Shown: positions 1 through 64,000 of the stretch, in pieces | How the letters are laid out: each line of letters opens with the position of its first letter | How positions within the stretch are numbered: the first letter of the stretch is position 1 | Assembly: GCA_051362555.1 (NCBI GenBank) | Contig: CM120640.1 | Span: forward strand, 3,410,001-3,474,000 | DNA: 64,000 bases | Origin: Lingula anatina | Taxonomy: Eukaryota > Animalia > Brachiopoda | Direction of reading: 5' to 3' | Position numbers and translations under genes: made by a program | The notes under the pieces: model-generated | The model's input: the letters and a program-made list of their open reading frames with translations, nothing else | What the model was told of the DNA's origin: nothing | Database searches by the model: none

Positions 1-2289
1 AGTAGCACGGAGGACATAAAAGACCTCTTTTACGTGTCCACGCTATTTCGTGTTGTGAAAACCGTGTTCCTCATTCTAACATGGGTCTGTCTGGTAAGTG
101 TTGCAAACTTCTACAGTGTCGTCTATTTGCATCTGTAAATTTTTATCTTTTTTTTTCACTTCATTTGCACAATGGACACCATTCCAGGATCATTCTGGGA
201 AAGGAAGAATGCGAAGCAATTCCATCTTGTTCTGCCTTCTCAGCATAAAAAATTTCAAAGAATCGACAGAGAGGAACAAGACCACGTAATTGTCATTGAC
301 GCCAGAGCCGCCTGTGTCTAATTGATTTCAAATAGAATTGACCTCCTACCTCTGAAAAAAAATGCAAATCCTTTATTTTCAATCAATAAATACCGTAAAA
401 TATATGTGTTCTAGGGTTTGTCACTGGAAATCTCGGGGCCGACCATGCAGGACCTCATTCTGCGCACTGGCACCAACTATGAGGAAGTGTCTCGTGCCAT
501 ATCTGGACGCAGCGCGGGTTTCTTCACCGGGGCGGTGATCGGGGGGTTCCTGGTGGACAAACTGCGTCTGTACTGCGACCTGATGATCGGAGTTAGTTTG
601 GTGATTATGTCAGCCGGGTCAGTGGCCGTACCATGGTCACCTTGGACAGGACTTATATGGTTCATATTTTTCCTGCAAGGAACGTGTGAAGGGGTCATCA
701 ACATAGGTTAGTTAATTATCCATTATCCATGTTTCTCCACCCATTATGATAGCAAGGGCAAAGGGGTCGTTCTACTGATAAATATCACAAGTCTTATTGA
801 GGATAGATTTTGAAGGTAGTTTCGTTAGTCGGTAAAAATTCTTCAAAAGTGTAATATGAGTACTACACAATATGGTCTGTCTTCTTTAAAAAGATGTTGT
901 TGATCTACAATCATTGCTAAATTGTTTGCCTTAATTTGGATATTATTATGCGTTGTGTTAGAGTGCCTTGTTGTATATTCTTTGGCACTTAGTCTTAGTT
1001 CTCTAACCTTGGTTTTGGTAGTTCCCAAGGGCCATGGAATGGTAAAGGTTTTTTCTTTCTCTTAAAAGAGATTGCAAATTTTATCAAGGTTGGGAGTATA
1101 ATTTAGTCATGTCATTTGCACATTGTCATTTTGTTTCTTTGCAGCGGGACAAAAACTGATTTTATCCATCTGGGGAAAGAACGCTGCCTCCCCACTCCAC
1201 GTGTTACACACGGGCTTTGGCGTCGGCTCGATGATCGTTCCCCTGATCGCCAACCCATTCCTTGCCAACATACAGACAACAACCCTCACAAATACTTCAA
1301 TGAACATAACGTCTGTGTTTACCACCGCCCTGCCCCCTACACTTTCAAGTTTGGAATACACGACAGACGCCACAATCTCGACTACGATAACTCGCGTCCT
1401 AAGGGAATCCCGGATTGAATATGCCTACTTAATCGTTGCCATCCTCGTCACTACTCTCTCCCTTGCCTTCTTCGTGTACCAGTGGAAATATTCCGAGTAT
1501 GTCCTCCATCCTGCTGACCACGAAACTGAAAGTAAGAAGAGAGTTCATGGAGTCAAAGAATTTATCCGCATCATCAATCCGGCCACCTGCGCCGATGGTA
1601 ACTTTTGTTTTGGGCTCCAAATGTTCATACTGTTATCTCTTCATTTTTTCAATGCGGTAGGCGGGGAAAGACTGTACGGTAAGTTCATCCGATCCTATGC
1701 CATAGATCAGCTCAACTTCTCAGGGGACGAAGCAAGCTACTTAAATGTAGTTTTCTGGATCAGCTTCTCTGTTGGCCGCTTCTCCGGGTTCATCGTAGCC
1801 CACTGGGTCCCTGTCCGCTTTTTGATCATTATAGAGGCAGCCGGCGTCTTAATTTCGGCAATCCTGTTGAATATATGGGGGCATACCGAGCCCCTCATGC
1901 TTTGGATCTTCACCCAACCAATGGCGTTCTTCATCGCACCTCTGTTTCCCTCAGGTATTGCATTGGGTGACCATTACGTAGAAATGAGCGGCCTGGCCAT
2001 TACAGTGCTACTTCTTGGTGGATCTATCGGTGGAATTGCTTACCTCTTCCTCATCGGCTATTTGTATGAGAACTTTGGGCCGTCGATGTTCATGTACAAC
2101 GTGTTGGGGTACGCTATAGCCGTGGTGGTGATGGTTGCCCTGCTCAGTGTTGTTGGCCACTTGCACGGAGATCGGTACCAGCGTGAGGATGAAACAGAAC
2201 GAAGTATCGGGGATATGAAGAAAATGGACAAACTAGAATACGCGGCAGATAACCCTCAAATGTTGTCTTACACCAATACTGCACTGTAG
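1..2289 (+). CDS. MFSD4/sodium-dependent glucose transporter 1 (NaGLT1)-like MFS transporter, copy 1 (5' partial)
   Basis: Exons <1-93, 415-706, 1145-2289 with GT-AG introns in compatible phases (0,1). Multi-TM protein with GLSLEISGPTMQDL, GAVIGGFLVDK, LHVLHTGFGVGSMIVPLIA, ESRIEYAY and FWISFSVGR motifs typical of MFSD4/FucP-like MFS. Structure is identical to copy 2. Confidence 0.88.
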
Positions 2290-3885
2290 CTGTGACACGT
2301 GTTGCTGTAAAAAGACGACGACCATTCTTGGTGTTGAGGTGGTGATTACTGAAAATTTCAAGAATTTCTTGAGTGCACTAAATTTTTCATAGAAACCATC
2401 AGTATCTTTTGACATATTTTGTTGAATTTTTCTATAATTACGGAACCTTGGTGCAAAAGAAAAGGCTAAAGCTGTCACGGTAATGTGTAAAATACCCATG
2501 CTTGACCATGGCGGGGTCGAGCATTTTATAGAGCCGATTAACATTGATGAAATGCCATTATAGGTGGACGGATATTCTCAGTTTTAATGTGAATAATCAT
2601 GGCTCTTTAAACGAAATGTGTACATGTACCGTATGTGTAAAAGTTATTAACATAAAGTTATTGAGAAAATTTGAGACGATCTGCTCTAGACTGAACTGAT
2701 TGAGAAATTGAAAAGCTTGATTTTGCATGTATCGTCAGACTATAGTGCTTCTGTGAATATATCGCAGGAAATACTGCTAGAGGGTGAATTTAAGGACTTA
2801 AATATTGTAGTCAAGGCGGGCCTGCTTCCCCTATGTGGACATGTAGCCTTTATTGTGCAAGAAACAAGTATTGTTATTTTAATTACTGTGCGTTTATTTT
2901 ATTCAATAGGCTATATTTGATACTTGGTACGATGAACGGGTCACCCTAGGTTAAAGATTTTCAAAATCTTTTGCAGAGTGGCACCAAATATATGGTCAAA
3001 ATACAGAAAATATTTTGAATGTTCATTTTTAGTGACGAAAATACAAGAAATTAAAATTTCTACTTAAAATAACATATATAATACTGTATAAAATAACATT
3101 TATTCTGCATCTTTAAGTTGGATTGTGCATGTACATGCACTATAAAAGAGCGACAAAAGTAGCTAAAACACATGACATTGTCAACTTAAACATATAACAA
3201 GAATTCAATGTTGAAAATGTGAAATCAACCAGTACTTTTAAAATAAAGACTAGACAAATAATGAGATAAGATTTTCCAAATCATTATTATTCGCTTATTT
3301 TTTCTTAATTTTCTGACTGATAATTGAAAACAAGGATTCAAATCGTGTTTTAATAACTTTTAATAATTTCTTTAGTGTCATTGCGGCATCACTTCTTTAA
3401 TTGAATTAACCTCATTAAGCCCAGAAAAATACATGGTTGATTCTAAGTCATACAACAGCCAATTAAAGCGCAATTTGGATGTCCATATATATTCCACATT
3501 ATTATCTGGGAGATAGTTATAAGCCCCAAAAAGGAAGCTCATTTCAGCGTCTAGTCACAGCAACGGTCGGTGGTACCGGTACATCTGGCTTCACCTGGCT
3601 GCTACCATAGCTCTCAAGTGGCAAGGCATTCCTTCTGACATGTTTCTTAGAGTTTGCTCTGGAATAAGATTCCGGGTATCGATCAGAGCTTTCCCAATTT
3701 GACCCCGGTTTATTTTAAGACGACTAGGACGTTGACTCTGCGAGGGAAGTCAACCTACAGATTGTCTATAGGGCTAAGATCTGGTCATATTGATGGCCGC
3801 GATAACTCCTCAGAGCCTTAATTGGTTCTGCAAGTAATCTGCAAATACTAATTAATGCTTTGTGTTGACGGGCATTTTCATCCTA

Positions 3886-4830
3886 CACTGAGAATAAAAT
3901 CGGAGTCCAAGTGACTCCAAACTTGGAGTCCAGCAGTGGTGCCTAAAATAACTCCCAATTGGAGTCAAGTTGACTCCGATGGAGAAATGCCATTCCAGAC
4001 CCCACAGGAGGGTCACAATTGACTCCATTCACACATCCATTCATCCCTTGATTTATCCCTACAAAAGATTCAGCATGACCCCACATTAAGGAAATTTTGA
4101 CTCCTTGGCACATCATGAACAAAACAACAACAACGGTGCCAAGGGGAGAGACAACAAGTGTCGTTCATTTCAGATGGTTGTGTCCCCGGACGGACTCCAA
4201 CCCACGTCCTCCCGCTCCTGAGGCGGACAGCCTAACCACTAGACCATGTTAGTCACATGTGGTGATAAAAGAGCAATAACAAACAGTTTGTACATCTGGT
4301 AATAAACGACATATATATCTACTACAAATATACCAATGACATGCATTGGTAGGTCAAACCTACTACCTGGAAACAAACCCTGATGGCCTGTATACCAACA
4401 TATCACATAAAGGGTGTGGCAACTGAAAGTCCGGGCCAGTAATAATTAAGTGCACGAGTTCTGCATGCAGAATCACATAGAAAAGCACTTGTTCATGCAT
4501 AAAACCAACTATGGCCAATAAAGTAATGTTTATACTGACAAAGGATGATGCTCACTGCCATCACAAGTAATGGAACGAAGCTTACTGTCCAGCGAGCGAA
4601 AAGAGTCTGTGAAAAGCGTCAGCCAGACACTTGTCCCCGATATTTGACTCAGATTTTAGAGTCAGATTGACTCCATGAGAGCCAGGGGGTGATTGACTCT
4701 GATAAGAGAGTCTAAAGCTCTGGTAGTGGGGTAATTTGACCCATACATAGGTGTCATATTATCTCCATGAGGGTCAAGAGGTGCTGGACTCTGACTAGAG
4801 AGTCAAATGACTCCAATTTTATTCTCAGTG
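3886..4830. mobile_element. Non-autonomous DNA transposon (MITE) with CACTG termini, probably CMC/EnSpm-like
   Basis: TIRs CACTGAGAATAAAAT(C/T)GGAGTC at 3886 and ending 4830, with TA on both sides (3884-3885, 4831-4832). Many subterminal GACTCC/GGAGTC motifs in both orientations. It splits the Tc1 remnant just before the QDENAR motif. Confidence 0.85.
4181..4253 (-). pseudogene. tRNA-like / tRNA-derived SINE-head sequence inside the MITE
   Basis: Minus strand TGGTCTAGTGGTTAGG (A-box/D arm), stem-loop TCCGC-CTCAGGA-GCGGG, 5-nt variable loop AGGAC, GGTTGGAGTCC (degenerate B-box). T-stem and acceptor stem are mismatched, so it is not a functional tRNA. Confidence 0.6.
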
Positions 4831-5349
4831 TATAAAATAAAAGTGTTCCTGATGTGCCCTCTAACAAATGGTAGGAAGGTGGTTGCCAGAATATTCCCAA
4901 ATTAACGTGGTTTTCGTCGGTAATCACCATTGGCGTTTTCGCACTAACATAAATTCCACTCCACAAACTGATGCTGTCACCGCCCCCAGTCACTGTAGGA
5001 GCGACACACGCACGCCTTGTCGTAGGTTTCCTCGGGGTGTCTATGCAGTCTCATTTGAAGACTAAGGCGGTACAAACGGAATCTGGCCTCATGTCGAAAG
5101 CCACATGGTTCCTGTGATGTAAAAAGTTGATGGCTCCCAAACCATTCAGAGAAAAGAACAACGATGTTGTGTAGTTCACAGTGGCTTCCTCAGAAGTTGT
5201 CTGGTATAGTAACCTGTTGCAATCAGTCTGGAGTTCACAGAGGGCAATGAAAACGCTTTCTGATGGCAATCTCCCCTTCTTTCTCAACTGACTAGGTGGC
5301 CTTTATTTAGTTGTAGCAGAACCGTCAGAACAGTGGGTACGTTTCTTAG

Positions 5350-6060
5350 TGGAAAGATTTGAACACATTGGGCTTGGCCTCTCTGTAAGGGTCTGGCCAT
5401 ACCTCTGTAACACTGTGTGGAGCGTTCCTTGCGAAACAAAAAACTGTTTGGGTCGCTGGGAGCATCTGTATCCGGGGTGGTATTCAAGTTGGTATCAAAA
5501 CTACATTGGTAGACATCGATGGAAACCTGAACCAGATCGGATACAAGAATATTTGGCAAACTAATTAACTGGCTCCCATTTGCCAGAAGGCATCTCAGGA
5601 ACAATTTCAATTTACAAGATGAAAATTCCCATCCACAAAAAGCAATTGTATTGGCAGATTACTTGCAGAACCAAGGGACTGAGCAGCTACCGCGGCCATG
5701 AAGAGAACCAACTGAACTCCATAGACAACCTGGTGAATTGCTGAATTATCGGCCTACTGGCACTACAGCAGTACAACAAATCGTAAACAAATTAGCCTGG
5801 AATATTATTCCTGATCAAATTTTAGGAAACGTGTCAGAAGTAATACCCTTACGCTTGAGAGCCCTGGTTGCAGCCACGAGGCCAGAATCACATCTGACCG
5901 TTGCTGTGCTAAGACCATGATATGAACGTCCTTTGTTGGGTCTATAACATTTTCACAGATGATAATTTGGAAAATATGGAGATCGAAATAACGTTTTTTT
6001 ATGGTTGTTATATGACTTAGAATCGGCCATGTATTTTTGCTTGTTTAATTATGTGAATTC
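5350..6060 (+). mobile_element. Decayed Tc1/mariner transposon remnant B (3' half)
   Basis: Plus-strand fragments GGIQVGIKTTLVDIDGNLN, LQDENSHPQKAIVLADYLQNQG and LNSIDNL. Its 3' non-coding tail (5890-6060) aligns by eye, in reverse complement, to 3400-3590. Confidence 0.72.
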
Positions 6061-8013
6061 AGTTTTAAAAAACTGGTGTAACATTTACACTTTAATATAT
6101 CGAAAGTTATTAAAACGCGATTGAAAACTGCATTCATTCATTAGTCGAAAAAATTGGAAAAAATTTGAAGAAAAATTCTTTAAAAATGCAGTTTAAAAAA
6201 CTTTAATTTATCGAAAATTTATTAAAACACGATTAAAAAATTGCTTCCATTTACTAGTAAAAAATGGTTTGGGAATAATCCATGAGAAATGTCAAGGCAG
6301 TATAGGAGCAGTGTACACATGTATGTACGGTGTGCATAGGCATTGTAAACGTGCATCAAGATGCTCGAGTTCGGTGCTTTGGGCGATAAAACATCCCATG
6401 TTTGACTACTTCGAACAACGTTGTTTTTCAAGTGAACTGATCAGCTTTTCAAAGACGCTGGCTCTTCTCTTAGGAGTTGTTGGCAAGACTAAAATAGCCT
6501 TTTTGACAGCACGTTTTTCAGTAGATGCTGGCGTTTGGTTGTGTGAGAAGCCGTTTTATTCTTGTTACGTCCACTGTCATTCAGTTTGACTTTCATTCAT
6601 TCGTCTTTTCTTCAGAGTATGTTTGCATACATTTAAATTTTCAGGTTCCCCTTTTCTTTTCTTTGTTGGCCTTTGTTCATTGTCATCCATGTTTGATACT
6701 TCATTCACTGAGAGAATTTTAATTGTACTTTGTTAATTATGCACGTATTGTAGTGCCCGTATATCAAACAAATAAGTCCATAGAATATTAATCCATACAC
6801 AGTTTATTATTTTGCAATTAGTTATATTTGGCTAAATATTCAAAGAAATATTGTTCATTTTGAATGCAAAGAATAGCATCTTTACTGATATTATTTCTTT
6901 GCAGAATTTCTTGCCTGACAATTATCAATTAGTATCAGTTTATCGCATATATTTATATTCAATGTTTTTTCTAAACATCATAAGACATGAATACATTTTA
7001 TATAATCTACACCAATATCTTGTACCATATTTTGAAGTTTTATCATCATTGATAAGTAGCCAGTTATCCAATGGTTAATGTATACCTTGGGGGTACGGAC
7101 ACTACATTTAGCACCAAATTCTTGCATATCTTTTCATAATAAGGGGTTATGTACTATTTTCTTCCTGCAAAATAAATGTCAGTGTGGACATACATTAATA
7201 ATAAAATCAGACAGAATATGCTGTGATTCCTTAATAAAACAGATGGGGGTAGGGGAGGGGGGGTACGGACACTACAAAAATTGGGAGACACCAAGGGGCT
7301 CATGATTATAAATACATGTGTCATAGCAATATTAATAATGGTTGCATATGCACAACTCCTTTATTATGTTTAAGTCATAACATGGTATATTAATCTTATT
7401 ATCCCGCAGGCATTTTCAAAGTTATATTTGGCCTGATCAAATATGTTTTTCATTGCGTCAACAAAAATTAATAAAATATGTATTAAAGTCTGTTTAAGCA
7501 AAATGGTTAAAAGAATTTTTCTCGGAATACATCTTTGGAAGAACCTGCTAAAAGAGAAGTCATATGTTGTTGGAATTATAGACCAATATCATATTTACCG
7601 TAAATCATTGACATAAAGTGCATCACATCTATGACCTTAATTGCAAATGACCCATCGTAACAGCTAAATATACATACTTGTCAAACACATAATTGGCTAT
7701 ATTTTTGTGAATTGTAGTCCGATTACCATAATTATTTTTATTTATTTATTTATTTATTTTTATTTTTTATTTTTTTGGCTCCTATGAGCAGTGTCTTTGA
7801 TATCTTTCTGTCACCAATCATAAATCGCTAATTTATCAGACACTTGTAACATTAACCACATTTAATTGTTCACCCTGATAGTGAAAGAGCCGATAATGTC
7901 TCAATTAACGAAGGACAATGGATAGTATACGAGATAAGACAATCTTATACAACACACTCATACAGGCCCCAAAATTAGGTTAAACAAGGTCAAAACTAAA
8001 AGCTGAACACAAG

Positions 8014-8917
8014 ATGGACGAAAAGCCGAATCCGGGCGTTGAAAGCAGTTCTGAGGACATAAAAGACCTCTTTTACGTGTCCACGCTATTTCGTGTTGTG
8101 AAAACTGTGTTACTCATTCTAACATGGGTGGGTCTGGTGAGTGTTGTTAACTTTTATAGTGTTGGCTATTTTACGAATCTTTTCTTGATCACATTATTTG
8201 CACAACACAATCTGTTCTAGGATTATAGTGGGGTAAAGAGAGTATGCAGCAAGGTGCGCCCTTGAACAAACTCCAGTTTGTTTTGCTTTCATGTCAAAAA
8301 AGGACTTTCAGGAAACCAGGAAAGAAATGAACAAGACCACGTATTTGACATCTACCCTACATCCGCCTCTGCCATTATACTTTTGAGTAAAAGTAAACAT
8401 TGGTTTATTTTCTATCAATAAATACAGTAACCTATATGTTCTAGGGTTTATCACTAGAAATCTCGGGGCCGACCATGCAGGACCTCATTCTGCGCACTGG
8501 CACCAACTATGAGGAAGTGTCTCGTGCCATATCTGGACGCAGCGCGGGTTTCTTCACCGGGGCGGTGATTGGGGGCTTCCTGGTGGACAAACTGCGCCTG
8601 TACTGCGACCTGATGATCGGCGTTAGTTTGGTGATTATGTCGGCCGGGTCAGTGGCCGTACCATGGTCACCTTGGACAGGACTTATATGGTTCATATTTT
8701 TCCTGCAAGGAACTTGTGAAGGGGTCATCAACATAGGTAAGTTAATTATTCATTATCCATGTATCTCCACCCAAAATGATAGCAAGGGCAAAGGGTTCTA
8801 CTGATAAATATCACAAGTCGCATTGAGGATAGATTTTGCACCTCTTGTTTGAGGAGTTTTGGTAGGTGGTCAAAATTCTCCATAAGTTAGTGTAACATGA
8901 GTACTACGCAATGTGGC

Positions 8918-8964
<47 letters not shown>

Positions 8965-10681
8965 GTTGAGATACCCCCAGTAATATCGATACTTGAACTG
9001 TATAATGGTTTCGAATTCGAATTTGCCTTAATTTTGATATTATTTTGCGTTTTGACAGAGTGTTTTGTTGTAGGCCTATATTCTTCGGAACAAAGTCAAA
9101 TTGTAGATGCTAAATAGATCGTTCTTAGTTTTTTCTCTATATTTGGTTCTGGTGATAGTTCCCAAGAGCCAATGAAAGGGTTAAGGTGTTTTCTTTCTCT
9201 TAAGAGATTTTAACATTTGATCAAGGTTATGAATACAATTTAGGCAAATTATTGTAATGAACACCCAAACATAAAAGCCCGATAATTACTTGCCTTTGGG
9301 ATTGATTAAGTAACATGTTAGACTTTAGAAGATTACCTTGGTTGTGATCTTTCTTCAATTTTCAAGGACTAAGATATATTGTTCAAGAAAAGTTGTTGTC
9401 ACTAGGCTTATCATTTTTCAATATTTTGTTTCCTTTACATGTATTTCCTTATTTGGTGGTAGGGGGGCTTCCTTACAGCCTCTCTCTGAATCTCTATATG
9501 TAACTAATTTGACATCGTCATTTTGTTCCTTTGCAGCGGGACAAAAACTGATCTTATCCATTTGGGGAAAGAACGCTGCCTCCCCACTCCACGTGTTGCA
9601 CACGGGCTTTGGCGTCGGCTCGATGATCGTTCCCCTGATCGCCAACCCCTTCCTTGCCAACATACAGACAACAACCCTCACAAATACTTCAATGAACGAA
9701 ACCTTTATGTCTACCACCGCCCTACCCCCTACAATATCAAGTTTGGAATACACGACAGACGCATCAAACTCGACTACCGTAACTCGCGTCCTAAGAGAAT
9801 CCCGGATTGAATATGCATACTTAATCGTTGCCATCCTCGTCAGTGTTCTGTCCTTTGCCTTCTTCGTGTACCAGTGGAAATATTCCGAGTATGTCCTCCA
9901 TCCGGCTGACCACGAAACGGAAAGTAAGAAGAGGGTTCATGGAGTCAAAGAATTTATCCGTATCATCAATCCGGCCACCTGCGCCAATGGTAACTTTTGT
10001 TTTGGGCTCCAAATGTTCATATTGTTATCTTTTTATTTTTTCCAAGCAACAGGTGGAGAAAGACTGTACGGTAAGTTCATCCGATCCTATGCCATAGACC
10101 AGTTCAACTTTTCCGTGGACGAGGCAAGTTACTTAAATGTAGTCTTCTGGATCAGCTACTCTCTTGGTCGTTTCTCCGGATTCATCGTAGCCCACTGGGT
10201 CCCTATCCGCTTTTTGATCATTATAGAGGCAGCCGGCGTCTTAATTTCGGCAATCCTGTTGAATATATGGGGGCACACCGAGCCCCTCATGCTTTGGATC
10301 TTCACCCAACCAATGGCGTTCTTCATCGCACCTCTGTTTCCATCAGGTATTGCATTGGGTGACCATTACGTAGAAATGAGCGGCCTGGCCATTACAGTGC
10401 TACTTCTTGGTGGATCCGTCGGTGGAATTGCTTACCTCTTTCTCATAGGCTATTTGTATGAGAACTTTGGGCCGTCGATGTTCATGTACAACGTATTGGG
10501 GTTCGGTATAGCCGTGGTGGTGATGGTTGCCCTGCTCAGCGTTGTGGGCCACTTGCACGGAGATCGGTACCAGCGTGAGGATGAAACAGAACAAAGTATT
10601 GGGGATATGAAGGAAGTGGACAAACTAGAATACGCGGCAGATAACCCTCAAATGTTGTCTTACACCAATACTGCACTGTAG
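8014..10681 (+). CDS. MFSD4/NaGLT1-like MFS transporter, copy 2 (complete)
   Basis: Exons 8014-8136, 8445-8736, 9537-10681. ATG MDEKPNPG, GT-AG introns in phases 0 and 1, stop TAG. Exon 2 encodes the same peptide as copy 1. Confidence 0.9.
8921..8957. repeat. (TA)n microsatellite
   Basis: Perfect TA run in intron 2 of MFS copy 2; absent from the corresponding intron of copy 1. Confidence 0.95.
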
Positions 10682-13405
10682 ATGCAATATTTAGTGTTAT
10701 TGTTAAGGGCCGATGATTCCTTTGACGATTGCTGAGAATTTCATGAAATTCTTTTTAGCAAAACCATCTATCTTTCATAGAAACCACCAATGTTTTTGAA
10801 GTGCCTTTAAAATACTTATGCCAGCCTTATGCCATGTAAAAATTACCCATGCTTGACCATGACAGATATTCGCAAATTTAGTTTGAATAGACATGGCTCC
10901 TTCGGAATGTGTTATGTTAAAGTGAGAGTTGAAAAGGATAAAATTTAAGACTATCAGATCTAGAGTAATTGATTCAAAATGTAAAAATAAGTTCAGCTTG
11001 ATTTTGCCTGTACCGTGCACTATACTGCTACCGCGAATGTAAATAATTAACGTTGAAAAAGGAGGCGAATTTTCGAACATTACTGCTGCAGTCGTGGTGG
11101 ACTTCCCTGGCATATGCAAATGTTAAGATGTAATATTTAGTGCGCAATAGATTTTTGTTGTTGTTATTGTTATTGCAAGATTAATTCTTTTAAGCTATTT
11201 TTTAAATTTTGCTACCATGTCCGGGTCACCTCATTAAAAACATTAATTATAACTCGTAAAAGGGCACCAAACAAAATTCTTTTTTGAATATTTAATCTTT
11301 TAGCAGCTTAAACAAAAAAACTTTCTAGGCAAAATAGCATATATTGTATTGTATTGTATTGTATTGTATTGTATTCATATACGCCTTGTAACTAAATATC
11401 AATATGCTGCAAAGTTGAAACATTCCATATAAAAGATTTAGACCAAGAGATGTAAAAGGTGACAAATGGCTTTTAGAATTGAGACTGAGACTGATCAAGC
11501 TATGATGACTAGTATAGTAAAAGTGCCATACTTAACGAATTCTGCTCAACTCAACACTATTCAAAAGTAAAAGGCATCGGTTTTGGGCTTTTCTAAGTTT
11601 AAATTCTTGTTGACATATTCATGATCAATTGTTGTTAATAAAGCACACGGGGAACGAAAAGATGTTAGATTATATCTTTTTTTTTTTTTTTGGGGGGGGG
11701 GGTTCGCAATTTTGCCGATGAAATTGCGATTTACCTTTTTTAAAGAATATGACGGAACTCTTTTTCCGTTATCAAATTGTAGTATAACTTACGATGTCGC
11801 TGTAGGGCCTATTTGTTTTCAATGCTGCTCAATGCTGCTACAAGATGACAAAATGAAAATGACATTTATGATGTATAATGGTATTTCTAATATTCTTATT
11901 AACCATGATTAACAGGCATTTCGCAGAATGTTAGATGCTCATGTAGATTAAAACTCCCTTTCCCTATCAAACCTATGAAGCCGAATCTACCGTTTTATTT
12001 ACATTCTCGATGCTTGCTCATTAAAAAGATGCATTGAGTCAAATGCCTGTTGGTGCATGTAAAATATTTTCGCCACTTGGTTAGCAGGTCGATGTGACTT
12101 ACAGTTAGTAAGGGCAACTAACGCACTGGAATCTTTTCAACCAAGCATTTACTGGGAGAGGTGGAAGTTCATATAGCAGGTCTCGGCACGCGTTTCAACA
12201 CGTTCGACGGCTCTGGTTGTTCTCGTACAAATTCATTCCAAACGTGTTTTTTTGTTCAATTTATTTTAATTAAATTTGCAGAGGCCACAAATTTGGTTAA
12301 TTTATGAAAATTAACGAAGATGATAATTGCATTGACGTTTGTTTGCGGACAGTCTGTCACGAGAGCAGACAAATCTGGTTAATTATCTCTATGACAGAGG
12401 ATGAAGGTTTGGATAGTTGTACTGGTTTTTGTCTTTAGGCATTCATCAGTTAATCAACGTGTTTTGTTGACGTATATCCGATTAACTCTAAGGAGACATA
12501 CGGGAGATGGTCGTCATGTGGACGTATTTTTTTTAATAAAGTAATTAGGTCTCTCGTCAGTCATTTGACTAAGGTAATCTAAGATTGAGTGATTGTTTAA
12601 ATGTATGAAATTAAGCTAAAAAACAAAATATATTTTAAAAAATAAATGTATAAAGTAAAACGTATCGCTGAAAAGAACGCGGGAAAACAAAAGGTGTGAC
12701 CTTTGCCATAGCCTAAGACTCTCATTGTTTAAAATCGTTTCAAACGCGGTCTGTCTACGTCCCTTAATCGACCAAGCGCGCGACACCAGGGCAACAGGCT
12801 AAAAGGACACTGATATTTGAGTCCCTGTCTAATACGTTTCGAAGAAATCCTCATTAGACTCGACATCCTGACCAAATCACTTCAGCAATAGAAAATTCGC
12901 AACAGAAAATTCAAACAACAAGTGCAGCATTAGTCATAATAAGCCGATAATGGTAAAACATTTTATTGTTGTTTTTCATGTACCCCGCACGTGCTCTGAT
13001 GCCTGGACCAGATAGAACGCGGTGACATTTGTCATGGAATGGCCTGGGCGTGAGGAGATAACACTATATATCCCCCCATTCTCTTCCTAACGCTCTAGAT
13101 TCAACACCTATTGATCTCCTAACCAGTGTCAGTGACTCTCTGTGGGCCATTATCCGCAATTCAATAGGTTGTGTTTTTTCGCTGGAGGTGATGTTCCTCT
13201 AGAATATCGGGGCAATCTTCTCAGCGCTATGTTCACCACTTCCGGTGTGCTGCCTCAGAAACTGTTAGCGCGGCACGTCAGCGGCAGTTAGGGGTACCGA
13301 CAGATCTTGCCCTTGCCATTTGTAAAGAACCCGAACAGCACAGGGACAGACATCAACGCTGGCAAAATGTCCATTTTATTTGCTAAACGCCCCTCCTCCT
13401 GGCTC

Positions 13406-13414
13406 TATTAAATA
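13406..13414 (+). promoter_or_regulatory. Candidate TATA box of the prepropeptide gene
   Basis: TATTAAATA about 235 bp upstream of ATG 13643, preceded by a GC-richer segment with CACGTCA (CRE-like) and CGCCCCTCC. A short 5'UTR intron 13563-13636 (GTAATA...TTATCAG) is possible. Confidence 0.35.
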
Positions 13415-13642
13415 ACAGAGCAGAAAAGCTAGCGCGATATTATAACGAACTTCTACAGATGTAAGCCAGAGATCGCACCAACTAGCATCATTATTTTGAA
13501 CCAACGTACAGAACGTTTAACATCAACAAAGGGCAATTATAATTACTGTGGGAGTAACTAAGGTAATATTGGTGGACTTCTGGTATATAGGATCACTGAG
13601 TTCGAAGATTGGAGTATTTCTGTGATTTGTTATCAGCGAGAG

Positions 13643-14320
13643 ATGGATGGTGGATGTCAATACCGCTGCTCCTGCACCAGTGAAACAGGTTTTTGGAAAA
13701 ATATATTAAATCTTTACCTAACCACATTGCTTGTGGTTAGCGTTTTCTCGTGTGGACAATGTTACACGATATCTCTACAAAATGCGGACTACGTTGCACC
13801 GTACGAAAACAAAGTTCCCGAGTATATCGACGAAAACATGGTGTCGCCGTATATTGCGTCAAGTTCTGTGGAGAATTACCGAGGCACACCCAGAGATAAC
13901 CCCCAGGAAGTTAATTTGGAAGGTACGTCAGAAAAAATTAATGTTTAATATTTATTTGAAATGACATACAAGTGTTATCAATTTTTGATCAATTTGAAGA
14001 ATAGTTTAACTTCAAATTTGTCAAAAAAATAAAAAATTGAAAAATTTGAAGTTACATATATATATATATTCACAACAATTTATAGTTTCTGATTAATGGC
14101 TAATTCAATTTTTTGATTTGTTCTTTATTTTATTTGTTATTCATTAGTTTTCTGCAGTCAGTGCGTATTACATTGTAAAAAGAAATATCAAAGTTGAAAC
14201 GGTCAAATATAATTTGGTTACTATATCCGCACAGGGCATACAAACAACCGTCGAAGAACACAAAACTCCCGAATGGGCGGCACTGAAATAAAATGAAATG
14301 TCGATATCACTGTACAGGTG

Positions 14321-14377
<57 letters not shown>

Positions 14378-16673
14378 ATGTTTTGGCATAAACTTTCTAA
14401 ATCTTCCTCAGGATAGACCTAAACAACCATATCCCTAAAGAAAACAATTCCGTTAATATGATTTGTTTCCAAATGGGTCATTTTTAATAAATTTAAAAAC
14501 AGTTTTTAGGTATACCAAAAGTGTGACGCACCCATAGCATGGGTACCACGCAAAGCCGTATACGATTGTAACTGAAGCGAATAATTTCCGCGTCATCGCT
14601 GTGACTATTAGTGATATTCTGCTTATTAGTACCATGCACCCAATTATAGTTTGAGTTCGTATCCAGTACCATTTTTAATCGCATGTCCTTTTGATTATAA
14701 GGTCGAGGCGATGATTCATATTCTGATGCAATATTTAGGAAAAATGCCATACCGAATCATTCATCCTATGAAGTTATTGGAAAATTGGTGGAAAATGGTC
14801 CCCTTAAGTTGATAAGTATTACTTCACTTTGGCTGGACTATTATGGCGTTCGATCTTCATAAAAACATAATAAGGATAGCTTTTGCCGTTAAAATATAAA
14901 TTGGTGTGGATTAAGTCACCTCTTCCAACTGAACCAATGAGCGCGAATGGTGAAGTGTCCTAAATGGAGCAGGTAGAATGAAATGAATATCGAACCCTTC
15001 CTCTCACATGTGCCCCTTCACATGGAACCATTTCTCTCAGGGCAGTCATAGACATCTAAACAATAAATATGCCGAATCCTGCAAGCGTACCTAAATCAGA
15101 TGAATTGCTATCCTATTCAAAAGTATCCTAATCTGCTGTGAGCCCTTGATGATAATGTCTTCCGCCTCATCCGTCCACATATCCGATATACAGGTATGAC
15201 ACAATCCATCACAAAGCGCATTATGCAATTAGAAAGAACGCCTAACAGTTTACCAACGCATTTAAAGTTCTAATTTTAACTGAAGAACCTATCCCACGCG
15301 TTTTCTAGACCTATATATTAACCAAATCCACAGAAAAAAAGATCAAGTTAAAAGCATTTTATTCATTTTCTGTATATGAAATCAGATGTGAATAGCGTTT
15401 TGACATTTTGCTATAAAAACGCCATTCTGTTTATGCTAAGGGTAATTTTGGGACAGGATAATGTTAAATAAATTCTAGTTTGCAAAATGTTTGACAGCAT
15501 TGATGATACAGTTGGCGTGCTTCAAACGTTTTTGCACACCTCTTTTGCTCCGACAGCGAAATCGCCGCCCCTGTACGTCCCGTTAGTAAAATCAGTGTAC
15601 GAGTAGGGCCCCTACGGTCTCAATAGGTCGTCTTTCAGTTTAGCAGGTGCTACAGGAAAGCCCTTCACAAAAAGCATCAACGTGTTATGATTCATTTCAT
15701 ACATTTGCAACAATCACCACGTATCCCACAAATCAATACACCCCACTGGTCATTACCTTATCAACTGAACGCATGCAACCCAAATAAAAGGAAAACAGAT
15801 AAGTTAGAAATTTCGCTTTACTATGATTTAACGATATTTAACTATACCGGTCTTGTTAAAAATCTTCACGCACCACAATTTATGTTACTCGAACATCTGT
15901 GAATAGTAATGGTTCAGGCCTATAACTGGTATTGCCAGACAGCAAAATTACCATTCTTTGGTTTATTGCCAAGATGTTTTTATTGCTGTGAGATATTTTG
16001 GCAGTTTTTCTTAACGTAAGTAAAAGGAATTTCACTGAAATACGTTGACCTTGAGGCTACGGAAATATGTGGATAAATTGGAAAGTGTGAGTGAAAATAG
16101 ACGTCAATCTGTTAAAAGTCTTTCTCTTCTTTCTAACAAATCTAACGGTGTTCAGGTGCGTGGTAAGCACACTGAAAGCTGGACAAGGGGAAACCGTAAT
16201 GAAAAAATATTTCGGGGAGGGGGGCTGGGGAAATTCTCCTTTACCCCCTCCCATTCTTGCTTTAATGACCGACAGGATTGACAAAGTGTGGGGTGCGATG
16301 CCCACCCCTCCAGCTCCAACGCCAATGATGTATGAGGAAATATAGCGCGAGAAAATGACAGACCCCCCCCTTAAGTTTGATAATGCAAATTAGGTTTTTT
16401 AAGGTTAGGGGGCGAGCATCTTTGTCAAAATAAAGGACGAAATTGGGATTGGTAAAACTAACAAATATGTTCCCCTAAACGGTCCCTAGATATCTCAATT
16501 TTCAAAAATAACATTACGTCATTTCTATTTCAGCCCTGCGGGAGTTGGTGGACAGGCTGCAACGTTTTAATAGCCTGAGCCGAACAACGAGTAAACGCGC
16601 CGGCTGCAGACGACTCAGATGGTGCAAGGCATGCTGGGAAGTCATGTGTAAAGCAACCAGGGGCACCAAATGA
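13643..16673 (+). CDS. Putative secreted prepropeptide (neuropeptide/hormone-like precursor, 139 aa) with a C-terminal 4-Cys peptide
   Basis: Exon 13643-13922 (donor GAAG|GTACGT, phase 1) joins exon 16534-16673 (acceptor TTTCTATTTCAG|) in frame, giving 420 nt. Hydrophobic signal ILNLYLTTLLVVSVFSCGQC, acidic spacer, dibasic KR, then AGCRRLRWCKACWEVMCKATRGTK*. Confidence 0.72.
14324..14374. repeat. (TA)n microsatellite
   Basis: Perfect AT run. Confidence 0.95.
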
Positions 16674-18433
16674 TGGCCACATGACGTTCGAGCGAAAGAG
16701 GACTAAAATATACTATATTACAGGAGATGTTAACTGTTGTCAAATTAATTTATAATTTAATGGTAGTAGGACCTACTATGGGCACCGTGGAACATTTACT
16801 TTAATGTCTTTAAAACTGACGTTTGTCAAGAAAGACACAGAAGAGACATGCATGTAATAAGTATTTAATTTATGTATTTATGAGGACAGTGGAAAGGCGT
16901 TTGGGAACGAAAAACAAAAATTTAGTACATATTGACGATCTCTATCAAGCTCCAAACTCAACAGTAGACAATATTTCACTTTCTTTAAATCACGGTATTT
17001 CACTTGGCTGTATCCGCATGGATGGCGATTTGCATCTCTTGCACTTTCACTTCGATTTTTTAAAAGAGACCTTTTCTAAGCGGGGTAGTTGATTTCAATG
17101 CTTAAGAGGATACAACCTTCATTTGGAGAATTGCACATGTTATCTAAAAGGAGAAATGGATGAAGATTTAAGACAAGAACAATCTCATGAAGTACTGTAT
17201 TTAATTCAACAATGTCAACCGTATCACCAGTATGCAGTTACAGTATTTCCGAGACTATGAAGTTTTTTTTTCTAATGTCGTTGGCTAATTAAGTAAATAT
17301 TGTGATACACTCATATATGTATTCAGTGTGAGTTCTGTCTTTATTTCGCACCATAGGCCTATCAACGTCAAATAAACCGTTTCTTTTATCATAACGAAGT
17401 GAGTTCACATATATGATTTTTCGTGTCAATGGGATTTTTAAGGAAACCATAGTGAATTCTTATATACGGCTTCAACCTATTGCAAACAGAGTGTCTAATG
17501 CCCCGTATTTTAAAGCTTAGCCTACATAAAGCTAATCACCGCAGTGAGTGCAAAGGCAAGGGTCACATATACCTAACACTGCAAAATTACGATCCATCAA
17601 TCAGTTTTTGAGTCAATCTTGTATTTCTAAAGGTAGCAACTGGCGAATTACAAACGTGACTGTAAAAATTAGAAATTTATAGAATTCGAGAACTGATTTC
17701 AGAATCGAAATTTTAGTTTCAGTTTAGGACAGACTATGTCCTGGTGATAAATGGAAAATTGGTGAAATTCACAGGTTTGAATTTTGATACAGTATAATAT
17801 TGATACAGTATATAAACACCTAGCACACTTTGTAGGAATTTGACCTGGAGGCCTTTTCCCCCTCTCTACACTATTCAACCCTTTAGCAGTCTATGTTACT
17901 TATGTAAATGAAGTCGACTTTCGTCACTAGAACCCGTTAAAACCCGAGAAGTCCATTTAATTTTGTGTATATCTCTGCCGTATTCAACTAGCCGCGTCCA
18001 AAACGTGGGTGGTATTAATTAATGGCACACACGATCACGGTTTTTATGCATATTGTCAAATTTTGCAAACAAGAATTACACTGTCTGCAAGTTCAACCAG
18101 TGAAGCTTTAAGATTTCTGTCTTGTTGCATTTTTGCGTCGAATTCAGATTAACAAAGAAAAGGCGTATTCATTAACGTTTTAACAATGTAGTGGGAGACA
18201 CGGCAGGGAACTGCTGTTATGTTACCCATTTATAAATATAAAATATTTGAATGCAATTTAGAAACTAGAAAAGCACTCAGAATGCGCACAACTCCGCTAA
18301 GGCAGCCAGTTCTCATCATCAATTAATTACGTAAGGAATTGCCCACAAAATCTAATCGTTTCTAAGTGAGCGTATTTCTGACCTATCCTGATTTTTTAAA
18401 AATCCGCCATTACTTTTTGACTAACGGATAGAC

Positions 18434-18700
18434 AAGGGCCGATCCAGGATTCTTTGAAGGGGGTTCCGCGGATGCGAAGCCGACCCTTCCACCCCTTCCC
18501 CCGTTGGCGTGGGGTTCGGGCCCCGCAGAAGGGCTCCGAATTTTTTGGTATTTTAGAGGGCGAACGGTGGCATTTGGTGTGGTTTAAAACTATGATTCAG
18601 CAGGTCAAAATTCTAATTTCAAGAGGGGGCCATTAGCGTTTTTTTCAAAAATCGAATGGAGGGTCAGAATCACCTGACCCCTCCCCCTAAATCCGCCACG
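18434..18700. mobile_element. hAT-like MITE
   Basis: 8-bp direct repeat GGATAGAC at 18426-18433 and 18701-18708 flanks imperfect TIRs AAGGGCCGATCCAGG / CCTAAATCCGCCACG. It appears to sit inside an older short repeat starting AAACTAGAAAAGCACTCAG (about 18262). Confidence 0.7.
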
Positions 18701-19738
18701 GGATAGACAGTGGTAACATACAATGCTACTCTAGCTGTGAATAGATGAATTTGTTTCACATTGTGTTTTGGCTTTTCAAATGCGTAATGGAAATATTGGA
18801 GCGATTTTTAATAATGGTACGCGACGTTATACAGATGTTACTTAAGTGCACCGTCTGTAGGCCTAGCTTGTATGGCCATATCAAAGATTTTACTGTGCTG
18901 GCACAACCAGACGGCATAAGTAGCCAGAATTGCGTGACAATTAATAAAAAGAGCCTTCAGTGCTCTTTGAAAATCTGCCTCAATAAAAGTCCTCCCCGTC
19001 AGGTACTGTAAAAACCAATAGAAGGCGGTTTCTCTTGGGGATAAGATGGTGAAGTAATTTTCCACAAGAATACTGTTCACGTTAGACTCCCGATAGTCAC
19101 GCTATATGGCAAGCTCGGAGGGGAAGGCTTAGGGGAACAACAAACGGCATTTATCAACATGAATTATTAAAACCATCCGCGTTTGGAAATGTTCTTAAAT
19201 TCTCATTTTTATGTATACATACCCTGCAAAGTTATTATCTTTCCGAAATAATACTTTTAATAGACAATAAAACCACCTGAAATGTACAGGAAGTAAAGGC
19301 GGTCTAGGTGACGGGCATTTAGAAATAAATCGATAAATAAAGGGGGCTCGATACGTTGGAGTATTTTCCTTATCCTTTTCAATAATGCAGTAATAAACAT
19401 TAGGCCACACTTTTTTATTTTTATGGATGACATCCTCTGGGTACCCCAAAATCGGTGCGAGAGGGCGAAAAAAAAAAAAAAAAAAACGGTCCAAAAAATA
19501 AAAATACTGCTTAAGTAAAGGAATGCTGTCAGTACACAGCTGGAAACACAAATTTTACCACAGAAACACGTATCAAACTAACAATATGTCTTTATCCATG
19601 CTCTCAAAATATTAAAGCGTTGTGAATACTTCGTAGAAATGTAAAAAAAAAGTCATGAATAGATATACTTCTTATTACAAAATCTATTAAGGTTATTTCA
19701 TGCATTTTGTTGGTATAGCAATCAATAAAACAAATATC

Positions 19739-19967
19739 TATAGGAACCGGGTTGTACGTTACAACTGGCCTATGAATAAGTAAAGTGCCTACCTTTTCTG
19801 GATAGGCATCCAAGTCCTCGTTTTCTTGTTAATTCTCTCTTCACCACAACTTAGCACCATGCGCTTGAGCGCGCCATGCTCAACTCCAACGCTCTCAACT
19901 TCTAACTAACTACTACGCATGCGCCGTGACACGCTTCCGGGTCATGCAATGACCCCTCGGCACTACA
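19739..19967 (-). repeat. 3' LTR
   Basis: 229 bp; element strand reads TGTAGTGCC...GGTTCCTATA; matches 27335-27563. Confidence 0.96.
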
Positions 19968-19980
19968 CTCTCCCCCGTTT
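19968..19980 (-). other. Polypurine tract
   Basis: AAACGGGGGAGAG immediately precedes the TG of the 3' LTR on the minus strand. Confidence 0.85.
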
Positions 19981-20186
19981 TACCTTGAAGGACCGTGCCT
20001 TCTCGGTCGTGTCAGTGCCGAGTCCACTAAAGTCCACTTAAAGTCCACTTTCCTCCGTGGGAAAGGGAAAATTCCCGCCTGTCCCCGTGGGACTCAGGGG
20101 ATAAGTGCTTGCAGTGATGATGGGCGTCCCATCAAAACCACTAATCCTGGTCAGGTCGCACCCAGCCTGACCACACCCTCGCCCTT

Positions 20187-20480
20187 CTAACCATCTGGGC
20201 CCCTTTTCTCCAGGTATAAACGCCGTGCGTTATCCCTGGTCTGGCGCAACACTTCTCGCCATCGCTCTCCCCGGATCTCCGCCACTAACTTGGCCACGTG
20301 ACCAAGCAGAGCTGGAGTGGAGCACTTGTTCCGTTGGATGTTGAAATACGGAGCATCCGTCTCCAAGAGTAGTCTTTTCAGGGGCAAGGTTCGTAACATG
20401 TCATGCGCCTTGGCATTGACAGGCCCCTCATGTTCTGCGAAGCGCCCGTGACGCCTAAGTATACATCCAATTCTTCAGCC
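20187..20480 (-). pseudogene. TatD-family DNase C-terminal fragment carried inside the retrotransposon
   Basis: ORF 20399-20187 LRTLPLKRLLLETDAPYF...PALLGHVAKLVAEIRG...VLRQTRDNARRLY matches the TatD C-terminal signature (LLLETDxPY...NAxxLF/Y). One frameshift upstream gives DVYLGVTG (cf. TatD YxSFxG/YIGITG strand). The N-terminal HxH and GExGLD motifs are absent. Confidence 0.85.
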
Positions 20481-20481
20481 C

Positions 20482-23400
20482 TTAAGCTCGGCGTATGCAG
20501 TCTTGGCATTTGTACTTGTTAATGCTTAAGGCATCCGTGGCCGTCACATTAACACATGACCCGTGATACCACTCCCCGCAGTAATCACATTGCAGCATAA
20601 ATCTACCCTGCCAGGGTTGACGGCAACTGCAATATACCCGGTCATCGCCCCTCGCCGTGGAGTCGGGCACTGGATTCTTCCTCCAATGTTGTATCCACTG
20701 GGGCACCTCCTTGTCTCGACAAGGCTTCAACCTATCGTGGTTGGTCACAAAGACTGCATTCCGCACCTTAACGCGGAACAGGTTTGAACTGAGCCGTGCT
20801 ACAATTAAACCTGGACCCCTCCATGGTGGGCACAATTTCTTGCACTTCCCCTTGGCTGCCGCGGTATCCAGCACATACACCGTATCTCCCACAGCATACG
20901 GTCGCTCGAGTATCCTTAGATCATAGTCCCTCTTCATTCTTTTAGAGGCGACTCTCAGTTTACCCCGAGCCGTCTCGTGGGCTTCCATCAGATCAGCTGC
21001 CAACCGTGCGGCATAGCTATCTGAATCTTCAAAATTGATGCTCCTCCGTGGGAACATTAAACCTGCAGGTGCGTTCACCTCCCTCCCCAACATTAACCTG
21101 TTGGGAGTGTACCCCGTCATCCGGTTTACAGATGCCCTAAGTGCCCCGGCAATCTGTTGTAGACGCAAGTCCCAGCCGTTCTGGGCCTTCTCCGTGAAGC
21201 AGCGTACCGCATCCATGAGAGTGCGGTTATAGCGCTCTACCTGGCCATTGCTGGCCGGCCGGTACGGCGTAGTACGGGCCTTGTGAATCTCGAGCACAGA
21301 ACACACTTCAGTGAACAGCTTAGATTCAAAATTCCTCCCCTGGTCCGTGAAAATCTCCAGAGGGACTCCAAACCTGGAGAAAAATTGATCTATTGCGGCC
21401 CGTGCCGTCTCCTCCGCTGACTGTGATGGTAAGGGGATACATTCGACCCATTTCGTAAATTGGTCGACCATCATGAGTATGTACTCATTCCCCCTGGCAG
21501 TCTTCGGCAACGGTCCCAAGAAATCTAAGTGCACCCTCTCCATAGGCGCACCTGCCTGGAATTGTGTCAGAGGCACTTTTCCCTGCCTTGCAGATTTCTT
21601 ATTCTGGTTACACCGTGTGCACCCAGAAACGAAGTTTTCTGTCGCTCTTCCCATCCCGTACCAATAGAATCGCTCCTTGAGCCGATCCTTGGTTCTTTTC
21701 GCTCCCTGATGGCCTGATGATGGCAGGCAATGATGTAGTCGAATGGCTTCCTGTTGCCATGCCATAGGTAGCACTAACTTTTTATCCTCAGTCTCAGGAT
21801 CACACCTGTATAGCAGACCCTCTATGATGATAAACAAATCCCTATCCAGCCAATAGGATTTTAAGGCCTGGCTGCCTAGGAATAAGGTGGACTGATCAGG
21901 TAGCTTACCACTTTCCAAGCTCACCCTGATCACACTCAGGTCTGCATCCGCCTCCTGTGCTGCACGGACCTCCTCCACCGAATAACCCCAACTGGTGAGT
22001 CGTGAAGACCCGTGGTCCTTCACCTTGACCTCACCCTCTGCTTTTCCCTCTTGAAGTGTGGATTCCTTATCACACTCCACCGTGGGAGGTTCATCCTCAG
22101 GAGTTATCGGCGCGTCGCCTGTATCTTTAGGCCCGTGGCCACGTGCACGTCTCCGAGTAGTAACTGGAGCTACTCGTGGTGTTTTCCCTTGACCCCAGGG
22201 AATCTGATCTAACACCATCTGTAAGACCTGGAACTCTAGTGTATCCGTGATACACTCTTCCTCTCTGCATACCTCACCGAACACCGTGTGTTCAGAGTAC
22301 GCATTCACTGGATCCACCGTTACTGAGCGAACCGTCTTGCCATCGTTGTTTTGCTGACCTTCTGAAATTTCAACGCTGTGGATATCCTCCGTATCCCGGT
22401 ACGCACCCTGTGCTAGCGGAATAACATCATCCACTTCCTCCTCGAAACCCACCCAATTCTCGTGGGCTCGCCTGCAATACCCGCATCCACCACATGGTAG
22501 AGCATCTAGCCGCCCCCTGGTGCCTGCTTTGCACTGCCCCGTGTGAGTCGCTCTAGACAGCGCGTCCGCATTCCCATGTTTGCGCCCAGCGCGATGAGAC
22601 AACACCATGTCGTACTGTGAGAGCTCTTCCAGCCATCTCGCCAGCTGACCCTGCGGCTCCCGAAATTTCATCAGCCATCTTAAACTCGAATGGTCAGTCC
22701 TAATAGTAAATGGTTTCCCCAATAAATAGTACCTGAACTGTCGGGTGAATCGTACCACCGCCAAGAGTTCCTTGCGTGTCGTACAATACTTCCTCTGTTC
22801 CCTGGTTAATCCATAGCTACCGTAAGCTATCACTTTCTCCTGGCCATCTTGTACTTGAATAAGCTCTGCTCCTATAGCAAAGTCACTTGCGTCTGTATCC
22901 AAAATGAACTCTCCGTCCACCGTGGGAACAGAAAGAACCGGGGGAGATGTTAATGCCCCCTTTAATGCCGTAAAAGCCCGTGCTTGTTCCTCACCCCACT
23001 CGTAACTCTTTCCAGTTACAGCGTACAGGGGTGCCGCTATCTCACTGAAGTTTTTAATAAAGGCTCGATGGTAATTAGCCAAGCCCATGAATTTCTCCAC
23101 ATCTTTGGCACATGTTGGTGTAGGCCAGTCCGTGACTGCCTTAATGTCATGATCAGACATGGAGAGCGTCTCTCCTGTCACTATCCGTCCGAGAAATTCA
23201 ATCTCCTTCTTAAAGAAGATGCATTTCTTTGGCTTAAGCTTCAGCTCGTAGCTGCGGAACCTCTCAAGGGCGTCCCTTAGGTTCTGTAAATGCACATCAA
23301 AAGTAGTACCGAGTACCACTATGTCATCTAGAAATGCCAGCACAGTTTTCCAGGACATTCCACGGAAAACTAAGTTCATTATCCGAGCATAGGTCGCGGG

Positions 23401-25077
23401 CGCCCCGCACAGACCAAATGCCATACGCACATGCTCATAGAGACCATATTTCGTAATGAAAGCTGTCTTTTTCCGATCCTCTTCACGTATGGGCACCTGC
23501 CAATACGCAGAGTTGGCGTCCAACTTAGAAAAATACACATTACCCGACAAGGTATCCAAACAGTCATCGACTAAGGGTAATGGGAACACGTCCTTAGTGG
23601 TCACGGCATTCAACGCACGGTAATCGATACACCACCTCACAGAGCCATCTTTCTTCCGTATTAACACTGGCGCCGACGCCCAGTCGGAAGTTGACTCCTG
23701 AATCACTCCTGCCTTCAACATCTTCTGTAAATGGGCTTCCTCCTCGCCCACAAAGCACCGTGGCGTTCGCCGCATTCTCTGCTTTATCGGAAGAGCAGTA
23801 CCGGTGTCTATCTTATGCTCAACCAATGTGAAGTTTCCTAAATCAAATTCGTCTCTAGCAAACACATCCTGATACTCCGTGAGTAATCTCGCTAGCTGAA
23901 CTTTCTGCTGATCGTCTAATTCTGCACTGGATTCCTCATACACCTGCTTTAAATGAGAAGGCACGCGTCGCGCCTCATCATTGACCTCGTCATCGGTCCG
24001 TGCCGTGACTGATTGCACTGCTGGTGGTATGCAGTGAATGACCTCCGCCCCAGGTGACCTGCCACCCTCCCCTTGGTTACTAGGGAAACATAACGGATCC
24101 CCCAGGGGCTCCCCAGACGTTATAATACCCGCATAGGTAAAAGCCCGCCCCACTTCAGTACCCTTACGCAATAGTCTGTGCCTCTCACTGGGATTTATGA
24201 GGACCATGATGGGTTCAGACCCCCCATTACGAATAACCCTGGGAGCAAGGAACTTACCAACACCCCCCACCTTTGGCTCTATAACATAACTAGGAAGATC
24301 TACATCTAACTTACAGGCCACCCTGGCAGCGGAGTAAGGGGGTATCACCTGACGCCGTGCGACAGTGACCCTGGCCATCTGAGGTGTTCCCTTATCTGAA
24401 TTAGCGTCTAATGTCAGATACATGCCGTCAAACTGCATCACTCCTCTGCCGACATCCACTACTGCCTGTCCTAAGTCCTTCATAATGTCCATTCCCAGCA
24501 GCATATCTTGTTCAATGGGGGCTACGTATAGCCTCACAGCATACCACTTATGTCCAATCTTTAACTTAACAGGGCCTGCCGTGAACCCCTGCATCACCAT
24601 TTCCCGACCAGCGGCTAAAAGCTGTACTGAATTCAACCTCTTAGGTTGTTTCTTAAGACTGTTGTAAATGCGGTCTGAAAGTATCGTAACTTGAGCCGCT
24701 GTGTCCACTACAGCATTCACAGCAATGTTTCCCACTTTCATCTGAAGTGAATAATCCGCCACTGTTCCGATTTGTCGCACCACTACCATGGGAGCAGGAA
24801 CCGTGCCCTGTATTCCCCCTGTGGTAGCCTCATCTGCCCTAGTTGGTGATTCAACGTGACCCGTATCACGGTTGGGCTTGTCTTGGACTAGTGCTGCCCC
24901 CTGTCGAGTAAATTCTGATTGCACACCCTGTACCTCCGTGGGTACAGTGCACTTAATATCCGAAACTGCTGACTCCTCTGGTACCCTGAGTTTCTTAATG
25001 GGCTTATTTATAACATCTGGGCCTATGAATCGCTGGGTCGAGGGTTGGCCTCCGGCCTCGACCCGGTGGAGTTTCCC
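20482..25077 (-). CDS. pol: Pol polyprotein: aspartic protease, reverse transcriptase, RNase H, integrase, C-terminal PHD finger
   Basis: Uninterrupted ORF (open from 25119): VVDTAAQVT (PR), WCIDYRALN/MAFGLCGAPAT/FLDDIVV (RT), LDTDASDFAIG...TDHSSL...NADALSR (RH), H-x6-H...CTRC, HLDFLGPLP, TDQGRNF, NGQVERYNRTL (IN), WRGP (GPY/F), C4HC3 PHD. Probably expressed as Gag-Pol by -1 frameshift. Confidence 0.96.
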   Translation of the reverse strand, partial: GKLHRVEAGGQPSTQRFIGPDVINKPIKKLRVPEESAVSDIKCTVPTEVQGVQSEFTRQGAALVQDKPNRDTGHVESPTRADEATTGGIQGTVPAPMVVVRQIGTVADYSLQMKVGNIAVNAVVDTAAQVTILSDRIYNSLKKQPKRLNSVQLLAAGREMVMQGFTAGPVKLKIGHKWYAVRLYVAPIEQDMLLGMDIMKDLGQAVVDVGRGVMQFDGMYLTLDANSDKGTPQMARVTVARRQVIPPYSAARVACKLDVDLPSYVIEPKVGGVGKFLAPRVIRNGGSEPIMVLINPSERHRLLRKGTEVGRAFTYAGIITSGEPLGDPLCFPSNQGEGGRSPGAEVIHCIPPAVQSVTARTDDEVNDEARRVPSHLKQVYEESSAELDDQQKVQLARLLTEYQDVFARDEFDLGNFTLVEHKIDTGTALPIKQRMRRTPRCFVGEEEAHLQKMLKAGVIQESTSDWASAPVLIRKKDGSVRWCIDYRALNAVTTKDVFPLPLVDDCLDTLSGNVYFSKLDANSAYWQVPIREEDRKKTAFITKYGLYEHVRMAFGLCGAPATYARIMNLVFRGMSWKTVLAFLDDIVVLGTTFDVHLQNLRDALERFRSYELKLKPKKCIFFKKEIEFLGRIVTGETLSMSDHDIKAVTDWPTPTCAKDVEKFMGLANYHRAFIKNFSEIAAPLYAVTGKSYEWGEEQARAFTALKGALTSPPVLSVPTVDGEFILDTDASDFAIGAELIQVQDGQEKVIAYGSYGLTREQRKYCTTRKELLAVVRFTRQFRYYLLGKPFTIRTDHSSLRWLMKFREPQGQLARWLEELSQYDMVLSHRAGRKHGNADALSRATHTGQCKAGTRGRLDALPCGGCGYCRRAHENWVGFEEEVDDVIPLAQGAYRDTEDIHSVEISEGQQNNDGKTVRSVTVDPVNAYSEHTVFGEVCREEECITDTLEFQVLQMVLDQIPWGQGKTPRVAPVTTRRRARGHGPKDTGDAPITPEDEPPTVECDKESTLQEGKAEGEVKVKDHGSSRLTSWGYSVEEVRAAQEADADLSVIRVSLESGKLPDQSTLFLGSQALKSYWLDRDLFIIIEGLLYRCDPETEDKKLVLPMAWQQEAIRLHHCLPSSGHQGAKRTKDRLKERFYWYGMGRATENFVSGCTRCNQNKKSARQGKVPLTQFQAGAPMERVHLDFLGPLPKTARGNEYILMMVDQFTKWVECIPLPSQSAEETARAAIDQFFSRFGVPLEIFTDQGRNFESKLFTEVCSVLEIHKARTTPYRPASNGQVERYNRTLMDAVRCFTEKAQNGWDLRLQQIAGALRASVNRMTGYTPNRLMLGREVNAPAGLMFPRRSINFEDSDSYAARLAADLMEAHETARGKLRVASKRMKRDYDLRILERPYAVGDTVYVLDTAAAKGKCKKLCPPWRGPGLIVARLSSNLFRVKVRNAVFVTNHDRLKPCRDKEVPQWIQHWRKNPVPDSTARGDDRVYCSCRQPWQGRFMLQCDYCGEWYHGSCVNVTATDALSINKYKCQDCIRRA

Positions 25078-27068
25078 ACCTGCGGGCACTCCCTTGCAAT
25101 GTGCCCTTGCCGATTGCACTTATAACACAGCACCGAGCTTCCAGTGCTGCCCCGTCCCCAGCCCCGCTGGTTTCCGGGTGCGGCTCCGTGGCCGTAACCG
25201 GTAGATGACCTCCTACTCAGCTCCTGGCGGACATCTTTCAACGCCTTCTCCATCTCCTTGATGGTGTCCCTCATCTGTTCCAGCTCTGGAATGTTACCCT
25301 CTGCTGCAGGCGTCACCTGGTTGGCTCGCTTGGCTCCCGGGCGCAATTTCTTTCCCGCATTCTCCATAGTCACTCGCATTTCCCTATGCATCTTAGCCAG
25401 CTGCATCGCTTCCCTTAAGGTGGCTGGCTGTCGCATATAAATTGATTGACCTGCCTCTGAATCAATCATGCCCGCGCAGAACCGACTTACAGCCTCCGAC
25501 TCCACGAATGTCCTAGGTAACTGAGCATACGCTTCAGAAGTCAGACGTAGCACCCTGACTCCCCATTCATCCACCGTTTCCGTCTCGTCTTGAGTAGCGT
25601 TATGTAGCTGCGACCGGACCGTAGCCGGTGTGTCCGTTTCTCCGTAACAGGTCTCCAATTCCTCCATGAGACCTTCATATGAGAGCTTACCTAGCCTGCG
25701 TGTGACGTTCACACAACAGTCTAGGGCTTTACCCTTCAGGCAGAGGCATAGTGCATCCAGGGACATGTCGCGATCCCAATCCTCCCTCTCTGCCTGTCGT
25801 AAGAAAAGCAACTTAAAAGCAGCCCAACTTCCGTGTCCGTTAAAAGTTAAGCTCTTAGGAGGATTGACCTTCCTCCTCTCTATTGAGTCTTGTTCTGCCC
25901 CTAGCTCCGTGAGCCGTGCAGTCCTCCTCGAGGCCGCGCCCCGTTTCAATATAGGAGAGCCCTGGAATACAGGGTGTTCGTCCTGGCTACCTCCCTCCAC
26001 TGGGGTGCTATGATACACTAAGTGCCCTGAATTCGATCCATTTCCCACCACTGGAGATCCGTGATCCCCAGGGTGTACGTCTGGAGAGCTGTGACTTCCA
26101 GGGTGTTGTACTGAGAATCCGTGATTCCCAGGGTACATGGCTGGAGAGCTGTGATTTCCAGGGTGCGGTACTGAGAATCCGTGATTCCCAGGGTACATGG
26201 CTGGAGAGCTGTGATTTCCAGGGTGCAGTGCTGAGAATCCGTGATTCCCAGGGTGCATGACCGGGGGACTGACACCAGGTGCCATTGGAGGGCTATGATT
26301 CCCAGGGTAACCCGAATAGCTGCCACCACCCCCCGGGCCAATAGCATACCCCTCCCCCCGGACATCCCCGGACATAGGAGTCTCCCTTACAACGCCCCCC
26401 CCTGGACTAGGTGTAAACAATTCAGGGGTATAAACAGCCCTATCCTGACTCCCGGGACCTAATGCTACCCCACCCCCCATGGGGCTAGGTGTATACGGAA
26501 CATAAGGACCCCCCTGCTGAACCCCACTATTTACATTCTTAACTACGTTTTTACCTGGGCTCCGTTTGACAAGTTGAGGCGAATTCGCTCCCTCCAGTCC
26601 ACTATCCTCGAATAACCTCTTCGGCACCGTGGCCTCCGAGTTACGATGTGCACTCATTTGACCCTCACAGCCTCCTAGCTGCCGCGTGCCACCTCCGTGA
26701 GGCGCACTTTCGCTATTGAAAGCGTTGCTCTCCTCCTGAGCAGAAAATCCAAAGAACAGTCCTAAAAGAAACCGGAAAAATCTCCATAGCCAGTTTCCAG
26801 ATCCTCCTGTCTCCTGCACCTTCCTTTCCCTGAGTGAAACAGCCGTGCTGCCCACACCCAAGCGCTGATTCGGCTCAAAGTCCACCATATCCAGCGTACG
26901 AGGAGCCAGTCTGCAGCACAAAGCACTTTCCACTTGCTGCACATTTAAATTTCCAAATTGTTCCCTCAATTCGGCTATTTTGAACACTTGGTCTTCCGTG
27001 AGACCTGGAGTCCGCATCAACTCATTCACATTTGCATAATTTATGAAAATCCTGGCGTGCGTCGCCAT
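25023..27068 (-). CDS. gag: Gag (681 aa from ATG 27068): HhH domain, hydrophobic segment, His/Pro/Gly repeats, capsid, CCHC knuckle
   Basis: ATG in AAAATGG context; PPKSLTFNGHGSWAAFKLLF...LKGKAL capsid-like region; QDETETVDEWGVRV major-homology-like segment; CYKCNRQGHIARECP zinc knuckle. Confidence 0.93.
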   Translation of the reverse strand: MATHARIFINYANVNELMRTPGLTEDQVFKIAELREQFGNLNVQQVESALCCRLAPRTLDMVDFEPNQRLGVGSTAVSLRERKVQETGGSGNWLWRFFRFLLGLFFGFSAQEESNAFNSESAPHGGGTRQLGGCEGQMSAHRNSEATVPKRLFEDSGLEGANSPQLVKRSPGKNVVKNVNSGVQQGGPYVPYTPSPMGGGVALGPGSQDRAVYTPELFTPSPGGGVVRETPMSGDVRGEGYAIGPGGGGSYSGYPGNHSPPMAPGVSPPVMHPGNHGFSALHPGNHSSPAMYPGNHGFSVPHPGNHSSPAMYPGNHGFSVQHPGSHSSPDVHPGDHGSPVVGNGSNSGHLVYHSTPVEGGSQDEHPVFQGSPILKRGAASRRTARLTELGAEQDSIERRKVNPPKSLTFNGHGSWAAFKLLFLRQAEREDWDRDMSLDALCLCLKGKALDCCVNVTRRLGKLSYEGLMEELETCYGETDTPATVRSQLHNATQDETETVDEWGVRVLRLTSEAYAQLPRTFVESEAVSRFCAGMIDSEAGQSIYMRQPATLREAMQLAKMHREMRVTMENAGKKLRPGAKRANQVTPAAEGNIPELEQMRDTIKEMEKALKDVRQELSRRSSTGYGHGAAPGNQRGWGRGSTGSSVLCYKCNRQGHIARECPQVGNSTGSRPEANPRPSDS
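25035..25077 (-). promoter_or_regulatory. -1 programmed ribosomal frameshift signal (gag to pol)
   Basis: Slippery heptamer G GGA AAC (25077-25071) in the gag frame, 6-nt spacer TCCACC, then a perfect 9-bp stem GGGTCGAGG/CCTCGACCC with a 12-nt loop. The -1 frame reads (G)KLHRVE, which is the pol ORF. Confidence 0.88.
26051..26260 (-). repeat. Coding minisatellite in gag: 7 x 30 bp with alternating (60-bp) higher-order structure
   Basis: Encodes HPGNHGFSAL/HPGNHSSPAM/YPGNHGFSVP/HPGNHSSPAM/YPGNHGFSVQ/HPGSHSSPDV/HPGDHGSPVV. Confidence 0.93.
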
Positions 27069-27323
27069 TTTGTTTTTTCCTTGGCGCACGTGCCGCCGAA
27101 AATTCCAGAAAACTCCTTAAAACTTGTAAGAAACTACTGTAAAAACACTCTAAAAACACTCACCAGACCGTGCTGGGGTTTCCTCATATACAATATATAC
27201 AACAATAAACATTAAAATGGTAGGGTAGCGTGCCTGAGTGCGGAGTTCAGCTCCGTGGCTGAAAAACTCCTCAGCAGAAAAATTCGTAACTTTTCTGCCC
27301 AAATGTGGCACAAATCCGGCCCG

Positions 27324-27333
27324 GCTGCCACCA
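27324..27333 (-). other. Primer-binding site (probably tRNA-Leu)
   Basis: TGGTGGCAGC one base inside the 5' LTR, complementary to the ...GCTGCCA-CCA 3' end I recall for metazoan tRNA-Leu(AAG/TAG). Confidence 0.75.
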
Positions 27334-27334
27334 A

Positions 27335-27563
27335 TATAGGAACCGGGTTGTACGTTACAACTGGCCTATGAATAAGTAAAGTGCCTACCTTTTCTGGATA
27401 GGCATCCAAGTCCTCGTTTTCTTGTTAATTCTCTCTTCACCACAACTTAGCACCATGCGCTTGAGCGCGCCATGCTCAACTCCAACGCTCTCAACTTCTA
27501 ACTAACTACTACGCATGCGCCGTGACACGCTTCCGGGTCATGCAATGACCCCTCGGCACTACA
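27335..27563 (-). repeat. 5' LTR
   Basis: 229 bp, matches 19739-19967; followed by TSD TATC on the plus strand. Confidence 0.96.
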
Positions 27564-28824
27564 TATCAAACAAACAGTGTGTCTTTATTTGTATTCTCAG
27601 AATATTAAAATGATGCAAAGATATGCTTAATACTACCAAATCTATTAAAGGTCATTTCGGACGATGCCATTTTGTCTACTTCGACTCACACGGCCAAACT
27701 GTCAGGTGGCCTGTCCGACCTTCAGCCAACCAAATACCTCGACGCCCTTGTCGACCCTTTTTTCGCTACAGAAAACCTGGTAGCCTACGTGCTTTGTACA
27801 GAATGTCACTGAAACTTTTCGGGCGATAATCGCTGGCGTCCGCCAGCCTTTCGCACAATTGTAAAAAGGTGATATCTCCATGCCCAATATCAATGGCATA
27901 CCAATCCAAAACGACGGCACCCGTTCTCTTTATGACTTTAATTGTCGTGTATTTTGTAATCCTAGAGATGAATTTGACGGCAAAGCGGCCACATTTCCAC
28001 GTGGCGATAATACGCATGCGCAGAAAGCTCATTTCCTGGCAAATTCAATAACGACGTTTGCGACAACCGCCTACGTTGGGGGCTGGGGGGGGGGGATTTT
28101 TTTTTTTTTCGGAGAACGGGCGAAAATCGGTGCGCGCGCAGGATGTCATCCATAAAAATAAAAAAGTGTGGCCTTATTAGAGATAATGCTGCCATATTAA
28201 CAATACATCGGGGTTAATTTTGCTAATTCGAGATGATAAAGCAGTAGGTCTAGCATTGTGGGGGGTGGAAACTGTAATCTGTGACGGTCGGGATCACGTC
28301 ACACTGTCCACCGAAAATGCCAGACCACAATTAATAGAAAAAAAAAACTAGCCATAATCACCAACGTTACATGGTCACATCATATCCTAGGAAGTGTTAC
28401 AGTACAATTATGGAAACCCTACTTAACTAAGCCAAAAGAGTAACTAATGCTTTTTTGTGTGCGTGTGTGTGAAACTGGGGCATGGGAATATGCTTGAAAT
28501 ATTTACTTCTAATTTCAGTAAAGAGGCAAAACAATGACTGTATTTAAGGAAAAACGTAATTAGGGTTTTTTTTTGTTGTCAACCATGCCAATATCTTGCT
28601 TACAGTTGCCTGCAGTACCGACGGCATTGTTCCACCTGATAATAATCAGGCTTGTGAGGGGGTGGGTGGGAAGGGGTCAAACACACCACCCTTTTGGCCA
28701 ATTCATTTTGGGTTTTACGGTACCAAGGTGTCGTTTATTGAAACCTCTCACATGAATAACATAAATGATAGAATTCATGCCCAATAGAATGAGAAAAATC
28801 ACAAACAAAATAGAATAGAAGACT

Positions 28825-45182
<16,358 letters not shown>

Positions 45183-45715
45183 TTTTATGGGGACTGAAAA
45201 ATACATGTAAAAGGGAAAACTTTACTACACAACAATTATTTTTTAAGTGACAATGTGAATATTCTTGTTAGCATCCTGCAGTAAAAGATAAACACTCATA
45301 ATAAATATGTACACACATGTTCATTTATATATGATTCAGTTTTCAATATATTTGGTATTCTTTATCAAAATGTCAGTCCCTATATATTTGCAGCACAACT
45401 GTTAAACCTATCAAGTTAATTTGTGTTTAATGGATCCTGTAATGATGCAACTACCTGAAAAAAATACACATTTGAAATGAAAAATGTATAAATTTGTTTC
45501 CAAGAAGCAATAAATATAGACTGTTTACTAATTAACCTTAAATTATGTGTCTGAGAGTCAGTCATGGGAGGGATTGAAAATACATGAGTATATCTATTAT
45601 GGACAGCAAACAATCAGTTGTGCCAAAGTGAACACCCTTCCTGTACATTAAAAGAATATATGAAACAATATCTTATTTCTAATTCAAATAATGCTCATTG
45701 TTATACTTCCATTTT

Positions 45716-45718
<3 letters not shown>

Positions 45719-45768
<50 letters not shown>
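45719..45768. repeat. (GA)n microsatellite
   Basis: Perfect GA run. Confidence 0.95.
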
Positions 45769-45771
<3 letters not shown>

Positions 45772-47077
45772 TCCTGCATGCCTATTCTCAAGTCCATAAA
45801 GTATTTCACTGCCAAAATTTAAAGTGCCTTATAATTTATAAATAATGGCAGTTTTTTCATTGTCAGGAAGAAAAGGCAGCGTGAACCCGTTTCACATCCA
45901 CCTGTAATGTCCAACAGAACTGATTACAGCAAAATTGACTGGCTTTTCAGCAGTGTGTAAGTTGTTGTTGTGAGAAGTAAGAAAAATATATGAAAGCTTC
46001 CACACTGGGGTGGACAGTTAGCTGAATGGCATTTGACAGTTATGTGCACCTGCATCTTTCATGTGATAGCAAATTTTGCACATATCAAATGTGTAAATAG
46101 GAATGCTCACAAGAACTTTTCTGCATCACATGTTCACCTTTACTCACCTGCTATGACAACTAAATGGCTTAAGTGAATATCAGGATCCTAGATGTACATG
46201 ACCATGTACGTTCTTGGAGGACTGTGGTACTCAGGGTACACCACTGAATTTATGCCATTTGCATATCCCAACTTGGGCTGGTTAGAGCGGCAAAACTGGC
46301 GTCTAGAGCGAGATAAAACTGCTGAGCTCTGTGAACTAGGAACCAGTCTCACTGAAGGTGGAAAAAGCAGTCTGTAAATAATATTGCATACAAAATTAAT
46401 TTAACATAGCTGCCCTTTCCGTCTCGCAACAAACTGACCTTAGAACTAAAATTTAGCATATCACAGTCCTTGTTTTATCCTCAAATCATTTCTGAAGCCT
46501 CCTCAGCTCCAGTTTCCATTGCGGGACACTGCACCCACCTTGCAGAAACGGACTAATATTTAAACACCACTGTCGCTTTTTAAGCACAAAATTCTGTGTT
46601 TTGAGAACTCTACTTTAAACAGCACAAACCACATATGCCTTGAAACATTTGGGTAACTGTATTTCTTTATTTTTCTCTTTTCATTCACTTGCTTTACACG
46701 CACCGTTCACAGAGTGTTCACATGCACCGCTTTGAGGGTCCATTAGTCAAGAATGCAATGCGGAACGACAGTGGCAAATATACTAAGAATAATCAAATTG
46801 TTGATAAGTTTATGAAATAATTTGAGCAAATTAAGCCTTAAGTAGTATTGAAAATTGAAGTATTCGATCGCATGACTTATCTATCAAATATCAGTTTTCT
46901 TAATCTCGCTCCGGTTTACGGTACTCTGTCAAAATTTAGTAAAAATTTTAAGCAATCATGGCCGCCTCCTGTGACCATAAAATTTCTGGATGAAGTTTTT
47001 GTTGTATAGCATTACGGTCTTTTTAATTAAGATAGCCATTTTTTCCTTTTTTAATGGTGAGATCTGCAGATTCAGAC

Positions 47078-50000
47078 ATGTCTCAAGTGAGAATAGAGGA
47101 TCTGTTCAATGACTCCAGGTGATACTCTTTGAAATATGTCAGACTGTAGTAAATAGTAGGCACCCCGAAATTTGATGAATGTATTTAACATTAACGATAA
47201 GTAATATGCTGTTGTTATAACTTTTACTAAGTCATTATTTGCCCTTTGCTTTCTCTCTGAAAGCAGTAGAGGCCAAGGAAAAGTCATATGATGTATAAAA
47301 ATATTTTGAATCATTGCAAAATGAATTTTTTAGGTTTCCTTCTGGAGCTGGTGTAATTGGGGTTGTTCTGTATTTCCCTGTTGGATTGCTGCTTGCTGTA
47401 CTCAGATTTTTCATTGGATTACATACATATGTCATATCATGTATTCTTCCTAAGTCCAGCATTATTAGAAGGTAACTATGTCGGGTCTGTGATGTGAGAA
47501 TAGAATATGAAGATAGAACATTTATAAAGGGGGTAAATGTTCAAAATAAATTTTGTAAAATTTTATGATGAGCTGCTTTACTGTTTCAAAATATGCAGGT
47601 GTGCATTATTTCCAGTTGTGAGATATATGTGTATCAAGTTGCAACAGTGGAATTTGCATCACTTTTGCTACTTAAGACAAAATTGTTTTTTTTCAGCTGT
47701 GTTTTTCGAGTGATGTATGGTATATTGGGAATTGTTGTCACTGTCACAAACCCAGAAAACAGGGACAAAAGTTGCAAAGTGATTGTCACAAATTTTGTCA
47801 GCTCCTTTGACAGAACAGCAGTGGATTTGGTTTATCCAGCAATCATGGTAACGTATCTTAACTGTGACAGTAGTCAATTTGATAGTGATAGAAAGATACA
47901 TTACTTTGTCAGTGCTGTGATTGGGGAGATGCCTTGCTAATAGGGATCTGGTATACTGATTGCAAGATGTAGATTGATACTGATTGCGAGATGTAGATTG
48001 ATTTTCAAAAATATTTTTACTTTGAACTATGTGCAATTTACTTTGGATATGCATTTATCTTTATAATGTTCAACAAATGTTAGTAGCTTCATAAATTATT
48101 ATGCTTTGCTTTGTCCACAGCTTTAAACCTAACTTCAGATGCATTTCCCTTGAAAGTATATTTTTTGTAGAATAATCCAACTTTGCAGGGACTCATGCTG
48201 AATGCAGTCAGATAAATTGATGACACAACCCTTCAGACATCTAAGAGGTGATTAACTTGCATGTGAGCTCGAACTCTGGAAGGTTTTGCACTTCGTTTTG
48301 AGTGGAACCATATGCACACAAAAGCCACCCCATTGCTGCTTGAGGAAGCATGTCATTTAGTTAACTGCATTCAGCAAGAGCCTCCAAAGAGTTGGTTGGA
48401 TCTGCGTAGAACCCTCCTTTAGACTAAAGTTTTTTCTTTTGTAGCCAAGTGTTTGGGATCTTCCTCCATTGCTGAATTGGATGCTTGGCTATAGCAATAT
48501 GGGAGTAAAACAAGGGAGGGATATACTCATTCGCAATGCTAAGAAACATTTATTGGGTAATTACTTGTTAATATGATTGGAATTATATACATTAGATTTC
48601 TTCATACAATGTTAATAAACACAGCAGAAAATTGATTTTGGTTTTCATTATCAGGTTTTATGAATAATTTTATCTGTGGAACTTCTTTTAAGTTATTGGT
48701 TTTCATAATCAGGTTTTATAAATAATTTTCTTTGTAGAACATTTTTTAAGTTATTGGCTATATCGAATACAAGAGTCCTGTTATTGTTGAATTGAAGTAA
48801 AAGATGACACACATGCAGATATACTCACATACATGCGCCCACACACTTGTTCAAAACTTAATCAGACTATGGGTTGACTCAAGTTGCAGAGGGCTAAACG
48901 TTTATCATTTGTCTTCAGAGTCAAACCTACCAGTGTTAGCTCATCCTGAAGGTGCTTCTACCAATGGTAAAGTAGGAATGTTGAAATTCAGGTAAAATAT
49001 TCAAGTTCTTTATTTCCCTATCCCCTTTATAAGTTGTTTTAGTTCTACTGAAATTAGGCAGACTTTATACATCTTTGCATGAAGAAAAGAAAAAGTAACT
49101 GAATTTTCATTTTGATCATTTTTCAACTCTGTTTTGTTTCAGTGTCTGGCCATTTTCTTTAGAAGACCCTGTTCAGCCTGTGAGTATTATATTATTATTT
49201 TTTTAGATACTACATTTCCTAATTTAAAATCATCTAAGTGAATGCAACATATACTTGATATTTGACATCAACAAAGCAAGTTAATGCCTTCTTTTCTTCA
49301 TAATTTTCAGATTCTTATCAGTGTTCAGAGGCCCATTCCTATTGCAGCTGTGAGTATCTTACTCAGAACTCTTGACTGAATTCAATTTCTATATCAGGTT
49401 AAATGAATTTTGACTAAATTTAATAGGAATTTGATTAAGTGATAGTTTTTAGACATTTCTTACTTTCTTTTTCAAAATGATTCCCTAACTAGAGGAAATC
49501 TTACTTATGATATTTTTTAGGTATAAAGAAAACTGTTGATAGTATATTTTGTGCCCTTTTCTATTTCCAGTCTGTTCTGGGTGGCAGATGGTGGTTGGAT
49601 GTTTTCTGGTCTTTGTTTGTGCCATACACGCACTTCAAATTAAGGTTGGTCACATAGATTTAGCACATTTCATATGCCAATAGGCACAGAATATTTTAAA
49701 GCACACTGTTGTAAGTTAAGTAAGTTAAAAAGCAAATCATTTTCCAGGAAATAATCTAGTGAAATAAGTTTTTATACTTTCCATGTTTGCATTACAGTGC
49801 TGCCAGTAAGTTGAAAACAGTAAGATCTTAGATCAGTGCTTACATTTCATGTGGCCTGACCAAAGGTCTTTTTCACCTCTTGTCATTGTGTTCATATTAA
49901 CAAATTATCATTTAATTTTTTAAAGATGGTTTTTAAGATGGTTTTATCTTATTTTTGTACTTACTCAAATGATTCCACCAATGTATATATACATCAGAAA

Positions 50001-51455
50001 AGAACGAAAAAACTTTCAGGCTTTTCAAAATTTCATTGACAGAGTCCTCCCCACAATGGAGGCACAGGATGAGGAGAGTGTAGAGGACTTCACTAAAAGG
50101 GTGCAACAGGTGATGGCCGAAGAACTCGGGATCACGGCTACAAATTTTTCCAGTGCTGATAAAGTAGAATATGCTAAAAGGAAATTGATTGTTCAACCAG
50201 GTGGGAACCACGTTTCACACTTGGTTTGCCTGTGATTTGTTGCTTGGTCTGATAAGGTGCTGACTAAAAATATTTGAAAGTTTTTTATTGAAAGTAAACA
50301 CATGGTTTTTGGTATTAACAGACTTACAGTTCAACTTAATATTCTAAGAAATGTAATATGCCAAGAAATGTAAACATGTATTGATTCGAGATAATAAAGA
50401 CATTATGATCCAGTAATTTGCATCAAAAAAAGACATTTGGATGAATATAAAAATGTGAGAATAGTTCTCTTGCATGTAAATGTTTCGTAAACTGAAGTAA
50501 ACGGGCCATATTTGAGTACTTCCCAGAGCTTTTTACAGGAAATGTATGTTTTTTTAATCCACTTACACTAACATCGTTTATATCTCTATGCCCTGCAGAC
50601 TCTTCCACCAACAGTAGAAAAGCCACTGATCAACAAAGCCAGTCGTCACAGGTTGCCCCTCCGTCTAGTCCTGGGGCTGACACCAGGCTCCACACCATGG
50701 CTATGCAAGTCAGAGAGGTTCTGCCACATGTCCCCATTGAAGTTATCAAGAGAGATTTAGGCAAGTTGAACAGACAAACTCTAGTTTTGTTGTACTTTTA
50801 TTATTTTCAAATCTTTTGAAAACATTATTATTAAAGAACGAAAATGTCATAATATTGTCACCCTAAACCATTCAGGGTGGTTTGGGCTCATTAATGTAAA
50901 ACTTGTTCAATCATTTAATTTCAGGAACAACACGAGACGTTGACACTACAATAACTAACATACTAGAAGGCAGAGTAAAGTATGAGCCAGAGAGTGAGAG
51001 AACACAAAGTAGTTCTAGACCCCAGGTCAAGCCAACCCCAGTCTCAGTAAGTTATTTAATCCAAGCATACCTTGCTCACAATAAGCACCATTTATACTCC
51101 TTCATTATGATTGCTTTACATGAAATAATGTTCCAAAACAAAATTATCAGAGATGATAATATATAAATATATAATAATAAATAATCTTGAGTCTATTCAG
51201 TATAATTGCAACTCAAAGGTTGATATACAAAATATAGGTACATTTTCCAAAGACTAGAAATATGCACTGTACCACAAATGATAATTGTCCTTTGACTTCA
51301 TATTTATTTTTGTTCCTTTCCAGCCTTCCTCAAATGCTGCTAAATCATTCTCACGCTCACCTCAGGAGAGGACATTGTCCCTGAACGACAGGAAACAAGC
51401 CTTGTTGGAGAATGCTAGGAGGAGGTATCTACAGAAGAACAGCCAACAGCAGTGA
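47078..51455 (+). CDS. AUP1: Lipid droplet-regulating VLDL assembly factor AUP1 (ancient ubiquitous protein 1), 412 aa, 12 exons
   Basis: Exons 47078-47118, 47334-47471, 47697-47847, 48445-48556, 48919-48991, 49143-49179, 49311-49349, 49571-49644, 50043-50200, 50599-50760, 50925-51046, 51324-51455 (1239 nt). LYFPVGLLLAVLRFFIGLH hairpin, PEGASTNGKVGMLKFSVWPFS, CUE domain VREVLPHVP..RDL..VDTTITNILEG, G2BR ERTLSLNDRKQALLENARRRY. Confidence 0.93.
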
Positions 51456-52775
51456 ACTGTGACAGCTATTCTGTAATCTAGAGATGTACTATATGTTAAA
51501 AGATATCCACTAACGTCTAGTGAACAGCACTGACAAGCTGTTCTCTCCTTTACTACACTTGAACATGGCCAGTTTAAAATGCTGAAAGTATCAAAGTTAC
51601 AGTGTGAGGTTTGACAAAAAGCGATTTCCTTTCTTAAATGTTGCCTGCTCATACCCCCTCATTGCACATAAGACCTAGCTTATACTTAAACGGAAAACTG
51701 AAGTAAATCACACAGTTAGTAAGTGGAATTTTCACATTGCTGTGCCTGGTGCAGGGTGATCAGTGAGACTGTTTCAAACCTGAAAGTGGGTTTTTGTTTA
51801 AATATGAATTCTCCATAACTGAAGACGAATTATTCAGTATGTTTTAATTGGTTAGTTCTTCAACAGTTGTAGTATAGACGTGTCAGTTCATTACAAACTG
51901 GTAATTTGAATGTTTCGCTGGGGTGCTACACTAATGTCATGGAGGATTTTTGTGGTAAAAAAATAACAATGTGTTTTTACAGAGAAAAAAGAAAACAGGA
52001 ATGTATTTTGATATTATGTAAATAAGTGAGTAAACTATGTTAAAGTGAAGCTCAGGTCAAACAAATAAAAATGTCAGATTGACATTGAATATTTGGTTTG
52101 CTATTCCTTTTAATTTTTATTAAGTTTCATTCTCAGTCAAGTTTCAAAGTGTTGGTAGTTTTATATCAAATTATATCTTTCAACAGCAGTTGCCATTCTG
52201 ACTTATGTAGTTATATCATTCTTATGTTAAATGCTGTGGAATGTATCACAAATGTGCAGATTTTTTTGTCTCAATGATCACAAAATGTTTCAACAAAATG
52301 CCCAGCATATGGTATGCAGCCAGCACATTACTACAAATCACTGTCCATCTTTGCAAATTTATTTGGATTGGAAATTGAAAAGAATCTGCTTCTATACACA
52401 CATCATGCTTCTTGCTAACTATATGAGTGGTACTTTCAGACCAAAATTAAGTTCATTTTCAGTGTCATTGCACATATTCACAATACTTAATAACACGTTT
52501 AACCCTGTTAAAACAACAGAGACACTTAGATTTATCTTGGGTGTCATTTCTTTCAGGTATTTCAATAAAACGTCAAACTACAACAAACAACAAGGCCATA
52601 TATTGACAATAAATATTTTATCATTCATGTTGCACTCTTTGATTTGCACAGCAGTCAACCTTAATTCCTGATATCCACTTTGATAATCGGTGCAATAATG
52701 ATCACTCTTTACAATAAAAAATCCCTTAAAGACCTCAATTAAAAGCTGAACAAGTACTTGCTTTGCCAGCCTGTA

Positions 52776-55030
52776 TCAGCTATTATTTCCTTGAAGATAA
52801 GCTGCTCTTTTGTGAAATACGTCCTGTATAAAAGTATGGAATGCGCAATCCGTGTTTTTACTGGCGTTCACCACCTGAGACTCCACACCAGAGGGCACTA
52901 GTAGTACACCAGTCTTCAAGTCTTTGAGAATTTCACTTTTAAGTCCATTAAGCTTTTGAGCAAATGTTTTAATGCCTTCAGGTATATGTGTTTGAGTTTC
53001 TGAAAAAAATTATAAAGAAATACTGTAATAATTGCACAAAAAAATAGTTATTTTGTAAAAAAAGTAAAATCATTGGTGCAACTTGTTTAAATGCCCTAAT
53101 AAATTAGTGATATTTCTCAACGTTGTTTATATTTCTAATCCTACATGATATCATGTAAAAATAGATATCTTATTTTAACTAGTATAAAAACCATGGTAAT
53201 CTCTTCCTTGTAATGTACTAGTACAAACCACACACCCCTACCTTTTTTCAATGCAATATGTTGTCCAATTAATTTCCTTAATATCTGGTCTGCTTGATGA
53301 ATTAGATTTTCAGAGCATGTGATCCGACTCTCCTCCTTCATGGTCATATCCTCCTCTGGAGGCCTCTGTACTGGGTGGTGTAGTACATGATTCATAAACT
53401 GCAGAACAGAGTCACTGTAATGAAGAAAATTATGAAATATAAAATTAACAGTCTCACTTAACAAGTCATATTTTAATGGAACAGATATTAATGAGCTTCC
53501 ATTAAAAAAAAAAAGAAATTAATCCTACAAGTTAAGAACAAGATTAATTAAAACAAAAGAACGTTTACAAGCAAGTACTCACACTGAAGAAGAAAACTCG
53601 TCTAAAGTAATACTGTTTTGTTCCCATGCCTCCTCGTGGTCCGGTGGCTCCAATCTTGTTGCCATGGTTACTATCACCTCTTCAGGGACGGCTTGCTCTC
53701 TTTTCCGATTTCTTTGTAATGCAGTCTCTACATCACAACTGATGTATACTTCACCAAAGCCAATTTCATCTTCAACAAGTAAATCAATGCTTCACTGTTA
53801 AGTACAAGTATACAGTTGTAAAAGTGGAACTTGATATGGACAATAAATGCTTTTTGAAGCAACAATAAAATAATACAGAATGTGAAAAGTACCAAGAAAT
53901 TATATATATATATGTGTGTGTGTGTGCAATAGTGAAAACACAATAGTGAAATAAATTAGCACATCAACTTTTTCCTTTCAAAAAAAAAAAAAAAAAAAAA
54001 AATACTTAGCTGCTTGTTATGATTAAAATTTCACAAATATATCAATCTACTGAGTGATGTTATTTGTACCTAATAACTCTTACATTTTCTTGCCAGCTGG
54101 TAATATTCATATCTCATACTTCTATAGTAAAGATTGTCATCAATCAAAAAGACATGGTTTGTCTTATCCAATTCTGAGTAGCTTTTGATTCCTTGTAATT
54201 GTTCAAATCTTAATTGAATTTCAGCAGGAATTTCACTTTCTCTTCCCTGTGATACACCAAGAATTGATGCTATTTTCTGGTCAAGACATTTCATTATATT
54301 CCTTCTGTACTTCTTCCACTGTGAACATCCCTGAAACATATTTTGTTTCTGTCAATGCCAAGATATACATGTACGAGTAAATATCTATTTAATAGCAGTG
54401 TCAAGATGTAGTCCAAATAACCACACTCCAGCTTTCTATTTTGTCTTCATATATTCATTTGTGTTCAAGATTCAAACAACAGAGACTAAATGAAAATGTG
54501 AGTCAATAAGATTTCAACTTGTAGAGTAGGATTATTTGAATTAGAATGGTTCAGCCCTTCTCATACACTAATATTGCCAAGGTTGAAATTATTGGGATTT
54601 TTTTTCCACTTAAGTTATCTAATAAAATATTTTCACAAAGGTTATTTTTTTTCTCTTCCTCTTTTCTTGACATTATAAATTATATGTACAGTGTACCTAA
54701 GTCAAGTAGTGGGAAGATTTGAAAAATGAGTTAAAATATAAACCAATTTCTTTTTTTTTAAATATCCGTTAATATTAACTTTATTAATTAAAAATAGCCA
54801 CTATGGCCAACCTCCTCGGACACTGTCTGTAGTATAGTTCTTTCTGTGTCCGCCGGCAGCAGTTCATCATAGCATACATGGTACAACTTCAGGCTCAGCT
54901 CAGCTGACTTCTGTTGACATTTGGCTGCTTCTGATAAAAGACGCTTGCACAGCGTCGTCTTACCGCTACCTGGTAAGCCACATAGAAGAAATATACATGT
55001 ATTGTCGCTGCATTTCACGTTTTCTACCAT
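52776..55030 (-). CDS. PSTK: L-seryl-tRNA(Sec) kinase, 349 aa, 5 exons
   Basis: Exons (minus) 55030-54812, 54330-54084, 53769-53583, 53414-53242, 52999-52776 (1050 nt). P-loop LCGLPGSGKTT, VCYDEL, WKKYR, LIDDNLYYRSMRYEYYQLARKY, ALQRNRKR, LEPP..WE, NLIHQADQILRKLI. Confidence 0.92.
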
Positions 55031-55711
55031 TGGTGTTGAATAAATATTTCCTGTTCATATTACACTTATACCAGTCATATCTTAGTTGTACACGCGTGCT
55101 ACATGGGCGCCGACATACTTACAGAGGGCGAGTGGCAAACCATTTCTTAACGATATATTATCTCGGCTGTGATTGGCTGTATGTATCTCCTCCTAGTCCA
55201 AAAAAACACCATTTGATCTTACTATACTCGATGTGAATTGTAAACTGTTAACACTTGGATATAAATATATTGTTTTTACACAATTTTTATATTTGAATAA
55301 GTTGCATATTCTTTTAGATAAACATTAAAGGGATAAATTGACACACTTCACTTAAAAAATTTAATCCAATCACAACAGCTTTGCCAATATTAGTTAGGGT
55401 GCGTAGTAGGAAGTGACGACACGGCCGTACGATTCACATGGTGAAGGAAGATCACACAGTGTATGCGGTTGCACAAGGGTTGTGAAAGAGTTTTGTACAT
55501 TCTAAATTTTACGAAAATCTATTGTAGTTTACAATCTGATTACTCGGGTTAACTAAATCAACAAGAAAGAACAAAGATTTAATAGAATTTAGGCCAAATT
55601 TGGTCTTCTTTCTGAGGGCCATTCGCGCCATTTTGATAAATTGTGAATACTGCGAAGTAGGAAATTAGTCAGTGATCGAAGTTTTCAGAGACTCAAAACA
55701 AAACTAAGAAG
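55031..55711. promoter_or_regulatory. Probable bidirectional promoter PSTK/ETF1
   Basis: 681 bp between divergent ATGs; CCAAT boxes (about 55171 reverse, 55366, 55384), ETS-like AGGAAGTGACG (about 55408), YY1-like CGCCATTTT (55626-55634). Confidence 0.6.
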
Positions 55712-61263
<5,552 letters not shown>

Positions 61264-64000
61264 GTAAGTAGTTGGCTGTTGATTTTTTAAGAAAATGATA
61301 TCGTGAAAATATTTATAGGGGTATTTGCATTGTCTATAATTGTCAGAGAAGATGAATATTGTAATGGTACATACCTGTGTATACTTAGGATTACTAATGT
61401 CATTACTGTTTGTTATTAACTCTCCTGTGTTTTGCCAAAATCTAACTAAAAGCCCCATTGCGTGTGCAGAAATGGCAAAAACAGTTGAGATTGCAGAGAT
61501 TGTATAGGTCAATAGCAGCAGTGAAATACTGGAAAGTTATTGGGAAAAATATCAGTGATTTGCAAGTCAATCTTCATCCTGGAGCTTTGATAAGAGTAAT
61601 TGCTCATTTATGTCTGTTCTTTGTCTGAACTTGATAAAGGGACAGGGACTAGTCATAGTATCAATGGCAGGGACCTGAATGGGACCAATCCTGCTGGTTT
61701 TAACCCCCATCTTTATGTGACAAAAAATAAAACTTGCTTAAAAACCAAGGTAAAACCAAATTTAAATCGTGTTTTGCTGCTTAAGTGGCTGTGCATCATG
61801 CAGATTTGAAACTCTTTGGCTGTTGTTTACTTTGATCCAACGTCCCCACAAGGTCATCGTTCCTTCAAGCTTCAATAATGCATAAAATAGAGGCAAAAGA
61901 AAACACTGCCATCGGTGACAACCTGTCTGTAATCAGGCTGCCAGGAGTGGCACTGTTGTGTTACACACAGGAGGGCATTCTCAAGGCTGTTACTTTAGGA
62001 TTAACGCAAATGTCATTAGTCGTTGAAAAACATTATTTCATTACTTGTGGTTAACGCATAACTAGGTCTTCGTTAAAAGGTCTGAAGGCATGATATTTTC
62101 ATTCAGGTTTCCTCCTGTGAGACCTGGACATTACCTGAAGATGCCCGATAGCTTCTGAAAATTATATATTTTTTGTATGCAATCAAAAATTTTCACCATG
62201 GGATGTGAAATTGAGTGAATTACACACCAATGGCACTTTAAAGGAGTTGTGGTTTGTCAAAGTAACTGGTGTTGATTAAGGAAAATGGACAATGTTATTT
62301 TCAATGGCAGACATATGGTTCCATATCATCTTTGAAGAAGTAGATTTTGAGATTGCAGGAGACGTAAAAGTTGCCCTTGAATGGCACCTGCTACACAAGG
62401 TTGAGTAGAGGTTGATGGAATGTATTCTGTGAATGGGTGCAGACTCACCCACAAGTTTAAAAAAGGTTTTAGATAAGGTTATTTTGAGAGATTAATTAAG
62501 AAGTTTGCCAGTGAAACTTAAAATGTTACAAGATCAGATCAGAACTTAAGTATACTCAGTGGCCTAAATTTATTGAACTTGACTACATATAATCAATACT
62601 TGCCTCAGAAATGAAAATCTCTGAAGATGAGGTGGTGTTTTGAAAGGAAGAAAGAGAGTTGCTTTGCGGTCAACTTAGGAAAACAGCATGGAATTGCAGT
62701 GCGCCAAATCTCTGTTTAGATAATGTGACTTTCATTAAGTTTGAAGTAGACAGAGTGAAGGGAAAAGTTGACATTTCCTGCTATCTTTCCTCTAGCCTCG
62801 CTGTGTGGTACTAAATGATATATCGAGACAAGGAAACCCAAAGAAGACCATTAAAACTTTGCAGTTACTATGGTGATTATCTGTTCTTTTTTGCCAACAC
62901 TCATATTCTAGTGTAGTGATACTTATTATTAATAATTGTGGTAGTCCCTTTACCAAGTGGTTTTATATTTTATATCAAGTTCTTTATGCTTTGTATGTGT
63001 TTATCACAGCGTAGGGAGGGGTTGTTCAATCCAAACTGTTCTAATATCTCCACAGTAAGAGGCATTGTCAACATGTTATGTCCTGGGTGATAGTAATAGA
63101 CAGTTTTGATTAATTCCTTGAAAACAGCCATAAAGATTGGTGAAAAGAGCACCAATAACTAATATTTCCCCAAGGTGAGCTAGCAGGATAACATGAAAGC
63201 AAAAATGTCTGCTTTGATACATTTGAAATAAGGATGTCGCTTTCTGATACATCTGTACGTTATAATTTCTGATGGTCTTGAAGTTCTGTAGTCAGATGAC
63301 AAATCATTCCTGGGTCATTGATGTCTGATCCATCAATATAATTGCCCACCAGTGGCAGTGCTCTCTATAGCTTATCAGATCTAATGTCAGAGGGGAATAA
63401 GTCTAACTTGTCATTTCAGCTGACATAAATGACTCCAAAGCACAATATTTTATTGACCCCACACCTATACTAAAGCTACCCTGTCGGCATTATTGTATTG
63501 GTTTGCCTTCATGACTTTTTTTTTCTTTTTGTTCATTTTAATCATAGTATGTAAATGGCAGTAATCTCTCCTACGTGTGAGTGCCAGAAAGTGAGTAGGA
63601 GGGAGTAAATATCTCCTAAATGACTAGAATGTTACTATGTTTTTGTTTAAGGTTAATAGGAGTTGAGAGCAGATAGTTCACTATCTTTTGGGAATACTGA
63701 AAATTTATTTAAAAATAAACACAACGTTTATATTCTGTTGAATAGGAAATGTTGAGAGGTGAGACCTTTTGACGTGAAAACTACTATATTTTCTTGTTTA
63801 ATAGAAATGTCCAGGCTCAGGTTATGGTGTAAAATAAATCACAAAATCAAAGAGTTGGGAGGTGAAGATGCCACACGCAGTGAATTTAAGGCCAGCAAAT
63901 GATGACATATCAGTAGGAAATCCTGATCTTCTTTTAGTACCAGTACATTAAGTCTAAATTTAGTGTATGTGGTAAGTTGTTTTATGAGCTCATCCAATTT

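Follow-up and report, generated by a model that had tools for sequence, protein, structure and literature searches.

Chromoviruses are Ty3/Gypsy elements in which the integrase carries a chromodomain. They are mentioned in the accessible text of PMC13524379, and PHD fingers have been described in the Gag-Pol of the Chlamydomonas element Gypsy-7a_cRei (10.1101/2022.06.16.496473) and at the C-terminus of Ginger1 transposases (PMC2836005). The bdelloid rotifer LTR retrotransposons Juno and Vesta encode a DEDDy 3'-5' exonuclease as ORF3; according to the accessible part of that report, the catalytic residues are intact, the ORF3s are typically expressed from spliced messages, their function is unknown, and within genomes they show no significant departure from neutrality (PMC5408684). 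Group II TatD enzymes are defined by an HxH motif, and the substrates of TatD enzymes also include ssDNA and abasic sites (PMC10085689, accessible text). One of them, TATDN2, degrades RNA in R-loops, and the available part of the report states that its disordered N-terminal region is required for binding (PMC10711561).

Here we describe a Ty3/Gypsy copy from Lingula anatina and the lineage to which it belongs, whose members carry a TatD-bearing ORF3 downstream of pol. Compared with what the accessible text says of Juno and Vesta, the lineage is alike in having a nuclease-type gene in the env position; unlike them, it encodes a TatD TIM barrel rather than a DEDDy exonuclease, adds two extra domains and spans several phyla, with clear purifying selection on ORF3 and an inheritance of ORF3 that appears to follow the integrase. 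A literature search, which did not take in Repbase, GyDB, Dfam or subscription journals, returned no published description of a TatD-bearing retrotransposon. The word TatD is absent from the main text of the transposon papers scanned for it, and a lineage with a TatD ORF3 has apparently not been described in the literature searched.

Results

The window contains a young Ty3/Gypsy copy

The window is the whole 64,000-nt stretch of L. anatina DNA that we analysed. All 30 bins are covered by contigs from four of four DNA runs, with long contigs at ~99% identity, and the sequence is therefore real. Sequence comparison puts the element on the minus strand, with its 5' LTR at 27335..27563 and its 3' LTR at 19739..19967. 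The 3' LTR is 229 bp long with the ends TGT...TA, and the two LTRs are identical across all 229 nt. The flanking sequence has a copy of the target-site duplication TATC on the left (19735..19738) and on the right (27564..27567). The primer-binding site (27324..27333, minus strand), which we take to be of the tRNA-Leu type, lies one base past the LTR, and the polypurine tract is at 19968..19981 (minus strand).

Between these features the minus strand has two long open frames. The gag gene (25023..27068, with its ATG at 27068) encodes 681 aa comprising an N-terminal HhH, a region of 30-nt repeats, a capsid-like domain and a CCHC knuckle. The pol frame (20482..25119) is 1545 aa from stop to stop, has the order PR-RT-RNase H-IN-PHD and retains its catalytic motifs. 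A slippery heptamer, G-GGA-AAC, lies in the gag/pol overlap (25071..25077, minus strand) and is predicted to cause a –1 frameshift. Taken together, these features show that the element is a real, young Ty3/Gypsy copy, and a prior reading made from the sequence alone (the sequence-only reading) was right about its youth and its open gag and pol.

The assignment to Ty3/Gypsy follows from the LTRs, primer-binding site, polypurine tract, target-site duplication and a PR-RT-RH-IN order of pol domains in Pfam. Among solved structures, the nearest to the RT-RH region is Ty3 RT (E=3e-85), and the next kind follows at E=3e-44. A Pfam scan of the window pol gave no match to a chromodomain. Membership of the env-bearing errantiviruses was considered and rejected because ORF3 bears a TatD and is not a fusion glycoprotein, and the name Selgy was rejected for the lineage because Selgy is a plant lineage. 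The insertion site of the window copy is inside a high-copy MITE; the empty-site joints that we recovered derive from this MITE and are not specific to the window locus. Because it is a single site inside a high-copy MITE, the insertion site is uninformative for promoter targeting.

The integrase ends in a predicted H3K4me3-reading PHD finger

The PHD finger is at the C-terminus of the integrase (20497..20631, minus strand) and was found with Pfam and in a search for structural relatives. Its Pfam score is 30.6 bits against a cut-off of 24 (E=3.5e-7), which confirms the C4HC3 PHD that had been read from the sequence. Among solved structures, its closest relatives are PHF8, KDM7A, PHF2, CFP1, PPS, BPTF and DIDO. 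The PHD fingers of these proteins read H3K4me3 through a Y-M-W cage. The window PHD has the residues of such readers (PHF2, PHF8, BPTF), with both the C4HC3 ligands and the cage Y, M and W. Among the 120 pol matches listed, 107 fit the C4HC3 pattern including the Trp, and within these 107 the Y/F is kept in 104 and the Met in all 107. In 111 of the 120 matches listed, the integrase has the PHD at its C-terminal end, a count biased by a query that itself contained the PHD. Named carriers of the pol-PHD among the matches listed include Nucella, Ostrea, Haliotis, Pinctada and Lytechinus. The window PHD is thus predicted to be of the H3K4me3-reader type, and binding to this mark and targeting by it are likewise predictions.

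Like chromoviruses, this lineage has a histone-reader module at the end of its integrase, but instead of a chromodomain the module is a PHD, for which an active mark is the predicted target. A PHD on a Gypsy polyprotein is not new, since the accessible text on Chlamydomonas Gypsy-7a_cRei already reports one (10.1101/2022.06.16.496473). The window lineage resembles Gypsy-7a_cRei and Ginger1, as far as the available text describes them, in having an accessory PHD on a Gypsy-type polyprotein or integrase with a proposed chromatin role; it differs from them in being found in animals and in having a PHD that is C-terminal in the integrase and of the PHF8/BPTF type.

The second accessory module is at the N-terminus of Gag (26946..27050, minus strand) and resembles the HhH of ComEA and EEPD1. 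The best solved match is EEPD1 (E=8e-4). The ComEA-like HhH proposed for Gag falls under the Pfam cut-off in the window (PF12836, 17.6 bits against 27, E=0.004), but the Gags of two relatives exceed it (28.0 and 38.6 bits), and the Gag HhH therefore appears to be weak but conserved in the lineage.

The window copy has lost about nine-tenths of ORF3

TatD sequence does lie between pol and the polypurine tract, as the sequence-only reading had it, but it is partial and is the end of a larger third gene. The remnant (20187..20461, minus strand), identified with Pfam and by alignment to P0235, is the C-terminal end of a TatD domain and matches only Pfam positions 184-252 of 253. P0235 (RefSeq XP_013405738.1) is an 808-aa L. 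anatina protein known here from the protein record alone; window positions 20447-20190 correspond to its residues 723-808 and are 98.8% identical over these 86 residues. We found no other significant match to the rest of P0235 within the 64-kb window. The distance from the pol stop to the LTR is 514 nt in the window as compared to about 2430 in the related locus L003. The loss amounts to ~716 of 808 codons, or roughly 2.1 kb, and the remnant opens with a few codons that are out of frame with its remainder.

Of the six metal-site residues the remnant lacks five, and it has neither a splice acceptor nor a gene start. The window copy had been called intact and credited with a nuclease; it is neither an intact three-ORF member, with a complete ORF3, acceptor, start and TatD site all absent, nor, judged from what is left of the gene, does it encode a nuclease. 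It is likely a deletion derivative of a three-gene family. We also considered whether the TatD could extend pol by read-through or by a frameshift and rejected this, since both other frames contain stops and the ORF in relatives is separate with its own start.

We scanned metagenome contigs for the integrase-PHD and recovered 41 related loci. Where 2 kb or more of downstream sequence is available, pol is followed by ORF3 sequence in 18 of 19 loci; the figures are 22 of 24 for loci with 1 kb or more and 27 of 33 for those with 300 nt or more. The ORF3 profile was built from eight of the loci and the HhH profile from two, so those matches are by construction. In locus L019, the profile search did not detect ORF3. 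We scanned 16 ORFs downstream of pol for TatD and found seven full domains, five partial or weak ones and four without any. Relatives in marine invertebrates have the gene whole. Named carriers of ORF3 include Lingula, Ostrea, Argopecten, Mytilus and Dreissena. Among viral contigs, we found no relative of the window element.

Because the LTRs of the window copy are still identical, the deletion more likely predates its insertion, and ORF3 would therefore be dispensable in cis. The window copy suggests that a mobile copy can lose ORF3. A clearly unlikely alternative is that ORF3 is needed in cis, or that the deletion arose once the element had inserted or reflects an error of assembly, so that a whole family would include the window copy as a freshly crippled or mis-assembled member. 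The retention of ORF3 in 18 of the 19 informative relatives agrees with this alternative, as does the junction at 20430-20471, where no bridging piece was present among the contig pieces listed. Identical LTRs, on the other hand, leave little time for both a deletion and a separate frame change, and one contig of run X4 stops exactly at 20472, the pattern expected at a branch between two forms, which counts weakly against the alternative.

The sequence-only reading had further proposed a lineage that combines HhH, PHD and TatD. At the level of the lineage this holds: all three are together on one contig in six of the 41 related loci. Four related loci have ORF3 without a PHD, however, and for this reason the HhH-Gag, PHD and TatD are not one unit.

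Whole ORF3s encode a group II TatD with two further domains

In relatives, ORF3 is 600-1100 aa long; a helical domain and a disordered linker are followed by a C-C-H-H domain and a complete TatD of group II. For P0235, AlphaFold gives three confident parts, at ~1-90 (helical), ~395-520 (C-C-H-H and helical) and 525-805 (TatD), with a long disordered linker between confident parts. When we compared the modelled TatD to solved TatDs, Z scores were 25-29 and the best match had a Z of 29.4 and an rmsd of 2.7 Å over 254 aligned residues; the predicted model thus has the TIM-barrel fold of a TatD. P0235 also has the HxH motif and the E, H, H and D that complete the group II metal site. The TatD module had been read as a segment of the element. 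It is instead the C-terminal domain of ORF3, accompanied by two further domains, and it does evolve under purifying selection in the lineage (see below).

Like the group II TatDs YcfH, YjjV, TATDN2 and TATDN3, ORF3 has the HxH, a central E, two H, the ExD and a TIM barrel, and like TATDN2 it has a long, disordered N-terminal extension. TATDN2 has a Cys 55 residues before the central Glu (PMC10711561, accessible text), as compared to 53 residues in 76 of 103 ORF3s, a likeness in spacing only. Unlike other group II TatDs, ORF3 is encoded by a retrotransposon and fused to the C-C-H-H helical domain and the N-terminal helical domain. Identity to solved TatDs is 17-24%, and ORF3 falls under the NCBIfam cut-offs. 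An Atlas search returned TatD clusters only, with feature scores <0.9.

We searched 1.84 billion representative sequences with a profile and obtained 1323 matches at E<=1e-30, some share of them cellular TatDs, and analysed the best 150. Among these 150, the metal-site residues H, H, E, H, H and D are all kept in 125 of the 139 homologues that cover the six positions, and the putative zinc ligands C, C, H and H are kept in 105 of the 109 that cover them. The 14 homologues (of 139, among the best 150) that have lost at least one metal-site residue are in keeping with a TatD fold retained mainly as a metal-dependent scaffold for binding nucleic acid, with little catalysis. We regard this as highly unlikely, since the six residues stay intact in 125 of 139 across families that are only 24-67% identical.

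The N-terminal helical domain was detected in 37 of 103 ORF3 proteins; it had no clear fold match among solved structures (best Z 7.6, rmsd 2.9, 86 aligned), and Foldseek returned nothing for it at E<=0.001, a search that barely covered the C-C-H-H domain. Basic clusters are present upstream of the TatD in 86 of 103 ORF3 proteins, as counted with a loose pattern and without a control.

ORF3 is under purifying selection and fits co-inheritance with the integrase

We compared TatD domains between loci. Those of L004 and L005 share 67% of their residues, yet the two differ at 50 of 64 fourfold third positions; identity in the remaining 27 pairs is 24-44%. On these substitutions, the ORF3 TatD is under purifying selection. 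For 11 elements, integrase and ORF3 distances are correlated (rho 0.75; 13 of 5000 permutations). The integrase and ORF3 trees, which are small and unrooted, have their main groups in common. These sequence comparisons fit one old capture of ORF3, followed by co-inheritance with the integrase.

The same results bear on the idea that the element acquired the TatD from its host at random, as neutral cargo. That the window copy has merely a fragment is in keeping with this idea, but relatives have long open frames, synonymous sites are saturated while the protein is conserved, the ORF3 and integrase trees are congruent and the position after pol is conserved. Metal-site conservation, selection and co-inheritance already contradict it, and we consider it scarcely credible.

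To ask how ORF3 might be expressed, we counted loci with a pyrimidine tract, a YAG and an ATG within 300 nt of the pol end. Seven of the 41 loci were left out because they have little downstream sequence and one more was dropped as short. The motif is present in 16 of the remaining 33 loci, whereas two sets of control windows have it in 11 of 294 and in 4 of 101 cases (~4%); the rule was set after inspecting the loci, and 17 of the 33 fail it, several as near misses. By the same rule, the window has no acceptor and ATG downstream of pol. Its 5' leader does have a donor-like site at 27163, a candidate splice donor (27158..27163, minus strand). ORF3 is likely separately spliced in whole members.

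Discussion

The reading that we favour, to which we give a probability of roughly 0.45, is that the window holds a young Ty3/Gypsy copy that lacks ~2.1 kb of ORF3, and that whole members of the family combine a spliced, nuclear TatD nuclease acting in trans with PHD tethering to H3K4me3. In such a cycle, replication by Gag and Gag-Pol would be conventional, the HhH would give Gag an extra grip on nucleic acid, and the PHD would bias integration towards H3K4me3 chromatin or tether it there. A message spliced from the 5' leader would be translated into ORF3 as a separate protein, this product would be nuclear, and the nuclease would be catalytically active in trans on RNA:DNA or single-stranded intermediates of the element. 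By analogy with TATDN2, the favoured substrate may be RNA in hybrids or R-loops. A broader formulation is possible but more doubtful: an old lineage spanning several phyla, in which the PHD steers insertion to active promoters and an env-like, spliced, TATDN2-like nuclease either clears R-loops or disarms RNA-guided silencing in trans.

The main rival, which we think rather unlikely, is that ORF3 works in counter-defence: by degrading small RNAs of the host or nascent-RNA scaffolds, the nuclease would lift the silencing of all copies in trans. Such a role would suit a gene in the env position that is likely separately expressed and has two domains without a clear known fold and a disordered linker, and it would suit the possible loss of ORF3 from a young copy. 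A silencing role has also been entertained for the rotifer DEDDy ORF3s in the accessible part of PMC5408684. The substrates described for TatD enzymes, however, are ssDNA, abasic DNA and R-loops and not Argonaute-bound RNA in the available text of PMC10711561 and PMC10085689.

Under the favoured reading of a nuclease acting on element intermediates, the lineage is the point of interest and the window copy is a deletion derivative. With ORF3, the accessory genes known from LTR retrotransposons of animals would include a new class of enzyme, and this class has been retained for very long. The lineage also allows a direct test of PHD-guided targeting of active chromatin by an animal Gypsy element, the mirror image of chromoviruses.

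The lineage also affects annotation. Many genes annotated as 'tatD' in bivalves and Lingula are likely transposon genes, and transposon genes or contamination from the host probably account for some of the 'TatD hydrolases' in symbiont MAGs; such mis-annotated 'tatD' genes bear on claims of nuclease-family expansion. A search aimed at cellular TATDN2 returned 28 proteins, and the eight with the weakest scores all resemble element ORF3s. In Mytilus, three gene models join 'tatD' to integrase or protease domains.

Domain content of related elements

Because four related loci on metagenome contigs (L025, L026, L027 and L030) form a sister group in which ORF3, the third gene after pol, is present and the PHD is absent, these data suggest that the PHD was gained or lost later than ORF3 (the trees are unrooted). 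In the pol of one relative, P0080, a Tpt1/KptA RNA 2'-phosphotransferase domain (E=4e-43) lies between the integrase and the PHD; this domain was seen in 1/120 among the pol matches listed. The linker of P0185, a second Lingula ORF3, holds two CCHC zinc knuckles. Five element proteins (P0012, P0027, P0030, P0129 and P0147) have records that assign them to bacterial MAGs (Sedimenticola, Ca. Thiodiazotropha), but likely represent host DNA within symbiont bins.

Structure and surroundings of the window element

The LTRs of the window element end in TGT...TA rather than TG...CA, as do those of its relatives at L003:5110-5352 and L036:227-612. Within gag, 30-nt tandem repeats of two alternating types run in frame (window 26050-26271). 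In the DNA sequencing run X1, a single contig joins window places 20535 and 23785, and it is another internally deleted form of this family.

The element is inserted within a MITE of ~0.94 kb that we take to be PIF/Harbinger-like. The inverted ends of the MITE, 38 nt each, lie at window 19399-19436 and 28140-28177 with TTA on both sides, and MITE depth in the runs is hundreds of times that of the Gypsy element. Elsewhere in the window, on the plus strand, a zf-RVT match at 32763-33506 likely marks a LINE fragment, and two long ORFs (1102-2286 and 9329-10678) have weak MFS transporter matches.

What the first reader, a model, noticed from the sequence alone, without database searches (positions are those of the whole stretch)
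20187..20509. TatD DNase cargo as a third ORF of an LTR retrotransposon
Seen: LLLETDAPYF and NARRLY motifs inside the element at the position where env normally sits. Restoring one G at ACG GG[G] CGC (about 20445) gives a continuous MPRLHTPSLRAEELDVYLGVTGRFAEHEGPVNAKAHDMLRTLPLKRLLLETDAPYF..., whose ATG (20509) overlaps the pol end. Established: TatD proteins are 250-300 aa TIM-barrel 3'-5' exonucleases/AP endonucleases needing N-terminal metal ligands, which are missing here. Inference: the ancestor captured a full tatD and this lineage keeps only the C-terminal ~100 aa, as a relic, a non-catalytic mini-protein or a cis-acting RNA. The element still transposed recently.
Basis: partly seen in the sequence, partly recalled or inferred. 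Interest (0 to 1): 0.8.

Follow-up and report, generated by a model that had tools for sequence, protein, structure and literature searches.

The report
Retrotransposon clade carrying a TatD nuclease
This is the broken tail of an extra third gene in a young jumping gene, likely of a lamp shell, and many related jumping genes from other samples keep that gene whole, where it encodes a TatD-family protein predicted to be a working nuclease.

Summary
The 85-codon piece is TatD (Pfam 55 bits) inside a Gypsy element with identical 229-nt LTRs. It matches the last 85 of 808 residues of a Lingula anatina protein (84/85) that holds a whole TatD domain. The window copy has lost about 2.15 kb of that gene, including six of eight metal-site residues. 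The proposed N-terminal MPRL... peptide is not TatD. The frameshift appears in other runs' contigs. So the piece is a relic of a recent deletion, not an old mini-gene. The whole gene is the standard third ORF of a Gypsy clade: in 14 of 18 metagenome loci with room upstream, a pol gene precedes it. Six metal ligands are intact in 128 of 142 relatives, integrase and TatD trees agree, and a splice-acceptor motif precedes the start codon in 8 of 12. Named relatives come from brachiopod, bivalves and sea urchin. Nuclease activity and role are untested. Ten paper searches found no description; Repbase could not be checked. This scan reported the same clade earlier on sea-urchin DNA.

The parts
27335..27563 (-). 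5' LTR, 229 nt, begins TG and ends TA
   Evidence: identical to 3' LTR
27324..27333 (-). Primer-binding-site-like TGG motif right after the 5' LTR; match to tRNA-Leu is recalled, not tested
   Evidence: read directly
27158..27163 (-). Splice-donor-like GTGAGT in the leader; candidate donor for an ORF3 message (0.2 expected by chance, so weak)
25023..27068 (-). gag: weak HhH at N-terminus, Retrotrans_gag, CCHC knuckle; 30-nt tandem repeat inside
20482..25119 (-). pol, intact: protease, RT, RNase H, integrase, C-terminal PHD finger (about 20631-20497)
20456..20481 (-). 26-nt remnant of the pol-ORF3 spacer; deletion junction at about 20456-20461 with a short shared stretch
20187..20455 (-). TatD remnant: last about 90 codons of ORF3 (P0001 residues about 720-808), frame break at about 20445
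19968..19976 (-). Polypurine tract
19739..19967 (-). 3' LTR
19735..19738 (+). Target-site duplication, left copy (right copy 27564-27567)
   Evidence: empty-site joint skipping 7829 nt

Best explanation
The piece is the last 90 or so codons of the third gene of a Ty3/Gypsy retrotransposon, likely left by a recent internal deletion and likely without function, while in intact relatives that gene encodes a 700-1100 residue protein ending in a complete TatD domain predicted to be an active nuclease. Shown: the window's anatomy, the loss of P0001 residues 1 to about 717, the gag-pol-ORF3 order in relatives, conserved metal ligands, congruent integrase and TatD trees. Inferred: (a) the deletion joined the pol-ORF3 spacer to the inside of TatD at a short shared stretch, as in template switching or end joining (about 75%); (b) ORF3 is normally made from a spliced, env-style message (about 65%); (c) the domain came from an animal TATDN2-type gene (about 70%); (d) it acts like TATDN2, degrading RNA in RNA:DNA hybrids or R-loops made during element transcription or reverse transcription in the germ line (about 40%; other substrates are open). 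The deleted form still transposed, so ORF3 is not needed in cis; full-length copies in the same species could supply it in trans.
For: P0001 (XP_013405738.1, Lingula anatina, 808 aa) has TatD at 531-800 and 84/85 identity to the piece. No other part of P0001 is in the window. Reads that leave the window at 20444-20447 continue as N-T-Y-F-G-V-T like P0001, so full copies exist in the same organism. Junction contigs make up 0.40, 0.46 and 0.50 of shared pol depth in X1, X6, X5 (rough). Metagenome scan: 45 of 46 loci hit the TatD profile; 16 have pol upstream on the same strand, 14 of 18 where TatD starts over 2 kb from the contig end. L019 and L023 hold three intact ORFs with Pfam support; L048, L050, L053, L055 likewise by tblastn and ORF scan, two assembling as 11-12 kb circles. 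HxH, E, H, H, D all intact in 128 of 142 rows. Integrase versus TatD distances: Spearman 0.78, p 0.0001, n 11, congruent trees. Differences among sister copies in the piece: 21 synonymous, 6 not, pN/pS 0.09. YAG 1-3 nt before the ORF3 ATG in 8 of 12 loci, background 0.185, P 3e-4. AlphaFold model pLDDT 92.7 matches TatD structures.
Against: The DNA around P0001 itself was not seen, so that it sits after this same pol is inferred from near-identity and read ends. Paired LTRs around an intact ORF3 were not shown in any relative. Four of the 18 long loci lack pol upstream (L036, L041, L044, L045; the last two also lack the middle domain). Many loci come from few samples and some are near-duplicates. 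In run X5 the deleted form has no frame break, so a short fused ORF exists in some copies. The 21:6 count uses only the 27 rows shown (25 further rows of that table were hidden) and reflects selection on sister families, not on this copy. Four of 12 loci lack the acceptor motif. The donor tree has only three bacterial rows and no TATDN1 or TATDN3; the element clade has 92/92 support, not starred. No activity data.
Confidence: 0.82

Rival explanations
1. The deleted subfamily makes a short non-catalytic TatD peptide from the ATG overlapping the pol end, and it is kept by selection.
For: A contig of run X5 (depth 148) has junction and no frame break, so about 107 codons would be open there; the deleted form is common.
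Against: The window and contigs of X1 and X6 carry the break. The first 16 residues are pol overlap and spacer, not TatD. A quarter of a TIM barrel is unlikely to fold (inference). RNA depth over the piece was 0 to 0.4 in X11 and 0 in X14, on about 6% of each run.
Confidence: 0.05
2. The remnant is kept as a cis-acting RNA element near the 3' end (packaging, export or strand transfer).
For: It is the part next to the PPT and 3' LTR; folding z -1.8.
Against: 8 of 200 shuffles fold as well; variation among sister copies follows codon positions, 19 of 27 at third positions. The 3' breakpoint may simply be where the shared stretch lay.
Confidence: 0.07
3. The piece came by recombination with a different TatD-bearing element or a host copy, not by deletion of this element's own ORF3.
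For: Several TatD families coexist in Lingula (P0001, P0012, P0040, P0055); the P0001 locus was not seen.
Against: P0001's TatD groups with the same loci as the window's integrase; contig depth is continuous from pol through the piece to the LTR.
Confidence: 0.06

Closest known systems
Juno and Vesta LTR retrotransposons of bdelloid rotifers with a DEDDy 3'-5' exonuclease ORF3 (PMC5408684)
   Same: Gypsy-type elements with an enzymatic, non-env third ORF for a predicted 3'-5' nuclease with intact catalytic residues; function undemonstrated.
   Different: Different fold (TatD TIM barrel, not DEDDy); multidomain 700-1100 aa protein; one old capture co-inherited with integrase across phyla, where DEDDy was gained at least twice within rotifers.
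Animal TATDN2 (class II TatD; PMC10085689, PMC10711561, PMC12709183)
   Same: HxH motif, long N-terminal extension, shared CDP/CNP, ETDAPYF and FPN-type motifs with long animal TatD proteins and none of six bacterial-type rows (motifs picked after seeing the alignment). RefSeq names some family members putative TATDN2.
   Different: Multi-copy, single ORF inside a retrotransposon, faster evolving, with an N-terminal helical domain and a zinc-finger-like plus helical middle domain absent from all ten long host proteins.
Env-bearing Gypsy elements (errantiviruses) with spliced ORF3 message (recalled; splice lead from earlier finding e1-9984778)
   Same: ORF3 after pol, acceptor motif just before its ATG, donor-like site in the leader.
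   Different: ORF3 is a nuclease-domain protein with no env-family Pfam hit.
Chromoviruses and CopiaMBD elements (PMC6673714); Ginger1 transposases with PHD (PMC2836005)
   Same: Chromatin-reader domain appended to integrase.
   Different: Here a PHD finger on a Gypsy integrase; it is absent from a basal branch (L034, L043) that already has the TatD ORF3.

Membership tests
Ty3/Gypsy LTR retrotransposon | gag then pol with order protease, RT, RNase H, integrase | tested here: met
Ty3/Gypsy LTR retrotransposon | paired LTRs, target duplication, PBS and PPT | tested here: met
   LTR ends TA, not the usual CA; tRNA identity recalled
TatD DNase (PF01026), window piece | profile hit above cut-off | tested here: met
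   55.4 bits, cut-off 27
TatD DNase (PF01026), window piece | whole barrel with two-metal site (HxH, E, H, H, D) | tested here: not met
   only E751 and D753 equivalents remain; six of eight site residues lost
TatD DNase (PF01026), intact ORF3 | whole barrel with two-metal site | tested here: met
   128 of 142 rows; fold match
TatD DNase (PF01026), intact ORF3 | nuclease activity | not testable with these tools
   needs a bench assay
TATDN2 clade | class II HxH motif and extended N-terminus | tested here: met
TATDN2 clade | groups with TATDN2 against TATDN1, TATDN3 and bacterial paralogues | tested here: inconclusive
   sister to long animal TatDs when rooted on three bacterial rows; no TATDN1/3 rows; host rows are TATDN2-type by inference
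env-type ORF3 | signal peptide, fusion and transmembrane segments | not tested
   no predictor run; only Pfam TatD (and in a few CCHC) hits
Named Gypsy clades (C-clade, Mag, CsRn1, MolGy) | RT/RNase H tree with reference elements | not testable with these tools
   no reference sequences available

The most novel reading that the evidence does not exclude
An old, very diverse Gypsy lineage of marine invertebrates captured the germ-line R-loop nuclease TATDN2 once, fused it to a fold with no solved match, and expresses it from an env-style spliced message to clear RNA:DNA hybrids or to counter host RNA-guided silencing; many annotated invertebrate 'TATDN2' genes are these elements, and deleted copies like this one ride on full copies in trans.
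Probability: 0.35. Interest if true: 0.85.

Novelty: new variant of a known kind. Interest (0 to 1): 0.66.

Why it matters
It adds a nuclease class to the short list of enzymes carried as retrotransposon third genes, conserved over very long times, which points to a selected role in the element's cycle or in conflict with the host. TATDN2 protects germ cells from R-loops (PMC12709183, abstract), which gives a direct, testable hypothesis. It also warns that multi-copy 'TATDN2' or 'TatD hydrolase' entries in invertebrate genomes and in some bacterial MAGs are likely transposon cargo. The window's own fragment is an ordinary relic.

Tried and rejected
No whole genome is held for the window, so copy number and dN/dS among genomic copies could not be computed. 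Viral contigs: 43 pattern matches, none confirmed. Search for pol-TatD fusions over 1415 aa returned only 9 long host-type proteins, none with RT or integrase domains (weak evidence). No RNA holder listed in the run index; laid RNA reads were too few to test splicing. LTR pairs, PPT and PBS in relatives: not found by repeat search or pattern, one PBS-like site in L016. Middle domain: confident model (pLDDT 93.8) but no Pfam hit in 22 members beyond one at E 0.02, no Foldseek hit at E 0.001, best VIA Z 3.1; this does not show a new fold. Atlas search gave only TatD clusters under 0.8. AU test rejected, p 0.03, one clade that includes P0031/P0033 (group named after seeing a tree). Rows dropped: L044, L045 left out of later trees as long-branch non-members; L016 left out of the co-phylogeny because its pol lies downstream; loci with under 225 profile positions or under 150 integrase residues left out; the 64-row tree is the quick version. 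Rejected: assembly error as the sole cause of the frame break; splice-made deletion (no AG before the junction on the TatD side); 5-nt target duplication (would remove the LTR's first T). Not in print: no relevant title in searches; TatD and PHD both occur 0 times in the main text of PMC6238403, PMC8556966 and PMC13524379. Their supplements, Repbase, Dfam and subscription papers were not seen and could hold an annotation.

Full report
Observation. The finding lies in a 7825-nt Ty3/Gypsy element on the minus strand (19739-27563). Its LTRs are 229 nt and identical, flanked by a 4-nt duplication; reads show the empty site as a 7829-nt skip. gag and pol are open; pol runs protease, RT, RNase H, integrase and ends in a PHD finger. 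Right after the pol stop, an 85-codon frame (20444-20187) hits Pfam TatD_DNase at 55.4 bits over the last 69 profile positions and solved TatDs. It ends 220 nt before the 3' LTR.

What the piece is. The best protein hit is P0001, XP_013405738.1 of Lingula anatina, 808 aa, with a whole TatD domain at 531-800. Its last 85 residues match the piece at 84, so the window is likely Lingula (inference). Only residues 723-808, plus a few before the frame break, are in the window; about 2.15 kb of coding sequence and six of eight metal-site residues are gone. In public runs, contigs leave the window at 20444-20447 and continue like P0001, and another leaves at 20477 with a spacer resembling the window's. 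The junction thus joins the pol-ORF3 spacer to the inside of TatD, at a 4-5 nt shared stretch (read from short loose ends; inference). Junction contigs occur in X1, X6 and X5 at 0.40, 0.46 and 0.50 of shared pol depth, so deleted and other forms coexist; depth gives no copy number. The frame break is crossed without a gap in X1 and X6 and is absent in X5. The deleted form therefore has a broken and an unbroken variant, which argues against selection on a short ORF but does not exclude it.

The family. P0001 belongs to a large family: 721 clusters at 50% identity score E 1e-10 or better, a count that includes ordinary TatDs at the weak end. Of 78 listed representatives with at least 150 residues before TatD, 71 have a shared middle domain. 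Named members come from Lingula, Pecten, Saccostrea, Mercenaria and Diadema. Two clusters have 182 and 64 members on megabase contigs, as expected of transposons.

Context. A metagenome scan gave 46 loci; 45 hit the TatD profile. Sixteen have a pol gene upstream on the same strand, 14 of them reaching the PHD end. Where TatD starts over 2 kb from the contig start, 14 of 18 do; the misses are L036, L041, L044 and L045, the last two lacking the middle domain. L019 and L023 carry intact gag, pol and a 1081 or 907 codon ORF3. A second scan gave 14 loci, 9 with the pol end upstream; L048, L050, L053 and L055 have three long ORFs in that order and L048 and L055 close as 11-12 kb circles. These loci come from few samples and some repeat each other. 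Paired LTRs around an intact ORF3 were not shown; the window supplies the LTR evidence.

Selection and history. All six ligands (HxH, E, H, H, D) are intact in 128 of 142 full-domain rows. AlphaFold gives pLDDT 92.7 and TatD structures as best matches. Among the 27 differences shown between the piece and sister copies, 21 are synonymous (pN/pS 0.09); this speaks for the intact families. Integrase and TatD distances correlate (Spearman 0.78, p 0.0001, n 11, with P0001 standing in for the window) and the trees agree except for L003: one old capture, inherited with pol. Rooted on three bacterial rows, element TatDs form a group (92/92) sister to long animal TatDs, with which they share three motifs absent from six bacterial-type rows. 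A TATDN2-type donor is likely, not shown. P0031 and P0033 fall with the host proteins and may mark a second capture.

Mechanism. An earlier scan note (e1-9984778) suggested a splice acceptor; I tested it on other loci. A YAG ends 1-3 nt before the ORF3 ATG in 8 of 12, mostly after a pyrimidine run, against a background of 0.185 (P 3e-4). The window has a donor-like site in the leader (weak alone). ORF3 is thus likely made from an env-style spliced message; no junction reads were seen. The window's 26-nt spacer lacks a pyrimidine run and the ORF3 start, so the remnant likely has no normal route to expression. Human TATDN2 degrades the RNA strand of R-loops (PMC10711561, abstract) and medaka tatdn2 protects germ cells (PMC12709183, abstract); TATDN1 and 3 are 3' exonucleases and AP endonucleases on DNA (PMC10085689, passages). 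My best guess is clearing of RNA:DNA hybrids during the element's germ-line cycle (about 40%); trimming of cDNA ends or action against host RNAs are open. The deleted form inserted recently, so ORF3 is dispensable in cis.

Known and new. Closest: DEDDy ORF3s of bdelloid Juno and Vesta (PMC5408684; first fifth of the text and passages). PHD on transposases and reader domains on integrases are known (PMC2836005, PMC6673714; passages). Ten searches (listings and abstract starts) showed no paper on TatD in LTR elements, and three surveys do not contain the word in their main text. Supplements, Repbase and Dfam were not seen. This scan noted the clade earlier in sea urchin and a J-domain/TatD variant in flatworm; those notes are leads, not support.

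Verdict. The window's fragment is most likely a relic of a recent deletion (0.82). Its value is as a marker of a conserved, apparently undescribed TatD-carrying Gypsy clade: new variant of a known kind, interest 0.66.

Noticed in passing
L047-L060: All 14 hits in the prokaryote genome collection lie in two Sedimenticola MAG records and several are whole Gypsy elements, likely animal DNA binned into the MAG; one ORF3 product is named 'TatD family hydrolase [Sedimenticola sp.]'.
   Followed up: partly
P0031, P0033, P0034: Proteins with the element-type middle domain but a TatD domain sister to host long TatDs (98/96); possibly a second capture or domain replacement. DNA context unknown.
   Followed up: partly
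L034 3621-5282, L043 8107-10002: Basal branch: TatD ORF3 present, no PHD on integrase, middle domain with a longer Cys/His insert.
   Followed up: partly
L005 444-908 and relatives: Middle domain of ORF3 (C-x-C...H-x-H finger plus helices, LxHW motif) folds confidently but has no Pfam or PDB match.
   Followed up: partly
window 25023-27068; L019, L023: Gag begins with a helix-hairpin-helix domain, clear in relatives and weak in the window.
   Followed up: partly
P0012, P0029: Some ORF3 proteins carry CCHC zinc knuckles in the linker.
   Followed up: no
window 19500-19738 and 27564-27800: The element is inserted in a very high-copy repeat (contig depth hundreds of times that of the element) that is transcribed.
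   Followed up: no
window 1-2289 and 8044-10681: Tandem duplication, about 8 kb spacing, of an MFS-transporter-like ORF (weak Pfam hits).
   Followed up: no
window 31317-31679 minus; 31600-37290: Exon of a TAF1B/Rrn7-like gene; beside it a LINE-like RT fragment (zf-RVT, weak) within a 5.35-kb-spaced direct repeat.
   Followed up: no
window 42479-44300: 161-nt tandem satellite.
   Followed up: no
PMC6962438, one passage: A 'putative TATDN2' is annotated inside the giant squid Hox cluster among transposon-like genes; could be such an element.
   Followed up: no
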